From the NCBI GenBank assembly GCA_030527285.1, contig JAUNBC010000001.1, positions 80,111-144,110 on the forward strand: DNA of 64,000 bases. Direction: 5' to 3'. A model generated the notes under the pieces. It was not told where the DNA came from and did no database searches. It saw only the letters and a program-made list of their open reading frames with translations. A program made the translations under genes and the position numbers. This document shows positions 1-64,000 of the stretch, in pieces. Each line of letters begins with the position of its first letter. The first letter of the stretch is position 1. Source of the stretch: Bacillota bacterium. GTDB taxonomy: Bacteria; Bacillota; Dehalobacteriia; UBA4068.

Positions 1-2034
1 GACGAGGTGATAGTCGCCGAACGGCCGCCGCTGGGCGAGCAGGGCTTTGAGATACGCCATAGCCGCGCCGGGTTGAAAAGCACGCTGATCTCGCCGGATA
101 TGGGTACCTGCGACGATTGTCTGGCCGATATCCGCGACCCGGCCAACCGCCGCTATCGCTACCCATTCGCCAACTGCACCAATTGCGGGCCGCGCTTCAC
201 CATCATCCGCGACCTGCCCTATGATCGCGGGCTGACCACGATGTCCGGCTTCGTCATGTGCGAGGCCTGCAACCGCGAATTCATCGACCCGCTGGACCGC
301 CGCTTTCATGCGCAGCCCATCGCCTGCGCCGAATGCGGGCCGCGCCTGCGCTTTACTGACGCGCGCGGAGCAGAAATATCCGGCGAGCCGCTGGATCTGG
401 CGGCGCTGGCCTTGAGCGAGGGCAAGCTGCTGGCGCTCAAGGGTCTGGGCGGCTTTCACCTGCTATGCGATGCGCAAAACGCGGACGCGGTGCAAACGCT
501 GCGTCAGCGCAAGTATCGCTACGACAAGCCGTTTGCGCTGATGCTGGCCGACAGCGATACGGCGCGGCGCTTTTGTGATATCAGCGCAAAAGAGCAGGCT
601 TTGCTCGAATCGCGCCGCCGCCCGATCGTGCTGCTGAAAAAAAAGGCCGGCGGCGATTACTTGGCGCCGCAGATCGCGCCGGGCAACGGCCGTCTAGGGG
701 TGATGCTGCCCTATACTCCTTTGCATTATCTGCTCAGCGAACGGCGTCCGGCGCTGGTAGCCACCTCGGGCAATATCTCCGATGAGCCGATAGTCTATGA
801 GGACGAGCGCGTGTACGAAGTGCTGGGCGCTATTGCCGACTTTGTGCTCACCCATGACCGCGGCATTTTCCGCCGCATCGACGACAGCGTGCTCATCCAT
901 GCCGCCGGCGCGCCGCGGCTGATCCGCCGCGCGCGCGGCTATGTGCCGGAATCGCGGCATTTGCGCCGCTGCCGCGCCAATATTCTGGCGCTGGGCGGTG
1001 AGCAGAAGAATACCTTTACCCTGACGCGCGGCGAGCAGGCTTTTATCAGCCAGCATATCGGCGATTTGGATAATATTGCCACGCTGGAATCGCTGCGGCG
1101 CGAGATCGGCTATTATATCTCGATGTTCGAGGCCGAGCCGGAGATCATCGCCCATGACCTGCATCCGCGCTATCTGTCCACGCAATTGGCAGCCGAATTT
1201 GACGGCGGGCTGCCGCGTGTGGCGGTACAGCATCATCATGCGCATCTGGCTTCGGTAATGGCGGAGCACGGCTTGACGGGCGAGCTGCTCGGCTTGATCT
1301 ATGACGGCTCCGGCTATGGCGAGGACGGCTGTTTATGGGGCGGCGAGCTGCTGCTCGGCGATCTTGGCGGCTATCAGCGCCGCGCCCATCTGCTCTATCT
1401 GCCGCTGCCCGGCGGCGAGGCGGCGATACGCGCGCCGTGGCGCGCGGCGATGAGCGCGCTGCATGCGGCTATGCCGCAGGCAGCGGAGCAATTCTCGTGG
1501 CCGGAGGCTGATTGGCCGCTGCTGTTGCAGGCGGCTCGGCGCGGCGTCAATGCGCCGCTGTCCTCGGGCATGGGGCGGCTGTTCGACGCGGCGGCGGTAT
1601 TGGCGGGAGGCCGCGGCTATGTCAATTACGAGGGGCAGGCGGCGGTAGAGTTCGAGCAGGCGATAGACGACAGTTGTGACGGCGTGTATCAATGCGCTCT
1701 TGCCGGCGATATCATCGACTGGAGGCCGATGGTCGCGGAATTATGGCGCGACCGGCAGCGCGGCGCGAGCCGGGGGCGGATGGCGGCGCGCTTCCATCGC
1801 GGGCTGGTCGAAATGTCGCTGCGGCTATGCCTGCGTCAGCGCGAGCAAAGCGGGGTCAACGACGTAGCTTTATCCGGCGGCTGCTGGATGAACGTCTATT
1901 TACTGGAGCATACGATGGCCGCCTTGCGCGAGCAGGGCTTCAATGTGTATGCCAACAGCGCCGTACCGGCCAATGACGGGGGTTTGTCCTTCGGTCAGGC
2001 GGCGGTTGCGGCCGCAAAAACCACAGCGAGGTGA
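1..2034 (+). CDS. hypF: Carbamoyltransferase HypF, 5'-truncated by window edge
   Basis: Two CxxC-x18-CxxC zinc fingers (CDDC..CTNCGPR; CEAC..CAECGP), KGLGGFH, HDLHP, QHHHAH, PANDGG; N-terminal acylphosphatase domain missing and frame open to base 1. Confidence 0.97.
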   Translation, partial: DEVIVAERPPLGEQGFEIRHSRAGLKSTLISPDMGTCDDCLADIRDPANRRYRYPFANCTNCGPRFTIIRDLPYDRGLTTMSGFVMCEACNREFIDPLDRRFHAQPIACAECGPRLRFTDARGAEISGEPLDLAALALSEGKLLALKGLGGFHLLCDAQNADAVQTLRQRKYRYDKPFALMLADSDTARRFCDISAKEQALLESRRRPIVLLKKKAGGDYLAPQIAPGNGRLGVMLPYTPLHYLLSERRPALVATSGNISDEPIVYEDERVYEVLGAIADFVLTHDRGIFRRIDDSVLIHAAGAPRLIRRARGYVPESRHLRRCRANILALGGEQKNTFTLTRGEQAFISQHIGDLDNIATLESLRREIGYYISMFEAEPEIIAHDLHPRYLSTQLAAEFDGGLPRVAVQHHHAHLASVMAEHGLTGELLGLIYDGSGYGEDGCLWGGELLLGDLGGYQRRAHLLYLPLPGGEAAIRAPWRAAMSALHAAMPQAAEQFSWPEADWPLLLQAARRGVNAPLSSGMGRLFDAAAVLAGGRGYVNYEGQAAVEFEQAIDDSCDGVYQCALAGDIIDWRPMVAELWRDRQRGASRGRMAARFHRGLVEMSLRLCLRQREQSGVNDVALSGGCWMNVYLLEHTMAALREQGFNVYANSAVPANDGGLSFGQAAVAAAKTTAR

Positions 2035-2038
2035 GCAT

Positions 2039-2260
2039 ATGTGTCTGGCGATCGGCGGCACCGTGGTGTCGGTCAATGAGGATATGGCGGTGATAGATTA
2101 CAACGGCTTGCGCAAACAAGCCTCGACCAGGCTATTGCCCGATACGGCGGTCGGCGACGAGGTGCTGGTACATGCCGGTTTCATCATCCAAAAGCTCAAT
2201 GCTGACGAGGCGGCGGAGCTGGCGGAATTGGATCGGGAGCTGAGAAGCTATGGCCTATGA
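2039..2260 (+). CDS. hypC: Hydrogenase maturation chaperone HypC
   Basis: MCLAIG N-terminus, VGDEVLVHAGF; RBS GAGGTG before ATG 2039. Confidence 0.95.
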   Translation: MCLAIGGTVVSVNEDMAVIDYNGLRKQASTRLLPDTAVGDEVLVHAGFIIQKLNADEAAELAELDRELRSYGL

Positions 2261-3356
2261 GCGCGGGCAAAACGGCGGTACGGATATTTTTGCCGCCTAT
2301 ATACGCCTGATCGGCGGCTTGGCTCAACGGCTGGATTATGACGAGCAACGGCCGCTGACGCTGATGGAAGTATGCGGCACGCATACGATGAGCATTTACC
2401 GCTGGGGGATCAAGCGGCTGCTGCCGGATAATATCCGGCTGATCTCCGGCCCCGGCTGTCCGGTATGCGTCACCCCCGAGCAGACGCTGGCGCAGGCGCT
2501 GGCCTTGAGCGAGCGGCCTGAGCTGACCTTGGCCAGCTTCGGCGATATGCTGCGCGTACCGCTGGGCGGGCGCAGCCTGCTGTCCGCGCGGCAGCAGGGC
2601 GCGGATATACGCATCGTGCTGTCGCCGCTCGACGCTATGCAAATAGCGATCGACGAGCCAGCGCGGCAGGTGGTGTTTTTAGCCGTGGGCTTCGAGACCA
2701 CCGCGCCCTTGACGGCGGCGGTGCTGGAGCAAGCGCGTGAGCGGCATATTGACAATTTCAGCGTCATCGCCGCGCATAAGACGATGCCGCCGGTGATACG
2801 CGCGTTGTTCAGCGAAGGAACTGCTGTCGACGGCTTGATATGTCCCGGTCACGTGGCCGCGATCACCGGCGCGCGCGCCTTTGATTTTGTCGCCTCCGAG
2901 CTGCATAAGCCGTCGGCGGTGGCGGGTTTCGAGCCGGCGGATATAGCGAAGGCTATCTATGCGCTGGTCAAGCAGGCGGCGCAGCGGCGCTGCGTCAACG
3001 AGAACTGCTACCGACGCGCGGTCAGCGAGGCGGGCAACGTTCATGCTCAAGCGCTGCTGCGGCGCGTGTTCGAGCCGGCGGCGGCTGAATGGCGCGGCTT
3101 GGGCAGCTTTGCTGACAGCGGCTTGACGCTATCCGCGCCGTACGCGGATTTCGATGCGCTGGCGCGCTTTGCCCCGTCATACGAAACGCCACCGGCGCAA
3201 ACGGCCTGCCGCTGCGGCGACGTGCTGCGCGGGCGTATCAGCGCCGGGGATTGCCCGCTGTTCGGCGGCGTATGCACGCCACAGCAGCCGCAAGGCGCGT
3301 GCATGGTCTCGGCGGAGGGCGGTTGCGCGGCGGCCTATAAGTATCGGGAGCGATGA
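2250..3356 (+). CDS. hypD: Hydrogenase maturation protein HypD
   Basis: CGTH, GPGCPVC, GFETT, PGHV, CMVSAEGGC motifs. Confidence 0.97.
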   Translation: MAYERGQNGGTDIFAAYIRLIGGLAQRLDYDEQRPLTLMEVCGTHTMSIYRWGIKRLLPDNIRLISGPGCPVCVTPEQTLAQALALSERPELTLASFGDMLRVPLGGRSLLSARQQGADIRIVLSPLDAMQIAIDEPARQVVFLAVGFETTAPLTAAVLEQARERHIDNFSVIAAHKTMPPVIRALFSEGTAVDGLICPGHVAAITGARAFDFVASELHKPSAVAGFEPADIAKAIYALVKQAAQRRCVNENCYRRAVSEAGNVHAQALLRRVFEPAAAEWRGLGSFADSGLTLSAPYADFDALARFAPSYETPPAQTACRCGDVLRGRISAGDCPLFGGVCTPQQPQGACMVSAEGGCAAAYKYRER

Positions 3357-4379
3357 ATGTCTATGATAAATGTCAATGACCAAACTGTCATCTTGGAGCA
3401 CGGCAGCGGCGGCAAGCTCTATCATCAGCTGATAGAGCAGGTATTCATGCCGGCGTTTGGCAACAGGTATCTGGACGGCACGCAGGACGCCGCCGTATGC
3501 GAGGGCGATGGCGGGCCGCTGGCTCTGACCACCGACAGCTTCGTCGTGCAGCCGCGCTTTTTCTGCGGCGGCGATATCGGGCGGCTGGCCGTATGCGGCA
3601 CCGTCAATGATATAGTTACCAGCGGCGCGGAACCTAAATATCTGACGCTGGGCATGATCCTGGAGCATGGTCTGCCGCTCGCGCAGTTGCGCCGTATTTG
3701 CGAGTCGATAGCGACGGCGGCCACGGAGGCCGGCGTATATATCGTTAGCGGCGATACCAAGGTGGTGGAGGCCGGCGCTTGCGACGGAATATTCATCAAT
3801 ACCGCCGGCTGCGGCCTGTTCGGCGGCAGACGGCCGTTAGCGGGAAAAGTGCAGGCAGGGGATAGTATCATTTGCACCGGCAGCCTTGGCGATCATGGCT
3901 TGGCGCTGTTAGCGGCGCGCGAGGAGCTGGGCTTTGACCCGCCGCTGACTTCCGACGTAGCGCCGCTCAACGGCCTGATACGCCGGCTGGAGCCGCTGTA
4001 TGACGCCATCCACGCGCTACGCGATCCGACGCGCGGCGGCGCGGCGGCTACGCTCAATGAATGGGCGGAAGCTGCGCAGTTGGCGATATGCTTGGACGAG
4101 AGCAGCATTCCGGTGCGGCCGCAGACCGGCGCGGCAGCGCAGCTGCTGGGCATGGATCTGCTCTATGCGGCCAATGAAGGCAAAATGCTGATCGCCCTCG
4201 CGCCGGAGGCCGCAGAGCAGGCGCTGGAGTTGCTGCATGGGCATCCGCTGGGGCGCATGGCGGCGCTGATCGGTACGGTGTCCGAGCAGCCGCGCGGCCG
4301 TGTATGGGCGGAGAACGCTTATGGCGGCCAACGGATAATCGACCCGCCGGCGGGGCTGCAATTACCGCGTATCTGTTAA
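3357..4379 (+). CDS. hypE: Carbamoyl dehydratase HypE
   Basis: HGSGG, TTDSFVV, GDTKVV, RDPTRGG, ANEGK, C-terminal LPRIC. Confidence 0.97.
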   Translation: MSMINVNDQTVILEHGSGGKLYHQLIEQVFMPAFGNRYLDGTQDAAVCEGDGGPLALTTDSFVVQPRFFCGGDIGRLAVCGTVNDIVTSGAEPKYLTLGMILEHGLPLAQLRRICESIATAATEAGVYIVSGDTKVVEAGACDGIFINTAGCGLFGGRRPLAGKVQAGDSIICTGSLGDHGLALLAAREELGFDPPLTSDVAPLNGLIRRLEPLYDAIHALRDPTRGGAAATLNEWAEAAQLAICLDESSIPVRPQTGAAAQLLGMDLLYAANEGKMLIALAPEAAEQALELLHGHPLGRMAALIGTVSEQPRGRVWAENAYGGQRIIDPPAGLQLPRIC

Positions 4380-4471
4380 CATGGAGCGTCGGCAGATCGC
4401 GCCATTGCTTGCAAACACAAATATTCTGAACTTTCGTAAGAGTTAAATTGCTGATAAATAGTATAATGCGG

Positions 4472-4500
4472 TTGAAAAAAAGTATCGAATAATGTATACT
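4472..4500 (+). promoter_or_regulatory. Putative sigma-A promoter of hydrogenase operon
   Basis: TTGAAA-17nt-TATACT in AT-rich intergenic region upstream of 4549. Confidence 0.5.
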
Positions 4501-4548
4501 AAATTACAATGGTTTATTCTTTTATAATAATTTTAAGGAGATAATTGA

Positions 4549-5973
4549 ATGGAGGGTCAAGTGTTTCTGCTGGCTTGTATTTTCACGCCTTTGCTTGGCG
4601 CTTTTTTGCTGCCGCTCATCGGCCGCTTTAACGTCATGGCGCGCAATATCTGCGCTCTGGGTTTTGTGATAATCGCCTTCTTAGCCGCCGCCTTTCTTTT
4701 ACCGCGAGCCATGAGCGGGGATCCGCTGCTCATCTATATGGAGCTGCCTTTGGGGTTGAGCGTCGGCTTCCTTGCGGACGGCCTGGCGGTGTTTATGGCC
4801 ATGACCTCCTCTTTGGTGGCGTCGGTGATCGTTCTGTACTCCTTTGGTTATATCGAGCATTACGATAATCAAAACGAATACTACCTGATGGTGGTACTGT
4901 TTATCGGCGCGATGATGGGTCTGGTGTTTTCTACCAATCTGATCTGCATCTACACCTTTTGGGAGATCTCGGCGATCTGCTGCTGGCGTTTGATCGGCTT
5001 CTACCGCGATAAGGATATTATCCGCCGCGCGGACAAGGCTTTTTTGATGACGGTGGGCGGCGCGCTGCTGATGCTGGTCGGCTTTATCGCTATTTATATC
5101 CAAAGCGGCACCTTCGATCTGTTAGAGCTGAAGGGCACGAGCATGAGCAACTGGGTGATGGTGCTGGTGCTGTTCGGCATCCTCTCCAAGTCGGCGACGC
5201 TGCCGCTGCATACATGGCTGCCTGACGCGGGCGTTGCTCCGTCGCCGGTCACCTCGCTGCTGCACGCGGCGGTGCTGGTGAAGATCGGCGTTTATGTGTT
5301 TGCCCGCTTATTCCTCGTCAACTTCGAGTTGGACGTGGTCTGGCAGACGGCGGTACCGATCATCGCCGCTGTGTCGGCGCTGGTCTCGGCCGGCGCGGCG
5401 CTGGTAGAGAACGACATCAAGCGGATCATCGCCTATTCGACGATCAGCCAGCTGGCCTTTATCTTCCTTGGCCTGTCTTGCGGCAATATGGTCGGCGCGG
5501 CCGGCGGGCTGCTGTATATACTGATGCATTCGCTGGCCAAGGGCGGCTTGTTTCTCTGTGCCGGCGTGGTCGAACATAGCCTGCATACCAAGGATATACG
5601 GCAGATGGGCGGGCTGTCCAAATGCCTGCCGGTCACCTGCGTGGCCTTTGCGCTATGCGCTTTCTCGGTCATGGGCATACCGCCTTTCGGCGGGTTCTTC
5701 TCCAAGTATATGGTGATCAACGGCGCTTGGGAATTGGATCCGTGGATCGCCGGCGTATTTATCTTCGGCGCGGTGCTGACGGTGGTATATCTGCTGCGCG
5801 TCTTCGTCAAGGTATTTTTCGGCCCGGTCAGCCATCCCGATATTCGCGAGGGCTCATGGGAAATGGTATTCTCCGTGGCGCTGCTGGGCGTGCTGTCGCT
5901 GGCGTTCGGCATTTTCATCAATCTGCCGTCCAAGCTGGTCAGCTTCATTATCGAGTCCATAGGGAGGTGGTAA
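4549..5973 (+). CDS. Antiporter-like (NuoL/M/N, MrpA/D family) membrane subunit 1 of group 4 hydrogenase
   Basis: FWEIS, KSATLPLHTWLPDA, LLHAAVLVKIG, KRIIAYSTISQ, GFFSK; no C-terminal lateral helix. Confidence 0.9.
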   Translation: MEGQVFLLACIFTPLLGAFLLPLIGRFNVMARNICALGFVIIAFLAAAFLLPRAMSGDPLLIYMELPLGLSVGFLADGLAVFMAMTSSLVASVIVLYSFGYIEHYDNQNEYYLMVVLFIGAMMGLVFSTNLICIYTFWEISAICCWRLIGFYRDKDIIRRADKAFLMTVGGALLMLVGFIAIYIQSGTFDLLELKGTSMSNWVMVLVLFGILSKSATLPLHTWLPDAGVAPSPVTSLLHAAVLVKIGVYVFARLFLVNFELDVVWQTAVPIIAAVSALVSAGAALVENDIKRIIAYSTISQLAFIFLGLSCGNMVGAAGGLLYILMHSLAKGGLFLCAGVVEHSLHTKDIRQMGGLSKCLPVTCVAFALCAFSVMGIPPFGGFFSKYMVINGAWELDPWIAGVFIFGAVLTVVYLLRVFVKVFFGPVSHPDIREGSWEMVFSVALLGVLSLAFGIFINLPSKLVSFIIESIGRW

Positions 5974-5974
5974 G

Positions 5975-7858
5975 ATGGGAGTCTTAAGTGATTTTATCAA
6001 CATGGGCAACGGTAATAATCTGCTCTATACCATGATCTTACTGCCGGCGCTGTTGGCGGGGCTGATACTGGCCGTGCCGCGGCTCAATTACCGTTTGCGC
6101 TCGATGATCTTCATGGCCGCCGTATCGCTGAATATGCTGTTTGCGCTCGGCGTTTTCTTCGGCGGCGATATGACGATGCTCATCCCGTGGGCGGGCTTTG
6201 GCGTCAACTTGGCGCTGCGCGTCTACGATTTCTCGGCGTTGATCGTGCTGGCGGTGGCCGTGTTCGCGCTGTTGGTGGGCATGTATTCGGTATCTTTCCT
6301 GCGCAGCAAGGATTATAGCGGGCGTTTCTTCTTCTATTATCTGGTCACGGTGGCGCTGGTCAACGGCGCGGTGCTGGCCAATAACATCGTAGTGATGCTG
6401 TTCTTCTGGGAGGGGCTGCTGGTCACCCTGTTCGGTATCATCATCATCGGCAATCGCGAAAAGCCCAAGGCGGCGCTCAAGGCGCTGGTGCTGAACGGCA
6501 TCGGCGACCTGCTGCTGATGCTCGGCGTTATCATTACCGCCACCTCCGCCGGTACGATGATGATGGACGGTATCAGCGATCTGCCGATCGAGGGCGTGGG
6601 CATACTCGGCTTCGTCTGCATGATGCTCGGCGCAGCCGGTAAAGCCGGCTCGATGCCCTTCCATAGCTGGATACCTGAGGCGGCGACGGTTGCGCCGATG
6701 CCGTTCATGGCGATATTGCCGGCGGCGCTGGAGAAGATGCTCGGTATTTATTTACTGGCGCGTATCGCTCTCGATTTCTATCAGCTGCAGCCGGGCACGC
6801 CGTTTTCGCTGCTGGTAATGATCATCGGCGCGGTGACTATCGTGCTGGCCGTGGCGATGGCTCTGATACAAAAGGATATGAAGAAGCTGCTCTCCTATCA
6901 TGCGATCAGTCAGGTCGGCTACATGATACTGGGTATCGGTACGGCGCTGCCGGTTGGCGTGGTCGGCGGCCTCTTCCATATGATAAATCACGTTATCTAC
7001 AAATGCTGCCTGTTCCTCACCGCCGGTTCGATAGAGAAGCAGACCGGAAGCACCGATCTGCGCAAGGTCGGCGGCCTGGGCAAGCTGATGCCGGCGACCA
7101 CGGTATGCTTCATCATTGCGGCCTGCGCTATCTCCGGCGTGCCGCCGTTCAACGGCTTCTTCTCCAAGGAGCTGGTATTCGACGCGGCTTTGGAATCGGG
7201 CATTGTCTACTATATCGCCGCCGTGCTCGGCGCTTTCCTCACCGCGGCCTCCTTCCTCAAGCTCGGCCACGCCGCCTTCTTTGGCAAGACCAAGCTGCCG
7301 GAGGGCGTGAGCGAGGATAAGGTCAAGGAGAATTCCGGCGCGATGGTGACGCCGATGCTCATTCTGGCCGGGTTGTGCATATTCTTCGGCGTTTACAACG
7401 CCGTGCCGCTGGGACAAATACAGCCGCTGCTCGGCGAGGCGCTGGGCGGGCACGATTATGCCGGCTGGCCGCATTCGCTGACGCTGGTCGTGATCTCGGT
7501 GGCGGTGCTGTTGCTGGCGGCGGTCAATCATCTGATCGGTTACCGTCTGACCGGCGAGGGGCTGAAGGCCGTCGATCATATACATTACGCGCCGGGTCTG
7601 CATAGCGTTTACAATGCCGCCGAACGCCATTATTTTGACCCCTATGATATCGTGATGCTGCTGATCAACGCCTTTGCCTGGCTCAGCTACGGCATTGACC
7701 GCGCGATCAACTGGATCTATGACGCGGCGTTCGTCAACGTCGTCAATTATGTTTCCGACGCCGCCAAGAGGATAAACGACGGTCATTCGTCCACTTATAT
7801 GAAGTGGTCGTTTTTCGGCGTCGCTTTTATCGTCTTTCTGTTTATTATTCTGGTATAA
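5975..7858 (+). CDS. Antiporter-like membrane subunit 2 (NuoL-like, with C-terminal extension)
   Basis: FFWEG, KAGSMPFHSWIPEA, KKLLSYHAISQ, NGFFSKE; long amphipathic C-terminal segment ending in one TM helix. Confidence 0.9.
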   Translation: MGVLSDFINMGNGNNLLYTMILLPALLAGLILAVPRLNYRLRSMIFMAAVSLNMLFALGVFFGGDMTMLIPWAGFGVNLALRVYDFSALIVLAVAVFALLVGMYSVSFLRSKDYSGRFFFYYLVTVALVNGAVLANNIVVMLFFWEGLLVTLFGIIIIGNREKPKAALKALVLNGIGDLLLMLGVIITATSAGTMMMDGISDLPIEGVGILGFVCMMLGAAGKAGSMPFHSWIPEAATVAPMPFMAILPAALEKMLGIYLLARIALDFYQLQPGTPFSLLVMIIGAVTIVLAVAMALIQKDMKKLLSYHAISQVGYMILGIGTALPVGVVGGLFHMINHVIYKCCLFLTAGSIEKQTGSTDLRKVGGLGKLMPATTVCFIIAACAISGVPPFNGFFSKELVFDAALESGIVYYIAAVLGAFLTAASFLKLGHAAFFGKTKLPEGVSEDKVKENSGAMVTPMLILAGLCIFFGVYNAVPLGQIQPLLGEALGGHDYAGWPHSLTLVVISVAVLLLAAVNHLIGYRLTGEGLKAVDHIHYAPGLHSVYNAAERHYFDPYDIVMLLINAFAWLSYGIDRAINWIYDAAFVNVVNYVSDAAKRINDGHSSTYMKWSFFGVAFIVFLFIILV

Positions 7859-7872
7859 GGAGGGGTGAGTAA

Positions 7873-9342
7873 ATGTCTGCATCAATGTATTTGATCTATT
7901 CTTTTTTGGGCTTGCCCCTGATCATCGTTCTAGCGCTGACGCTGGCGGCAAAAAAGCCGGCCGACCGTCTGTGCATCTATGCCGGATATTTGGCGGCGAT
8001 CGTGCAAATGATAGCGGCAGCGGCGATTTTCGCGGCGCTGCTTGCGGCCGGAGTTGAATCGCTGACCTTCTCCCAGTTTTGGGATATGAGCGTCAGCGAC
8101 AGCGCGGCGTATCTGTCATTAGACGCATTCTCGCTGGTAGCGATCTTCTGCGTCGGCCTGGTATCGCTGGTCTCGCTGATCACCGCACAATCGACGATGG
8201 GCGAGAAAAAGCTCAATTTTACCAATGTGCTGATGATGCTGATGCTGGGTATGAACGGCATCGCTATGGCGGCCGATCTGTTTACCTTGTACGTATTCCT
8301 TGAGGTCACCGGCATCACTTCCTTCGTGCTGATCGCGATTTTCCATGATATCCGCGGCTTGGAGGGCTCGTTCAAGTATCTGGTGATGAGCGCCATCGCC
8401 TCGGCTTTTATCCTTGCCGGCCTGGCCTTCCTGTTCATGGAATTCGGCGGGCTCGGCTTTGATACCGTCGCCGCTGCGATCGGCGCCTGGCAGGAAGCGG
8501 CTAATCCCACGCTGCTGATCGTCGCTTTTGTATTGCTCGCCAGCGGCTTCCTGATCAAGTCCGGTATCGCGCCCTTCCATGGCTGGCTGCCCGACGCTTA
8601 TCAAAGCGCGCCGGACGCCGTGTCGGTGGTCCTGGGCGGTATCGTCACCAAGATGGCCGGCACCTATGCGCTGATCAGGCTGCTGTCGGAGCTGCTGACC
8701 GACATCGCCCCGCTGACGCAGGCCTGCGTCATACTGGCGCTGGGCTCGATATTGTTCGGCGCGGTGGCGGCGGTGCGGCAAAGCGATTTCAAGCGCATAC
8801 TCGCCTATTCGTCTATCAGTCAGATCGGCTATATATTGCTGGGCGCGGTTTGCGCCTCGCCGCTCGGTTATATCGGCGCGATACTGCATTTCTTCAATCA
8901 CGCTACCTTCAAGACCACTTTATTCGTCAACGCGGCGGCGGTGCATGAGCAAACCGGCACCACCGATATCGAGGAGCTGGGCGGGCTGCAAAAGCAAATG
9001 CCAGTCACCGGCGTGACCTCGGTGATCGCTTTCCTTTCCACGGCCGGCATACCGCCATTGGCCGGCTTCTGGAGCAAGCTGATCATCATTATCGCCGCCT
9101 GGCAGGCGCTGGGAGCCTTTGCCGGCGCGCTGGCTTTGTTCGCCAGCATCTTCACCGCGGCCTATTTCCTGCGTTTGCAGAGCAAGGTGTTCTTCGGCCT
9201 GCTGCGCGAGGGTCTGGAGGAGGTCAGGGAGGCGGTTCTGGGGCTGAAGATAGCCGAGATACTCCTGACCGCGATCACTGTCGGTTTTGGTATTGCTTTC
9301 CCATTGGCGCTGCGCTTTATGCAGGCTCAGGGTTGGCTGTAA
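7873..9342 (+). CDS. Antiporter-like membrane subunit 3 (NuoN/MrpD-like)
   Basis: FLEV, EGSFKYL, KSGIAPFHGWLPDAY, KRILAYSSISQ, GFWSK. Confidence 0.9.
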   Translation: MSASMYLIYSFLGLPLIIVLALTLAAKKPADRLCIYAGYLAAIVQMIAAAAIFAALLAAGVESLTFSQFWDMSVSDSAAYLSLDAFSLVAIFCVGLVSLVSLITAQSTMGEKKLNFTNVLMMLMLGMNGIAMAADLFTLYVFLEVTGITSFVLIAIFHDIRGLEGSFKYLVMSAIASAFILAGLAFLFMEFGGLGFDTVAAAIGAWQEAANPTLLIVAFVLLASGFLIKSGIAPFHGWLPDAYQSAPDAVSVVLGGIVTKMAGTYALIRLLSELLTDIAPLTQACVILALGSILFGAVAAVRQSDFKRILAYSSISQIGYILLGAVCASPLGYIGAILHFFNHATFKTTLFVNAAAVHEQTGTTDIEELGGLQKQMPVTGVTSVIAFLSTAGIPPLAGFWSKLIIIIAAWQALGAFAGALALFASIFTAAYFLRLQSKVFFGLLREGLEEVREAVLGLKIAEILLTAITVGFGIAFPLALRFMQAQGWL

Positions 9343-9355
9343 GGAGGCGGGGGAG

Positions 9356-9862
9356 ATGAACGAGACTTTAGTATTGATACTTTTGGTGCTGATAGTAGGC
9401 TGCGGCTTAGGCAGCGCCATGTTCCGCTCGATGCTGCATTCCGCCGTATCATTGGCGCTGTTGTCGGCGACGCTGGCGATAGTGATGATGATGATGGGCG
9501 CGACCTGGGCCGGATTGTTTGAGTTGTCGGTATGCGCCGGTCTGGTCACGGTGATCTTCGTCAGCGCCATCTCGCTGACGCAGCCGATACGCCGTCATCC
9601 CGAGCATTCCGAGGATCATCACCGCCGCTTTATGGCGCTGCCCTTCATCCTGATCGTCGTCGGCGTGGCGATGATCGCCACGGTGCTGCTCGGTCATTTT
9701 GCCGTCAACCCGGTATTGCAGCCGGAGACGGCGGAGACGGCCGCTACCTTTAAGGAAGTGTTCTGGGGCAGCCGTCAGGCCGATATACTCGGCCAGATAA
9801 TCGTCATCCTGGCCGGCGCTTTCGCGGTGGTAATACTGTTCAAGGAGGGCTCCGAAGCATGA
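9356..9862 (+). CDS. NuoJ-like membrane subunit
   Basis: Hydrophobic 168 aa, FELSVCAGL..VIF, operon position; RBS before ATG 9356. Confidence 0.75.
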   Translation: MNETLVLILLVLIVGCGLGSAMFRSMLHSAVSLALLSATLAIVMMMMGATWAGLFELSVCAGLVTVIFVSAISLTQPIRRHPEHSEDHHRRFMALPFILIVVGVAMIATVLLGHFAVNPVLQPETAETAATFKEVFWGSRQADILGQIIVILAGAFAVVILFKEGSEA

Positions 9863-10167
9863 GTGTATTCAATATTGCCGTGATCATCGCGGCGCTGATG
9901 CTGATCTTCATCGGCCTGTTCATGCTGGTGCGCACCAATAATCTGATCCGTGTCATCATCGCCATCGAGGTGGTGATGAAGGCGATCACGCTGCTGTTGA
10001 TCTTTGCCGGTTATATGAACGGGCAAATGGCGCTGGCGCAATCGTTTGTGATCACGATGATCGTCGTCGAGGTGGTGGTGGCGGTGGTGGCCGCCGGCGT
10101 CGCTTTGTCGATATACCGCAGGAACAACGACACCGATATTCGCAAGCTCAACAAATTAAACGGATAA
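9859..10167 (+). CDS. NuoK/MrpC-like membrane subunit
   Basis: 3 TM helices, NLIRVIIAIEV, VEVVVA, C-terminal DIRKLNKLNG. Confidence 0.85.
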   Translation: MSVFNIAVIIAALMLIFIGLFMLVRTNNLIRVIIAIEVVMKAITLLLIFAGYMNGQMALAQSFVITMIVVEVVVAVVAAGVALSIYRRNNDTDIRKLNKLNG

Positions 10168-10179
10168 GGAGGGGATAAG

Positions 10180-10500
10180 ATGACAACTGTACTGCTTTCA
10201 CCGCCGATCACCTTTATCATACTGATAATTCTCGGCGTCGCGCTGTCGGCGGGCGTCAAGACCTTGGCGGCTCATGGCATAGCCGGGGAGCGTAAGCTGG
10301 AATCCTATGCTTGCGGCCAACGCAACGTCGAGCATAGCGTCAGTCCCGACTACGGTCAATTCTTCCCCTACGCCTTTTTCTTTACGATCATGCACGTTCT
10401 GGTTCTCGTCGTCGCTACCGCTCCCGTGGGCTATGTGCAGCTGCCTTTGCTGTATGTGGCCGCCGGCGCATTAGCTTGGCTGATCATCTTCCGGAGGTAG
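10180..10500 (+). CDS. NuoA-like membrane subunit
   Basis: 3 TM helices, KLESYACG loop resembling NuoA YECG. Confidence 0.7.
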   Translation: MTTVLLSPPITFIILIILGVALSAGVKTLAAHGIAGERKLESYACGQRNVEHSVSPDYGQFFPYAFFFTIMHVLVLVVATAPVGYVQLPLLYVAAGALAWLIIFRR

Positions 10501-10504
10501 AGCG

Positions 10505-10978
10505 ATGAGCAAAAATATACTGGAAAAGGCCGTAGACTGGGGACGGCGCAAATCACCGTGGATCATCCACTTTAATGCCGGAGCCTGCAACGGCTGCGAT
10601 ATCGAGGTCGTGGACGCGCTGACGCCGCGTTTTGACGTGGAGCGCTTCGGTATGCTGCAAAAGGGCACGCCGCGCCATGCCGACGTACTGGTATGCACCG
10701 GCGCCGTAACCTTGCAGACGCGCGACCGGCTGGTGCAGATATACGAGCAAATGCCCGAGCCCAAATTCGTGCTCGCCATAGGTACCTGCGCCTGCACCGG
10801 CGGCATCTTTGACGGCTGCTACTGCGTGGCCGGCGGCATCGACGCGGCGATACCCGTCACCGCCTATGTGCCGGGCTGCGCCGCGCGTCCCGAAGCGATC
10901 ATCGACGCGGTGGTCAAGCTGCTGACCGCGTTGGAGGCCGGACAAAAGGCCGGCGACAGCATAGAGGAGGACGAGTAA
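10505..10978 (+). CDS. Group 4 [NiFe]-hydrogenase small subunit (NuoB-like)
   Basis: CNGCDIE, PRHADVL, GTCACTGG, VPGCAARPE. Confidence 0.95.
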   Translation: MSKNILEKAVDWGRRKSPWIIHFNAGACNGCDIEVVDALTPRFDVERFGMLQKGTPRHADVLVCTGAVTLQTRDRLVQIYEQMPEPKFVLAIGTCACTGGIFDGCYCVAGGIDAAIPVTAYVPGCAARPEAIIDAVVKLLTALEAGQKAGDSIEEDE

Positions 10979-11578
10979 ATGGCCGAGCAAAAGACCACTC
11001 AAGAGATCGAGCAAAAAATATCCGAGCAATTGGCTGCCGAGCAGGAGCCAATGGTATCCGGCGAGGATCTGTCCCGCGAGCGGGCGGCGATAGCGCCGTT
11101 TTTCGAGCCTTTCCCGATCTTAGAAGGCAAGCTGAAAATCCAGCGCCAGCAGCGCATTTTCTGCGACCCGCTGCCGCGTAAGCAGTTCGAGCAGGTATTT
11201 GCCTTTGCCCATCAGCAGGCCGGTTTCACGACCTTTCATATCGTGATCGGCGTGGACGGCGGCGACGATCTGATATTCGTCTATATACTGTCCAACGCCG
11301 ATAAGATCGTGCTGCTGCTCAAGCAGAGCGTGCCAAAGTCCAAGCCGGTGATCAGCTCGGTATGCGGCGTTTTCCCCAACGCCTTATGGCATGAGCGGGA
11401 ATTAGTGGATCTGTTCGGCGCGGTAGTGGAGGATTTGCCGCCCGGGCCTTCATATCCGCTGCCTGACGGTTGGCCGGCCGGTAATTATCCGCTGCGCAAG
11501 GAATGGAAGGTCGAGTATTTCGACAAGGTAAATATGACGTATGACCCGCCCCAGAGAGAGGAGGGAGCCAATGAGTAA
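10979..11578 (+). CDS. NuoC-like subunit
   Basis: NALWHERELVDLFG, LPDGWPAGNYPLRK. Confidence 0.9.
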   Translation: MAEQKTTQEIEQKISEQLAAEQEPMVSGEDLSRERAAIAPFFEPFPILEGKLKIQRQQRIFCDPLPRKQFEQVFAFAHQQAGFTTFHIVIGVDGGDDLIFVYILSNADKIVLLLKQSVPKSKPVISSVCGVFPNALWHERELVDLFGAVVEDLPPGPSYPLPDGWPAGNYPLRKEWKVEYFDKVNMTYDPPQREEGANE

Positions 11579-12797
11579 GAATATCACCATACCGATCGGG
11601 CCGCAGCATCCGTCGCTCAAAGAGCCGGCTTGCTTCACCATCACGCTGGAGGGCGAGAAAGTGGTCAAGGCCGTGGTCGGCGTTGGCTATAATCATCGCG
11701 GCTTGGAAAAGGCCTGCGAATCGCGCTCCTATATACAGGATCTGTATATCATCGAGCGAGTATGCGGTATTTGCTCGCATACGCATAGCACCGCCTTTTG
11801 CCAGGGCGTAGAGGAGCTGGCCGGCGTGACCATACCGCGCCGCGCCGCCTATATTCGCGTGATCATGGCGGAGTTGGAGCGCCTGCACAGCCATTTGCTG
11901 TGGCTGGGCGTCGCCGGACATGAGATCGGCTTTGATACGCTGCTGATGTACTCGTGGCGCGACCGTGAGCTGGTGCTGGATGTATTAGCCATGCTCGGCG
12001 GCAACCGCGTCAATTACGGCATCAACACCATTGGCGGCGTGCGCCGCGATATCGACCCGGGGATGATCGAGCAGATCACCAGGATGCTGGATATCATCGA
12101 GGAGCAGAACAAATACTATATACAGCTGGCGCTCAGTGAAACGACGCTGGCGGCGCGCCTGGCCGGCGTGGGCAAGCTCTCGCATGAGGACGCGCTGCGT
12201 CTCGGCGCGGTGGGGCCGGTTTCCCGCGCCTCCAATATCAGCGACGACGTGCGCGCTATCGACCGCTATGCGGCTTATGACGAGATACCGGTGCGCGTCG
12301 TCACCGACGATCATTGCGACGTATTCGGTCGCGCCGTGGTGCGCGTGCTGGAGATCATGGAGAGCATCAATATGCTGCGTTTCGCCGTGGCCAATCTGCC
12401 GGACGGCGAGCTGACGGTCAAGGTTCCGCGCAATATTCCCGCCGGCGAGGCGCTGTCGCGCACCGAGGCGCCGCGCGGCGAGGATATACATTTCATCCGC
12501 GCCAACGGCACCGCCAATCCCGACCGCGTGCGTGTACGCGCTCCGTCGGAGGCCAACTGGCATAGCATGGCGCATATGCTGGAGGGCGATTATCTGGCCG
12601 ACGTACCGATCATCATCGCCGCCATCGATCCCTGCTATTCCTGCACCGACCGCGCTATCGTCGTCGATCAGCGCGACAGCGGGCTGGTCAAAACCTTTGA
12701 TTGGCAGGGGATGCGCGATTACAGCATCAACTGGTATAAGTCCCAAGGCTTTGACGCCTCCAAGATCAAGATCGCCGAACGCAAGCTGTATTTTTAG
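11571..12797 (+). CDS. Group 4 [NiFe]-hydrogenase large subunit
   Basis: GPQHP, HRGLEK, L1 RVCGIC, L2 DPCYSCTDR followed by a C-terminal extension, EAPRGE. Confidence 0.95.
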   Translation: MSKNITIPIGPQHPSLKEPACFTITLEGEKVVKAVVGVGYNHRGLEKACESRSYIQDLYIIERVCGICSHTHSTAFCQGVEELAGVTIPRRAAYIRVIMAELERLHSHLLWLGVAGHEIGFDTLLMYSWRDRELVLDVLAMLGGNRVNYGINTIGGVRRDIDPGMIEQITRMLDIIEEQNKYYIQLALSETTLAARLAGVGKLSHEDALRLGAVGPVSRASNISDDVRAIDRYAAYDEIPVRVVTDDHCDVFGRAVVRVLEIMESINMLRFAVANLPDGELTVKVPRNIPAGEALSRTEAPRGEDIHFIRANGTANPDRVRVRAPSEANWHSMAHMLEGDYLADVPIIIAAIDPCYSCTDRAIVVDQRDSGLVKTFDWQGMRDYSINWYKSQGFDASKIKIAERKLYF

Positions 12798-12825
12798 CGC
12801 CGTTGGGTGGAAAGGTAGGTAAACT

Positions 12826-13761
12826 ATGCTGCTTGCAGTATTTAATATACTGATATTCCCGGGCTTCCTCTTTCTTGGCGTGATGGCGTTGATCTTCGCC
12901 TTCCTTGACCGCAAGATCTATGCCCGCCTGCAAAACCGCATCGGCCCGCCGTGGTTTCAGCCGTTGGCGGACTTCCTCAAGCTGCTGGGCAAAGAGAGCA
13001 TCATCCCGGCGGAGGCGGATAAGCGCATCTTCCCGCTGCTGCCGGTGGTCACGCTGGCAGCGGTCACGGCGGCTTATTTGTATATCCCGATCTGGGGGCC
13101 GGCGTCGCTGTTTCCCTTCGAGGGCGACCTGATCGTCATTCTCTATTTGCTGACCTTGCCGACGCTGTGCTTCTTCCTCGCCGGCTGGTATTCGACCAGC
13201 GTCTACGCGACTATCGGCGCGGTGCGCACCCTGACGCAGCTTTTCTCTTATGAGGTTCCGCTGTTCATGGCGCTGCTGGCTCCGGCGCTGCTGGCCGATA
13301 CCTGGTCGCTGTCGGGGATGACCGCCTTCTACGCGGCTAATCCGGTCTTGCTGCTGGTGAATATACCGGCCTTCCTCGTGGCTATCGCCGCCTGCCAGGG
13401 CAAATTAGAGCGCGTGCCCTTCGACCTGCCGGAGGCGGAGACGGAGATCGTCGCCGGTACCTTTGTCGAGTATTCCGGCCGCCTGTACGCGATATTCCGT
13501 ATGGCTATCGACTGCGAGCTGGTGGTAGTCGCATCGCTGATCGCGGCGGTATTCCTGCCTTTCTATACGGAGCCGGTATGGCTGGGCTTTGCCCTGTATT
13601 TGCTCAAGACGCTGGTGATACTGTTCATCCTTGCGCTGTTCCGCTCGGTGATGGCGAGAATACGCCTCGAGCAGATGGTGAAATTCTGCTGGAAATACTT
13701 AACCCCCGTAGCCCTGTTGCAGATCGTCATCAATCTGCTGCTGAAAGGAGTGTTGTCATAG
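12826..13761 (+). CDS. NuoH-like membrane subunit
   Basis: RKIYARLQNRIGP, QPLADFLKLLGKE, PFDLPEAETEIVAG..EYSG. Confidence 0.93.
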   Translation: MLLAVFNILIFPGFLFLGVMALIFAFLDRKIYARLQNRIGPPWFQPLADFLKLLGKESIIPAEADKRIFPLLPVVTLAAVTAAYLYIPIWGPASLFPFEGDLIVILYLLTLPTLCFFLAGWYSTSVYATIGAVRTLTQLFSYEVPLFMALLAPALLADTWSLSGMTAFYAANPVLLLVNIPAFLVAIAACQGKLERVPFDLPEAETEIVAGTFVEYSGRLYAIFRMAIDCELVVVASLIAAVFLPFYTEPVWLGFALYLLKTLVILFILALFRSVMARIRLEQMVKFCWKYLTPVALLQIVINLLLKGVLS

Positions 13762-14120
13762 TGGTCAAATATCCGGGCAAGATCACCGGCTTTGCGCTGA
13801 AGCATTTGCTCAAAAAGCCGGCTACCATAGCTTATCCGGCCGGCGGGCTGGTTATCGACAAGAAGTATCGCGGCAAGATCGCTTATGACGCCGACGATTG
13901 CATAGGCTGCAATCTCTGCGTGCGCGATTGTCCGGCCGGCGCAATCAAGATCGTCAACGTCGGCACCAAGGAGGACAAGAAATTCGAGTGCTATCTCAAC
14001 GTCGGTCATTGCATCTTCTGCGCGCAATGCGTGGACAGCTGCCGCAAGGGCTGCTTGAGCTTTACGCCGGATATCGAGCTGGCGGTGCTGAACAAAGAAG
14101 ATCTGACGGTCAAACTATGA
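13761..14120 (+). CDS. NuoI-like 2x[4Fe-4S] subunit
   Basis: CIGCNLCVRDCP and CIFCAQCVDSC; GTG start overlapping previous stop. Confidence 0.9.
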   Translation: MVKYPGKITGFALKHLLKKPATIAYPAGGLVIDKKYRGKIAYDADDCIGCNLCVRDCPAGAIKIVNVGTKEDKKFECYLNVGHCIFCAQCVDSCRKGCLSFTPDIELAVLNKEDLTVKL

Positions 14121-14620
14121 GCGATTGGCGCGAGGAATTGCGGCAACAATTGGCGGACGGCGGACGGATCGCGGTGTTGGGCGCGGGTTCGGTGTTATGC
14201 GGCGACGACGCCGCCGGTATGCTGGTCATAGATTATTTGCGCGAGCAGGCGCAAGAGGATACCGCGCTGCTGTTATGCGCCGGTTCCACCGCGCCGGAGA
14301 ATTTTACCGGCGAGATCAAGCGCTTTGCGCCGCAGCATTTATTAGTCGTGGACGCGGCCTATATCGGCCGCGAGCCCGGCGCTATTCAGATCATCACGGC
14401 CGACGCTATACATGGCGCCGGCTTTTCCACGCATATGCTGCCCTTTCCGCTGATGCTCGATTATCTGCGCGCCCATCTTGATTGCAGCGTTACGGTGATC
14501 GGCGTCCAGCCGCGTTGCACGGATTTCGGCGCTGACGCCGGCGCGGAAGTGACGGCGGCGGCGCGGCTGCTGGCGGCGACGATACTGGAGCTGTTGGGCA
14601 AGGGCGCGGCGAAGGCCTGA
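14117..14620 (+). CDS. hycI: Hydrogenase maturation endopeptidase (HycI-like)
   Basis: GDDAAG, TAPEN, VVDAA, STH motifs; ATGA overlap with upstream stop. Confidence 0.88.
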   Translation: MSDWREELRQQLADGGRIAVLGAGSVLCGDDAAGMLVIDYLREQAQEDTALLLCAGSTAPENFTGEIKRFAPQHLLVVDAAYIGREPGAIQIITADAIHGAGFSTHMLPFPLMLDYLRAHLDCSVTVIGVQPRCTDFGADAGAEVTAAARLLAATILELLGKGAAKA

Positions 14621-14770
14621 GTTTTATACATAGTGTAAATTGTTCAAATATTCTTTAAATGTTTGTTTTTGCGGATAATCATGCTATAATTTTGGTGTTT
14701 GGGGTATTTACGGTTTTTTTTTGTTATGTAAAGCATTTTGAAATATATTTTTGGAGAGGAGTACCTTTTT

Positions 14771-15046
14771 ATGGCCAAGAAGAGTTTTGAAGTACAGGTA
14801 TTTGAGAAACTATGCAAGGCCTGCGGTATCTGTGTCAGTCTGTGCCTGGGCAAGCCGGAAGGCGTTTTTGTTCAGGCTCCGGACGGCAAGGCCGTAGTTG
14901 TTCATCCGGAGAATTGCGTTGGCTGCAAGAATTGCGAAATGCATTGTCCGGATTTTTGTGTAGAAGTAGCGCCCAAGGATTATGTTGACGAGGCTTCATG
15001 GGCGCAGGAAAACCTCGAAGATCATAGCGCGGAAGTGGGGAGGTAA
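14771..15046 (+). CDS. 2-oxoacid:ferredoxin oxidoreductase delta subunit (2x[4Fe-4S])
   Basis: CKACGICVSLC, CVGCKNCEMHCP; directly upstream of alpha subunit. Confidence 0.85.
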   Translation: MAKKSFEVQVFEKLCKACGICVSLCLGKPEGVFVQAPDGKAVVVHPENCVGCKNCEMHCPDFCVEVAPKDYVDEASWAQENLEDHSAEVGR

Positions 15047-15051
15047 GAGAT

Positions 15052-16188
15052 ATGGCGAAAGTTAGACTTGTACAAGGCAACGAAGCCTGCGCTTTGGGGG
15101 CTCTTAAAGCCGGCGCTACCTTCTATGCCGGCTATCCGATCACTCCGTCCACCGAGATCGCGGAGCATATGGCCGAGATGATGCCCGCTTGCGGCGGCAA
15201 ATTCATCCAGATGGAAGACGAGATCGGCTCCATCGGCGCGATCATCGGCGCGTCCTGCACCGGCGCCAAATCCTTCACCGCCACCTCCGGCCCCGGCTTC
15301 TCGCTGATGCAGGAGTTGGTCGGCTATGCCGCCATTACCGAAGTACCGATCGTCGTTGTCGACGTGCAGCGCATGGGCCCGTCCACCGGTTTGCCGACGC
15401 TGTCCTCGCAGGGCGATATCCAGCAGGCGCGCTGGGGCTCGCATGGCGATCACAGCCTGATCGCGATCGCTCCGTCCTCGGTCATGGAGACATATTATGA
15501 GACGATAAACGCCTTCAATCTGGCGGAAAAATACCGCACGCCGGTGATCTTCCTGCTCGACGAGGAGATCGGCCATCTGCGTGAGCGCTTTGAGGTCGAG
15601 GATGACGAGAAAGTCGAGATCATTGACCGCAAAAAGCCCACCTGCGACCCCAAGGATTATGTCCCGTACAGCAATGCCGAGCCTGACGGCGTACCGGCGA
15701 TGGCTAACTTTGGCGATGGATATCGCTATCACGTCACCGGTCTTACCCATAACGAAAAGGGTTTCTATTCCAGCTCTCTGCCGGTGGTCGACGCTTTTAA
15801 CCGCCGCTTGACCGATAAGATCGAGAACGCTGTCGACGATATCTTCAAATACGAAGAATTCCATGTTGATGATTGCGATATACTGCTGATCGCTTACGGC
15901 TCCGTAGCCCGCTCCGCTCAGGAAGCAATGCTCGAGCTGCGTGAAGAAGGCTATAAAGTCGGCCTGCTCAGACCGATCACCATTTGGCCCTTCCATGATA
16001 AGCTGATCGCCAAGGCTTGCGCCGGTAAAAAAGCGGTCATCGTGCCGGAAATGAATCTTGGTCAGTACGCGCGTGAAGTCAGCCGCGTAGCGCCCTCAGA
16101 CGTACCGGTGCTTCCGCTGTGCCGCGTTGACAGCGAGCTTATCATTCCGGAAGAAGTTGTTGAGCTGGTCAAGGAGGTGGCGAAATAA
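15052..16188 (+). CDS. 2-oxoacid:ferredoxin oxidoreductase alpha subunit (KorA-like)
   Basis: GNEA, YAGYPITPSTE, QMEDE, ATSGPG, QRMGPSTG, PEMNLGQ. Confidence 0.93.
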   Translation: MAKVRLVQGNEACALGALKAGATFYAGYPITPSTEIAEHMAEMMPACGGKFIQMEDEIGSIGAIIGASCTGAKSFTATSGPGFSLMQELVGYAAITEVPIVVVDVQRMGPSTGLPTLSSQGDIQQARWGSHGDHSLIAIAPSSVMETYYETINAFNLAEKYRTPVIFLLDEEIGHLRERFEVEDDEKVEIIDRKKPTCDPKDYVPYSNAEPDGVPAMANFGDGYRYHVTGLTHNEKGFYSSSLPVVDAFNRRLTDKIENAVDDIFKYEEFHVDDCDILLIAYGSVARSAQEAMLELREEGYKVGLLRPITIWPFHDKLIAKACAGKKAVIVPEMNLGQYAREVSRVAPSDVPVLPLCRVDSELIIPEEVVELVKEVAK

Positions 16189-17003
16189 TGAAACCCGTAT
16201 ACGAGAAGTATTTTCGTAATAACCTGCCTCATATCTGGTGCTCCGGCTGCGGTAACGGTATCGTTATGAGCGCTTGGGCGCGCGCGATGGAAGAGGTTGC
16301 GATCGACAAGGATAACACGATCGCGGTTTCCGGCATTGGCTGCTCGTCGCGTATCACCGGTTACTTGGATCTGAATACGCTGCATACCGCGCATGGCCGC
16401 GCTTTACCGTTTGCCACCGGCTGCAAGATGGCCAAACCCGATATGGACGTGTTCATCTTCTCCGGCGACGGCGACTGCTCCGCTATCGGCGGCAATCACT
16501 TCATCCATGCCTGCCGCCGCAATATGGATATGACGATGATCGTCATCAACAACAATATTTACGGTATGACCGGCGGCCAGTTCTCGCCGCTCACGCCTTT
16601 CGGCAAAAAGGGTACTACCGCGCCGTACGGCTCGGTGGATCGCTGCTTCGATCTGTGCGAGTTGGCGATGGGCGCCGGCGCGACTTTCGTCGCCCGCGGC
16701 GATATCTTCCATGCCAAGCAGCTCACCGATCTGATCGTTGCCGGTTACAAGCATAAGGGCTTCTCGGTGATCGAAGTTCTGGCTTCCTGCCCGATCTCCT
16801 TCGGCCGCCGCAATAAGATACCCAAGCCCGCCGATATGATGCAATACGTCAAGGATCATACTGTCGCGCTGGCACGCGCGGAGAAAATGAGCCCCGAGGA
16901 GCTGAAGGGCATGTATATAACCGGCATTCTGCGCAATGAATCGGATGTTGAATACAATGAAGAGTATCTGCGTCTGTGCGCCAGAGTTCAGGGAGGTGAA
17001 TAG
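16188..17003 (+). CDS. 2-oxoacid:ferredoxin oxidoreductase beta subunit (TPP-binding)
   Basis: WCSGCG, SGIGCS, HGRA, GDGD..NNNIYGMTGGQ. Confidence 0.93.
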   Translation: MKPVYEKYFRNNLPHIWCSGCGNGIVMSAWARAMEEVAIDKDNTIAVSGIGCSSRITGYLDLNTLHTAHGRALPFATGCKMAKPDMDVFIFSGDGDCSAIGGNHFIHACRRNMDMTMIVINNNIYGMTGGQFSPLTPFGKKGTTAPYGSVDRCFDLCELAMGAGATFVARGDIFHAKQLTDLIVAGYKHKGFSVIEVLASCPISFGRRNKIPKPADMMQYVKDHTVALARAEKMSPEELKGMYITGILRNESDVEYNEEYLRLCARVQGGE

Positions 17004-17005
17004 AG

Positions 17006-17542
17006 ATGAAAAAATGGAAAATCCGTTTAAGCGGTACCGGTGGGCAAGGCGTCATCAAAGCGGCCGTCATCTTGGCCGAGGGCGCGCTGATCGACGGCAG
17101 TAACGCTACGCAAAGCCAGGTATACGGCCCCGAATCGCGCGGCGGTTCCACCCGCGCCGAGGTCAATATCTCCGATAAGCAGATATTGTTCCCCAAGGTC
17201 GAATCCCCGAATATGCTGCTGTGCATGTCTGTCGAAGCCTATGAAAAATATCTCAAAGACCTGATCCCCGGCGGCATCCTCATTCTTGACGGCGATCTGG
17301 GCTTGAACGACGATCTCTCCCAGTACAAGGTCTATCGCGTACCGATCACCGTATTGGCGCGTGAAAAGGTCGGCAACGAGCTGGCGGCCAACGTTGTGGC
17401 GTTGGGAGTATTGAACGGTATTGCCAAGACCGTCTCCGACGATGCGATGATCGAATCCTTGCAGCGTAACTTCAAGGCCAAGATCTTCGATCTGAATGTC
17501 AAGGCTTATCAAATCGGTCTGAACGCGGTCAAGGAGATGTAA
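17006..17542 (+). CDS. 2-oxoacid:ferredoxin oxidoreductase gamma subunit
   Basis: GTGGQG, YGPESRGG, ANVVALG. Confidence 0.93.
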   Translation: MKKWKIRLSGTGGQGVIKAAVILAEGALIDGSNATQSQVYGPESRGGSTRAEVNISDKQILFPKVESPNMLLCMSVEAYEKYLKDLIPGGILILDGDLGLNDDLSQYKVYRVPITVLAREKVGNELAANVVALGVLNGIAKTVSDDAMIESLQRNFKAKIFDLNVKAYQIGLNAVKEM

Positions 17543-17565
17543 GCCGTAGTTTACCGGCATAAAGG

Positions 17566-17599
17566 GAAAGCCATTTCTTAGTGAAATGGCTTTCTTTTT
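17566..17599 (+). terminator. Rho-independent terminator
   Basis: GAAAGCCATTTC-ttagt-GAAATGGCTTTC followed by T-tract. Confidence 0.85.
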
Positions 17600-17636
17600 G
17601 CTGTTAATCGGTGGCGAAATATGATATTATATCTTT

Positions 17637-18380
17637 ATGTATGATAATGACGATAAAAAGAAAATCGAGCCGCCGCGCCCCGCGAGCGCCGGCGAGCTAT
17701 GGGAGCGGGTAAAACCGCCGTGGCAGGTATGGCAGAGCTTTATCATCCTGGTGGCGGCGATGCTGCTGTCCACGCTGCCGGTGCTGTTCAGCACCACGGC
17801 GGCGCATCTGAGCGGCGTGGTGCTGCTGTCGCTGTTCCTGCAAGCGGCGGTGTTCTTCATGGGGCCGCTGCTGATAGTCTGCGTCTATTACAGCCAGCCC
17901 TTGACGGCGCTCGGTTTTCGCCGCGCGCCAGCGGTGAAAATGCTCGGTATCGGCGTGGCCGCCGGCAGCTTGTTCTATGCGTTGAACGTGCTGGTCAGTC
18001 TGGCGCAGACGCTGCTGTTTCCGGCGGCGGAGCCGGTGCGTCAGGATGTGCTGACGCTGCTGGAGCTGTCGGAGAGCGGCTTTGAGACGCTGATGCTGGT
18101 GCTGTGCATCGCCGTTTTAGCGCCGGTATCCGAGGAGATGTTCTTCCGCGCCTTTTTACTGCCGCCGCTGCGCGCACGCTACGGGCGTTCTTCGGCGCTG
18201 CTGCTGTCGGCGATGCTGTTCGCGCTGATGCATATGAACGGCTGGGTGCTGATGCCGATGTTCGCCGGCGGTTTAGGTTTTGCCTGGTTATATGATAAAT
18301 ACGCTAATATCGGCTATAATATTATTGCTCATATGACGTGGAACGGTATATCATTGCTGCTGTTTTTTATTTATGTTTAG
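17637..18380 (+). CDS. CPBP (CAAX/Abi) family intramembrane metalloprotease
   Basis: EEMFFR, FALMH, AHMTWN. Confidence 0.88.
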   Translation: MYDNDDKKKIEPPRPASAGELWERVKPPWQVWQSFIILVAAMLLSTLPVLFSTTAAHLSGVVLLSLFLQAAVFFMGPLLIVCVYYSQPLTALGFRRAPAVKMLGIGVAAGSLFYALNVLVSLAQTLLFPAAEPVRQDVLTLLELSESGFETLMLVLCIAVLAPVSEEMFFRAFLLPPLRARYGRSSALLLSAMLFALMHMNGWVLMPMFAGGLGFAWLYDKYANIGYNIIAHMTWNGISLLLFFIYV

Positions 18381-18418
18381 GCATATTGGCTTCATACTAA
18401 TATTAACGGAGGTCGAAG

Positions 18419-18922
18419 ATGGTCATTATCGAGATGGAGGACGGCAGAAAGATCGAGCTGGAAATGCAGCCGGAGGCGGCGCCCAATTCGGTGCGCAATT
18501 TTTTGTATTTGGCAAACAAGGGCTTTTATGACGGCTTGACTTTTCATCGCGTGATAAAGGGCTTTATGATACAGGGCGGCTGCCCGGAGGGCAGCGGCAT
18601 GGGCGGCCCCGGTTACAGCATCAAGGGCGAATTCGCCGAGGCAGGCTTCAATAATACGCTGCGCCACAGCCGCGGTGTGATCTCGATGGCGCGCGCCATG
18701 GACTATGACAGCGCCGGCAGCCAATTCTTTATCATGCACGCCAACGGCTTTTTCCTTGACGGCCAGTATGCGGCTTTTGGCCATGTGGTCAGCGGCATGG
18801 ACGTAGTTGATGATATCGCCTGCACTCGCACCGGCGCTAATGACAAGCCCAAAACGCCGCAGATCATCAAGAAGATCACGGTCGTCGACGAGGGCGAGAT
18901 AGTAGAGCCTGAACGCGTATAA
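18419..18922 (+). CDS. Cyclophilin-type peptidyl-prolyl isomerase
   Basis: FYDGLTFHRVIKGFMIQGG, SAGSQFFI, LDGQYAAFG. Confidence 0.95.
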   Translation: MVIIEMEDGRKIELEMQPEAAPNSVRNFLYLANKGFYDGLTFHRVIKGFMIQGGCPEGSGMGGPGYSIKGEFAEAGFNNTLRHSRGVISMARAMDYDSAGSQFFIMHANGFFLDGQYAAFGHVVSGMDVVDDIACTRTGANDKPKTPQIIKKITVVDEGEIVEPERV

Positions 18923-18971
18923 GAGCTTTGATTAACGACGGCGGCGGCATTAAGGAAGAATGAATTGAAGC

Positions 18972-21182
18972 ATGGAACGACTGAATTGGCATATAGATAA
19001 TATCAACTGCGCCGCCTGTACGGCGCGCATCGAGAAGGTGCTGTCGCGCGTCGAGGGTGTGACGGAGATCGTCGTTAACCCCACTACCGCGCGCGCGCGC
19101 ATCGTCTATGACCCGCAGCTGATCTCCGAGCAGGATATCGCCTCGCGCATCGAGCGGCTCGGTTTTGGCGTGCGGCGCGAGCAGACGGAGCAGGAGACGC
19201 ATCGTTATTCGCTGCGCGGCTTCCTCATTGCCGCCGCCGCGACGCTGCTGCTGCTCTATTTGTCGATGTTCGCGCATATGCTCGGCTTTCCCGTGCCGGC
19301 TTTTCTCGACCATCAGCAGCAGCCGCTCAATTTTGCCGTCGCGCAGCTATTGCTCACCGCCGTGGTGCTGTTGATCGGCAGGCGTTTTTACAGCAGCGGT
19401 TTTCCCGCTCTGTTCCGCCGCGCGCCGAATATGGACAGTCTGATCGCGCTCGGCAGCTCGGCGGCGGTGCTATACAGCCTGTACGCGCTGCTGATGCTGG
19501 CCGGAGGCGACCACAGCTATGTCGATCAGCTGTATTTCGAGACTGCGGCGATGATCGTCACGCTGGTGATGCTGGGCAAATTCCTTGAGGAACGCGCCAA
19601 AAATCGCGCTAATTCCGCGCTTAGCGGTTTGCTGGAGCTGGCTCCCGATACCGCCACCGTGCTGCGTGACGGCGTGGAGCGGACGCTGGCCGTTTCCGAG
19701 ATCGTGGTCGGAGACACGCTGGTGATACGCGCCGGCGAACGGCTGCCGGTGGACGGCCGGCTGATCGAGGGCAACAGTTTCGTTGACGAGGCCTATTTGA
19801 CGGGCGAAAGTATGCCGCGCGAGGTGCAGGCCGGCGACAGCGTCTATGCCGGCGCGATCAATCAGGCCGGGTTCTTTCGCTATACGGCAACCGAGGTAGG
19901 CGCGCAAACGCTGCTGGCGCGCATTTCCGCCGCCATGGAGGAAGCGCAGGCCAGCAAAGCGCCGATCGCCCGCGTTGCCGATAAGGTGGCGGCGGTATTC
20001 GTGCCGGTGATCTTGCTGATCGCGCTGGCGGCGGCTGCGCTGTGGCTGCTGGCCGGTGAGGATATTGCTTTCGCGCTGCGCGTATTCATCGCGGTGCTGG
20101 TCATCGCCTGTCCCTGCGCGCTGGGCTTGGCCACGCCTACGGCGATCACCGTGGCTATGGGCAAGGCGGCGTCGCTGGGCATACTGATAAAAAACGGCGA
20201 GGCGTTGGAAGCGGCCGCGCATATTGACACCGTTGTCATTGACAAAACCGGCACGCTCACCGAGGGCAAGCCGCAGTTGACCGCGCTGCTCTGCGCCGGC
20301 GGCGTCAGCCGCGCGCAGGCGCTGGGCTGGGCGGCGTCGCTGGAGCGGCATAGCGAGCATCCTTTAGCGGCGGCGATCTTGGCGGCGGCTGACGAGGAGG
20401 GTTTGTCGTTAGCGGAGCCGCAGGAGTTTGCGCTGCTGCCGGGTCTGGGCTTGGCGGCCAAGCTGGAGGGGCGCGCCTTCGTGCTGGGCAATCAGCGTTT
20501 GTTGGAGCAAAACGGCGTCGCCGTTGATGAAAAGTGGCAGCGCAGCGCCGCCGAGTTGCAGGATCAGGGCGCGACCACGGTGTTTTTGGCCGCCGACGGG
20601 CAGCTGCTGGCGTTATTGGCTCTGGCCGATCGGCTCAAGGAGCATAGCGCCGAGGTGATAGCGCGGCTGAAGCGCGACGGTTATAAGACGCTGATGCTCA
20701 CCGGCGACAATCTGCGCTCGGCGCGCGCCATCGCCGCGCAGGCCGGCGTCGACGAGCTGGTGGCCGAGGTCTTGCCGCAGCAGAAGTTAGAGCAGATCGC
20801 CGCCTTGCAGCGGCAGTCGGCGGTGGCGATGGTCGGCGACGGCATCAATGACGCGCCGGCGCTGATACAGGCCAATGTCGGCGTGGCGGTCGGCTCGGGC
20901 GCGGATATCGCTCTCGATGCGGCGGATATCGCGCTGATCGGCAATGATATCGGCGGCGTGGCGCGGGTATTGGAGCTGTCGCGGTATACGCTGCGCATCA
21001 TCAAACAAAATCTGGTCTGGGCTTTTTGCTATAATATCGCCGGCGTGCCCATAGCCGCCGGTCTGTTCTACGCTTTTGGCGGGCCGCTGCTCAATCCCAT
21101 TTTCGGCGCGGCGGCTATGAGCCTGAGTTCGATATGCGTCGTATCCAACGCCTTACGCATAAAAACATTTAAGGAGCAATGA
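18972..21182 (+). CDS. copA: Cu(I)-translocating P1B-type ATPase
   Basis: HMA CAAC, TGES, CPC, DKTGT, SEHP, GDGIND, YN and MSLSS. Confidence 0.9.
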   Translation: MERLNWHIDNINCAACTARIEKVLSRVEGVTEIVVNPTTARARIVYDPQLISEQDIASRIERLGFGVRREQTEQETHRYSLRGFLIAAAATLLLLYLSMFAHMLGFPVPAFLDHQQQPLNFAVAQLLLTAVVLLIGRRFYSSGFPALFRRAPNMDSLIALGSSAAVLYSLYALLMLAGGDHSYVDQLYFETAAMIVTLVMLGKFLEERAKNRANSALSGLLELAPDTATVLRDGVERTLAVSEIVVGDTLVIRAGERLPVDGRLIEGNSFVDEAYLTGESMPREVQAGDSVYAGAINQAGFFRYTATEVGAQTLLARISAAMEEAQASKAPIARVADKVAAVFVPVILLIALAAAALWLLAGEDIAFALRVFIAVLVIACPCALGLATPTAITVAMGKAASLGILIKNGEALEAAAHIDTVVIDKTGTLTEGKPQLTALLCAGGVSRAQALGWAASLERHSEHPLAAAILAAADEEGLSLAEPQEFALLPGLGLAAKLEGRAFVLGNQRLLEQNGVAVDEKWQRSAAELQDQGATTVFLAADGQLLALLALADRLKEHSAEVIARLKRDGYKTLMLTGDNLRSARAIAAQAGVDELVAEVLPQQKLEQIAALQRQSAVAMVGDGINDAPALIQANVGVAVGSGADIALDAADIALIGNDIGGVARVLELSRYTLRIIKQNLVWAFCYNIAGVPIAAGLFYAFGGPLLNPIFGAAAMSLSSICVVSNALRIKTFKEQ

Positions 21183-21183
21183 T

Positions 21184-22413
21184 ATGAGCTTACAGGGTAA
21201 TGCATTGGTCGCCCAAAGCGGCGGCCCCTCGGCGGTTATCAATAACAGCATTTGCGGCGTGATCGAGACCTGGCTGGATAGCGGACGGCAGGGCAAGATC
21301 TATGCCGGTATCAGCGGTATCAAGGGCGTGCTGAACGGCGATATCGTCGATTTGGCGGCGCAAAGGCGCGAGGACGTCGCCGGACTGCGCTATACGCCGG
21401 GCGCAGGGATATTCTCCTGCCGCTACAAGGTGTCGGCGGTAGACCATGAGAAGCTGATCAGCATACTCAAAAAGCTGAATATCCGCTATTTCTTCTATAA
21501 CGGCGGCAATGATTCGATGGATACCGCCTATAAAACATGGCGCGCCGCGGCTGACGCGGGCTGGGAAATGCGCGTTATCGGCGTTCCCAAGACCATCGAC
21601 AATGATTTGCCTTTCTGCGACCATTCGCCGGGCTTTGGCTCGGCTGCCAAATACATAGCCGCCACGGTGCGCGAGACCGGTATCGACCTGGAAAGCGTCT
21701 CGACCAAGAACAAGGTGACGATATTAGAGGCGATGGGCCGCGATGCGGGCTGGTTGACCGCCGCCTCGGCGCTGTCGCGCCGCTTCCCCGATGAAGCGCC
21801 GCATCTGATCTATTTGCCCGAGGTGCCGTTTTACAAGGAGAGCTTTTTGTCGGATGTGGAGCGCGTTTACAAGCAGCTCGGCTATTGCTATGTCGTGGTC
21901 TCGGAGGGCATATCCGACGAGAACGGCGAGTATTGCTTTACCTCTGGCGCGGTGGACGCTTTTGGCCATGTGCAGCTATCGGGCGTGGGCATCGCGCTCA
22001 AGGATATGGTGGAGCGGGAGATCGGCATTCGCGCCCGCTGCAATACGCTGGGCACGGCGCAGCGCGCGGCCATGCATTTCGCCTCCAAGACCGACGCTGA
22101 CGAGGCGTATATGGCTGGCAAGACCGCCGTCGAGTATGCGCTGGCCGGCAAAAGCGGCGTGATGGTGACGCTGCAGCGCGCCTCCGATGATCCCTACCGC
22201 TGCGTCTGCTCGGAGGTAGAGCTGGATAAAGTGGCAAATATCGAGCAAAAGCTGCCCGTCGAATGGATCAACGAGCAGCATAATTATGTGACCGATGAAT
22301 TTATCCGCTATGCGCGGCCGCTGATCGAGGGCGAGGTCGCGATACCGATGAAGCATGGCTTGCCCAATTATGTGCGGCTCGACTTCAGCAAGGGGCGCGT
22401 CAGCATCGACTGA
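21184..22413 (+). CDS. 6-phosphofructokinase, probably PPi-dependent
   Basis: QSGG, GGNDS (Asp at the PPi-specificity position), PKTIDND, MGR. Confidence 0.85.
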   Translation: MSLQGNALVAQSGGPSAVINNSICGVIETWLDSGRQGKIYAGISGIKGVLNGDIVDLAAQRREDVAGLRYTPGAGIFSCRYKVSAVDHEKLISILKKLNIRYFFYNGGNDSMDTAYKTWRAAADAGWEMRVIGVPKTIDNDLPFCDHSPGFGSAAKYIAATVRETGIDLESVSTKNKVTILEAMGRDAGWLTAASALSRRFPDEAPHLIYLPEVPFYKESFLSDVERVYKQLGYCYVVVSEGISDENGEYCFTSGAVDAFGHVQLSGVGIALKDMVEREIGIRARCNTLGTAQRAAMHFASKTDADEAYMAGKTAVEYALAGKSGVMVTLQRASDDPYRCVCSEVELDKVANIEQKLPVEWINEQHNYVTDEFIRYARPLIEGEVAIPMKHGLPNYVRLDFSKGRVSID

Positions 22414-22431
22414 GCGTCGGGCAGGGGAGAG

Positions 22432-23799
22432 CTATACCAGCACGTTCAGCCACTTCTTGCTGCGCATGCGCTTGAGGCAGATGACGGTTTTGACCACTTC
22501 CTCGAGGAAGGACAGCGCCATGACCATCGGCAGGCTCCAATGCAGCACTAATACGCTAAAGAACGACAACGGTATGCCGATGCACCAGACGCAGAGCAGG
22601 TCGCAGATCATGCAGAACTTGGTGTCACCGCCGGCGCGCAGTACGCCGATGAACAGCATATAGGTCAGCATACGCGGCGTGATGAAAACGGCGTAAACGA
22701 AGAAGGTCTTATACATGGTGAGATTGGTCTCGGCGGAGAAATCATACATGTCGATGATCAGATTGCGGCTAAACAAAAAGCCCAGCGAGGTGATGACGCA
22801 GACGAACAGCGTCATTTTGAGGAAGGTCTTGGAATAATCGAAGGCCAGCTCTTTATTGCCCTGGCCCAGCACATTGCCGATCATTACCGCGCTGGCATTA
22901 CCGATGCCGAAGAACAGCGCCGAGAACAGGTCGTTGACTACGCCGGCCACCTGCACGACCGCCAGCGCCGAAGCGCCGATCTTGCCATAGGCGACGTAAT
23001 AGATCGAAGTGCCAAGGCTCCACGCCGTCTCGGAGATCAGCACCGGCAGCGCGGTAATGAAGATATGCTTGAGCAGGGCGCGGCTCCAACCAATCAGTTC
23101 ATGCAGCTTTGCGCCCAGCGGATGCCCCTTGGTCAGATATATATAACCGAGCAGCGCCAGCATTTCCAGCAGCCGCGCGATCACCGTTGCCACGGCCGCG
23201 CCTTTTACGCCCCATTCCGGCATACCGAGATTGCCGTATATCAGGCACCAGTTAAGGAAGGTGTTTGCTCCCAGCGCCAGCGCGTTGATCACCGTGGGCA
23301 CTATCAGCCTATGTATGCAGCGGGAATTGAAAGCGATGGCGAAGGATATCGCCGACAAGGGGAACGACCAGTAGACGATCTCCAGATACGCCACGCCATC
23401 GGCGATGACCTCCGGCTCGTCGGCGAACAGGCCGAGCAGCTGCGGCGCTAAGAATTGCGCAAGCAGCATGAATATTAGCGATACCGCCAGCGAATAGGCG
23501 TAATCGAAGCCGAGGATGCGGCGGATATTGGCCACGTCCTTGATGCCCCAGTACTGCGATACCAGCACCGAGGAGCCGGAGAAGAAGCCGAAGCAGATCA
23601 TGATGAAGATAAAAGAGACGCGATTAGCCGCGCCTACGGCGGCTAAAGGAAATTCGCCGAGGCGGCCGATCATCAGCGTATCTATCATATTGAGACTGAC
23701 GCCGATAATATTCTCGATGATGATCGGGATACCGATGGTCATCGCTGTTTTGTAGAACTGCTTATCGTAACGCAGTAATGGTTGAGGGAACAGACCCAT
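22432..23799 (-). CDS. MATE family efflux transporter
   Basis: NMIDTLMIGRLG, SQYWG, LIYGNLGMPEWGVKGAA, LRAGGD; RBS GAGGTG before ATG 23799. Confidence 0.9.
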   Translation of the reverse strand: MGLFPQPLLRYDKQFYKTAMTIGIPIIIENIIGVSLNMIDTLMIGRLGEFPLAAVGAANRVSFIFIMICFGFFSGSSVLVSQYWGIKDVANIRRILGFDYAYSLAVSLIFMLLAQFLAPQLLGLFADEPEVIADGVAYLEIVYWSFPLSAISFAIAFNSRCIHRLIVPTVINALALGANTFLNWCLIYGNLGMPEWGVKGAAVATVIARLLEMLALLGYIYLTKGHPLGAKLHELIGWSRALLKHIFITALPVLISETAWSLGTSIYYVAYGKIGASALAVVQVAGVVNDLFSALFFGIGNASAVMIGNVLGQGNKELAFDYSKTFLKMTLFVCVITSLGFLFSRNLIIDMYDFSAETNLTMYKTFFVYAVFITPRMLTYMLFIGVLRAGGDTKFCMICDLLCVWCIGIPLSFFSVLVLHWSLPMVMALSFLEEVVKTVICLKRMRSKKWLNVLV

Positions 23800-23880
23800 T
23801 TGACACCTCGCGCGGAGCTTGCCGCTATCAGCCGCTGCGGCCGGGAAATTAAAACAAAAGCGCCCATATTGCGGGCGCTG

Positions 23881-23955
23881 TGGCTGGGGTGAATGGATTC
23901 GAACCATTGAATGACGATTTCAGAGACCGCTGCCTTACCGCTTGGCTACACCCCA
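23881..23955 (-). tRNA. tRNA-Gln(CUG)
   Basis: TGGGGTGTAGCCAAGCGGTAAGGC..CT-CTG-AA..GGTTCGAATCC..CCAGCCA; cloverleaf with encoded CCA. Confidence 0.93.
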
Positions 23956-23987
23956 TCATAAAATTATCGCCGCGGAGTATGCGGTCT

Positions 23988-24064
23988 TGGTCGGGACGAC
24001 AGGATTTGAACCTGCGACCCCTTGATCCCAAATCAAGTGCGCTACCAAGCTGCGCTACGTCCCG
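23988..24064 (-). tRNA. tRNA-Pro(UGG)
   Basis: CGGGACGTAGCGCAGCTTGGTAGCGC..CTTGA-TTTGGGA-TCAAG..GGTTCAAATCC..CCA. Confidence 0.95.
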
Positions 24065-24084
24065 CTGTTTTTTGCAACATTGCT

Positions 24085-24114
24085 ATTATAACCAAAAGCG
24101 GGGATAAATGTCAA
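24085..24114 (-). promoter_or_regulatory. Sigma-A promoter of tRNA-Pro/tRNA-Gln
   Basis: TTGACA-18nt-TATAAT on minus strand just upstream of tRNA-Pro. Confidence 0.75.
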
Positions 24115-24215
24115 TCATAATTAGTCAAATAATAGAAGAAATTGTTCATTTTTTAGCAGGTTTTTATTCTTATCCGGTAGAAGTTTAACATTGATTGTTA
24201 TCAAAGGAGGCAAAT

Positions 24216-25775
24216 ATGAAAATCACGTTTTTCGGCGCGGCGCGTACCGTAACCGGCTCCTGTCATTATGTGGAGCATAACGGGATCAAATTCATCGTCG
24301 ATTGCGGCCTGTTTCAGGGCAATAAGGCGATCAAGGAATTCAATTACCGCGAATTCCCCTTTAATCCCGGCGAGCTGGATTTCGCGCTGCTGACCCATGC
24401 GCATATCGACCATAGCGGCCTGCTGCCCAAGCTGTATAAAGCCGGCTTCAAGAAGCCGATCTATACTACTTCCGCCACCGTAGCGCTGGCCGAGATCATG
24501 CTGCCGGATTCCGGCTATATACAGGAAATGGAATGCGAGCGCAAAAACCGCAAGGCGGCGCGCGCCGGCGAGCCGGAGATCGAGCCGATATACACCGCCG
24601 CCGAGGCGATGGAGACGCAGCCGTTGTTTTGCGCCAAGGAATACGGCGAGAGCTTTTCCCCGGGCGGCGGCCTTACCATCACCTTCCGCGACGCCGGACA
24701 TATTCTTGGCTCCAGCATCGTCGAGATCGACTATACCGAGGATGACAAAAAGCAAAAGTTAGTGTTCACCGGCGATCTGGGGCGCAAAGAGCAGGCGATC
24801 ACCGAAGACCCGTACTTGATCAAGCAGGCCGACTATCTGGTGATGGAATCCACCTATGGCAATCGCGAGCATCATGCCTCGCCGGAGACCGATATACCGC
24901 GCTTTGCCAAGATGATCAACGACACCTTTTATCGCGGCGGCAATGTGATCATCCCCGCCTTCGCCGTCGATCGCACGCAGGATATTCTGATGCTGCTGTA
25001 CGCGATACAGGAAAAGAAGCTGATCACCGACTGCAAAATATACGTCGACAGCCCGCTGGCGATCAAGGCCACGGAGATCTTTGCCGCGCATCCTTCCTAT
25101 TTTGATAAGCTGACCACCGAGCAATTCAAGGTCGAGGGCAAAGCGCCCTTCATCCTCGATAATCTCGTTTATACCAGCTCCGCCGCCGAGTCGCAGCAGT
25201 TGAACGAGGTCAAGAGCGGCGCGATCATCATATCCGCCTCCGGCATGGCCGACGCGGGACGGATCAAGCATCATCTCAAGCATAATCTGTGGCGGCCGGA
25301 GTCGTCGGTGGTTTTCTTCGGCTATCAGGCCGAGGGCACGCTGGGCCGCCGCCTGATCGAAGGCGAGACAAAGGTAACCATACATGGCGAGGAGATCGAG
25401 GTCAAGGCGCATATATTCACGATGAACGGCTTTTCCGCCCATGCCGATAAGAACGAAATGCTCGACTGGCTGTCCGCTTTTGAGCATAAGCCGCATAAGC
25501 TGTTTATCGTCCACGGCGAGGAGAACGCCTCGCTGGAATTTGCCGAGCTGGTCAAGGAAAAGCTGGGCATGGATGCGGTAGTGCCGTTTATGGGCGATAC
25601 CGTGGAGCTGCTGCCTACCGAGGCCGTGGTGGTCGCTCAGGATAAGGATTATGCGCGGACAGTGCTCGACGAGAACTTGCTGGTCGATATCAATACCGTC
25701 CTGCAAAAGATCATGGTCGAGCGCGATATCGAAAAGCTGCTGCGTATTCGTAATTATCTCAAGCGCATCAGCTAA
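24216..25775 (+). CDS. MBL-fold beta-CASP ribonuclease
   Basis: VTGS, THAHIDHSG, AGHILGS, MESTYG, FSAHAD. Confidence 0.9.
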   Translation: MKITFFGAARTVTGSCHYVEHNGIKFIVDCGLFQGNKAIKEFNYREFPFNPGELDFALLTHAHIDHSGLLPKLYKAGFKKPIYTTSATVALAEIMLPDSGYIQEMECERKNRKAARAGEPEIEPIYTAAEAMETQPLFCAKEYGESFSPGGGLTITFRDAGHILGSSIVEIDYTEDDKKQKLVFTGDLGRKEQAITEDPYLIKQADYLVMESTYGNREHHASPETDIPRFAKMINDTFYRGGNVIIPAFAVDRTQDILMLLYAIQEKKLITDCKIYVDSPLAIKATEIFAAHPSYFDKLTTEQFKVEGKAPFILDNLVYTSSAAESQQLNEVKSGAIIISASGMADAGRIKHHLKHNLWRPESSVVFFGYQAEGTLGRRLIEGETKVTIHGEEIEVKAHIFTMNGFSAHADKNEMLDWLSAFEHKPHKLFIVHGEENASLEFAELVKEKLGMDAVVPFMGDTVELLPTEAVVVAQDKDYARTVLDENLLVDINTVLQKIMVERDIEKLLRIRNYLKRIS

Positions 25776-25797
25776 TTAAGGGCGGAGGTATAACAGC

Positions 25798-26556
25798 TTG
25801 GCCGAGCGCACTTTATCAGCTAATTTGGCGTTTTCTCAGGATCTGCTGACCGATATCGTTGTCGCGCCGCATATCCTGCTTACTAAATACGAATTATTGG
25901 CTATCGACGAGCGGGAGCTGGTCGTGCTGTTGCGGCTGCTGCACGTCAGCGGCGCCGGCGGCTGGATCAGCAGCGCCGCTATCGCCGCCGAATTCGCCTG
26001 CTCTGAGGAGGAGGCGCGCGCCGTGGTCGAGCCCTTCTCCGCCAAAGGGCTGCTCAAATATGACGCGGCCACGGACGGATTTTCCAGCGAGTATTTGTTC
26101 CGCCGCCTGTACGAGGAATGGATGGCGGTGAAACGGCAAAACGGCGGCAAGCCGGCCAGGGCCGATAAAGCCGCGAAAAGCGACAAAGCCCGCGATAAGG
26201 CCGCCATACAGCTGCGCGACGCGACGCTCAAGGAGCTGTATCATTGCTTTGAGCAGGAGATGGGCACGATGCTCTCGCCGATGGAGAACGATAAGATCCG
26301 CCATTGGCTGGAGGACGAGCAGTTAGCGCCCGAGCTGATCAAGGAAGCGCTGAAGCGCTCGGTATTGCAGGGCAAGCGCAATTTTGCCTATATCGACAAA
26401 ATACTGCTCAACTGGCGGAAGAAGCATTATGCGACCATTGAGGACGTTGCCGCCGAGGACGCGCCGTCCGCTGCGGCCGCCAAGCCGCGCGGCAAAGCTA
26501 AGGCCAGGGTCGGCGAGGATAAATTTGCCGACGTATATCTGAAAATGCTCAAGTAG
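25798..26556 (+). CDS. DnaD-domain replication protein
   Basis: N-terminal wHTH-like region; LIKEALKRS..YIDKILLNW DnaD motif. Confidence 0.8.
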   Translation: MAERTLSANLAFSQDLLTDIVVAPHILLTKYELLAIDERELVVLLRLLHVSGAGGWISSAAIAAEFACSEEEARAVVEPFSAKGLLKYDAATDGFSSEYLFRRLYEEWMAVKRQNGGKPARADKAAKSDKARDKAAIQLRDATLKELYHCFEQEMGTMLSPMENDKIRHWLEDEQLAPELIKEALKRSVLQGKRNFAYIDKILLNWRKKHYATIEDVAAEDAPSAAAAKPRGKAKARVGEDKFADVYLKMLK

Positions 26557-26580
26557 CAGGACTACCACCGAGGTTGAGCG

Positions 26581-27369
26581 ATGAAAAGGATCGACGCACA
26601 GATAAATAGCAGCGAAGCGAGCGCAGCGCCGGCTAAGGACGCCTATGACGACCGCGACGTTTACTCCTGCCTGATCTGCCATGACAGCGGCTGGGTGATC
26701 GGCGCGGACGGCGCGCGTCCCTGCGGCTGCCGCAGCGCTAAGCTGCGCCGCGAGCGCAGGACAGCCGCCGGATTAACGCCGGCGCTGAGCGGCAAGAGCT
26801 TCGCCGATTTTTCGCTCGCCTATTACAGCGACACGACGCATCCGCAGCTTGAGGTCAGCTATCGCCGCTTAGCGCAGGTGGCCTTGACGGCGGCGCAGGA
26901 CTTTGCCGCGGCGCAGATCGCGGGCAGGACGACGCGCGGCCTGCTGCTGGAGGGCGGCGTGGGCAGCGGCAAGACGCTGCTGGCGGCGGCGATCGCCAAT
27001 CAACTGCTGGATAATGGCGTGGACGCGCTGTTTTTAGTGGTGCCGCAATTCCTCGATCAGCTGCGCTACAGCTATCGCGCCGAGAATGACGGCGAGGACG
27101 AGGCGACGATCATCAAGCGCGCCTATAATGCGCCGGTGCTGATATTGGACGATTTAGGCGCGCATAACTTCAGCCCGTGGGTGCAGAATAAGCTGTTCGC
27201 CATCGTCGATCACCGGCTCAATTACCGCTTGCCCTGCGTGATCACCACCAATCTTGACTTGAACGAGCTGAACGATACCGTGGGCGAGCGCGTGGTATCG
27301 CGCTTTATGGAAATGTGCAATATTTGCAAGCTGGACGTTGACGAAGACATACGCAGGCGGCTCGATTGA
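26581..27369 (+). CDS. DnaC/DnaI-like AAA+ helicase loader
   Basis: CxxC..CxC zinc site, GGVGSGKT, LILDDLG, ITTN. Confidence 0.85.
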   Translation: MKRIDAQINSSEASAAPAKDAYDDRDVYSCLICHDSGWVIGADGARPCGCRSAKLRRERRTAAGLTPALSGKSFADFSLAYYSDTTHPQLEVSYRRLAQVALTAAQDFAAAQIAGRTTRGLLLEGGVGSGKTLLAAAIANQLLDNGVDALFLVVPQFLDQLRYSYRAENDGEDEATIIKRAYNAPVLILDDLGAHNFSPWVQNKLFAIVDHRLNYRLPCVITTNLDLNELNDTVGERVVSRFMEMCNICKLDVDEDIRRRLD

Positions 27370-28064
27370 TGGCGGCGCGGGCGATAATCTTCGATTTCGA
27401 CGATACCCTGGTGCAAACAAACGTGCTGTATGAGCAGGCGCGCGTCATTTTTTTTGCGGCGATGCGGCGCTTGGGCTTTTGCCCGGATGCGGCGATGGCC
27501 GAGTATTTGGATAAAGCGGATATCGCCGCCTTAGAGCGCGCCGGCTATATGGCCAAGCATTGTTTTCCCCAGGCGCTGCGCGACACCTATATCTACTATT
27601 GCCGCCGTCAGGGGCGGCTGCCTGAGGACAGACAGGCGCGCGAGATCGAGGATATCGGTTGGGCGGTCTTTGATCAGGAGGCGGAGCACGTGCCCGGCGC
27701 GTTAGAGCTGCTGAAAGCGCTGCACGGCGTATATCCGCTGTATTTGCTGACGCAGGGAGAAGAGGATATTCAACAGCGGCGTTTGCGCCGTTCCGGCCTG
27801 TGCGGCTATTTCGACGCCTGCTATATCGTCGGCGTCAAGGATGCGGAGGCGTTCCGCGCCATCATTGCCGAGCGCGATATCGACGCCGCCGGCTCATGGT
27901 GCGTGGGCAACAGTTTACGCTCCGATATCAACCCGGCGCTGGCCGCCGGTCTGAACGCCGCGCAGCTGCTGATCGACTGCTGGGGCTATGAGCAGCAGCC
28001 GCCGGCCGGCGAATATCATCAGATACGGGAATTGAGCGAATTTTTGGAGCTGATCAAACGATGA
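27369..28064 (+). CDS. HAD-superfamily hydrolase
   Basis: FDFDDTL, VGNSLRSDI. Confidence 0.88.
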   Translation: MAARAIIFDFDDTLVQTNVLYEQARVIFFAAMRRLGFCPDAAMAEYLDKADIAALERAGYMAKHCFPQALRDTYIYYCRRQGRLPEDRQAREIEDIGWAVFDQEAEHVPGALELLKALHGVYPLYLLTQGEEDIQQRRLRRSGLCGYFDACYIVGVKDAEAFRAIIAERDIDAAGSWCVGNSLRSDINPALAAGLNAAQLLIDCWGYEQQPPAGEYHQIRELSEFLELIKR

Positions 28065-28861
28065 AGATCAAAGCCGCCGCCCTGCAATTTGCGGTGCGGG
28101 ACAATCAATACGCGGATAACCTGGCCGCGGCGCGCCGTCTGATCGAGCGGGCTGCCGCTGACGGCGCGCGGCTGTTGGTGCTGCCGGAGCTGTGGTACAG
28201 CGGCTATCAGCTGAGCAATATCGCCGAATTCGCGCAGGAGATGAGCGGCGAGGCGGTGTCGCTGACGCGCGAATTGGCGGCGGCGCATGGCGTGTATATC
28301 TTCGGCTCGGTGGCTGAACGGCGGCATGGCAATTATTATAACACCTTGGTGGCGGTCGATGACCGCGGCACGATCATCGCCAAGTATCGGAAAGCGCATC
28401 TGTTCCGGCATTATCTGCGCGAGCAGGATTATATGACTGCCGGCGATCAATGGGTGCTGGCCGATTATCAGCAGGACGGCGAGCAGCTATGCATGGGGCT
28501 GATGATCTGCTACGACCTGCGCTTCCCCGAATTTGCGCGCAATATCGCGCTGCGCGGCGCGCAGTTGCTGATCGTACCCGCCGCCTGGGCGGCGGCGCGT
28601 ATCGACGAGTTTGAGCTGTTCTGCCGCGCCCGCGCCGCTGAAAATCGCTGCTTCCTTATCGCCTGCAATTATTGCGGCGGCGTGTATAACGGTAATTCGC
28701 TGATCGTCTCGCCGCGCGGCGAGCTGCTGGCCAAGCAAGCGGACGCCGAAGGCGTGCTGTCGGCGGAGCTGGACAGCGCCGTGTTCGCCGACGGGCAGAT
28801 GTTCAATCCGCTGTCTGAGCGGCGGCATATACTTGACGAGATCGACGACAGCCTGTTGTAA
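28061..28861 (+). CDS. Carbon-nitrogen (nitrilase-family) hydrolase
   Basis: LPE, YRKAHLF, ICYDLRFPE catalytic triad motifs. Confidence 0.92.
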   Translation: MKIKAAALQFAVRDNQYADNLAAARRLIERAAADGARLLVLPELWYSGYQLSNIAEFAQEMSGEAVSLTRELAAAHGVYIFGSVAERRHGNYYNTLVAVDDRGTIIAKYRKAHLFRHYLREQDYMTAGDQWVLADYQQDGEQLCMGLMICYDLRFPEFARNIALRGAQLLIVPAAWAAARIDEFELFCRARAAENRCFLIACNYCGGVYNGNSLIVSPRGELLAKQADAEGVLSAELDSAVFADGQMFNPLSERRHILDEIDDSLL

Positions 28862-28898
28862 GACAGACGGCAGACAGCGGACAGCGAAGGATGAAACA

Positions 28899-28928
28899 AA
28901 CAAAACCAGCCGGCAGGCTGGTTTTGTT
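28899..28928. terminator. Probable bidirectional terminator
   Basis: AACAAAACCAGCC-ggca-GGCTGGTTTTGTT between convergent nitrilase and tRNA-Arg. Confidence 0.75.
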
Positions 28929-28948
28929 GTGGCGGCGGATGCTGCGCC

Positions 28949-29023
28949 TGGTATGCCCGATAGGGATCGAACCTACGCCTTCGGCTCCGGAGGCCGACGC
29001 TCTATCCACTGAGCTACGGGCAC
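28949..29023 (-). tRNA. tRNA-Arg(CCG)
   Basis: GTGCCCGTAGCTCAGTGGATAGAGC..TCGGC-CTCCGGA-GCCGA..GGTTCGATCC..ACCA. Confidence 0.95.
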
Positions 29024-29036
29024 AAGATACTCGTTC

Positions 29037-29065
29037 ATTGTATCTCAAAGCGCAACTTAAGTCAA
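29037..29065 (-). promoter_or_regulatory. Sigma-A promoter of tRNA-Arg
   Basis: TTGACT-17nt-TACAAT on minus strand. Confidence 0.7.
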
Positions 29066-29215
29066 TTATTTGCCAAAGATTATTTTCGTCTAATTTTTAG
29101 ATAATTATGAACATACTTGATAAATTGCCGCGCTTAAAGTTTTGTGTTATTATAAGGTTGCGAAAACAGGAATTTTCTTAATCTTTTATTTTATTACTGT
29201 AAAGAGGTGAAACGA

Positions 29216-29623
29216 ATGTTCAAGGTATTAAAGGTTGACCATATCGGTATCGCGGTCAAGGATATCGATGAAGCCGCCAAGTTTTGGGAAGGGGTTTTGG
29301 GTCTCAAGATCGTGGCGAGAGAAGAAGTAGCGGCGCAAAAAGTCATCACCGCTTTTATTCCCTCCGGCGATAGCGAGATCGAGCTTTTGCAGTCTACTGC
29401 CGAGGATGGCCCGATCGCCAAGTTCATCGAAGCCAAGGGCGAAGGCATCCAGCATATCGCGCTCAAGGTAGACAATATCGAAGAGGCGTTAGCCGAGCTT
29501 AAGGAGCAGGGCGTACGCCTCATCGACGAGAAGCCGCGCGGCGGCGCCGGCGGCGCGCAGATCGCTTTCCTTCATCCTAAGGCAACCGGCGGCGTGCTGT
29601 TGGAATTATGCCAAAGAGATTAA
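29216..29623 (+). CDS. mce: Methylmalonyl-CoA epimerase
   Basis: [28 protein letters not shown]; adjacent to mmd genes. Confidence 0.92.
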
Positions 29624-29693
29624 ACTCTATGCGGTATCAGGCTTGTGTTTTGATAATTGTACGGAAAACCAGTATTTATTAGGAGGTATGGAG

Positions 29694-31241
29694 ATGTCAA
29701 AAGAAGCAAAGCTGGAAAAGCTCGCCGCCAAGCGAGAGGAAGTGATGCTCGGCGGCGGTGAAAAGAAGATCGAAAAGCAGCATCAGCAGGGCAAGATGAC
29801 GGCCCGCGAGAGAATTGACGCGCTGCTGGACGAGGGTAGCTTTGTAGAGCTGGATCAGTTCGTTATTCACCGCGGCACGGAGTTCGGTATGGATAAGACA
29901 GGGGCTCCCGGCGAAGGCGTTGTCACCGGCTACGGCACGATGGACGGACGGCTGGTCTACATCTACTCGCAGGATTTCACCATACTGGGCGGTTCTCTGG
30001 GCGAGATGCATGCCGCTAAGATCTGCAAGGTCATGGATATGGCGCTCAAGGTCGGCGCTCCGGTGATCGGCATCAACGATAGCGGCGGCGCGCGCATTCA
30101 GGAAGGCGTGGACGCGCTCAACGGCTATGGCGAAATATTCAGGCGCAACACGCTGGCTTCGGGCGTGATCCCGCAGATCTCCGTGATCATGGGACCCTGC
30201 GCCGGCGGCGCGGTTTATTCTCCGGCGCTGACCGACTATATCTTCATGGTCAATTCCGCCAATATGTTCATCACCGGTCCGCAGGTCATCAAGGCCGTTA
30301 CCGGCGAGGATGTTTCCGCCGAGGCTTTGGGCGGCGCGATGGCGCATAATAAGACCAGCGGTAACGCGCATTTTTATGCCGACAATGAGCCGGAATGCAT
30401 CGGGCAGATCCGTCGTCTGCTCAGCTTCCTGCCCTCCAATAATCTTGCGGGTCCGCCGGTGTTCGCCTGCAACGATCCCGCCGACCGTATGGAGCAGATC
30501 CTTGTCGACCTGGTTCCCGACGATCCGAACAAGTCCTATGATATGCATGACGCGATTATCGCGATCGCCGATAACAAGGATTTCTTTGAAGTCCAGCAGT
30601 ATTACGCCACAAATATCATCACCGGCTTCATCCGCCTGAACGGCGTCAGCGTTGGCGTTATCGCCAATCAGCCCAAGTCGGCCGCCGGTTGCCTCGACAT
30701 CAACGCCTCGGATAAAGCCGGACGGCATATCCGCTTCTGCGACGCGATGGGTATTCCGCTTTTGACCTTTGTCGATACTCCCGGCTATCTGCCCGGCGTA
30801 GCGCAAGAGCATGGCGGCATCATCCGTCACGGCGCCAAGCTGCTGTACGCTTATTCCGAGGCCACTGTGCCCAAGCTGACCGTGATCACGCGTAAGGCTT
30901 ACGGCGGCGCTTATCTGGCGATGTGCGCCAAGAGTCTTGGCGCTGATATGGCCATTGCCTGGCCGTCCGCGCAGATCGCCGTTATGGGAGCACAGGGCGC
31001 TGCCAATATCGTGTTCCGCAAGGATATAGAGGGCGCTGATGATCCGCAGGCCAAGCGTCAGGAAAAGATCGCCGAATATGAGGAGAAATTCTCCAATCCG
31101 TACTGTGCCGCCGCTCGCGGCCTCGTGGATATGGTGATCGAGCCGGAATATACGCGCATACATTTGATCAAGGCGCTGGATTCTCTGTTGACCAAGAAAG
31201 AGGCGCGCCCCGGTAAAAAACACGGCAATCTGCCGGTTTAA
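29694..31241 (+). CDS. mmdA: Methylmalonyl-CoA decarboxylase alpha (carboxyltransferase)
   Basis: GKMTARER, DSGGARIQEG, GPCAGGAVY, RKAYGGAY, KKHGNLP. Confidence 0.9.
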   Translation: MSKEAKLEKLAAKREEVMLGGGEKKIEKQHQQGKMTARERIDALLDEGSFVELDQFVIHRGTEFGMDKTGAPGEGVVTGYGTMDGRLVYIYSQDFTILGGSLGEMHAAKICKVMDMALKVGAPVIGINDSGGARIQEGVDALNGYGEIFRRNTLASGVIPQISVIMGPCAGGAVYSPALTDYIFMVNSANMFITGPQVIKAVTGEDVSAEALGGAMAHNKTSGNAHFYADNEPECIGQIRRLLSFLPSNNLAGPPVFACNDPADRMEQILVDLVPDDPNKSYDMHDAIIAIADNKDFFEVQQYYATNIITGFIRLNGVSVGVIANQPKSAAGCLDINASDKAGRHIRFCDAMGIPLLTFVDTPGYLPGVAQEHGGIIRHGAKLLYAYSEATVPKLTVITRKAYGGAYLAMCAKSLGADMAIAWPSAQIAVMGAQGAANIVFRKDIEGADDPQAKRQEKIAEYEEKFSNPYCAAARGLVDMVIEPEYTRIHLIKALDSLLTKKEARPGKKHGNLPV

Positions 31242-31255
31242 GGAGGGTGTAATCA

Positions 31256-31648
31256 ATGGGTATTTTATACATAGGCAGCATGACGACGTTGATCGGTATG
31301 GCCGGTATTTTTCTGGTATTGGCCGTATTGTCCATAGCTACGTTGGGTATGGACCGAATCGTCAACGCTATGGAGAGCAAAAGCAGAAAAAAAGCACAGG
31401 CGGCGCTTAAGGCGACTGAGCAGCCTGCGGTTGCCGCCGTTCCCGCTGCACCCGCTGCTCAGGCTGTTGCCGAGGCCGGTATTTCTCCCGCCAAGGTAGC
31501 CGCTATCGTGGCCGCGATCTCCGCCGCCAGCGGCCGTCCGGTCGCTCAGCTCAAATTCAATGCTATTCGCCGCGGTAGTGGCGCAACCAATAGTTGGTCG
31601 AATAGCGGCGTTGCGGAAATCATCAATACCAGACAACAATATCTATAA
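31256..31648 (+). CDS. mmdD: Na+-translocating decarboxylase delta/gamma (OadG-family) subunit
   Basis: Single N-terminal TM, Ala/Pro linker, VAAIVAAI, SWSNSG. Confidence 0.8.
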   Translation: MGILYIGSMTTLIGMAGIFLVLAVLSIATLGMDRIVNAMESKSRKKAQAALKATEQPAVAAVPAAPAAQAVAEAGISPAKVAAIVAAISAASGRPVAQLKFNAIRRGSGATNSWSNSGVAEIINTRQQYL

Positions 31649-31669
31649 TATTAGGAGGGTACGATCCAT

Positions 31670-32017
31670 ATGAAAAAGTATAATGTTAATGTTAACGGCG
31701 AAGCCTTTGTAGTCGAGGTAGAGGAGATCGGCGGCGCGCCCGCGCCGAAGGCCGCTCCCGCTCCGGCTCCTGCCGCCGCTGCCGCTCCCGCCGCCGCTGC
31801 CGGCGAAAATGTTATCACATCTCCGCTGCCCGGCACTGTGCTGAAGGTTTTGGCTTCCGCCGGACAGGCGGTCAAAACCGGTGACGTGCTGATGGTCGTT
31901 GAAGCGATGAAGATGGAGAATGAGATCGTAGCGCCCGCAGACGGCACTGTCAAATCAGTAGCGGTCTCTGTCGGCGCCATTGTCCAGACGGATGATGTTT
32001 TACTGATAATGATGTAA
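31670..32017 (+). CDS. mmdC: Biotin carboxyl carrier subunit
   Basis: YNVNVNG, Ala/Pro linker, EAMKM. Confidence 0.92.
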
Positions 32018-32053
32018 AGCACCATGCGGAATACGTTGTAAAGGGGTGTTATA

Positions 32054-33253
32054 ATGCAAGCGGATTTTTCAGTAGCCGAGGTTGTTGAAGGCTTATACTT
32101 AGATAGTTCCTTTTCCGTATTGGACTGGCGTTCCTGCGTGATGATATTAGTCGCTTTCTTATTATTCTATCTGGCGATCAAGAAGGAGTTTGAGCCGCTG
32201 CTGCTGGTCCCTATCGCCTTTGGTATGATGCTGGCTAATATCCCGCTGGCGCATTTGATGGCGGAGCCGGTTCGTTCTATCGGCGCGGATGGTCTGCCGG
32301 TGGTAGAAAAGATCGGCGGTCTGCTGTGGTATATGTATCAGGGCGATGAGTTGAGTATTTTCCCGCCGCTGATTTTCATGGGTATCGGCGCGATGACCGA
32401 CTTTGGTCCGCTGATCTCCAATGCCAAATCGTTGCTGATCGGCGCTGCGGCGCAGTTGGGCGTATTTATTGCCTTTTGGCTGGCCTTGTTCGTACATGAG
32501 TTTGTGCCTGGCATCGAGTTCACCTCCGCTGAGGCGGCGGCCATCGGTATCATCGGCGGCGCGGACGGGCCGGTCGTTATCTATCTGGCCACCAAGCTGG
32601 CGCCGCATATGCTCGGCCCATTGGCGGTGGCCGCCTACTCCTACATGGCGCTGGTGCCGATCATCCTGCCGCCGGTCGCGCGCGCGCTGACCACGCATAA
32701 AGAGAGAATGATCGTCATGAAACAGCTGCGCCCGGTATCCAAGACTACCAAGATCATCTTCCCGATACTCTCCACCGTGCTGGTATCGCTGATCTTGCCG
32801 GAAGCCGCTCCGCTGGTCGGTATGCTGATGCTCGGTAACCTGTTCCGTGAGTCCGGCGTGGTCGATCGTCTGTCCGAGGTCGCGCAGAACGCTCTGATGA
32901 ATATGCTGACCATTTTCCTCGGAGTTTCCGTCGGCGCTACCGCTTCGGGCGCGGAATTCCTGCAATGGGGCACGATCGCCATATTCGTCCTCGGCTGTTT
33001 CGCCTTTGCCGGCGGCGCCGCGGGCGGCGTGCTGTTCGTCAAGTTCCTCAATCTGTTCTGCAAAGAGAAGACCAATCCGCTGCTCGGCTTGGCTGGCGTA
33101 TCCGCCGTGCCGATGAGCGCCCGCGTCGCGCATAAGATGGGTCAGGAGGAGAACCCCAAGAACTGGCTGATCATGCATGCGATGGGGCCGAACGTGGCCG
33201 GCGTTATCGGTACCTCGGTCGCCGCAGCGATGTTGCTGACGATGTTCGGTTAA
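32054..33253 (+). CDS. mmdB: Na+-translocating decarboxylase beta subunit (OadB family)
   Basis: EPLLLVPI, GAMTDFGP, IGGADGP, NPLLGLAGVSAVPMSAR, HAMGPNVAG. Confidence 0.93.
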   Translation: MQADFSVAEVVEGLYLDSSFSVLDWRSCVMILVAFLLFYLAIKKEFEPLLLVPIAFGMMLANIPLAHLMAEPVRSIGADGLPVVEKIGGLLWYMYQGDELSIFPPLIFMGIGAMTDFGPLISNAKSLLIGAAAQLGVFIAFWLALFVHEFVPGIEFTSAEAAAIGIIGGADGPVVIYLATKLAPHMLGPLAVAAYSYMALVPIILPPVARALTTHKERMIVMKQLRPVSKTTKIIFPILSTVLVSLILPEAAPLVGMLMLGNLFRESGVVDRLSEVAQNALMNMLTIFLGVSVGATASGAEFLQWGTIAIFVLGCFAFAGGAAGGVLFVKFLNLFCKEKTNPLLGLAGVSAVPMSARVAHKMGQEENPKNWLIMHAMGPNVAGVIGTSVAAAMLLTMFG

Positions 33254-33257
33254 GCCG

Positions 33258-33372
33258 GGGTCTGTTTCCAAACTGCGCGATACGTTCCCGCCTGCCTATG
33301 GGGACGTCAGACCGCGAGCAAGCTCTTTATCGGGCTGCGGAACGAGCGCGTTCGAAATCTATCGACACGCTG
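33258..33372. mobile_element. Degenerate miniature inverted-repeat element (copy 1)
   Basis: AAAC-GCGCGATAC shared with the 49631 element; right end TATCGACACGCTG is the reverse complement of the 63211 element left end. Confidence 0.5.
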
Positions 33373-33454
33373 ACAGCCTCAAGCGTATGCTTGGGGCTGT
33401 CATTTCTATTTAGACAAAGAGTAACGCCCAACCAGCTGCGTTGGGCGTTACTCT
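33371..33454. terminator. Two adjacent hairpins (probable terminators for mmdB and the convergent peptide cluster)
   Basis: TGACAGCCTCAAGC..GCTTGGGGCTGTCA and AGAGTAACGCCCAAC..GTTGGGCGTTACTCT. Confidence 0.65.
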
Positions 33455-33549
33455 CGGCATGTTATATATTTGGAATTATATGTCTGCATCGAAGCTTGTT
33501 GACGTGAGTGGGGGATAATACCACCTCCCGGTGATGAGTTCCGCGGGTC

Positions 33550-33618
33550 TTAGCCCATGATCAGCAAAGCGGCGACGACGATAGCAATAGCTCCATAAAT
33601 AAAGATATACTTTTTCAT
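33550..33618 (-). CDS. 22-aa hydrophobic peptide MKKYIFIYGAIAIVVAALLIMG
   Basis: RBS AAAGGAGGTGAATATC-ATG; paralogue of 33719-33787. Confidence 0.8.
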   Translation of the reverse strand: MKKYIFIYGAIAIVVAALLIMG

Positions 33619-33718
33619 GATATTCACCTCCTTTGATAATTAGCTGTTGTGGTATGTTGCCTGGTTTAATACATTAGGCAGTATTCCGGTAATGATAGCT
33701 GTAAACTAAGCGTTTTGT

Positions 33719-33787
33719 TTAACCCATGAGCAGCAAAGCGGCGACGACGAGGGCGATAGCGCCATAGATAAAGATATACTTTTTCAT
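33719..33787 (-). CDS. 22-aa hydrophobic peptide MKKYIFIYGAIALVVAALLLMG
   Basis: Identical 16-nt RBS leader; differs from the paralogue by 5 synonymous and 2 L/I changes. Confidence 0.8.
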   Translation of the reverse strand: MKKYIFIYGAIALVVAALLLMG

Positions 33788-33859
33788 GATATTCACCTCC
33801 TTTTTCATTTTTCAGCTTGCGGCCGGTTGCGGCCGGTGATAATATATAGCTCGGCTTTT

Positions 33860-33943
33860 TTAGATTATCAGCAGAAGGATGAAGCCTAAGCCGATGGTGA
33901 AGATCAGCGACAGGTCGATGCATATCGGTAACGTGAATTTCAT
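33860..33943 (-). CDS. 27-aa hydrophobic peptide MKFTLPICIDLSLIFTIGLGFILLLII
   Basis: RBS AAGGAGG 7 nt before ATG 33943 (alternative ATG 33949); single TM-like helix; same strand as the paralogue pair. Confidence 0.6.
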   Translation of the reverse strand: MKFTLPICIDLSLIFTIGLGFILLLII

Positions 33944-34165
33944 GTTCATCCCTCCTTTTTTTAATCTCCTTTACTTTGTGTGGTTTTTGCGGTAAAATAT
34001 TAGTAGTTGCGGACTTCGTTTCTTATCTCTTTCTTGATTATATTTTAGCTAAATTATGCCAATCAGTACATAGATAAATAATCGAAAAATTCTATTTTTG
34101 CCTTAAAAAATAAGTTCTTTTGCAATTTTCACATAATTTAATTAATTATGGATAGGAGGGCTAAT

Positions 34166-34711
34166 ATGGAGCTGAATATTGACGAGGTAGACCATCAAAT
34201 ACTGCGTATCTTGCAGGAGGATGGCCGCATCACGATCAAGGAGCTGGCCGAGCAGGTGTCGATGAGCTCTCCGGCGGTAGCCGAGCGGATGCGGCGCTTG
34301 GAGGAGAATGGCGTCATAGAGGGTTATCGCGCCGTGGTCAATCCGAATAAGCTGGGCTTGAGCGTGCACGGTTATTTGATCGCCGACGTGCCGATAAGCA
34401 AGCGCGATCAGTTTTACCGCTATGTATTTGAACAGCGGGCGTTTATATCCGGCGCAACTGTCATGTCCGGCGGCAAGGAGGCGGTATTACAGTTTTGCTG
34501 CCGCGACGCCGCGCAATGGATGAATATACAGAACGACTTTTTTGATATCGCGCAGGTCACCACGCATCTATGCACTTATCCGCCGTTCAAAAACGCTATC
34601 ATTGACCCGCAGGTGGCTGTTGACGACGAGCGCGAGCAATACGCCTTCCTCGAAACCATACGCAAGATCGCCGCGGACGAGCAGAAGCAGAATAATAAGG
34701 GCAAGCGCTGA
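34166..34711 (+). CDS. Lrp/AsnC family transcriptional regulator
   Basis: DEVDHQILRILQEDGR..LAEQVSMS..ERMRRLEENGVIEGY. Confidence 0.9.
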   Translation: MELNIDEVDHQILRILQEDGRITIKELAEQVSMSSPAVAERMRRLEENGVIEGYRAVVNPNKLGLSVHGYLIADVPISKRDQFYRYVFEQRAFISGATVMSGGKEAVLQFCCRDAAQWMNIQNDFFDIAQVTTHLCTYPPFKNAIIDPQVAVDDEREQYAFLETIRKIAADEQKQNNKGKR

Positions 34712-34714
34712 GCA

Positions 34715-37504
34715 ATGGCAGATATCGTCATCATCGACATCGAGACCAGCGGTCTGGACGCGGAACGCGAGCAGATCATCGAGCTGGCGGCGGTCAAAGT
34801 ACGCCGCGGATTGATCGTGGACAGTTTCTCCTCGCTGGTAGCCTGCGAACGCTGCTTGAGCGAGGAGATCGTGGCGCTGACCGGCATCAGCGAGGAAATG
34901 CTGATCGGTCAGCCGGCTGTGGAAGAGGTGATAGCGCGGCTGGAGCAATTCGTCGGCGATGCGGCGATCGGCGCGCATAACGCCGGCTTCGATCGCGGCT
35001 TCGTGCAGCGTGCATGGGCGGATCAGCGGCCATGGCTGGATACGATCACATTGGCGCAGATCGTCTATCCGTGCAGCTCGTCCTATTCCCTGGCCTGGCT
35101 GTGCGACAGCCTCGGCATCGACAATCGCTCCGCGCATCGCGCGCTGGGCGACGCTATGGCAACCGCCGAGCTGTATATACTGCTGGAGAAGGGGCTGGCG
35201 GCGCTGCCGCCGCGCGCCAAGGAGGATCTGCTGCAATTAGCCGGCGACGAGGATACGCCGCTCGGCGAGCTGCTGCGCCGTCATTGCCGCGTCAAGGCCT
35301 CGGACAGCGTGGACGGCGGGCGCGTCGGCAAACGCGAAGCAACGCCGCGCCGCCGTGAGAGCGGCGAGTACAGCGTGTCCAAGGACGATATCGCCAGCTA
35401 TATCTCAGCCGACGCCGAGCATCAGCAGCGTATCGAGGGCTTTGAATTTCGACCGCAGCAGCTGGAAATGTCCTGCGCTGTGGCTGACGCTTTGAACGAG
35501 CGCGAATATTTGCTGGTCGAGGCTGGTACGGGTACGGGCAAGTCGCTGGCCTATTTGCTGCCGTCGGCGCTGTTCGCGCTGGGCAGCGGCAATCAGGTGG
35601 CGATATCCACGCATACGCGCAATTTACAGGAGCAATTGCTGAACAAGGATATACCGATGCTGGCCAAGCTGCTGGACCGGCCGCTGCGCGCCGCGCTGCT
35701 CAAGGGGCGCGGCAATTATCTGTGTAAGCGGCTATATAAGTATCTGCTCAAAGAACCGCCGGAAAATCTGCGCTATTTTCTGATGCGCGTGGCCGTATGG
35801 TCGGCATTGTCGGCTACCGGCGACGGCGGCGAGATGGGCGTCAACGCTTATGAGCGCTGGAAATGGCAGCGGCTTTGCGCCTCGCGGGAGAATTGCGCGC
35901 CCTTTTGCCCTTATTCGCGCAACGGCGCCTGCTATGTGCAGCAGGCGCGCTTGGCGGCAGCGGCGGCGGATATACTGATACTCAACCATTCGCTGCTGAT
36001 CGCCAATGCGGCGATAGAGAAGGGCTTTTTGCCGGCGCTGCCTTTTTTGATCGTCGATGAAGCGCAGCATTTAGAAGGCGCGGCCGAGGATCAATTATCC
36101 TCGCAGATCGATTTCTATGCGATACTGAACCTGCTCGCGCGCCTGCGGCGGCGGGAGAAGGGCAGGGCGGCAGGCAGCATCGTTACGCTGCGTAAACGGC
36201 TGGACGACGTGTTCCTCGACAGCCAATTACGCGAAACGGCGCTCACGGTGCTGGACGGCCTGGAGAGCTCGCTGGATAATACGGTGGAGCTGGCGGAGCG
36301 ATTTTTTTTACTGATCGCCGAGTATTTCAAGCCGCAGTTGAGCCGCGCCGACTATTTCCCTCTCAAACAGCGTGTGCTCGATGATTATCGGGAGAGCGAG
36401 GCCTGGCAGGATATCAGCGAGCGCGGCCGCGAGCTGATAAACGCGCTGACCGGCGCGCATAAGCAATGCTTCCGTCTCTGGGACTTGCTGAGCGGCGCGG
36501 AGGAGCAGCGGGAGGAGGAGCAGCCGCGCGCCGCTGATGGCGCGGAGGACGTATACGCCGCCGGCTTGCATTGCCGCGAATTGGCGCAGACCCTGGAATT
36601 ATGCTTGGACGGCGACGATAATTACGTAATATGGATAGAGTTTGCCGATAAGGACAAAAAACCGTCGCTGAACGCCGCGCCGGTAGAGCTGAATGAGCTG
36701 CTCAACTATTGCTTGTATCAGAATACCGAGGCGCTGGTAATGACCTCGGCCACTCTGTCCGCCGGACGCGGCGGCTTCAGCTTCTTCAAAAAGCGGCTCG
36801 GTTTGGATCTGACGGATAAACCGCTGACGGAATTGGTATTAAGCTCGCCCTTCTATTATCGTGAGCAGGCCTTATGCGCCATAGTCAACGATCTGCCCGA
36901 TTGGAGCAATTGCGGCGACGCTATCGCCGCGCCACAGATCGCGCAGACCTTGCTCAAGCTGCTCAGCGCTTCCCAAGGGCGGGCGATAGTGCTGTTTACC
37001 TCGCATCAGCAGTTGAATAACGTCTATCAGCAGATCAAAACGCCGCTGGCGCAGCGGGGGATAACGGTGCTGGCGCATGGCGCGAGCGGCGATCCTTCGC
37101 ATTTGCTGCAGCGGCTGAAAAAAGAACGGCAATGCTGTATCCTCGGAGCGAACAGCTTCTGGGAAGGCGTTGACGTACTGGGCGAGGCGCTGTCGCTGAT
37201 CGTGGTAGTGCGGCTGCCTTTCTGGCCGCCTAATTCACCGATCGCCGCCTCGCGGATGGAGCGCATCGAGCAATCCGGCGGCTCATCTTTTGCCGAATAT
37301 AGCTTGCCGCAAGCGCTGATCCGCTTCAAGCAGGGCTTCGGCCGTTTGATACGCTCCGATAAGGATAGCGGCGTGTTCTGCGTGCTCGACAGGCGCATCA
37401 TCGAGAAAAGCTACGGGCGCAGCTTCATCAAGTCGCTGCCCGATATGGAGGTCGTGATCGGCGGCAGCGACGAGATCGCGGCGCAGATCAAAAAGCGGAT
37501 ATAG
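34715..37504 (+). CDS. dinG: DinG-family helicase with N-terminal DEDDh 3'-5' exonuclease
   Basis: DIETSG, HNAGFD, HRALGDA; EAGTGTGKS, DEAQH, TSAT, QGFGRLIR. Confidence 0.92.
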   Translation: MADIVIIDIETSGLDAEREQIIELAAVKVRRGLIVDSFSSLVACERCLSEEIVALTGISEEMLIGQPAVEEVIARLEQFVGDAAIGAHNAGFDRGFVQRAWADQRPWLDTITLAQIVYPCSSSYSLAWLCDSLGIDNRSAHRALGDAMATAELYILLEKGLAALPPRAKEDLLQLAGDEDTPLGELLRRHCRVKASDSVDGGRVGKREATPRRRESGEYSVSKDDIASYISADAEHQQRIEGFEFRPQQLEMSCAVADALNEREYLLVEAGTGTGKSLAYLLPSALFALGSGNQVAISTHTRNLQEQLLNKDIPMLAKLLDRPLRAALLKGRGNYLCKRLYKYLLKEPPENLRYFLMRVAVWSALSATGDGGEMGVNAYERWKWQRLCASRENCAPFCPYSRNGACYVQQARLAAAAADILILNHSLLIANAAIEKGFLPALPFLIVDEAQHLEGAAEDQLSSQIDFYAILNLLARLRRREKGRAAGSIVTLRKRLDDVFLDSQLRETALTVLDGLESSLDNTVELAERFFLLIAEYFKPQLSRADYFPLKQRVLDDYRESEAWQDISERGRELINALTGAHKQCFRLWDLLSGAEEQREEEQPRAADGAEDVYAAGLHCRELAQTLELCLDGDDNYVIWIEFADKDKKPSLNAAPVELNELLNYCLYQNTEALVMTSATLSAGRGGFSFFKKRLGLDLTDKPLTELVLSSPFYYREQALCAIVNDLPDWSNCGDAIAAPQIAQTLLKLLSASQGRAIVLFTSHQQLNNVYQQIKTPLAQRGITVLAHGASGDPSHLLQRLKKERQCCILGANSFWEGVDVLGEALSLIVVVRLPFWPPNSPIAASRMERIEQSGGSSFAEYSLPQALIRFKQGFGRLIRSDKDSGVFCVLDRRIIEKSYGRSFIKSLPDMEVVIGGSDEIAAQIKKRI

Positions 37505-37515
37505 AAATAAGAGGA

Positions 37516-37542
37516 ACATTTTGCGCGGCGCAACATATGATA
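37516..37542 (+). promoter_or_regulatory. Putative mother-cell (sigma-K/sigma-E-type) promoter
   Basis: AC-16nt-CATATGATA upstream of the spoVM-like ORF. Confidence 0.45.
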
Positions 37543-37564
37543 TAAAAAAACGGAGGTCGCCGCG

Positions 37565-37645
37565 ATGAAGATTTACTATATAAAACTGCCGCAACCGGTC
37601 AAGAAAGTGTTAGCTATAAGGCAGCAGAAAAAGAGCGGGGATTAG
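37565..37645 (+). CDS. SpoVM-like 26-aa peptide MKIYYIKLPQPVKKVLAIRQQKKSGD
   Basis: MKxYxIKLP with Pro9 as in SpoVM, same length; RBS GGAGGT; terminator hairpin 37634-37662. Confidence 0.6.
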   Translation: MKIYYIKLPQPVKKVLAIRQQKKSGD

Positions 37646-37673
37646 CCATTATCCCCGCTTTTGCGCGGCCGCG

Positions 37674-38039
37674 TCAACGGATACCGAATACGCCGCCGAT
37701 CATGCCGCAGAGCATAAAATACACGCATTTCGCCGGCAGCTCCGTGACCGTGGTCGAGCCGAACAGCAGCATCACCAGCAATAGCAGCGCCGCCGTCAAC
37801 AGGCCGATCAGCAGTCCGTGGCGTTTGCTCACATAGCCGGCCACCGCGCCGCCGGCGAAAACGCCGAGCGCATTGATAACGATGGCCAGCCCCGGCAAAA
37901 CGCTTTCGCTCAGCGGCGTCAGCTGCACGATCAGCGCCGCCGGCAGCGAGAGCAGCAGCATCAGTAGAATAGCGGCGATCAGGCCGTAGGCGACGCTTTT
38001 GGCGCTATGTAAAAAGAAACTATTGGCAGTATCCGGCAT
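37674..38039 (-). CDS. TIGR04086-like 4-TM membrane protein
   Basis: GGAVAG..KRHGLLIG, C-terminal GMIGGVFG. Confidence 0.7.
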   Translation of the reverse strand: MPDTANSFFLHSAKSVAYGLIAAILLMLLLSLPAALIVQLTPLSESVLPGLAIVINALGVFAGGAVAGYVSKRHGLLIGLLTAALLLLVMLLFGSTTVTELPAKCVYFMLCGMIGGVFGIR

Positions 38040-38094
38040 AAGTCCTCCAAAAAATGGGTTTGCTTAATAGTATGCTTTAACTTTGGCGATATGC

Positions 38095-38123
38095 TTGACG
38101 ATAGCCGTCAAAAAGAATACAAT
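38095..38123 (+). promoter_or_regulatory. Sigma-A promoter of folE-lepB-surE
   Basis: TTGACG-17nt-TACAAT. Confidence 0.65.
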
Positions 38124-38180
38124 TAGGATAATCGCATCGGCTCTGCGTGCGGTGCGACGGAGAGCAGCAGGAGGAAGCAC

Positions 38181-38753
38181 ATGAGCAAGCAGCAAATGGA
38201 CAAGCAGCGTATCGCGGCCGCAGTGCGCGAGATCATCGAGGCGGTGGGCGAGGACCCTGATCGCGAGGGTCTGCTGCGCACGCCGCAGCGCGTGGCCGAT
38301 ATGTATGCGGAAATATTAGACGGTATTGGCGAGGATCCGACCAAGCACTTGATCACCCAATTTACCGAGGATAAGCATGGTGAAATGGTGATCGTGCGCG
38401 ATATACCCTTTTCTTCGATCTGCGAGCATCATCTGCTGCCCTTTATCGGTAAGGCGCATGTCGCCTATATACCCGAGGGCGGACGCATCACCGGCCTGTC
38501 GAAGATCGCCCGCGTCATTGAAGGCTATTCGCATCGCCCGCAATTACAGGAGCGGCTGACTACCGAGATCGCCGACGCGTTGATGAGTACGCTCAAGCCG
38601 CAGGGCGTTCTGGTGATCTTGGAGGCCGAGCATCTGTGCATGAGCATTCGCGGCGTGAAAAAGCCCGGTACGCAGACCGTCACCTCGGCGGTGCGCGGCT
38701 GCTTCCATGTCGGAGCGACGCGCAGCGAAGCCTTGAGCCTGATCAGGTCATAA
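38181..38753 (+). CDS. folE: GTP cyclohydrolase I
   Basis: [33 protein letters not shown]. Confidence 0.97.
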
Positions 38754-38774
38754 GCCAAATAAGCGGAGCGTGCT

Positions 38775-39359
38775 ATGAGCAAAAAAGAGCTAAGCAGCGA
38801 TAAAAAAAAGACTAAGCGCAAGCAGGGCTTCGGCGCCGCCGTCAAGGAAATGCTGATCATCATCGCGATGGCCGTAGCCATCGCCGCAGTGATCAAACTG
38901 TTCCTCTTTGATACGCGCATCATTCCCACCACCTCGATGACGCCCACCATAAGTGTCAATGACAGGATTGTCATGAGCCGTCTCAGCTACGCCTTTGGCA
39001 GCGTGCCGGAGCGCGGCGATATCGTGGTATTCACCGCGCCGGAGGAGCTGAGCATGAAGGACGACCTGGTCAAACGCGTTATCGGTCTGCCCGGCGATAC
39101 GATAGAGATCAAGGACGGCCTGGTCTATATCAACGGAGAGCCTTATGCCGAGGATTATCTGCTGGAGCCGCCGTATTACTACATGGAGCCGCTGACCGTG
39201 CCCGAGGGCTGCTATTTCATGCTCGGAGATAACCGCAACGGCAGTAATGACGGGCATTTGTGGAGCGAGAAATTCGTGCCGCTCGATGATATAAAGGGCA
39301 AGGCGCTGTTCTGCTATTGGCCGCTGAGCCGCTTTGGCTCCCTGCAAAGCGAGGAGTGA
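38775..39359 (+). CDS. lepB: Signal peptidase I
   Basis: SMTPT, VKRVIGLPGD, GDNRNGSND. Confidence 0.93.
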   Translation: MSKKELSSDKKKTKRKQGFGAAVKEMLIIIAMAVAIAAVIKLFLFDTRIIPTTSMTPTISVNDRIVMSRLSYAFGSVPERGDIVVFTAPEELSMKDDLVKRVIGLPGDTIEIKDGLVYINGEPYAEDYLLEPPYYYMEPLTVPEGCYFMLGDNRNGSNDGHLWSEKFVPLDDIKGKALFCYWPLSRFGSLQSEE

Positions 39360-39361
39360 CT

Positions 39362-40123
39362 ATGAGAATACTGATCACAAATGACGATGGCCTGCATTCC
39401 GCTGGCTTGGCGATAGTGGCCGAACGGCTGGCGGATATCGCCGAGCTGTATATCGCCGCGCCGCTGAGCGAACGTAGCGGTTCCGGTCACGGTTTGACCG
39501 TGCATACGCCGCTGCGCGCCTATCGCCGTCCGCTGCCGGGTATCTGCGAGCGGGCATGGGCGGTGGACGGCTATCCGGCGGATTGCGTTAAGCTGGCCTT
39601 TGAGCAGCTGATGCCCGAGCCGGCGGATATCGTGGTTTCCGGCATCAATCATGGCGGCAATCTCGGCACAGATATCATCTATTCCGGCACCGTGGCCGGC
39701 GCTTTGGAGGGTTATCTGTACGGCGCGTCGGCGATCGCCGTTTCCGAGACAGGTATGCGGCGCGAGCGCGGCAGCGGCAATTTCACCTATGCCGCCGAGC
39801 TGGTGCGCGAGATCTGCCTTGACTGGCAGGCGGCGGGCTTTGAGCCGCATCAGATCTGGAATATCAACGTGCCGGGCAGCGTTCCGCAAGATATCAAAGG
39901 GCGCAAATTTACCTATATGGGCCGCCGCTGGTATTCCAAGGCTTACGACGTGCGCGAGGATCCCAATGGCCGCCCCTATTACTGGCTATGCGGCTCCGTG
40001 GACGACAGCGCTTGCGGCGCAGGCAGCGATATCGAAGCCTGCAACAGCGGCTATGTGTCATTGACGCCCTTAGACGGCGATCTTACCAACTATCAGCGGC
40101 TGGAGCAGCTCAAGGGCGTTTGA
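39362..40123 (+). CDS. surE: 5'/3'-nucleotidase SurE
   Basis: ILITNDDG, SGINHGGN, YSGTVAGA. Confidence 0.95.
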   Translation: MRILITNDDGLHSAGLAIVAERLADIAELYIAAPLSERSGSGHGLTVHTPLRAYRRPLPGICERAWAVDGYPADCVKLAFEQLMPEPADIVVSGINHGGNLGTDIIYSGTVAGALEGYLYGASAIAVSETGMRRERGSGNFTYAAELVREICLDWQAAGFEPHQIWNINVPGSVPQDIKGRKFTYMGRRWYSKAYDVREDPNGRPYYWLCGSVDDSACGAGSDIEACNSGYVSLTPLDGDLTNYQRLEQLKGV

Positions 40124-41603
40124 GCCGCAAGCCGCCTAAGGCGAACAGCGTCAGCGCGTATACCGCCGCCATCATCGCCGCGACGAGCAGGGCGGCGGTA
40201 TTACTCTGCCCCGACGGCAGCAGCAGCCATGCCGTCAGCGCCGCCGCAACGGCTGCAGCCGGACGCAGCAGCGTTTGCCACCAGCGGATGCGGATATGGG
40301 CGATGCGCAGTATTTGCGCGCAGTTGAGGATAAAGCCGCCGCACCAGGCGACGATCACCGCTATTGCCGCGCCGAGTATGCCTAATTGCGGCAGCGTGGT
40401 CAGCAGCAGCACGCCGGCGAGCAGTATCACGCCGCCGATGATATTGTTCAGCAGCAGGATGCGCGCCGCGCCCAGGCCTTGCAACACGCTGGCGGCTGTG
40501 ATCTGTAAATAGAGAAAGACGCCGCCTATCGCCAGCAGCCGTAATATAGGCGCGGCCAAAGGCGCGGTGAACACCGCCGCGCACAGCTGCTCGGCGAAAC
40601 AGTACAACAGCAGCATACAGGGCAGGGTAAAGGTGACGGCGGCCTCGAAGGCGTCGTTGACGCGCCGCTGCAGCAGCAGCCGCCCCTGCGGGTCGCGGCT
40701 CATGCTTTCCGCTACCGCCGGCAGCACCGATACGGTCAGCGCCGCCGTGAACACGCCCGGCAAATGCAGCAGCGACATCGCCACGCCGGCAAAGCGGCCG
40801 TAGATCTCGGTGGCGGCGCGCGTATCCCAGCCGGCTGCTTGCAGGCTGAGCGGGATCAGGAAGGCTTGCAGCATCAGCACGATGCTTGATACCAGTCGTC
40901 CGCCGGTGGTCGGCAGGCCGAAGGATAGTATATCGCGCAGCTGCGAGGAACGCAGCGCCGCCCCGCGATGACGCAGCCGCCCGCGGCGCGCGCAGATCAG
41001 CAGGCACAGCAGGCCGGCCGTTTCGCCGCAAACGGTGGCGACGGAGGTCGCGCCGACGGCGATCTCGACGCTGCGGTCGCAGAGCAGCTTGGCCAGCCAG
41101 ATACCGCAAACGACGCGCAGCAGCTGCTCGACGTTTTGACTGAGCGCCAGCGTCGATACCTGCCGCACGCCTTGGAAATAGCCGCGATACGCGGAGGCGG
41201 CGCTAATGATGAAGATCGCCGGCAGCAGCAGCTTGAAGCACAAGTAAATGCGCGTATCGGGTACAAAATTGCGGATCAGGAAGGCGGACAGCATATAGCC
41301 GAGCGCGGTGACCAGCAGCCCGCTCAGCAGCAGCAGCCGCAATCCGGTCTGGAAATATGCGTCGCGCTTGCTGCGGCGCGCGGCGATCAGCTGCGACAGC
41401 GCCGGCTGCACGCCCAGCCCGCCGACTACCAGCAGCAGCGAGAACAGCGGCGTGACCATTTCGATCAGTCCCATCGCCTCCACGCCGAGCGTGCGCACTA
41501 AAACGATACGATAAAAGAAGCCGAGCCCCTTGACGAAGATATTCGAGGCCAGCAGTAACGCTGTGCCGTATAGCAAGCCTTGTTTCGCGCGTTCGCCTAA
41601 CAT
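40110..41603 (-). CDS. SpoVB/MurJ-family (MOP) flippase
   Basis: GLGFFYRIVL.R, RGYFQG, SQNVEQLLRV, VLQGLG; upstream CATATTCT resembles a sigma-E -10 box. Confidence 0.8.
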   Translation of the reverse strand: MLGERAKQGLLYGTALLLASNIFVKGLGFFYRIVLVRTLGVEAMGLIEMVTPLFSLLLVVGGLGVQPALSQLIAARRSKRDAYFQTGLRLLLLSGLLVTALGYMLSAFLIRNFVPDTRIYLCFKLLLPAIFIISAASAYRGYFQGVRQVSTLALSQNVEQLLRVVCGIWLAKLLCDRSVEIAVGATSVATVCGETAGLLCLLICARRGRLRHRGAALRSSQLRDILSFGLPTTGGRLVSSIVLMLQAFLIPLSLQAAGWDTRAATEIYGRFAGVAMSLLHLPGVFTAALTVSVLPAVAESMSRDPQGRLLLQRRVNDAFEAAVTFTLPCMLLLYCFAEQLCAAVFTAPLAAPILRLLAIGGVFLYLQITAASVLQGLGAARILLLNNIIGGVILLAGVLLLTTLPQLGILGAAIAVIVAWCGGFILNCAQILRIAHIRIRWWQTLLRPAAAVAAALTAWLLLPSGQSNTAALLVAAMMAAVYALTLFALGGLRLKRP

Positions 41604-41722
41604 GCTAAAGAATATGAGCGGCGCGGGAAAAATATTTGATAAAAAAAGGATTTTGCCTGTCAATAGATAATATTAACTGTTGGCATTAATAGATAATTAA
41701 GCCTTTGAAGGAGGATGTATTT

Positions 41723-43765
41723 ATGAAGGTCTACCCGTCAGAGAAAGTCCGCAACGTCGGTATCGTCGCGCATCAGGGCGCGGGCAAAACCTCGCTGACC
41801 GAGGCGATGCTGTTCAATACCGGCGCTATCAGCCGCTTGGGCAAGGTCGAGGACGGTAACACTGTCGCCGACTATCATCCGGAGGAGTTGAAGCGTAAAA
41901 GCACCGTCAACACCTCATTAGTAGCCTGCGAATGGCGCGATCATAAGATCAACGTGCTCGACGTTCCCGGCTTTACCGATTTCTTTGGCGAGGTTTCCAG
42001 CGTTTTGCGCGTCGCCGACAGTTTGGTGATGGTCTTGGACGCCGTCTCCGGCGTGGAAGTGTCCACGGAGATCATCTGGGAGCTGGCCGACGACAAAAAT
42101 CTTCCTCTGATCGGTTTTGTCAACAGATTAGATAAAGAAAACGCTGATTTCCATAAGGCGTATGAGTCGATGAAAGAAACTCTGACACGGCAGATCGTGC
42201 CGGTACAGCTGCCGATCGGCAAAGAGGCCGGTTTTAAGGGCATGGTCGATCTGATCACGCTCAAGGCTTATGAGTACAGCGGCGGCAAGGCCAAGGAAGT
42301 GCCTGTGCCCGCCGATATGCAGGCCGATATCGACCAATACCGCGAAGCGATGATCGAAGCCGCCGCCGAAGGCGAGGACGAGATCATGATGAAGTATCTG
42401 GACGGCGGCGAATTGACGCAGGACGAGATCATCCTCGGCCTTAAAGAAGGCGTGAAGAACGCCAAGGTGGTTCCGGTATTATGCGGTTCCGCTACCGCTA
42501 ATATCGGCGCGGACCGCCTGCTCGATCTGCTGGTCGATTTTGCGCCCTCGCCATTGGCTTTCCTCGATGAAAAGGCCGCCAGCCAACCGACTGCGGTGCT
42601 GGTATTTAAGACCATGGCCGACCAGTTCGTAGGCCGCATCAGCATGTTTAAGGTTTTCTCCGGCAAGATCAAGGGCGATTCCGTTCTCTATAACGCCAAC
42701 AAAAAGGTCGATGAAAAGGTCTCGCAGCTTTCGACGCTGCAAGGCAAATCCGCGCTCAATCTGCCCGAGTTTGCGCTCGGCGATATCGGCACCGTCAGCA
42801 AGCTGACCCAAACCACCACCGGCGATACCTTGACCACGCGCGACAGCGGCGTCCTGCTCGAAGGCATAGACTTCGCCGAGCCGAATCTGACCATCGCCAT
42901 CGTGCCCAAGACCAAGGCCGACGAGGACAAGCTGGGCAACGCCATCAACCGCCTGCTGGAAGAAGATCCGACGCTGCGCTATGAAAAGAGCGCCGAGACC
43001 CGTCAGACGCTGCTCACCGGCATGGGCGAGGCGCATATCAATATCGTCATCGACCGCCTGAGCAATAAGTTCGGCGTAGCGGTCGATCCGGTGGAGATCA
43101 AGCTGCCGTACCGCGAGACGATCCGCGGCAGCGCGCAGGGCATCGAAGGCAAGCATAAGAAGCAAAGCGGCGGCCACGGCCAATACGGTCATGTCAAGAT
43201 CGACATTGCCCCCGATTATGATAATGAGTTCACCTTTGAAGAAAAGATTTTCGGCGGTTCGGTGCCCAAGCAGTATATACCGGCGGTAGAGAAGGGGATG
43301 CGCGAGTCGCTGGCCGAGGGCATTCTTGCCGGCTTTCCTGTAACGAATATCAAGATCACGCTGGTAGACGGCTCCTATCATGACGTGGACTCCTCGGAAA
43401 TGGCCTTCAAGATCGCGGCCAATCTCGCCTTCAAGAAGGGCTGCGAGCAGGCCAAGCCGGTATTGCTGGAGCCGGTGATGGACGTTGATATCCTCGTGCC
43501 CGATCAGTACATGGGCGATATCATGGGCGATATGAACACCAAGCGCGGCCGCATCATGGGTATGGAGAAGCAGGGCAAGCGTCAGCTGATCCATGCGCAG
43601 GCTCCGCTGTCGGAAATGCATCGCTACGCTATCGACCTGCGTTCGATCACGCAGGGCCGCGGCAAATTCACGATGAAGTTCTCCCGCTATGAGGAAGTGC
43701 CGGCTAATATCGCCGATAAGGTGATCGCCGCCGCCCGCGCTGAGAAAGAAGCGGAAAAAGACTGA
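41723..43765 (+). CDS. Elongation factor G paralogue (EF-G2 type)
   Basis: AHQGAGKT, DVPG, NRLD, GMGEAH, KKQSGGHGQYG, DSSEMAF; not in the str operon. Confidence 0.9.
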   Translation: MKVYPSEKVRNVGIVAHQGAGKTSLTEAMLFNTGAISRLGKVEDGNTVADYHPEELKRKSTVNTSLVACEWRDHKINVLDVPGFTDFFGEVSSVLRVADSLVMVLDAVSGVEVSTEIIWELADDKNLPLIGFVNRLDKENADFHKAYESMKETLTRQIVPVQLPIGKEAGFKGMVDLITLKAYEYSGGKAKEVPVPADMQADIDQYREAMIEAAAEGEDEIMMKYLDGGELTQDEIILGLKEGVKNAKVVPVLCGSATANIGADRLLDLLVDFAPSPLAFLDEKAASQPTAVLVFKTMADQFVGRISMFKVFSGKIKGDSVLYNANKKVDEKVSQLSTLQGKSALNLPEFALGDIGTVSKLTQTTTGDTLTTRDSGVLLEGIDFAEPNLTIAIVPKTKADEDKLGNAINRLLEEDPTLRYEKSAETRQTLLTGMGEAHINIVIDRLSNKFGVAVDPVEIKLPYRETIRGSAQGIEGKHKKQSGGHGQYGHVKIDIAPDYDNEFTFEEKIFGGSVPKQYIPAVEKGMRESLAEGILAGFPVTNIKITLVDGSYHDVDSSEMAFKIAANLAFKKGCEQAKPVLLEPVMDVDILVPDQYMGDIMGDMNTKRGRIMGMEKQGKRQLIHAQAPLSEMHRYAIDLRSITQGRGKFTMKFSRYEEVPANIADKVIAAARAEKEAEKD

Positions 43766-43790
43766 TCTTCGAGCAAATACGCATAGCAGT

Positions 43791-43827
43791 AAACCCCCGA
43801 CGGCGCTGCGCCGTCGGGGGTTTCTTT
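43791..43827 (+). terminator. Rho-independent terminator
   Basis: AAACCCCCGACGGCGC-t-GCGCCGTCGGGGGTTT followed by CTTT. Confidence 0.85.
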
Positions 43828-43888
43828 GCATATGCGGCGGTGATCGCGCGTAATATCGAATATAGCGATACTATGGGGAGGCGGCGTT

Positions 43889-44044
43889 ATGTCCGTATAT
43901 TCGCGCGTTTTGATCGTCGTGGCGGCGCTGCTGCTGCTGATCGGGGTCTGCTATTACGCGGCAGCGCGGCCATATGCCGGCGTACCGGCGCAGGCATGGC
44001 ATAGTTTGTATAACGTATATCCTGACGAGCCGTGGCGGGTCTGA
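43889..44044 (+). CDS. 51-aa single-TM protein upstream of xerD (position of yqzK/DUF4227)
   Basis: RBS GGGGAGG; MSVYSRVLIVVAALLLLIGVCYY..YPDEPWRV. Confidence 0.5.
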   Translation: MSVYSRVLIVVAALLLLIGVCYYAAARPYAGVPAQAWHSLYNVYPDEPWRV

Positions 44045-44149
44045 GGCGGCGCAAACGGTGAAGGAAATAGCGGGAACGGGGCGAATATGTTTACATAACC
44101 GGTAACGCGGGGTGCGGGAACGACGGCTGAGAACAGACGAGGCGGCGGC

Positions 44150-45061
44150 ATGGCGGCGGATAAGCGGCAAAATAACGATCTGCAATGGGATATCGAGCAT
44201 TATCTGCAATATTTGGCGCTGGAACGCTCGCTGGCGGAGAACAGCGTTGCCGCTTATCGCTATGATCTGCAGGCATTTGCTGGCTTTTTGGCCGCTAATG
44301 GCTGCGCCAAGCTTGAACAGTTGACCTCGGAGCTGATCGGCGATTATCTGTTTTTTGTACGCGCCGCGGGCAAGAGCGTGGCTACGCAGCGGCGGCAGTT
44401 GGCGGCGATACGCGGCCTGTGCCGCTTTTTCTCCGGCGAGAAGAAGCTGCGTAAAGACGTAAGCCTGAATATGCAATCGCCCAAGCTGGCGCGGCTGCTG
44501 CCGCAGGTGCTGACGCAGGAGCAGGTGAGCCGGCTGCTCGAATTGCCCGATACCTCCAAGCCGCTGGGTATGCGCGATAAGGCGATGCTGGAGATCATCT
44601 ATGGCTGTGGCCTGCGCGTTTCGGAGCTGATTAATCTCACCGATCACGATATCAACCGCGAGCTCGGCTATCTGGTATGCGTGGGCAAGGGCAGTAAAAT
44701 GCGCGTCACGCCGGTCGGCAGAGCCGCGCTGGACGCATTCGCCGTATATCGTGAGCAGGCGCGTCCGTTGCTGCTCAGGGGCGGCGCAACGGACAAACTG
44801 TTTCTCAATAATCGCGGCGGCGGACTGACGCGCCAGGGCTTTTGGAAGATCATCAAGGCCTATGGACAGCGCATCGGCGTTGATCTATATCCGCATACGA
44901 TGCGTCATTCGGTAGCTACGCATTTGCTTGAAAATGGCGCTGATCTGCGTATCGTGCAGGAGTTTCTCGGGCATAGCAGCATCGCCACCACGCAGATCTA
45001 TACGCATCTGGAGAAATCGCGCCTGCTGGGCATTTATAGGCAATATCATCCGCGCGCTTGA
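44150..45061 (+). CDS. xerD: Tyrosine recombinase XerD
   Basis: GLRVSEL, GKGSK, PHTMRHSVATHLL.NGADLR.VQE.LGH..I.TTQIYTH, HPRA; xerD-deoB-punA synteny. Confidence 0.92.
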   Translation: MAADKRQNNDLQWDIEHYLQYLALERSLAENSVAAYRYDLQAFAGFLAANGCAKLEQLTSELIGDYLFFVRAAGKSVATQRRQLAAIRGLCRFFSGEKKLRKDVSLNMQSPKLARLLPQVLTQEQVSRLLELPDTSKPLGMRDKAMLEIIYGCGLRVSELINLTDHDINRELGYLVCVGKGSKMRVTPVGRAALDAFAVYREQARPLLLRGGATDKLFLNNRGGGLTRQGFWKIIKAYGQRIGVDLYPHTMRHSVATHLLENGADLRIVQEFLGHSSIATTQIYTHLEKSRLLGIYRQYHPRA

Positions 45062-45084
45062 GCGGCGCGACCAAAGGAGTATAA

Positions 45085-46269
45085 ATGAGCAGATTTATCA
45101 TCATCGTCATGGACAGCGTCGGCGTAGGCGCGCTGCCCGATGCGGCCGAATACGGCGACCCCGCCTGCAATACGCTCGGCCATATCGCGGAGCAGGCGGA
45201 ATTGCGCCTGCCCTGTATGCAGCGTCTGGGCTTGGGCAATATCCTGCCGTTGCGCGGCGTCGAGCCGCAGAGCCGTCCGCTGGGCGCCTATGGCAAGGCG
45301 GCGGCCAAAAGCCGCGGCATGGACACCACCTGTGGCCATTGGGAGATCGCCGGCCTGCTGCTCGACCGTCCGCTGCCGACTTTTCCGCACGGCTTTCCGC
45401 CGCAGCTGCTGGACAGGCTGAGCGCCGTCTGGGGGCGCGGCGTTATCGGCAATCGCGTCGCATCGGGCACGCAGATCGTTAGCGAGCTGGGCGAGCAGCA
45501 TCAGCAAAGCGGCGCTCTGATCGTCTATACCTCGGCGGACAGCGTAATGCAGATCGCCGCGCATACCGATACCGTGCCCATCGAGGAGCTGTATGATATT
45601 TGCCGTCAGGCGCGGGCGCTGCTGAGCGGCGACTATGGCGTAGGCCGGGTGATAGCGCGACCCTTCACCGGCAGTCCCGGCGCTTATCGCCGCACCGAGC
45701 AGCGGCAGGACTTCTCGCTCGACCCGCCGCCGCATGGCCTGCTGCAGGTCGCGCAGGAGGGCGGCGCGCAGGTGGTCGCCATCGGCAAGATCAACGACGT
45801 TTTTGCCGGGCGGCATATCGACGCGGCGCTGGAGGGGCATAATAATCGCCAAACCCTGACTTCGCTGGCCAAAGCGCTGCGTGAGCGGCAGCAGCGGGCG
45901 CTGATCTTCGCCAATTGCGTCGATTTCGACACCCTGTACGGCCATCGTAATGACGTGGCGGGCTATGCGCGGGCGCTGATGGAATTCGACAGCGGCCTGG
46001 AGCAACTGCTGCCGCTGCTGCACGAGGACGACATTCTTGCCGTTACCGCCGATCACGGCAACGACCCGACCACCGGCGGCACCGACCATAACCGCGAGTA
46101 TGCGCCGCTGCTGCTGTACGGGGCGGGTGTCAAGGCGATAGATCTGGGCATACGCGGCAGCTTTGCCGATCTGGGCGCTACCGCCGCCGATTATCTCGGC
46201 TGCGCGGCTTTGCCCGCCGGGGAGAGCTTTTTGCCGTTGATAGCAGACCATAGCAGGAGGAAGAGATAA
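45085..46269 (+). CDS. deoB: Phosphopentomutase
   Basis: DSVGVG, DTTCGHWE, YTSADS, DFDTLYGHRND, ADHGND, DHNRE. Confidence 0.96.
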   Translation: MSRFIIIVMDSVGVGALPDAAEYGDPACNTLGHIAEQAELRLPCMQRLGLGNILPLRGVEPQSRPLGAYGKAAAKSRGMDTTCGHWEIAGLLLDRPLPTFPHGFPPQLLDRLSAVWGRGVIGNRVASGTQIVSELGEQHQQSGALIVYTSADSVMQIAAHTDTVPIEELYDICRQARALLSGDYGVGRVIARPFTGSPGAYRRTEQRQDFSLDPPPHGLLQVAQEGGAQVVAIGKINDVFAGRHIDAALEGHNNRQTLTSLAKALRERQQRALIFANCVDFDTLYGHRNDVAGYARALMEFDSGLEQLLPLLHEDDILAVTADHGNDPTTGGTDHNREYAPLLLYGAGVKAIDLGIRGSFADLGATAADYLGCAALPAGESFLPLIADHSRRKR

Positions 46270-47096
46270 TGATCGAGCCGCAAGTTTTGCAACGACAGAT
46301 CAACGAGGCCGCCGCCTACGTCAAAAGCCGGCTGCCGCTGGCCGATACGGCGGTGGTGCTCGGCTCGGGCTTGGGCGATTTCCCCGACGGCCTCAGCGAG
46401 CGCAGCGAAATAGCTTATACCGAGATACCGCATTTTCCGCAGCCGACAGTACCCGGCCATAGCGGTAAGCTGTACAGCGGCGTCGTGGGCGGCCGCCGTA
46501 TCCTGGCCTTGAGCGGGCGCTTCCATTACTATGAGGGGCATGACCCGCAAACGGTGGTCTTAGCGGTGCGCGTGCTGCATCAGCTGGGCGTGAAAACGCT
46601 GCTGCTGACCAATGCCGCCGGCGGGGTCAATGCCGCGTACAGCGCCGGCGATTTGATGCTGATCAGCGATCACATCAACCTTTGCGGCTACAACCCGCTG
46701 CGCGGCCTGCATTGCGCGCAGTGGGGCGAGCGCTTTCCCGATATGACTTGCGCCTATGACAAGGAATTGCGCGAGCTGGCGCGGCAGGTGGCCAAGCGGC
46801 ATGATATCGAGCTGCGCGAGGGCGTGTATTGCGGTCTGGCCGGCCCCTCGTTTGAAACGCCGGCCGAGATCAGGATGCTGGCGCTGCTGGGAGCGGACGC
46901 GGTAGGCATGTCCACGGTGCCGGAGACGATCGCCGCCCGTCAGTCGGGGATGCGCGTGCTCGGCGTGTCCTGCATCACCAATATGGCGGCCGGCATCTCG
47001 CCGCAGCCCTTGACGCATCAAGAGGTGATGGATACCGGGCGCGCCGCCATGGGACGCTTTATCACGCTGATCAGCGGCGTGATCGAGGCATTGTAA
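46269..47096 (+). CDS. punA: Purine-nucleoside phosphorylase (trimeric)
   Basis: LGSGLG, GRFHYYEG, TNAAGG, GPSFETPAE, GMSTVPE. Confidence 0.95.
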   Translation: MIEPQVLQRQINEAAAYVKSRLPLADTAVVLGSGLGDFPDGLSERSEIAYTEIPHFPQPTVPGHSGKLYSGVVGGRRILALSGRFHYYEGHDPQTVVLAVRVLHQLGVKTLLLTNAAGGVNAAYSAGDLMLISDHINLCGYNPLRGLHCAQWGERFPDMTCAYDKELRELARQVAKRHDIELREGVYCGLAGPSFETPAEIRMLALLGADAVGMSTVPETIAARQSGMRVLGVSCITNMAAGISPQPLTHQEVMDTGRAAMGRFITLISGVIEAL

Positions 47097-47109
47097 CAGA
47101 GGTGAAATT

Positions 47110-48423
47110 ATGAGTATGTATGATATCATCGCCGCCAAGCGCGACGGCCGCGAATTGAGCGCGGCGCAGATCGGCGAATGGCTGCGCGGCGCGGTCGCCG
47201 GCAGCGTCCCCGACTATCAGACCGCGGCGCTGCTGATGGCGATACGCCTGCGCGGCCTGCAGCGCGCCGAGACGCATGCCCTGACGCAGGCGATGCTCCA
47301 TTCCGGCGCTGCCATCGACCTCAGCGATATCGACGGCGTTAAGGCCGACAAGCATTCCACCGGCGGCGTCGGCGATAAAACGTCGCTGATGGTGCTGCCG
47401 ATAGTGGCGTCGCTGGGGCTGAAGGTGGCAAAAATGTCGGGACGCGGGCTGGGTCATACCGGCGGCACCCTCGACAAGCTGGGCAGCATACCCGGCTTTA
47501 ACTGGGCGCTGGACGTGGCCGCCTTCAAAAAGCAGGTCACGGATATCGGCATCTCGATCATCGGCCAGACGCGCCAGCTGGTACCCGCCGACAAGCTGCT
47601 GTATACGCTGCGCGACGTTACCGCCACCGTTGATTCGATACCGCTGATCGCCGCCAGCATCATGAGCAAAAAGTTGGCTACCGGCGCGGACGTGCTGACG
47701 CTGGACGTGAAATTCGGCTCCGGCGCGATCATGAAGCGCATCGAGGACAGCCGCGAGCTGGCGCGGATGATGATCGAGATCGCCGCCGACAGCGGCGTTA
47801 AGGCGGCGGCGGTGCTGACCTCGATGGAGCAGCCGCTCGGCTATGCTATTGGCAACGCGCTGGAGGTGCGCGAGGCGCTGCGCATCATGGAGGACGACCC
47901 CGAGCTGCGCGGCGGCGACCTGCATACGGTGGTAGTGGCTCTGGCCGCCGAGCTGCTGCGCCTGGGCGGCGTATGCGAAAGCGACGGGCAGGCGCGGCAA
48001 TTAGCGGCGCGGCAGTTGGCCAACGGCGCGGCGCGCGAGAAGTTTACGCAGATGGTGCGCGCGCAGGGCGGCGACGACGATTTCCGGCATCTGCCGCGGG
48101 CGGCGCTGGTCAGCGTCGTGCGCGCCGAGGCGGACGGGGTGATCAGCGCCATCGACGCGGAGCGCGTCGGCATGGCGGCGCTGGAAAGCGGCGCGGGGCG
48201 GCATACCAAGGAGCAGCCGATCGACGCGGCGGCGGGGTTGATACTGCATTGCAAGCGCGGGCAGCGCGTGCGGCGCGGCGATACGCTGGCGGAGATACAT
48301 TGCTCCGGCGCGGAGCGGGGCGAGCGCGCGGCGGCGCTGCTGAGCGGCGCGATCAGCGTCGGCGAGCAGGCCGCGGCGGATGCGCCGCTGATTGCCGGTA
48401 TTTTCACCACCGACCAGCTTTGA
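47110..48423 (+). CDS. pdp: Pyrimidine-nucleoside/thymidine phosphorylase
   Basis: DKHSTGGVGDK, KMSGRGLGHTGGT, SIMSKK. Confidence 0.95.
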   Translation: MSMYDIIAAKRDGRELSAAQIGEWLRGAVAGSVPDYQTAALLMAIRLRGLQRAETHALTQAMLHSGAAIDLSDIDGVKADKHSTGGVGDKTSLMVLPIVASLGLKVAKMSGRGLGHTGGTLDKLGSIPGFNWALDVAAFKKQVTDIGISIIGQTRQLVPADKLLYTLRDVTATVDSIPLIAASIMSKKLATGADVLTLDVKFGSGAIMKRIEDSRELARMMIEIAADSGVKAAAVLTSMEQPLGYAIGNALEVREALRIMEDDPELRGGDLHTVVVALAAELLRLGGVCESDGQARQLAARQLANGAAREKFTQMVRAQGGDDDFRHLPRAALVSVVRAEADGVISAIDAERVGMAALESGAGRHTKEQPIDAAAGLILHCKRGQRVRRGDTLAEIHCSGAERGERAAALLSGAISVGEQAAADAPLIAGIFTTDQL

Positions 48424-48428
48424 TAGGC

Positions 48429-49565
48429 TTACCACATGTGCCGCAGCAGCTTGAACCACAGGCGGAACACACCGCCGCGCGGCACGTCATTGGCGATATA
48501 CAGGGCGGCGCTGAGCAATTCGGCGCCGTCTTTATATACGGTCAGCGTGCCCGCCTCCTGCTCGGCGGCCAGCGGCGCGGTCAGACGCGGCAGCGGTTCC
48601 ACGTTATGCGTCAGCTCGGCCTGTTCGCCGCGGGCGGCGGTATAGCCGATAGCGTCGCGCACATAGAGGTTGACGTGGTCGGCGACGCCCTTTTCCACCG
48701 GTACGGTGGCCACGACCTCGCCGGCGGTGAACAGCGGGTAGTATTCAAAGCTGTTGAAGCCGTAATTGAGCAGCTCCATGCTCTCGGTAAAATGCCCCTG
48801 CCGCTGCTGGCAGCCGAGTATCACCGAGATCAGCCGCATCCCCTCGCGCTCGGCGGTAGCCACAAGGTTGCGTCCGGCCTCCTCGGTATAGCCGGTCTTG
48901 AGGCCGTCCGTGCCCTCGTACCACTTGAGCAGGCGGTTGGTATTCCACAGCACCAGCGGCTTGGGCTCGGGGCGGAACTGATACTCATAGATAGAGGTAT
49001 AATCGAGGAAGCCGTCCAAATGCACCGCATAATAGGCGAGCTTGCCCAGATCGGCGGCGGTGGTATAATGCTCGTCGTCATGCAGGCCATGCGGATTGAC
49101 GAAATGCGTATCATTCATGCCCAGCTCGGCGGCCTTATCGTTCATCATCTGCACGAAGCCCGCCATCGTGCCGCCGATGAATTCCGCCATCGCGTAGGAA
49201 GCGTCGTTGCCGCTGCCCACGGCGATGGCGATCAGCATCTCGTCGACGCTGCGCACCTCGCCCGGGTACAGATACACCTGCGAGCCGCCCATCGCCGCCG
49301 CCTCCTCGGAGACGCTGACCGTATCGTCCTTGCTGATCGCGCCGCTGTTGACCGCCTCTAAGATCAGCGCCAGCGTCATGATCTTGGTCACCGAGGCCGG
49401 GTAGCATTTAGCGTCGGCGTTTTGCTCGAATAAGACCTGTCCGCTGGCGCCGTCCAGCAGCAACGCCGACTGCGCATCGAATTGCGGTATATCCGCAGCC
49501 GCGGCCGCTGGCGGCGCGGCGCACAGTAATAAAGCGCATACGGCGAAGAAGATGATTTTGCGCAT
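48429..49565 (-). CDS. dacF: D-Ala-D-Ala carboxypeptidase (DacF-like)
   Basis: Signal peptide, SVTK, SGN, KTG; AMGGSQVYL and NTNRLL resemble DacF. Confidence 0.75.
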   Translation of the reverse strand: MRKIIFFAVCALLLCAAPPAAAAADIPQFDAQSALLLDGASGQVLFEQNADAKCYPASVTKIMTLALILEAVNSGAISKDDTVSVSEEAAAMGGSQVYLYPGEVRSVDEMLIAIAVGSGNDASYAMAEFIGGTMAGFVQMMNDKAAELGMNDTHFVNPHGLHDDEHYTTAADLGKLAYYAVHLDGFLDYTSIYEYQFRPEPKPLVLWNTNRLLKWYEGTDGLKTGYTEEAGRNLVATAEREGMRLISVILGCQQRQGHFTESMELLNYGFNSFEYYPLFTAGEVVATVPVEKGVADHVNLYVRDAIGYTAARGEQAELTHNVEPLPRLTAPLAAEQEAGTLTVYKDGAELLSAALYIANDVPRGGVFRLWFKLLRHMW

Positions 49566-49630
49566 TGATAAGCCCCCCTTTTTTTAATAGTTATGCAGGG
49601 TGGGGGACAAAAATACCCCCGCCTAAGCGC

Positions 49631-49754
49631 CAGACCGTCGATAAACGGCGCGATACTGCGTTACGGCTTTCAGCCAGCGTCGTCACATACGTTTTTAGTA
49701 TGCTCCTTGCTGGCTGAAAACCGCGCCTTGTCTCGCTTGTTTCTCAACGGTCTG
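49631..49754. mobile_element. Miniature inverted-repeat element (copy 2)
   Basis: 16-bp TIR with 14/16 match (CAGACCGTCGATAAAC / GTTTCTCAACGGTCTG); internal hairpin TTTCAGCCAGC..GCTGGCTGAAA; no ORF. Confidence 0.7.
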
Positions 49755-49806
49755 GTAGATAAGATATAATAACCCCCACACAAGCGGGGGTCGGTATACA
49801 GCGCCG

Positions 49807-50685
49807 TTATTCGGCGTAATGGGCGAAATGCAGCCGGCAATAATCCTCGAACAAGGCGGCGGCGCTGCTCAGATAGCGGTTCTTATTGCGCGCCAGCCGC
49901 AGCGTGCGGCGGCAGCGCGGCTCGCTGATCGCCACGCGGTTCATGCTGTCGTCGAATACCAGATCAAAGCTGCGCGCCGGAAACAGCGTCAGATAATGAT
50001 GCAGCTGCGCCATGGCGAGGAACAGCCGGTCGTCCTCGCTGGTGAAGGCGATATACGGCTCAAAGCCGGCCTGCGCGGCGAAATGCAGCAGATTGGCGGT
50101 GACGTTGGAATCGGCGGCGGCGGTCTGATAGGGGTAGGGCGCGGTCTCGGCCAGCGTTACGCTCTGTTTGCCGGCCAGCGGATGCTCCTTATGTACGGCC
50201 AGCACCAGCTCCTCGCCCGCCAGCTCGATGGAATCCCCGTCCTCTACGCCCTCGGGCAGCGCGAACAGGTAGAAGTCATACTTGGCGATATCCTCGGCGG
50301 CAGGGTGGAGATTGTTGTTGACGAACAGCTTGATCTCGGGGTTTTCGGCCTGAAACGAGGCCAGCAGCGAAGGTATGACCAGATTGGCGGCGGCGGCCAG
50401 CACCTTGATATTGCGGTCGCCGTCGTCGGAGACGTCCTTGGCCTTTTTCACCGCGTCGTCGATCACCGCCAGCCCGGCGACGATATTCTCATAGAACACG
50501 CGCCCGGCCTCGGAGAGGCGGATATTATTGCCCGAGCGCTCGAACAGCGACATACCCAGCTCCGCCTCCAGACGGCTGATCGTCTTGGACAGCGACGGCT
50601 GGGATATCCACAGCTCGCGGGCGGCGCGCGTCATGTTTTCATGCCGCGCCGCCGTGCAGAAATATTTGAGTTGTAATAATTGCAT
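49807..50685 (-). CDS. LysR family regulator
   Basis: TRAARELWISQPSLSKTISRLEAELG..LFER. Confidence 0.93.
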   Translation of the reverse strand: MQLLQLKYFCTAARHENMTRAARELWISQPSLSKTISRLEAELGMSLFERSGNNIRLSEAGRVFYENIVAGLAVIDDAVKKAKDVSDDGDRNIKVLAAAANLVIPSLLASFQAENPEIKLFVNNNLHPAAEDIAKYDFYLFALPEGVEDGDSIELAGEELVLAVHKEHPLAGKQSVTLAETAPYPYQTAAADSNVTANLLHFAAQAGFEPYIAFTSEDDRLFLAMAQLHHYLTLFPARSFDLVFDDSMNRVAISEPRCRRTLRLARNKNRYLSSAAALFEDYCRLHFAHYAE

Positions 50686-50861
50686 CGTTACCCCCCTGGC
50701 GAACATACTATAATTCAAAAGCTATGCTGCTATTATAAACTGTTGATAGATAGGTGTAAAGTGTTTATTTGCTTTGAATTATCAGAAAGTTCTTGCCATA
50801 CGATTTTTCGCGTTTGGTCAAAAATCGCTGATTTTTGTGTATTCCCAGCTACAAAAACTGA

Positions 50862-50879
50862 TATAGACATTTGTCTATA
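50862..50879. promoter_or_regulatory. Palindromic operator candidate
   Basis: TATAGACA-tt-TGTCTATA between divergent LysR and NSS transporter genes. Confidence 0.5.
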
Positions 50880-50988
50880 CACCTATAGCCGTTTATGTAT
50901 TAGTCGTTTTGCGCTCGGGAAACTATAATTATCTTTAGGCACAGGCATTCATTTGCTGTGTACTAAAATATTTGGAAGGAGGAATTAC

Positions 50989-52479
50989 ATGTCTGAAAAG
51001 AAAGAAGAATGGGGAAGTACAATAGGCTACATTCTGTCCGCGCTCGGCATGGCGATCGGTACAGGTAACGTCTGGCGTTTCCCCAGACAGGTCGTTGGTT
51101 ATGACGGCGGCCCGTTCATGATCGCTTGGTTGGTGGCGTTGTTCGTATGGTCGATCCCGCTGCTGATGGCTGAGGCGATCATCGCCAAGAAGACCCGCCT
51201 GGCTCATACCGGCGGCTTCCGCGATTTCATGGGCAAGAAATATGCCTGGCTGGGCATGACCTGCGTAATGATTCTCGTCGCTATCACCGCTTGCTATTCT
51301 GTGGTTGTTGCTTACTGCGCTAAATATTTTGTTAATTCAATTAGCGGTGCATATGCGGCTCCCATTACGCCGGAGGCGGCGCAGGCCGCCTGGGATGCTT
51401 TCCGCGCCGACCCGGTTCAGGTATTGCTCTTCAATGCCATCACCATGGGTATAGCGGGCGGCGTCGTTTTGCTCGGTATTCAGTCCGGTATCGAGAAGGT
51501 CTGCTCGGTCGTTATCCCCGGCCTGTTCATCATCCTCGTCGGCATGACCATCTATCTGTTGGTCAAATACCCCGGTCCGGAAGGCGCTATCGCTGGTTGG
51601 AGCGCGCTGTTCGAGCCAAACTTTGGCAAACTGGGTAATTCAGAGATCTGGCTGGCAGCCTTCACGCAATCCGCGTGGTCGACGGGCGCCGGCTGGGGCT
51701 TACTGTATATTTACTCAGTATCGGTCAAGGAGAACACCCATGTCGGCAACAATGCGATGGCCGTCGGCGTCGGCGATCAGTTGGGCGCGTTGGTAGCGGC
51801 CACCGTGGTCGTGCCCGCGATCTTTGCCGTTGCCGCTGATCCGCTGGCGATCATGGGCTCCAATAACTTTGGCCTGACCTTCATCTGGCTGACCACCACC
51901 TTCTCGATGATGGACGGCGGCACGGTCCTCTCCTCGCTGTTCTTCCTGGTGCTGTTCGGCGCCGGCGTTACCTCGATGTTCGCTATGGTCGAGGTCGGCG
52001 TGCACAATCTGACGGACTGCGGCTGGAGCCGTAAAAAGGCCGCTGCCGCTGTGATGATCGGCGAGTTTGCCATCGGCATTCCTTCCTGCATCTGGCCCGG
52101 CTTCTGGGCGAATCAGGACTGGGCTACCGGCATGGGCTTGCTGTTCGCCGGCCTGCTCTATGCTATCTGCATTATGAAGCATGGCGCGAACAAGGTGCTC
52201 GACGAATACATCAACGACGAGTATTCGAGCAAGATCTACAAGATCGGCCGTTGGTGGTCTGTGCTTATCAGACTGTTCCCGGTGTTCTTCGTCTTCCTGT
52301 TTGGCTGGTGGACCATTCAGTCCATTGGCTGGTATCCCGGCGAATGGTGGAATCCGTTCCTGGCTGAGTCCACCGGTACGTTCTACGCCTGGGTTATCGT
52401 TTACTGCCTCGCCGGCTTCATTCTGACCAAGCTCTTCATGAAGAAGTATAAGAGCGGTCCGATGACTGTAGAAGAATAG
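50989..52479 (+). CDS. NSS/SNF family Na+-dependent (amino acid) transporter
   Basis: GMAIGTGNVWRFP, GGPF, IPLLMAE, GIEK, GLTF. Confidence 0.92.
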   Translation: MSEKKEEWGSTIGYILSALGMAIGTGNVWRFPRQVVGYDGGPFMIAWLVALFVWSIPLLMAEAIIAKKTRLAHTGGFRDFMGKKYAWLGMTCVMILVAITACYSVVVAYCAKYFVNSISGAYAAPITPEAAQAAWDAFRADPVQVLLFNAITMGIAGGVVLLGIQSGIEKVCSVVIPGLFIILVGMTIYLLVKYPGPEGAIAGWSALFEPNFGKLGNSEIWLAAFTQSAWSTGAGWGLLYIYSVSVKENTHVGNNAMAVGVGDQLGALVAATVVVPAIFAVAADPLAIMGSNNFGLTFIWLTTTFSMMDGGTVLSSLFFLVLFGAGVTSMFAMVEVGVHNLTDCGWSRKKAAAAVMIGEFAIGIPSCIWPGFWANQDWATGMGLLFAGLLYAICIMKHGANKVLDEYINDEYSSKIYKIGRWWSVLIRLFPVFFVFLFGWWTIQSIGWYPGEWWNPFLAESTGTFYAWVIVYCLAGFILTKLFMKKYKSGPMTVEE

Positions 52480-52496
52480 GTAAAGGAGGATATAAC

Positions 52497-52592
52497 ATGT
52501 CAGCATTAGCATGGATCATCATGATCATCATGATTTTCGGCGAGTTAGGCTGGTTCATTTGGTTAGCCTCCGTTGCCGCGAAAGAAAAGTAA
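52497..52592 (+). CDS. 31-aa MetS-like small subunit of NSS transporter
   Basis: RBS AAAGGAGG; MSALAWIIMIIMIFGELGWFIWLASVAAKEK, between NSS stop and terminator. Confidence 0.75.
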   Translation: MSALAWIIMIIMIFGELGWFIWLASVAAKEK

Positions 52593-52604
52593 AGCTTCTC
52601 TTTC

Positions 52605-52638
52605 AAGACCGGCTCCCATCTCGGGAGCCGGTCTTTTT
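52605..52638 (+). terminator. Rho-independent terminator
   Basis: AAGACCGGCTCCC..GGGAGCCGGTCTT followed by T-tract. Confidence 0.85.
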
Positions 52639-52694
52639 CCGCGCGTTCCGTTTGCCGCTTGTCTTTTGCGCGCTTTTGCGGTATCATAGGTACT

Positions 52695-53681
52695 ATGATC
52701 GAGCAAAAGGACTATAATTATAAAAGCGTCGCCGCCCTGGACGCGGAATGGCTGCCGCATCGCGGCGTCAGCGATTATTGGCTGATACAGGCGCGGCTGT
52801 ATGACGCGGCGCTGCCGCTGGCCGAGTATATGCTGGATATCAGCCTGCATAAGCAATTTGCGGGGCTGGGCAGCTATTTCGAGCTGTATTGCGGCCTCGG
52901 CGATATAATAGGCGGGATCAGGCATCAGGCGCGGCGGTATTTTTCCTGGCCGGCGGCGGAGAACGGCGGCATAGCCATCGACGCGGAGAGCATACTCTGC
53001 GGCGAGACCTTGCAGCTGCTCGACGACGGCAAGGCGATGGCGCTGCTGCTGGATACCGGCGAGGCGCGATTACAACTGCGGCTGGACAAGGCGGACGAAG
53101 TGCTGCTGGGCGGCAAATGCCGCATCGAGCTGGACGGGCAGCGGCTGGGCGATCAGCGGCTGCTGGGCGCGGCCAGCGTCAATATGCCCTGCGCCGGGAG
53201 GCTGCGGCTGGGCGATAAGGAGCTGCGGTTGACGGGCGCGGGCGCGTTCATCCGCAGCTACGGGCGGATGCCGCTGCAGCAGGCGCGCTTTCATTGGGAA
53301 TGCTTCCGCCTCTATCTGGACGACGGGCGCAAATATATCTTCTATGAATTCCCCTATGCCGGACACCGCGCGGGCATTTATATCGACAAGCGAAATCAAC
53401 CGCAGCGCTGCGATGATTTCAGCGTCGAATACACCGATTATACTGAGATCGACGAATGGCGTTTTGCGCATACCTGGTACCTCAAATGCGACAGCCATTT
53501 CCCCCGGCAGCTCTATTTTCTGCCGCTGCTCAAGGATCAGGCGACGCTGCCGACCACGCACGTTATGCTCGGCGTGTATAATTACAACGCCCAGCGCATG
53601 GGCTATGCCTTTGCCGAGGCGATGCCCGGCGCGCGCAATGAGCTGAAAAAGATCCCGCTCAAGCTGTACCGCGATTATTAG
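52695..53681 (+). CDS. Divergent AttH/lipocalin-like domain protein
   Basis: LPH...DYWL near the N-terminus and HWECFRLYLDDG resemble AttH/CrtC H..EWWY and WDWF.L.LDDG. Confidence 0.45.
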   Translation: MIEQKDYNYKSVAALDAEWLPHRGVSDYWLIQARLYDAALPLAEYMLDISLHKQFAGLGSYFELYCGLGDIIGGIRHQARRYFSWPAAENGGIAIDAESILCGETLQLLDDGKAMALLLDTGEARLQLRLDKADEVLLGGKCRIELDGQRLGDQRLLGAASVNMPCAGRLRLGDKELRLTGAGAFIRSYGRMPLQQARFHWECFRLYLDDGRKYIFYEFPYAGHRAGIYIDKRNQPQRCDDFSVEYTDYTEIDEWRFAHTWYLKCDSHFPRQLYFLPLLKDQATLPTTHVMLGVYNYNAQRMGYAFAEAMPGARNELKKIPLKLYRDY

Positions 53682-53710
53682 CGGCGGCGGCAAGGGACGG
53701 GATAAAAAAG

Positions 53711-53758
53711 AAAAACGACGGCCATTAGGCGGCGCGCCGCCTAATGGCCGTCGTTTTT
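53711..53758. repeat. Perfect 48-bp palindrome / bidirectional terminator
   Basis: AAAAACGACGGCCATTAGGCGGCG|CGCCGCCTAATGGCCGTCGTTTTT between convergent genes. Confidence 0.85.
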
Positions 53759-53781
53759 ATGCGTATGGACAGCGAGCGCCG

Positions 53782-54321
53782 TCAAACAGGCTGCTCCGGC
53801 TCCAGCAGTTGGCGGTATAAGCGCGCGGTCTCCGCGTCGAAGGCGACGAAGTAGACCTTATTGACGCTGGGATGCGCCGCGAGAAAGGCCAAGACCGTGT
53901 CCACGGCGATGCGCGCGGCCTGCGGTCTGGGGTAGCCGTAAACGCCGGTGGAGATGGCGGGAAAGGCGACGCTGCGCAGCTTGAACTGCTCGGCCAGCAG
54001 CAGCGAATTGGTATAGCAGGCAGCCAGCTTGGCCGCCTCGTCATGTTGGCCGCCCCGCCAGATCGGCCCCACGGTATGGATAACGAAGGGCGCGGGCAGG
54101 CGATACCCGGCGGTGATCTTGGCCTCGCCGACCGCGCAGCCATGCAGCAGGCGGCATTCGGCCAGCAGCTCCGGCCCGGCGGCGCTGTGGATAGCGCCGT
54201 CTACGCCGCCGCCGCCCAGCAGCGAGGGATTGGCGGCGTTGACGATAGCGTCCACGCCCATCTTGGTGATATCGCCCTGATACACGCTGATCCGCGCTTT
54301 TGTTTTGTCAACTCCGGTCAT
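53782..54321 (-). CDS. Macro domain protein (O-acetyl-ADP-ribose deacetylase type)
   Basis: [35 protein letters not shown]. Confidence 0.95.
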
Positions 54322-54443
54322 CGGCAGCCCTCCTTGTAATTAAGTACATTCTACCACCAATATCATGAATTTTCAATTATTTGTCATGCGGGCGTAGAAT
54401 ATGCTATGATTATGCTGTAAAATCAGGCGAAGAGGAACAGCGT

Positions 54444-55496
54444 ATGACCTTGACTTTAAGCGAATTCATCGCCGCGATGGCCGATAATCCGATATTGACG
54501 ATCACCGTATTGCTTAATCTGGCCGTAATTCTCGTAAACGGTTGGACGGATGCGCCCAACGCCATTGCTACCTGCGTTTCTACCCGCTCGATGACGCCGA
54601 AAAAGGCGATCGCGATGGCGGCTGTGTTCAACTTTTTCGGCGTTTGCCTGATGACTCTGATCAACGCTACCGTCGCCACCACCATTTACCGCATGGTCGA
54701 TTTTGGCGGCAATTCGCAGGACGCGCTGATAGCGGTATGCGCGGCGATGTTTGCTATCGTCATCTGGGCGACCGCGGCCTGGTATTTCGGCATCCCCACC
54801 AGCGAATCTCATGCGCTGATCGCCGGTATCACCGGCGCGGCCATCGCGCTGCAGGGCGGTATGTCCGGCGTCAACGGCGCGGAATGGATAAAGGTGATAT
54901 ACGGGCTGGGGCTGTCGACGCTGCTGGGCTTCGGCCTCGGCTTTGTTATTGCGCGCGGCATGAATTATTTCTCGCGCAACCTCGATTTTCAAAAGGGGCA
55001 GGCTAATTTCGGCAGGGGACAGGTGGCCGCCGCCGCCGGTATGGCCTTCATGCACGGCGCGCAGGACGGGCAGAAGTTCATGGGCATCTTCTTCCTCACC
55101 ATCATCCTCGCCTCCGGCCAGAGCACCGGCGGCGAGGTGGAGCTGCCGCTGTGGATGATGATAGTCTGCTCGCTGGTGATGGCGCTCGGTACCTCTATCG
55201 GCGGTATGCGTATCATCAAATCCGTGGGCATGAAAATGGTACATCTGACCAAGCAGCAGGGCTTTTCCTCGGATATGGCGGCGGTGGTATGCCTGTTTCT
55301 CTCGTCATGGTTCGGCATACCGGTATCGACGACGCATACCAAGACCACGTCGATCATGGGCGTGGGCGCGGCCAAGCGCCTGTCGGCCGTCAACTGGGGC
55401 GTGGTCAAGGAGATGGTGCTGACATGGCTGCTGACCTTCCCCGGCTGCGGCTTGATCGGCTTTTTGATGGCGAAGGTGTTTCTGGCGGTGTTTTAG
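54444..55496 (+). CDS. PiT family inorganic phosphate transporter
   Basis: GWTDAPNA, PTSESHA, HGAQDGQK, PVSTTH. Confidence 0.92.
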   Translation: MTLTLSEFIAAMADNPILTITVLLNLAVILVNGWTDAPNAIATCVSTRSMTPKKAIAMAAVFNFFGVCLMTLINATVATTIYRMVDFGGNSQDALIAVCAAMFAIVIWATAAWYFGIPTSESHALIAGITGAAIALQGGMSGVNGAEWIKVIYGLGLSTLLGFGLGFVIARGMNYFSRNLDFQKGQANFGRGQVAAAAGMAFMHGAQDGQKFMGIFFLTIILASGQSTGGEVELPLWMMIVCSLVMALGTSIGGMRIIKSVGMKMVHLTKQQGFSSDMAAVVCLFLSSWFGIPVSTTHTKTTSIMGVGAAKRLSAVNWGVVKEMVLTWLLTFPGCGLIGFLMAKVFLAVF

Positions 55497-55519
55497 TACA
55501 TAAACAGAAAGGATATATC

Positions 55520-56149
55520 ATGGCTAAAGATAAACGCGGTCATTTCAATTACTTTGAGGCCTTCGAGAGCATGGCCAAATGCTCGGCGCGAGCGGCGGAA
55601 ATGCTGGTACGAATACTCAGCGATTTTGACCCGTCTAAGGTCAAGGAGAGCATGGAGCTGATGCATACTATCGAGCACGAGGCCGACCAGCAGCATCATA
55701 TACTGCTGGAAAAGTTAGCGCGGGAATTTATCACGCCGATCGAGCGCGAGGATATCGTCACCATGGGGCAGGAATTAGACGAGATCACCGACTGCATCGA
55801 GGACGTGCTGCTGCGCATATATATGTTCAACATCAAGCTCATCCCCGACGAGGCGCTGCAAATGGCCAAGATCATCAGCCAATGCTGCTCCGCTTTGCAG
55901 GTGGCGTTGAGCGAATTTGCCGACTTCAAGAAATCGACCAAGATCAAGGATATGATCATCGAAGTCAACCGGCTGGAGGAAAGCGGCGACGCGCTGTACG
56001 TCGAGGCCAACCGCAATCTCTATACCGGCAGCCATGACGCGATCACCATCACCTCATGGACGACCACCTTCACCCGTCTGGAGAAATGCTGCGACGCTTG
56101 CGAGCACGTGGCCAACGCCATGGAAACGATCATGATGAAAAACTCGTAA
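55520..56149 (+). CDS. DUF47 phosphate transport regulator
   Basis: IEHEAD, FITPIEREDI, LEESGD, LEKCCDACE; downstream of pit. Confidence 0.9.
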   Translation: MAKDKRGHFNYFEAFESMAKCSARAAEMLVRILSDFDPSKVKESMELMHTIEHEADQQHHILLEKLAREFITPIEREDIVTMGQELDEITDCIEDVLLRIYMFNIKLIPDEALQMAKIISQCCSALQVALSEFADFKKSTKIKDMIIEVNRLEESGDALYVEANRNLYTGSHDAITITSWTTTFTRLEKCCDACEHVANAMETIMMKNS

Positions 56150-56176
56150 GCTGCGGGTATAACATAATACAAACAT

Positions 56177-56213
56177 AAAACCGCCCTAAGGCGCGCCGCC
56201 TAAAGGCGGTTTT
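56177..56213 (+). terminator. Terminator hairpin
   Basis: AAAACCGCC..GGCGGTTTT. Confidence 0.7.
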
Positions 56214-56290
56214 GTTGTGTCAATGACATATTTGTCATTGCGAAGAAGCGCGGATTTTGTTATAATGACGACAAAGAAGGGGGTGAGCCG

Positions 56291-58036
56291 ATGCTGTTTT
56301 GCGAAAAGCTGGATAAGCTGTTGACGGCGCTGGGCAGGAGCAACGCCGAGCTGGCCAGGGCTTCGTCTCTGGACGCCTCGCTGATCAGCCGTTTCCGTCA
56401 GGGGCGGCGCGTGCCGTCCGTCGGCAGCGCACAACTGCATAAGCTGTGCGACGGCCTTGAGGCGCTGCTTGCGGCCAGCCCCGATAGCGCAAAGCTGCTG
56501 CAAACATGCGCCGGAGGCAGCGTACAGCTCAAAGAATGGCTGCTGGCCGAGGATTCGGGACTGCGCCCGCGGCGGCAGCGGCAGGACGCGGCGGAGGCCT
56601 GGCAATCAGCCATACCCGCCGAATTCGCGGCGCGGCTCGATATGCTGATGCGTCGGCTGGGGCTGAGCAATGCGCGCATGGGCGAATATCTGAACGTGGA
56701 CGCTTCGCTGATCAGCCGTTGGCGCAGCGGTCTTCGCCAGCCCGCGCAGGATGGCGCATTGGCGGCGGAGGCGGCGCGGCTCCTGGCGGCGCGTATCGAG
56801 CGGCATCCGCAGGCGGAGCAGCTGCGCGAGCAGCTGGGAGCCAGCGGCGGAGAGGATTTGGCGGCGCTGATATTGGGCGGCAGGAAGGCCGGCGGTACGG
56901 CGGCGGCCGCTATGCGCGGGCGAGAGCTGCTCAAGGCCATAGGCAGCGCGCTGCTGACGGAGACGCAGCCGTATCAGCACACGCTCAATTCGATAGCGCA
57001 GGGGCGCGGCGAGACGCTCGGCGGACAGAGCTTCTACGGCTTGGACGGACTGCGTCAGGCGATGATCACCAGCATTGCGCAATTTGCCGCGGCTTCGCCC
57101 GGCAAGCCGGCGTATATTTACGCCGGTATCGCGGACAGCGTTTTATACGCCGACCGGACGTTCGAGGATAAAATGGGCGCGTTATGCGCAGCGGCGCAGC
57201 GGCAGGGTCTGCAAATGACCGTCATTCATTGCGGACGCTCGATGAAGCAGGATTTGCCGCAATTATTGCGGCGCTGGCTGCCTTTTTACAGCGGCGGTCT
57301 GGTCGAGCCGTATTATCTGCAATTGGACGAAAGGACGCTGACTGCGCCGCTGATGCTGTTTGGCGACAGCGCCGTCATCAGCGGCAGCGGCGGCGCGGAG
57401 GGCGAGGACGGTTTCTATCAGTATTGCCATGGCGAGAGGCTGCGGCAGGCCGCTTACAGCCAGTTCAAGCTGTTGCGCGGGCAAGCCGTGCGGCTGCTGG
57501 AGATCTACGGCGCGGCGCGCCCCGAGGCCTATTTGCGCGCGCTGGACGAGCATGGGCGGGACAGCGGCGACAGCTACGCGCTGCGCGATACGCTGCCCTT
57601 GGCGGCGCTGTCCACGCAACAGCTGACGGAGATGCTGGAGCGGCTGGAGCGCGACTATGAGGTCAAGGCGCGCGTGCTCAACTATCATATGCAGATGCGC
57701 GAGCAGCTCTATCATAAATTGCGCGCCGGACAGATGACGGAGACGCTGTATATCGCCGACCGCGAGCATCTTTATGCCGATATTCCCGGCGTTATCTGCG
57801 AGCAGCGGCTGTATTGCACGGCGGCGGAAGCGCAGGCGCAGCTCAGCTTTCTCCGTGAAACTGCCGCGCGTAATCAAAACTATCACCTGAATCTGCTCGA
57901 GCAAGCGCCGCCCTTTCCCGGCTTGCAGTTTGAGCTGCGCGGCCAGCGGTTGCTGCTGCGCAACGATCAGCGGCGTATCGCGCTCGGCCTTGATGACGGG
58001 GAGCTGGCCGCCGCCGTCCGGCAGTATTGCGAATAA
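56291..58036 (+). CDS. Protein with two tandem XRE-type HTH domains and an unknown C-terminal region
   Basis: NAELARASSLDASLISRFRQGRR and NARMGEYLNVDASLISRWRSGLR. Confidence 0.7.
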   Translation: MLFCEKLDKLLTALGRSNAELARASSLDASLISRFRQGRRVPSVGSAQLHKLCDGLEALLAASPDSAKLLQTCAGGSVQLKEWLLAEDSGLRPRRQRQDAAEAWQSAIPAEFAARLDMLMRRLGLSNARMGEYLNVDASLISRWRSGLRQPAQDGALAAEAARLLAARIERHPQAEQLREQLGASGGEDLAALILGGRKAGGTAAAAMRGRELLKAIGSALLTETQPYQHTLNSIAQGRGETLGGQSFYGLDGLRQAMITSIAQFAAASPGKPAYIYAGIADSVLYADRTFEDKMGALCAAAQRQGLQMTVIHCGRSMKQDLPQLLRRWLPFYSGGLVEPYYLQLDERTLTAPLMLFGDSAVISGSGGAEGEDGFYQYCHGERLRQAAYSQFKLLRGQAVRLLEIYGAARPEAYLRALDEHGRDSGDSYALRDTLPLAALSTQQLTEMLERLERDYEVKARVLNYHMQMREQLYHKLRAGQMTETLYIADREHLYADIPGVICEQRLYCTAAEAQAQLSFLRETAARNQNYHLNLLEQAPPFPGLQFELRGQRLLLRNDQRRIALGLDDGELAAAVRQYCE

Positions 58037-58099
58037 GCGAAACGCATACAAAAACACGCTGTCCATTTAGGCGGCGTGTTTATTATGTAGAGTAGCTGT

Positions 58100-59221
58100 T
58101 TAGAGCAGGTCTTGGAACAGCGCGCGCGACGGCTCCAAATAGCTGAGATCAGCAGTCGAGCCGGTCTTTTCGCAGATATTGGCGATGGCGGTGCGTTTCT
58201 TGCCCAAGGCGGCGCGGCGCAGTTTGTCGAGATTGCCCTCGGGAAGCTCCTTGAATTCGAGCACGCCCTTGGCGCGAGCTAAGTCGAGCAGCCGCCGTCC
58301 CTTATCGCTGCGCACGATCAGCTGATTCCAGCCCTTGTCGACCTCCCAGCCATCGGCAGAACGCGCGCCGCCCACCGAGACGTCGGCGAATTCGGCGGTC
58401 AAGTCGCTGCAATAGCGGCAATTCTCCTTGACCAGCGGATATACTTCGTCCAGCTCAACTTTATGGCAGGCCTGTTGTTCCTGCAGCTCCAGACAATGAT
58501 ACTTGCTGGGCAAAATATCCATATGCCGCAATTGTTCGCGGTCGCCGTGTCGTTCGGCCAGCTGCTCCAGACCCCGCCAATCGAGACCCCAGCCGCAGAA
58601 CAGGCCGAATACCATCGCCACGTTCTGCACGTGATGATCGTCCTTGTCATATGGCTTGGACAGCATCTTGTATACCGCCAGCGTCTTACACGGAGTGCCG
58701 ACCACGCCTAATTTATGGTAGCGGCCGGCTTGCAGCTCGCGGTTGAGCACGGCCAGCGTCGCCGGTATCTGGAAGCTGCTGCCGGCGCAAGCGCGGATCT
58801 GCTGCTCGGTGGCGGCCAGTACGCCCGCCGCGTCAAGGCTGCCTTGGCTCTTGGTCAGCACGGCCGCGTCAATGAAGCCCTCGGCCAGCGCCAGCGTGAG
58901 CAGGGCGGTCATCGTGCCGCCATGCTGGGCGTTAGCGCGGATACTGCTGTCGGCGGCGCGCGTCAGATACAGGCCGAGAAAAGGACCCAGCTCTGGCAGC
59001 ACGCTGCCGGCGGCGAAGAATTGCTCGCGCAGCGCGGCGATATCCAGCGGCATCCGCGGGCAGAAGGCCAGACAGCGGCCATTCTCGCGGTCGCAGTCGA
59101 AGAAGTGCAGGGTACGCCCCTGATGCGAGCGCCAATAGGGGCATAATTCCTGACAGGCGCCGCAGTTGGCGCACAGGCCGGCTTTGATGACCTTGTTTTC
59201 CAGTTCAATAGTGCTGATCAT
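58100..59221 (-). CDS. FrhB/FdhB-family (F420 hydrogenase beta-like) Fe-S flavoprotein
   Basis: N-terminal CANCGACQELCP, QHGGTMT, VGTPC, GLFC, CRYCSD..AEFADVSVG, GWN. Confidence 0.85.
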   Translation of the reverse strand: MISTIELENKVIKAGLCANCGACQELCPYWRSHQGRTLHFFDCDRENGRCLAFCPRMPLDIAALREQFFAAGSVLPELGPFLGLYLTRAADSSIRANAQHGGTMTALLTLALAEGFIDAAVLTKSQGSLDAAGVLAATEQQIRACAGSSFQIPATLAVLNRELQAGRYHKLGVVGTPCKTLAVYKMLSKPYDKDDHHVQNVAMVFGLFCGWGLDWRGLEQLAERHGDREQLRHMDILPSKYHCLELQEQQACHKVELDEVYPLVKENCRYCSDLTAEFADVSVGGARSADGWEVDKGWNQLIVRSDKGRRLLDLARAKGVLEFKELPEGNLDKLRRAALGKKRTAIANICEKTGSTADLSYLEPSRALFQDLL

Positions 59222-59239
59222 ATTATCCCTCGCTTATCG

Positions 59240-59506
59240 TCAAGTCAAAACTACTAACAGCCCGTTGACCGAGATCGTCAAAAGCTCGGGCGCAGGGTCG
59301 GGTATATAGGTGGCGAGCGGATAATTCAGCCCGCAGAGGCGCTCGTCGATGATGTATTGATAGCCGCCGGCTTTCTTCTGGATGAAGCCGCGCTCATAGA
59401 GCAGGCGGCTGATCTGGTTGAAGGTGATATCCGTGGGCAGCTCCATGTCGATATGGCTGCCGTTGAGCGGATGGAGCAATCTCACTTGCTGCATTTGCTG
59501 GCTCAT
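59240..59506 (-). CDS. 88-aa hypothetical protein, possible beta-grasp (ubiquitin-like) fold
   Basis: RBS AGGAGG; strand-strand-helix pattern VRLLHP..HIDMELP..TFNQISRLL; inside operon. Confidence 0.6.
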   Translation of the reverse strand: MSQQMQQVRLLHPLNGSHIDMELPTDITFNQISRLLYERGFIQKKAGGYQYIIDERLCGLNYPLATYIPDPAPELLTISVNGLLVVLT

Positions 59507-59518
59507 AGTTTCCTCCTG

Positions 59519-60142
59519 TTACAGCTGCTTGACGACGGCGTTATAGCCCATCTCATAGGCCTTTTGATTCAGCTCCAGCAATTCGCCCTTGAAGCGCTGC
59601 CGCAAGGCTGTCTCAAAGTCTTTGCGCTGCATCGGCACGATGTCGAGCGCGGTCAGCGCGCCCATCAGCGCGATATTCGCCGCCTTGGAGCTGCCGGCCT
59701 GCGCGGCGATATCCGCCGCCGCTACCGGGAATACGCCGTCGCACAGTTGGCGCAATTCCGCGTCGATCTGCTCGATCGTCGGATAGCTGTCCTCGCCGAT
59801 CAGTACGCTCAGCGGATACACCGGACGCGGGTCATAGATGACCTTGGTCTGGCCGCTGCCGTATTCGCGCGCCATACGCAGCGATTCCAGCGGCTCGAAG
59901 CCGATGATCACATGAGCCTCGCCCTGCGAGATCAGGACGCCGAGCTCAGTTTGCTGCGAGATGCGGATATGGCTCATCACCGAGCCGCCGCGCTGTGACG
60001 CGCCGTAGGTCTCGCCAATGGCGACGATATAACCGCCCTCGACCATCGAGGAGCCGAGCAGCTCGGAAGCGAGGATATTACCCTGTCCGCCGATGCCGCA
60101 AACCACGATGTTCAACGGGTCATGGCTAAGCCGTTTGCTCAT
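59519..60142 (-). CDS. iorB: Indolepyruvate:ferredoxin oxidoreductase beta subunit
   Basis: GIGGQG, ETYGASQRGGSV, FEPLE, ANIALMG. Confidence 0.88.
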   Translation of the reverse strand: MSKRLSHDPLNIVVCGIGGQGNILASELLGSSMVEGGYIVAIGETYGASQRGGSVMSHIRISQQTELGVLISQGEAHVIIGFEPLESLRMAREYGSGQTKVIYDPRPVYPLSVLIGEDSYPTIEQIDAELRQLCDGVFPVAAADIAAQAGSSKAANIALMGALTALDIVPMQRKDFETALRQRFKGELLELNQKAYEMGYNAVVKQL

Positions 60143-62028
60143 TATTGCTCACCGCCTTCCACCTTGATCGCGCCTGCCGGACAGAGCTTGGCGCAAACGC
60201 CGCAGCCCACGCAGACTACCTCGTCGATCTTGGCCTTGTTATGCTCGAAATCCCATGAATTGCCGGGGCAATTCCAGACCCGCGAGCAGAATTTGCCGCA
60301 GCCGCAGTCCTCGCCGCGGCATATATCGGGATCGACCCATACCTTCTTCCTGACCGCGGATTTGGCGGCCAGCGTAGCGCAGGGCTGACGCAGTATCAGC
60401 ACCTTCATGCCGGTTTGATGCAGCAGCTTGTTCACCAGCTCGGTGGTCTCCTCGACCTCGAAGGGGTCGGCGACGGTCACCGAGCAGCCGATAGCTTCAA
60501 CGATCTTCTGTATTGACAACGGCGGTACTTGGTCGCCCATCGCCGTCAGGCCGGTGCCGGGATGCGGCTGAAAGCCTGTCATCGCCGTAGCCGAATTATC
60601 AAGAATGATGAACAGCATATTGGCGTTATGATATTGGGCGTTGACCAAGCCGGGCAGGGAAGAGTGGAAGAAGGTAGAATCGCCGGCCATCGTCAGCACC
60701 GTCTGCTTGAAGCCGTAGGCCGTGAGCTGACCCAGGCCCTCGGCTGAATTGACGCCGGAGCCCATGCAGTTGATGAAATGATAGCCGTATTGTCCGGCGC
60801 GTTGTCCGGCCATCGTATAGCAGCCGATATCGCCGATCACTACGCCCGGCAGCTCGTCCATCTTCAGCGCGCGCTTGAGCAGGAAGAAGGTGGCGCGATG
60901 CGGGCAGCCGGCGCAGAAGGTCAGCTCGCGCTCCGGCAGCTCTATCGCCTGCTCGACATGGCGGCGCGCATCGGGCAGCGTGGTATGGCAGAAGGCGGCT
61001 ACAGCGCGCTTGACCACGTCAGGAGTCAGCTCGCGTACACGCGGCAGCACAATGCCGGCTTCGCGTCCGGCGATCTCGATGTCAAGACGCAGCTTGCCGC
61101 ATAGCGCCGCGATATTGCGCTCGATAAAGGGATCGACTTCCTCGATCACCAGCAGGCGTTTGCAGGGGCGCAAATGCTCGGCGAGCAGCCGCTCGGGCAG
61201 CGGCCACAGCGAGGCCAGGGTCAGCACGCCGACCTTGCCGGTGAGATCGAGGCTCGTCAGCGCCTCCTGCGTATACAGGCGGCCGGTGCCGCCGGTGATG
61301 ATCAGCGTTTCGGCGCCGGCGGGGCCGGAATAGTGGTTGAACGGATTATCCTCGGCCAATGCGCGGGCGCGGTCTAATTGCTCGAGCATATACTCATGCC
61401 GCCAATTGATGCAGACCATGCGCTCCCACTCGCCGATATGGCGGAACGGACGCTGCGCTTTGGGCAATTCGCCGAGTTTGACTCCGCCGCGTCCGTGGCA
61501 GATGCGCGTGGTAATGCGCACGATCACGATCTGCCCCAGTTGTTCCGAAAGCTCAAAGGCGTAGGGGATGATATCCTTGCTCTCTTGCAGGCTTGACGGC
61601 TCCAAAAGCGGCACGCTGGCGGAGATCGCCATATGCCGCGAATCGAATTCATTGGTGCTGGAATGCGAGCTGGGGTCGTCCGAGGTGACTACCACCAGAC
61701 CGCCCTTGACGCCGGATAAAGCGCCGCAATGCAGGGCGTCGCCGACCACCAGCAGGCCGTTTTGCTTAACGATGCAGATCGAGCGCGCATTGGCAAATGA
61801 AGCGCCCAAACAGGCTTCCAGCGCTACGGTCTCATTGGCCGACCATTCCGCGTAAAAACCGCGCTCTTTGGCGATATTACCGAGTATGCCGAGTATTTGC
61901 GAGGAAGGGGAGCCGGGATAAGAGGCTGCAAAATGTATGCCGGCTTCTACCGCGCCTCTGACTACCGCTTCGTTACCCTGCATCAAGTAGGTCTTGCCGG
62001 GAGCGTCGATCTTGGTCATCCATTCCAT
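60142..62028 (-). CDS. iorA: Indolepyruvate:ferredoxin oxidoreductase alpha subunit
   Basis: GNEA, YPGSPS, FCAGCPH, GDIGC, GDSTFFH..ILDN TPP motif, C-terminal CVGCGVCAKLCP. Confidence 0.9.
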   Translation of the reverse strand: MEWMTKIDAPGKTYLMQGNEAVVRGAVEAGIHFAASYPGSPSSQILGILGNIAKERGFYAEWSANETVALEACLGASFANARSICIVKQNGLLVVGDALHCGALSGVKGGLVVVTSDDPSSHSSTNEFDSRHMAISASVPLLEPSSLQESKDIIPYAFELSEQLGQIVIVRITTRICHGRGGVKLGELPKAQRPFRHIGEWERMVCINWRHEYMLEQLDRARALAEDNPFNHYSGPAGAETLIITGGTGRLYTQEALTSLDLTGKVGVLTLASLWPLPERLLAEHLRPCKRLLVIEEVDPFIERNIAALCGKLRLDIEIAGREAGIVLPRVRELTPDVVKRAVAAFCHTTLPDARRHVEQAIELPERELTFCAGCPHRATFFLLKRALKMDELPGVVIGDIGCYTMAGQRAGQYGYHFINCMGSGVNSAEGLGQLTAYGFKQTVLTMAGDSTFFHSSLPGLVNAQYHNANMLFIILDNSATAMTGFQPHPGTGLTAMGDQVPPLSIQKIVEAIGCSVTVADPFEVEETTELVNKLLHQTGMKVLILRQPCATLAAKSAVRKKVWVDPDICRGEDCGCGKFCSRVWNCPGNSWDFEHNKAKIDEVVCVGCGVCAKLCPAGAIKVEGGEQ

Positions 62029-62279
62029 ATAGGCTTCACCGTTCCTTTCGCTTTACATATTAACATAGGATCGCTGAAAACTCCAGAGGAATCATCGAGA
62101 AAATGATTTTTCGCGCCGTAGGATGGCGCTTAACCGTAAAACTCAAGAGAAGTATCGCTGATAATTTGCATCGCCATAAACAAAGAATACGCCGCGTGGT
62201 TTGCGCCGGCCGTTGTACTGTGATACAATAGGCAAAACGGATGGCGCGAGTTGTCGTCAGATGAGAGGGGGCGGTAAGG

Positions 62280-63176
62280 TTGCTGCTCAGACAGATGAAA
62301 TATTTTGCAGCGGTCGTTGACTGCAACAGCTTCACCGAGGCCGCCGAGCAATGCTATATCTCGCAGTCCGCCATTTCTCAGCAGATACAGGCGCTGGAAA
62401 AAGAGCTGGGCGTGCAGTTGATCGTGCGCCGCAATCGCAGCTTTTCTCTGACGCCTGCCGGAGAATACTTCCACCGTCAGTGCCGCCTGACGCTGGACGA
62501 AATAGACAGCATTTGCCGGGAGACAGTACGCATCGGTCAGGCGGATGAGTCGCGTCTGCGCATCGGTTATCCCAAGAATTACAGCGGACGCGAACTCCAT
62601 GAGGCAGTAGCAGAATTTTCCGGGCTGTACCCGGAGATCGCGATCGACATCGTGGCCGGTACGCATGAGGAGCTGTATGACCTGATCCGTTTCGGCGGCG
62701 TCGATCTTGTCATCAATGACCAGCGGCGCGCCTTTTCAGATGAGTATGAAAACTTCATCCTAAAAGAATGCGATTGTTTCGCTGAAATATCCGGCAACAA
62801 TCCTCTCGCTGACCAAGTGCGATTGACCTTGGATGAGCTAAAGAGAACGCCCTGCATTTTGATCACGCCCCCGGAGCAACGGGATACGGAGCAGAATTAT
62901 TACCGGGACACTCTCGGCTTCGCCGGCAATTTTCTGTTTGCGGAAAACCTCGAGGAAGGCCGTCTGATGGTGCTGGGCAACCGCGGCTTTCTGCCCATTG
63001 AAAACGTTGGTACCCTGCCGCCCGTGATGTCTACTACCAAGAGGATACCGTTGTTCAAAGGAGAGCGCCCCATCAAACGAAACATCTGCGCTTTCTGGCT
63101 GAAGCACGCTACGAATTACTATATTGAAGAATTTGCCACCACGCTGCACCGTCTGATCGAGCAGCGAGAAGCTTAA
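62280..63176 (+). CDS. LysR family regulator
   Basis: SFTEAAEQCYISQSAISQQIQALEKELG. Confidence 0.92.
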   Translation: MLLRQMKYFAAVVDCNSFTEAAEQCYISQSAISQQIQALEKELGVQLIVRRNRSFSLTPAGEYFHRQCRLTLDEIDSICRETVRIGQADESRLRIGYPKNYSGRELHEAVAEFSGLYPEIAIDIVAGTHEELYDLIRFGGVDLVINDQRRAFSDEYENFILKECDCFAEISGNNPLADQVRLTLDELKRTPCILITPPEQRDTEQNYYRDTLGFAGNFLFAENLEEGRLMVLGNRGFLPIENVGTLPPVMSTTKRIPLFKGERPIKRNICAFWLKHATNYYIEEFATTLHRLIEQREA

Positions 63177-63210
63177 GCATAGTCCTGCACAGAGTCCCGA
63201 AAGGGGCTCT

Positions 63211-63352
63211 CAGCGTGTCGATAAACTTCGCAAAAGTTTGTCACAGCGTCCCATCCGTCCTCGGAGTATGTTTTAATACGCCTGCGTCCGGCTGTGCCGC
63301 TGTTCCTGCTTCTGCTCGTTTCTCGGCCCGCTGTACCTTTGTTGATGGTCTG
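63211..63352. mobile_element. Miniature inverted-repeat element (copy 3) with 20-bp target-site duplication
   Basis: Ends CAGCGTGTCGATAAAC / TTTGTTGATGGTCTG flanked by identical AGAGTCCCGAAAGGGGCTCT at 63191-63210 and 63353-63372. Confidence 0.75.
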
Positions 63353-63514
63353 AGAGTCCCGAAAGGGGCTCTGTTTTTTTATTCCCATTCGCATAAGTTG
63401 TACTTATCATAAACGCGCGAAATAAAAATTGTTGTCGCCCGGCGGAGCTTTTATAATATAAAGCGACTTGATATAGTTATCTTATCAGCAGTATGGTAAA
63501 GGAGGAAAGCTGTA

Positions 63515-64000
63515 GTGACAGAGATCAAAAGAAACTTTGGCTTTGGCTGTATGCGTTTGCCCATGCGGGACGGAAAGATAGACACAGAGGAACTCACCCG
63601 GATGGTGGGCGCATTCATGGAAAACGGCTTCAACTATTTTGACACGGCGCATCCATATCATGGCGGAGAAAGTGAAAAGGCATTAAAAACATGCCTGACC
63701 AGCCGTTATCCAAAAGACAGCTATATTTTCACAGATAAGCTGTCTACTCATAACTTTACCAAGCAGGAGGACATACGCCCGCTGTTTGCCAGCCAGCTTG
63801 CGGCCTGCGGCGTGGAATACTTCGATTACTACCTGATGCACGCGCAGAGCGCCGATCTCTTTGCTAAATTCAAACGCTGCCGCGCTTATGAGACGGCGCT
63901 GGAATTTCTGGCCGAGGGGAGGATAAAGCATTTCGGCATCTCCTTCCACGACAAGGCTGCGGTGCTGGAGCAGATACTCACCGAGTACCCGCAAATTGAA
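63515..64000 (+). CDS. Aldo/keto reductase, 3'-truncated by window edge
   Basis: RBS AAAGGAGG, GTG start, FGFGCMRLP, NYFDTAHPYHGGESE, DYYLMH, GISFH. Confidence 0.9.
   Translation, partial: MTEIKRNFGFGCMRLPMRDGKIDTEELTRMVGAFMENGFNYFDTAHPYHGGESEKALKTCLTSRYPKDSYIFTDKLSTHNFTKQEDIRPLFASQLAACGVEYFDYYLMHAQSADLFAKFKRCRAYETALEFLAEGRIKHFGISFHDKAAVLEQILTEYPQIE

What the first reader, a model, noticed from the sequence alone, without database searches (positions are those of the whole stretch)
33550..33787. Tandem paralogous 22-aa membrane micropeptides under purifying selection
Seen: two minus-strand ORFs missed by the ORF track, MKKYIFIYGAIA(L/I)VVAALL(L/I)MG. Each has the identical leader AAAGGAGGTGAATATC, and the ~85-nt spacer between them is unrelated. 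The 69-nt ORFs differ at 7 positions: 5 synonymous third-base changes and 2 Leu/Ile swaps, with start and stop conserved. This pattern strongly suggests translated, selected peptides. Each is a KK N-terminus plus one hydrophobic helix, like a free-standing signal anchor. I do not recognise the family. Inference: membrane-complex regulators, type I toxin-like peptides, or pheromone precursors released by an intramembrane protease.
Basis: partly seen in the sequence, partly recalled or inferred. Interest (0 to 1): 0.8.

Follow-up and report, generated by a model that had tools for sequence, protein, structure and literature searches.

The report
Tandem membrane micropeptide genes, orphan family
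Two near-identical 22-codon genes, plus a third small gene beside them, most likely make tiny membrane-embedded peptides of an undescribed family whose function is still unknown.

Summary
ORF A (33719-33787, minus) and ORF B (33550-33618, minus) differ at 7 of 69 bases: 5 synonymous third-position changes and 2 Leu/Ile swaps. Each has the identical 16-nt leader, and the flanks are unrelated. dN/dS is about 0.10 (p about 0.01).

- A third SD-led hydrophobic ORF (C, 27 aa, 33860-33943) opens the same operon, which ends in a 16-bp terminator.
- A second locus in the same genome (contig C4:6772-7076) carries three tandem copies of an unrelated 24-aa hydrophobic peptide.
- The two loci share homologous upstream (about 125 nt) and downstream (about 120 nt) non-coding flanks.
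- The promoter boxes recur, with no mismatch, at the syntenic locus of one related genus, in front of yet another unrelated hydrophobic micropeptide.
- A divergent Lrp/AsnC-type regulator sits beside the micropeptide gene in three genera.

No Pfam, NCBIfam or Rfam family matches, and no sequence homologue was found anywhere searched. Several defining features of type I toxin-antitoxin and of SHP/Rgg pheromone systems were tested and not met.

Best reading: real, translated, tail-less single-helix membrane peptides that act by dose, under transcriptional control. The function is inferred, not shown. No expression data could be obtained.

The parts
34026..34147 (-). Conserved upstream (promoter/operator) region of the micropeptide operon. 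Box A AAGAACTT is at 34112-34119, box B CTATGTAC at 34066-34073, and a -10-like TAAAAT at 34042-34047.
   Evidence: Ungapped identity to the upstream region of the second locus (G000 C4) is 79 of 125, and nhmmer finds only these two sites in the genome. Local alignment scores 48 against shuffles of 12.6+-2.1. The box pattern recurs with 0 mismatches in G002 at the syntenic locus. That this region is the promoter or operator is inferred.
33860..33943 (-). ORF C, first cistron: MKFTLPICIDLSLIFTIGLGFILLLII (27 aa). Its SD GGAGGG is at 33950-33955, 7 nt before the ATG.
   Evidence: It has a strong SD, mean hydropathy 2.18 and hydrophobic moment 0.10. It has no paralogue, so translation is inferred from the SD, its composition and its place in the operon.
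33817..33836 (-). Direct repeat CCGGCCGCAA x2 between ORF C and leader A. The two self-complementary CGGCCG cores can pair.
   Evidence: Read. It forms a small hairpin in the fold. Its role is unknown.
33788..33803 (-). Leader of ORF A, AAAGGAGGTGAATATC (Shine-Dalgarno plus spacer).
   Evidence: Identical to leader B at 16 of 16 positions.
33719..33787 (-). ORF A, second cistron: MKKYIFIYGAIALVVAALLLMG (22 aa plus TAA).
33635..33718 (-). 84-nt spacer between A and B with no copy elsewhere.
   Evidence: No similarity to the other flanks. No Rfam match reaches a gathering score.
33619..33634 (-). Leader of ORF B, AAAGGAGGTGAATATC.
33550..33618 (-). ORF B, third cistron: MKKYIFIYGAIAIVVAALLIMG (22 aa plus TAA).
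33456..33549 (-). 3' untranslated region with an SD-like GAGGTG (33522-33527) not followed by a start codon. It is homologous to the 3' region of the second locus.
   Evidence: Local alignment with the locus-2 downstream region scores 28 against shuffles of 9.7+-1.5. Differences fall 12, 11 and 11 by codon position, so there is no coding signature.
33413..33455 (-). Intrinsic terminator of the operon: a 16-bp stem with a 7-nt loop, then TTTGTCT.
   Evidence: Fold. The stem core TAACGCC...GGGCGTTA is shared with the locus-2 terminator.
34148..34711 (+). Divergently transcribed Lrp/AsnC-type regulator (187 aa) with a drifted ligand domain and a C-terminal extension. It is the candidate controller of the operon.
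   Evidence: HTH_AsnC-type E 2e-17 and HTH_24 E 1.4e-18. The C-terminal 127 aa give no PF01037 hit even at E up to 10. It aligns full-length with Lrp/AsnC proteins. Orthologues in G002 and G009 also have a divergent micropeptide gene beside them. Control of the operon by this protein is inferred from adjacency only.

Best explanation
SHOWN OR STRONGLY SUPPORTED. The two 22-codon ORFs are real protein-coding genes. They are cistrons 2 and 3 of a three-cistron minus-strand operon of about 630 nt. The parts in order are: promoter region near 34042-34119, ORF C (27 aa), ORF A, ORF B, a conserved 3' region, and a terminator near 33413-33455.

Each product is one tail-less hydrophobic helix. It has one or two N-terminal basic residues, followed by 17-22 uncharged residues and no polar C-terminus. 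Such a peptide should sit across the cytoplasmic membrane with its N-terminus inside.

The operon is one of two paralogous 'micropeptide cassettes' in this genome. The two share the promoter boxes, the AAAGGAGGTG ribosome-binding core, a 3' region and the terminator core. Their peptide payloads show no detectable similarity.

INFERRED MECHANISM.
- The peptides are made in bulk: the SDs are perfect and the copies are tandemly amplified.
- They insert into the membrane and act there by dose and general physico-chemistry, not by a sequence-specific contact. The most likely effect is toxin- or holin-like perturbation of membrane integrity or energisation.
- Output is set at transcription, from a promoter with a poor -35 and conserved flanking boxes. 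The adjacent divergent Lrp/AsnC-type regulator probably works this promoter. An antisense RNA probably does not.
For: Coding and selection:
- 5 synonymous and 2 Leu/Ile changes, dN/dS 0.10, p about 0.01, leader 16 of 16 identical, flanks unrelated.
- SD-to-ATG spacing is 7-9 nt for all five peptide types.

Rarity:
- Only 11 SD-led smORFs with a strongly hydrophobic 15-aa stretch lie in the 189,078 bases outside long ORFs. Six of the 11 lie in the two tandem clusters.

Membrane character:
- Mean Eisenberg hydrophobicity is 0.45-0.74, hydrophobic moment 0.10-0.23, and uncharged runs are 17-22 residues.

One transcription unit:
- There is a single strong terminator and no terminator between cistrons.

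Cassette paralogy:
- Upstream alignment scores 48 against 12.6+-2.1, and downstream 28 against 9.7+-1.5.
- The box B plus -10 pattern occurs at only these 2 sites in the genome.

Only general properties are conserved:
- Five peptide types (A/B, C, locus 2, G002, G009) show no similarity beyond composition, all z below 1.4.
- The G002 promoter nevertheless matches the box pattern with 0 mismatches.

Dosage:
- Locus-2 copies 1 and 2 are identical across their 75-nt ORFs and almost all of the aligned 115-nt unit, which points to recent amplification.

Regulator link:
- A divergent micropeptide gene lies next to the regulator orthologue in G000, G002 and G009, that is 3 of 6 genomes that have the regulator at E<=1e-20.

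Precedent:
- Tandemly repeated short hydrophobic ORFs in one intergenic region were used as a predictor of membrane toxins (PMC2887945, passages read).
- A review of type I toxins notes the lack of sequence conservation among them (PMC8309996, passages read).
Against: - No expression, ribosome-occupancy or peptide data exist. No sequencing run was listed.
- The selection test rests on 7 substitutions.
- Toxicity and membrane action are untested, and nothing in the sequence shows them.
- Locus 2 has no regulator next to it. G008 and G011 have the regulator without a micropeptide gene. The G009 promoter is not significantly similar. The regulator link therefore rests on adjacency in a few related, non-independent genomes.
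- Tandem hydrophobic ORFs need not be toxic. YhzE-2 of B. subtilis was not toxic (PMC2887945).
- A small-residue stripe in A/B (G9, A12, A16; my reading of the sequence) could equally indicate specific helix-helix packing with a partner protein.
- The genome is a fragmented assembly of 40 contigs, 81.55% complete. Copy numbers in tandem arrays may be mis-assembled.
Confidence: 0.4

Rival explanations
1. Pheromone-like precursors. The free-standing 'signal peptides' are cut in the membrane by a site-2 protease. A C-terminal hydrophobic fragment is released, taken up again and sensed. The receptor here would be the adjacent Lrp/AsnC-type regulator, which then drives both cassettes.
For: - Size (22-27 aa) and build (basic N-terminus, hydrophobic rest) match short pheromone precursors as described in PMC9765709 and PMC4173765 (passages read).
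- The peptide gene is divergent from a transcription factor in 3 genera.
- The boxes are shared between two loci, as for a small regulon.
- Both the peptide and the regulator diverge fast. The regulator is 32% identical between G000 and G002, against 48% for GatD.
- The regulator's ligand domain has fallen out of the PF01037 profile.
- M50 proteases and an Opp-type binding protein are present, though these are not discriminating.
Against: - No RRNPP receptor: TIGR01716 has 0 matches in G000.
- The EcsB/PptB family has 0 matches. The genome is only 81.55% complete.
- No peptide-binding Lrp/AsnC protein is known to me (recalled, not searched).
- Duplicated propeptide genes were found for 0 of 658 Rgg and 0 of 394 ComR systems (PMC9765709), whereas these peptides are tandemly amplified.
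- Locus 2 has no regulator beside it.
Confidence: 0.15
2. Classical type I toxin-antitoxin loci whose antisense or trans-acting RNA antitoxin was not detectable from sequence.
For: - The ORFs are short, hydrophobic and tandemly duplicated in one intergenic region, the very criterion used to find ZorO and others (PMC2887945 and PMC8309996, passages read).
- They are lineage-specific, as reported there for type I toxins.
- A conserved 3' region of about 95 nt between the last stop and the terminator is where antitoxins of Bacillota systems overlap their targets (recalled).
Against: - The repeat covers only SD plus ORF (85 nt) and the flanks are unrelated. In Z3289/Z3290 the similarity extends beyond the coding region (PMC2887945).
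- A and B are internal cistrons with fully exposed perfect SDs.
- The 631-nt transcript is not unusually structured: z -0.83, with 4 of 20 shuffles folding at least as well.
- There is no plus-strand terminator-like site between 33460 and 34300, and only weak 9-of-12 promoter-like sites.
- No Rfam family reaches its gathering score; the best E-value is 4.5.
- The C-termini are hydrophobic, not polar or charged.
Confidence: 0.12
3. Specific accessory or regulatory subunits of membrane protein complexes, for example of the neighbouring methylmalonyl-CoA decarboxylase Na+ pump, acting through helix-helix packing.
For: - The operon lies tail-to-tail with mmdB (OAD_beta, 32054-33253) here and in G002.
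- Many characterised bacterial peptides under 50 aa bind a membrane partner (review PMC12648545, passages read).
- A/B carry a small-residue stripe (G9, A12, A16), and the only substitutions keep size and hydrophobicity.
Against: - The operon is on the opposite strand to the mmd operon, with its own promoter and terminator.
- The paralogous cassette lies between gatD and folD, and the G009 one lies next to an unrelated 247-aa ORF.
- The peptide sequence is not conserved between genera although MmdB is.
- Tandem amplification is unusual for stoichiometric subunits.
- No cytochrome bd (PF01654) is present to need a CydX-type subunit.
Confidence: 0.15
4. The act of translation matters, not the peptide. 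The ORFs would be leader-like sensors, for example of Ile/Leu/Val-tRNA supply, that control read-through of the terminator into antisense transcription of mmdB.
For: - The peptides are rich in Ile, Leu, Val and Ala.
- The neighbour is an Lrp-family regulator.
- A leader-peptide attenuator arrangement does occur in this bacterial family: an F/Y-rich 34-aa ORF plus terminator lies upstream of DAHP synthase in G044.
- All four micropeptide units are convergent with the next gene.
Against: - No structural gene follows the terminator on that strand.
- By eye I found no upstream sequence that could pair with the terminator's 5' arm as an antiterminator, and the fold keeps the full terminator stem. 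The B stop lies about 95 nt before the stem.
- Amino-acid-level conservation (Leu/Ile swaps only) across all 22 codons is more than a few regulatory codons would require.
- Hydrophobic composition alone explains the Ile/Leu/Val content.
Confidence: 0.05
5. No function. A recent 85-bp duplication or gene-conversion tract happens by chance to look like a conserved ORF.
For: - Only 7 differences are available to judge by.
- No homologue exists anywhere, which is also what a spurious ORF would show.
Against: - p is about 0.01 for the substitution pattern, and 0.00085 for an intact ORF with only conservative changes.
- The copy boundaries coincide exactly with the SD and the stop.
- 3 of the genome's 4 most hydrophobic GGAGG-led smORFs lie here.
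- An independent second array has the same build and the same promoter.
- The promoter is conserved in another genus.
Confidence: 0.05

Closest known systems
Type I toxins found as tandem short hydrophobic ORFs (Ibs/Sib, ShoB/OhsC, ZorO/OrzO; Fozo et al. 2010, PMC2887945; review PMC8309996)
   Same: - Peptides of 19-29 aa with a single hydrophobic helix.
- Tandemly duplicated within one intergenic region.
- Lineage-specific, with no sequence conservation between families.
- Missed by gene callers.
   Different: - Several cistrons share one mRNA, each with a perfect exposed SD.
- The repeat is limited to SD plus ORF.
- No antisense RNA gene, long structured 5' UTR or polar C-terminal cluster was found.
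- Control appears to be transcriptional, through a conserved promoter next to a protein regulator.
YhzE family of Bacillus subtilis (28-aa hydrophobic proteins, tandemly duplicated; PMC2887945, passages read)
   Same: - Small hydrophobic ORFs of Bacillota in tandem copies.
- Function unknown.
- Not demonstrably toxic.
   Different: - The paper describes YhzE proteins as widespread in Firmicutes, with Gly- and aromatic-rich variable termini.
- The peptides here are orphans without such termini.
- No similarity was tested directly, because I held no YhzE sequence.
SHP/XIP precursors of Rgg/ComR systems, and enterococcal pheromones derived from lipoprotein signal peptides (PMC9765709, PMC4173765)
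   Same: - Very short precursors that look like a signal peptide without cargo: basic N-terminus, hydrophobic rest.
- The gene lies next to, and is often divergent from, a transcription factor.
- Sequence turns over fast.
   Different: - The neighbouring regulator is Lrp/AsnC, not RRNPP.
- No Rgg C-terminal domain or EcsB-type exporter family was found.
- The copies are tandemly amplified.
- There is no lipobox Cys, since the ORFs stop after Gly.
Stand-alone small membrane proteins such as E. coli YohP (27 aa; review PMC12648545)
   Same: - About 22-27 aa, one hydrophobic helix.
- Own transcription unit.
- Stress- or phase-regulated, with a poorly defined function.
   Different: - YohP is a single-copy gene (recalled).
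- Here there are six cistrons in two cassettes with a shared dedicated promoter.
Phenol-soluble modulin alpha operon of staphylococci (recalled; one related paper seen only in the search listing)
   Same: Several peptides of about 20 aa are encoded head-to-tail in one operon, each with its own SD. No dedicated immunity or modification genes lie beside them.
   Different: PSMs are amphipathic surfactant helices. These peptides are uniformly hydrophobic, with hydrophobic moment 0.10-0.23, so they are membrane-spanning rather than surface-active.

Membership tests
Type I toxin-antitoxin system | Toxin under 70 aa with a predicted transmembrane helix | tested here: met
   The peptides are 22-27 aa, with uncharged runs of 17-22 residues and mean hydrophobicity 0.45-0.74.
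Type I toxin-antitoxin system | [quoted passage not shown] | tested here: not met
   A and B end in LLMG or LIMG, C ends in LLLII, and the locus-2 peptides end in AINL.
Type I toxin-antitoxin system | Antisense or adjacent small-RNA antitoxin gene, with repeat similarity extending beyond the ORF | tested here: not met
   The flanks of A and B are unrelated. No plus-strand terminator-like site overlaps the operon, and promoter-like sites reach only 9 of 12. No Rfam family reaches its gathering score. A trans-acting RNA elsewhere cannot be excluded without RNA data.
Type I toxin-antitoxin system | Toxin SD sequestered by mRNA structure | tested here: inconclusive
   The whole-transcript fold has z -0.83, so it is not unusually structured. 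A and B are internal cistrons. I did not compute local SD accessibility.
Type I toxin-antitoxin system | Toxicity on over-expression | not testable with these tools
   This needs an induction experiment.
SHP/XIP-Rgg/ComR (RRNPP) quorum sensing | Adjacent RRNPP (TPR-type) receptor | tested here: not met
   The adjacent gene is an HTH_AsnC-type regulator. TIGR01716 has 0 matches in G000, which is 81.55% complete.
SHP/XIP-Rgg/ComR (RRNPP) quorum sensing | Short precursor with a basic N-terminus and hydrophobic remainder | tested here: met
   The sequences begin MKK, MK or MRR, followed by hydrophobic residues.
SHP/XIP-Rgg/ComR (RRNPP) quorum sensing | PptAB/EcsAB-type exporter, Eep-type protease and Opp importer | tested here: inconclusive
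   EcsB (PF05975) has 0 matches. Peptidase_M50 is present, as is SBP_bac_5. The latter two are near-universal, and the genome is incomplete.
Pheromones derived from lipoprotein signal peptides | Lipobox cysteine followed by a mature lipoprotein | tested here: not met
   The ORFs stop directly after Gly22. The LPAM_1 match is only sub-threshold: E 0.04-0.06, 14.3-14.7 bits against a cut-off of 20.
Phenol-soluble modulins and leaderless amphipathic peptides | Amphipathic helix (high hydrophobic moment) | tested here: not met
   The hydrophobic moment is 0.10-0.23 at 100 degrees.
Attenuator leader peptides | A terminator followed by the regulated structural gene on the same strand | tested here: not met
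   Beyond the terminator lies only the antisense of mmdB. The same holds at locus 2, where folD is convergent.
Small subunits encoded in their partner's operon (OAD gamma/Mmd type, CydX type) | Co-transcription with the partner complex | tested here: not met
   The operon is on the opposite strand to the mmd operon and has its own terminator. No cytochrome bd is present.
Any curated protein or RNA family (Pfam-A, NCBIfam, Rfam 15) | A match at the curated threshold | tested here: not met
   Searches scanned 8 micropeptide ORFs: A, B, C, G009, G002 and the 31-aa ORF downstream of the SNF transporter, plus two locus-2 copies against NCBIfam only. None reached a cut-off.
Lrp/AsnC (FFRP) regulators, for the neighbouring gene 34148-34711 | N-terminal AsnC-type HTH plus a C-terminal RAM ligand domain | tested here: inconclusive
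   The HTH is clear: E 2e-17, and the PDB best match 1ri7 has E 1.4e-13 over residues 3-88. PF01037 is not detected in G000, and is sub-threshold in G009 (22.3 bits) and G002 (17.8 bits) against a cut-off of 25. The protein does align full-length with PF01037-bearing proteins. I did not predict its structure.

The most novel reading that the evidence does not exclude
A previously undescribed kind of self-contained 'micropeptide cassette'. It has a dedicated conserved promoter/operator. This is followed by tandem, perfectly SD-led ORFs for tail-less single-helix peptides, whose sequence turns over completely. A conserved 3' region and terminator close the unit. The cassette is duplicated within the genome and has been held beside a fast-evolving Lrp/AsnC-type regulator across genera.

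In the boldest form, one of two things is true:
- The regulator is the receptor for processed peptide fragments. That would be peptide signalling with a non-RRNPP receptor.
- The pair is a protein-repressed, RNA-free counterpart of type I toxin-antitoxin modules.
Probability: 0.18. Interest if true: 0.8.

Novelty: new variant of a known kind. Interest (0 to 1): 0.55.

Why it matters
Genes of 22 codons are invisible to standard annotation. Few orphan ones can be supported from sequence alone. This case has several independent signals:
- a within-genome paralogue pair with a low dN/dS;
- a second array built the same way;
- promoter conservation across genera.

If the mechanism holds, it adds a transcriptionally controlled, polycistronic and tandemly amplified form of membrane micropeptide. 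This form differs from the RNA-controlled type I toxins and from RRNPP pheromones. It also suggests a target regulon for an unusual Lrp/AsnC regulator. The conserved flanks with fully replaceable hydrophobic payloads make a small natural test of how little sequence a membrane peptide needs. The organism is an uncultured, poorly sampled lineage, so heterologous expression would have to come first.

Tried and rejected
SEARCHES FOR HOMOLOGUES, ALL NEGATIVE
- Peptide A as a protein query: matches in 1 of 31 genomes of the family, G000 only.
- Degenerate 12-residue pattern with up to 3 mismatches: 1 of 51 genomes of the order, G000 only.
- Whole 751-nt locus as DNA: 3 of 41 relatives including G000. 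The two foreign hits of 35-37 nt are ribosome-binding-site look-alikes inside or before unrelated genes.
- Nine-residue pattern over all species representatives: 1 hit, out of frame at the start of a 299-aa ORF.
- Viral contigs: 0 hits for a peptide pattern and 0 for the promoter pattern.
- Locus-2 peptide: 1 of 51 genomes at a meaningful E-value, G000 only. A hit in G029 has E 0.23.
- G002 peptide in its two congeners: 0 of 2.
- Full-text search for two peptide strings: 0 papers.
- tblastn of the peptides on the own genome. The printed output was cut, so only query A was visible. It showed two full-length hits and nothing else longer than about 10 residues.
- blastn of both whole cassettes found no further copies.

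CLOSE RELATIVES FOR A PROPER dN/dS
- The metagenome scan with the regulator gave 26 loci. The longest match, over residues 11-155, is 35% identical; higher identities of up to 54% cover only the N-terminal HTH. So there is no close relative.
- The 5.8-billion-protein search gave 13 proteins at E<=1e-10. The only near-full-length match (97% coverage, 100% identity) is the window's own protein. Among the others, the longest matches (76-80% coverage) are 32-35% identical, and identities up to 55% cover only 36-42% of the query.
- The gatD-side loci of 13 relatives hold no micropeptide array.

EXPRESSION
- No sequencing run, DNA or RNA, was listed for the stretch. No RNA holder was listed.

TOOLS THAT COULD NOT TAKE THE PEPTIDES
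- The search for homologous proteins needs at least 40 aa.
- Structure, complex and atlas tools need at least 30 aa, so they were not tried.

IDEAS DROPPED
- A fourth trailing ORF after the SD-like GAGGTG. There is no start codon, and differences fall 12/11/11 by codon position.
- An internal promoter-like site (TCAACA-16-TATAAT, 33502-33475) that would drive a small 3' RNA. By my reading of the alignment it is not conserved at the homologous place in locus 2.
- Sigma-54, sporulation-sigma, CodY-box or Spo0A-box readings of the conserved boxes. I compared them with recalled consensus sequences only and found no consistent fit, so I do not claim any.
- The three 3-mismatch promoter-pattern hits in G041, G044 and G025. 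The reversed-pattern control gave 2 hits in the same 51 genomes, so these are not counted.

NOT SEEN
- Supplementary Table S7 of PMC2887945, the list of tandem-repeat candidates, which could hold related cases.
Full report
THE OBSERVATION

On the minus strand, ORF A (33719-33787) encodes MKKYIFIYGAIALVVAALLLMG. ORF B (33550-33618) encodes MKKYIFIYGAIAIVVAALLIMG. Both run from ATG to TAA.
- They differ at 7 of 69 bases. Five are synonymous third-position changes. Two are CTC>ATC changes (Leu13Ile, Leu20Ile).
- The 16 bases before each ATG, AAAGGAGGTGAATATC, are identical. This places a perfect GGAGG 8 nt upstream of the start.
- Outside these 85 bases the copies are unrelated. Only 12 of 44 upstream and 14 of 60 downstream positions match. 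Gapped local alignments of the flanks score no better than shuffles (9 against 8.3-8.6).
- blastn of the locus on its own genome finds the same 85-nt unit at 91.8% identity and nothing else.

IS IT MORE THAN CHANCE?

- Nei-Gojobori counting gives 15.3 synonymous and 47.7 non-synonymous sites, dS 0.43, dN 0.043 and a ratio of 0.10. Fisher p is 0.007 and binomial p is 0.011.
- Of 200,000 simulated sets of seven random substitutions, 0.9% left the frame intact with at most two residue changes. Only 0.085% did so with both changes conservative.
- At the synonymous divergence seen, neutral flanks should still be about two-thirds identical. They are not, and the leader has not changed at all.
- So either only SD plus ORF was copied, or everything around it has been replaced. 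Both readings point to the coding unit as the thing that is kept.
- Genome-wide in G000 (1.63 Mb, 58% G+C, 40 contigs, 81.55% complete), 116 ORFs of 15-45 aa have GGAGG plus ATG. Only 4 of them have mean hydropathy of 1.5 or more, and 3 of those 4 are at this locus.

The test rests on seven substitutions. It is significant, not overwhelming.

WHAT ELSE IS AT THE LOCUS

- A third ORF, C (33860-33943), encodes MKFTLPICIDLSLIFTIGLGFILLLII. It has GGAGGG 7 nt before its ATG and lies upstream on the same strand.
- No terminator-like site lies between C, A and B. About 95 nt after B's stop comes a 16-bp hairpin followed by a T-rich run. C, A and B therefore read as one operon of about 630 nt.
- Its predicted fold is not unusually stable: z is -0.83, and 4 of 20 shuffles fold at least as well.
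- No Rfam family reaches its gathering score; the best E-value is 4.5.
- The operon is tail-to-tail with a plus-strand methylmalonyl-CoA decarboxylase-type operon. That operon encodes a glyoxalase-fold epimerase-like protein, a carboxyltransferase, an OAD_gamma protein, a biotin carrier and OAD_beta at 32054-33253.
- It is head-to-head with an Lrp/AsnC-type regulator at 34148-34711, which is followed by a DinG-like helicase.

A SECOND LOCUS IN THE SAME GENOME

A looser genome-wide scan looked for SD-led ORFs of 15-50 aa with a strongly hydrophobic 15-residue stretch, lying outside ORFs of 150 aa or more. It lists 11 candidates in 189,078 bases. Six of them form two clusters: this locus, and contig C4:6772-7076 on the plus strand, between gatD-like and folD-like genes (identified by eye).
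- At C4, three head-to-tail genes encode MRRLSFWTSVIVFATTFIILAINL (twice, with identical 75-nt ORFs and units spaced 115 nt apart) and MRSLSFLTSVIIFATTFIILAINL.
- The third copy differs at six bases, giving R3S, W7L and V12I plus silent changes.
- All three share one leader, which contains AAAGGAGGTG.

The two loci are paralogous in their non-coding parts.
- Upstream, 79 of 125 positions are identical without gaps. The local alignment scores 48 against 12.6+-2.1 for shuffles.
- Downstream, the local score is 28 against 9.7+-1.5. The shared features are an SD-like GAGGTG with no start codon behind it and a terminator stem core TAACGCC...GGGCGTTA.
- Differences in that 3' stretch fall evenly over codon positions (12, 11, 11), so it does not look coding.
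- The motif box B plus -10 occurs only at these two places in the genome.
- In contrast, the peptides of the two loci show no similarity beyond composition, with all cross-type z below 1.4.

RELATIVES

No sequence homologue of peptide A/B or of the locus-2 peptide was found:
- in the family: 1 of 31 genomes, G000 itself;
- in the order: 1 of 51;
- among all species representatives by a nine-residue pattern: one out-of-frame chance hit;
- in viral contigs: 0.

The lineage is thinly sampled.
- G000 is alone in its genus.
- The regulator's only near-full-length match among 5.8 billion proteins (97% coverage, 100% identity) is the window's own protein. The other hits that cover most of its length are 32-35% identical, and those with higher identity cover only the N-terminal part.
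- The metagenome scan found nothing close.

The locus itself, however, is recognisable in a related genus. In G002 the same neighbours flank the site, with OAD_beta on one side and the regulator orthologue on the other. An SD-led 28-aa ORF, MTLFCAAWTVAFFAFSVFAAYCKVHGQH, lies there, followed by terminators.
- Its upstream region carries AAGAACTT, 38 nt, CTATGTAC, 18 nt, TATAAT. These are the same boxes at the same spacing, with no mismatch.
- Across 51 genomes, only G000 (twice) and G002 match this pattern exactly.
- Three 3-mismatch hits are not counted, because the reversed-pattern control gave two hits.
- The whole G002 upstream region is more similar to both G000 loci than shuffles are (z 3.3 and 5.2).

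In G009, the best regulator orthologue (40% identity) has a divergent SD-led 29-aa ORF, MSKDMISTVLLTVLLVAVAIIYLASRYLG, with its own terminator. Its promoter is not significantly similar.

The other regulator-bearing genomes differ:
- G008 has a tRNA-Arg gene at that place.
- G011 has none.
- G041 has a co-directional 39-aa membrane ORF.

The regulator subfamily was found in 6 of 73 genomes sampled from the class, all in one family. These genomes are kin, so the adjacency amounts to one or two evolutionary events, not three independent ones.

WHAT THE PEPTIDES ARE

- All have one or two basic residues at the N-terminus (C has one Lys and one Asp), then 17-22 uncharged residues, and no polar tail.
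- Mean Eisenberg hydrophobicity is 0.45-0.74 and hydrophobic moment is 0.10-0.23.
- That is the signature of a membrane-spanning helix, not of an amphipathic surface-active one.
- By the positive-inside rule (established knowledge), the N-terminus should stay in the cytoplasm.
- The genome encodes Spo0A and no LpxC was found. The host is therefore probably a single-membrane, Clostridia-like Bacillota. This is an inference from two markers in an incomplete genome.

MECHANISM

Shown or strongly supported:
- The ORFs are coding genes under constraint.
- They lie in one operon.
- Two paralogous cassettes share a dedicated promoter.
- Between loci and genera, only size, hydrophobicity, SD and promoter are conserved.

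Inferred:
- Sequence is free while general properties are fixed, and copies are amplified (the ORFs of locus-2 copies 1 and 2 are identical). The peptides therefore most likely act in the membrane by dose, as toxin-, holin- or YohP-like small membrane proteins do.
- Expression is probably gated at the promoter. The -35 is poor, and the conserved boxes look like protein-binding sites. The adjacent regulator is the obvious candidate.
- I put 0.4 on this whole chain, and about 0.9 on its first link, that these are real translated membrane micropeptide genes.

COMPARISON WITH KNOWN SYSTEMS

Type I toxin-antitoxin loci.
- Tandem short hydrophobic ORFs in one intergenic region are exactly what Fozo et al. 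used to discover ZorO (PMC2887945 and PMC8309996, passages read).
- Defining features fail here, however. There is no polar or charged C-terminus. The similarity does not extend beyond the ORF. No antisense gene is visible. The SDs are exposed on internal cistrons, and the mRNA is not unusually structured.

SHP/XIP-type and enterococcal pheromone precursors.
- They have the same 'signal peptide without cargo' build and sit beside their regulator (PMC9765709 and PMC4173765, passages read).
- The neighbour here is Lrp/AsnC, not RRNPP.
- No Rgg C-terminal domain or EcsB family was found.
- Duplicated propeptide genes were not seen for Rgg or ComR (0 of 658 and 0 of 394).

Other comparisons also fail:
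- PSM-like amphipathicity.
- Attenuator leader peptides, since no downstream gene follows.
- Operon-encoded small subunits, since the strand is opposite and the promoter and terminator are separate.
- Pfam and NCBIfam give nothing at threshold for any of the eight micropeptide ORFs scanned.

THE REGULATOR

- Its N-terminal AsnC-type HTH is clear (E 2e-17). The closest solved chain is 1ri7, with E 1.4e-13 over residues 3-88.
- The C-terminal 127 residues give no PF01037 hit. The G009 and G002 orthologues are below the cut-off.
- The protein still aligns end to end with PF01037-bearing proteins and carries an extension of about 35 residues.
- It is 32% identical between G000 and G002, against 48% for GatD.
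- A fast-evolving ligand domain beside a fast-evolving peptide keeps the pheromone-receptor reading alive, but it is no more than a lead.

LIMITS

- There are no RNA or peptide data. No run was listed.
- No close relatives are available.
- Five tools could not be used on the peptides. 
- The assembly is fragmented, and arrays may be collapsed or expanded.
- The supplementary candidate list of PMC2887945 was not seen.
- Consensus motifs for sigma factors, CodY and Spo0A were recalled only, and I base nothing on them.

VERDICT

This is a real, orphan set of tandem membrane-micropeptide genes. They are organised as two paralogous cassettes with a dedicated promoter, next to an atypical Lrp/AsnC regulator. 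It is a new variant of a known kind (small hydrophobic tandem ORFs), and several defining features of type I toxin-antitoxin and RRNPP pheromone systems were tested and not met. The function is inferred, not shown.

Noticed in passing
G000 contig C4:6573-7215 (outside the window; held as L048, L057): A second micropeptide cassette: three tandem 24-aa hydrophobic ORFs, two with identical ORFs. Its upstream and downstream flanks are homologous to those of the window locus. It lies between gatD-like and folD-like genes, and none of 13 relatives has it at that place.
   Followed up: yes
window 52497-52592 (+): A 31-aa SD-led hydrophobic ORF (MSALAWIIMIIMIFGELGWFIWLASVAAKEK) lies 17 nt after a sodium:neurotransmitter-symporter-family transporter (50953-52479) and is followed by a terminator. 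It looks like the small subunit known for some transporters of this family (recalled). No NCBIfam match was found.
   Followed up: partly
G000 contig C5:23575-23661 (-): Another stand-alone SD-led 28-aa ORF (MESLGILIGMAICGIILFVLTRPAKARH), with a hydrophobic helix and a basic C-terminal tail. This build is closer to that described for type I toxins than the build of the peptides in the finding.
   Followed up: no
L047 1612-1716 (+), genome G044: An F/Y-rich 34-aa ORF (MRNHLFTSEYFYFNFAGLFASKVYCGFAEKVLA) with an SD, then a terminator hairpin, lies upstream of a DAHP synthase (PF00793 E 2.6e-77). This arrangement looks like an aromatic-amino-acid leader-peptide attenuator. It was found by a 3-mismatch chance hit of the promoter pattern.
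   Followed up: partly
window 33817-33836 (-): A direct repeat CCGGCCGCAA x2 between ORF C and the leader of ORF A. The two palindromic CGGCCG cores can form a 6-bp hairpin. Its role is unknown; it may be an RNA processing or stability element.
   Followed up: no
L014 1222-1341 (+), genome G041: A 39-aa ORF with a C-terminal transmembrane helix and a strong SD lies directly upstream of, and co-directional with, the regulator orthologue. This is a different arrangement of 'small membrane protein plus this regulator'.
   Followed up: no
L046 1501-1700 (+), genome G041 (about 2.7 kb from the regulator orthologue): A promoter-pattern match with 3 mismatches, followed by a short unit of about 100 nt that ends in a terminator and holds no convincing ORF. 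It may be a small RNA or a chance match.
   Followed up: no
window 26581-27369 (+): An IstB-like (IS21-type) ATPase ORF (PF01695, E 3.5e-16) lies about 6 kb from the locus. No link to the micropeptide operon was seen.
   Followed up: no
window 34148-34711 (+): The Lrp/AsnC-type regulator has no detectable PF01037 ligand domain and carries a C-terminal extension of about 35 residues. Among 5.8 billion proteins its only near-full-length match is the window's own protein; the other long matches are 32-35% identical.
   Followed up: partly
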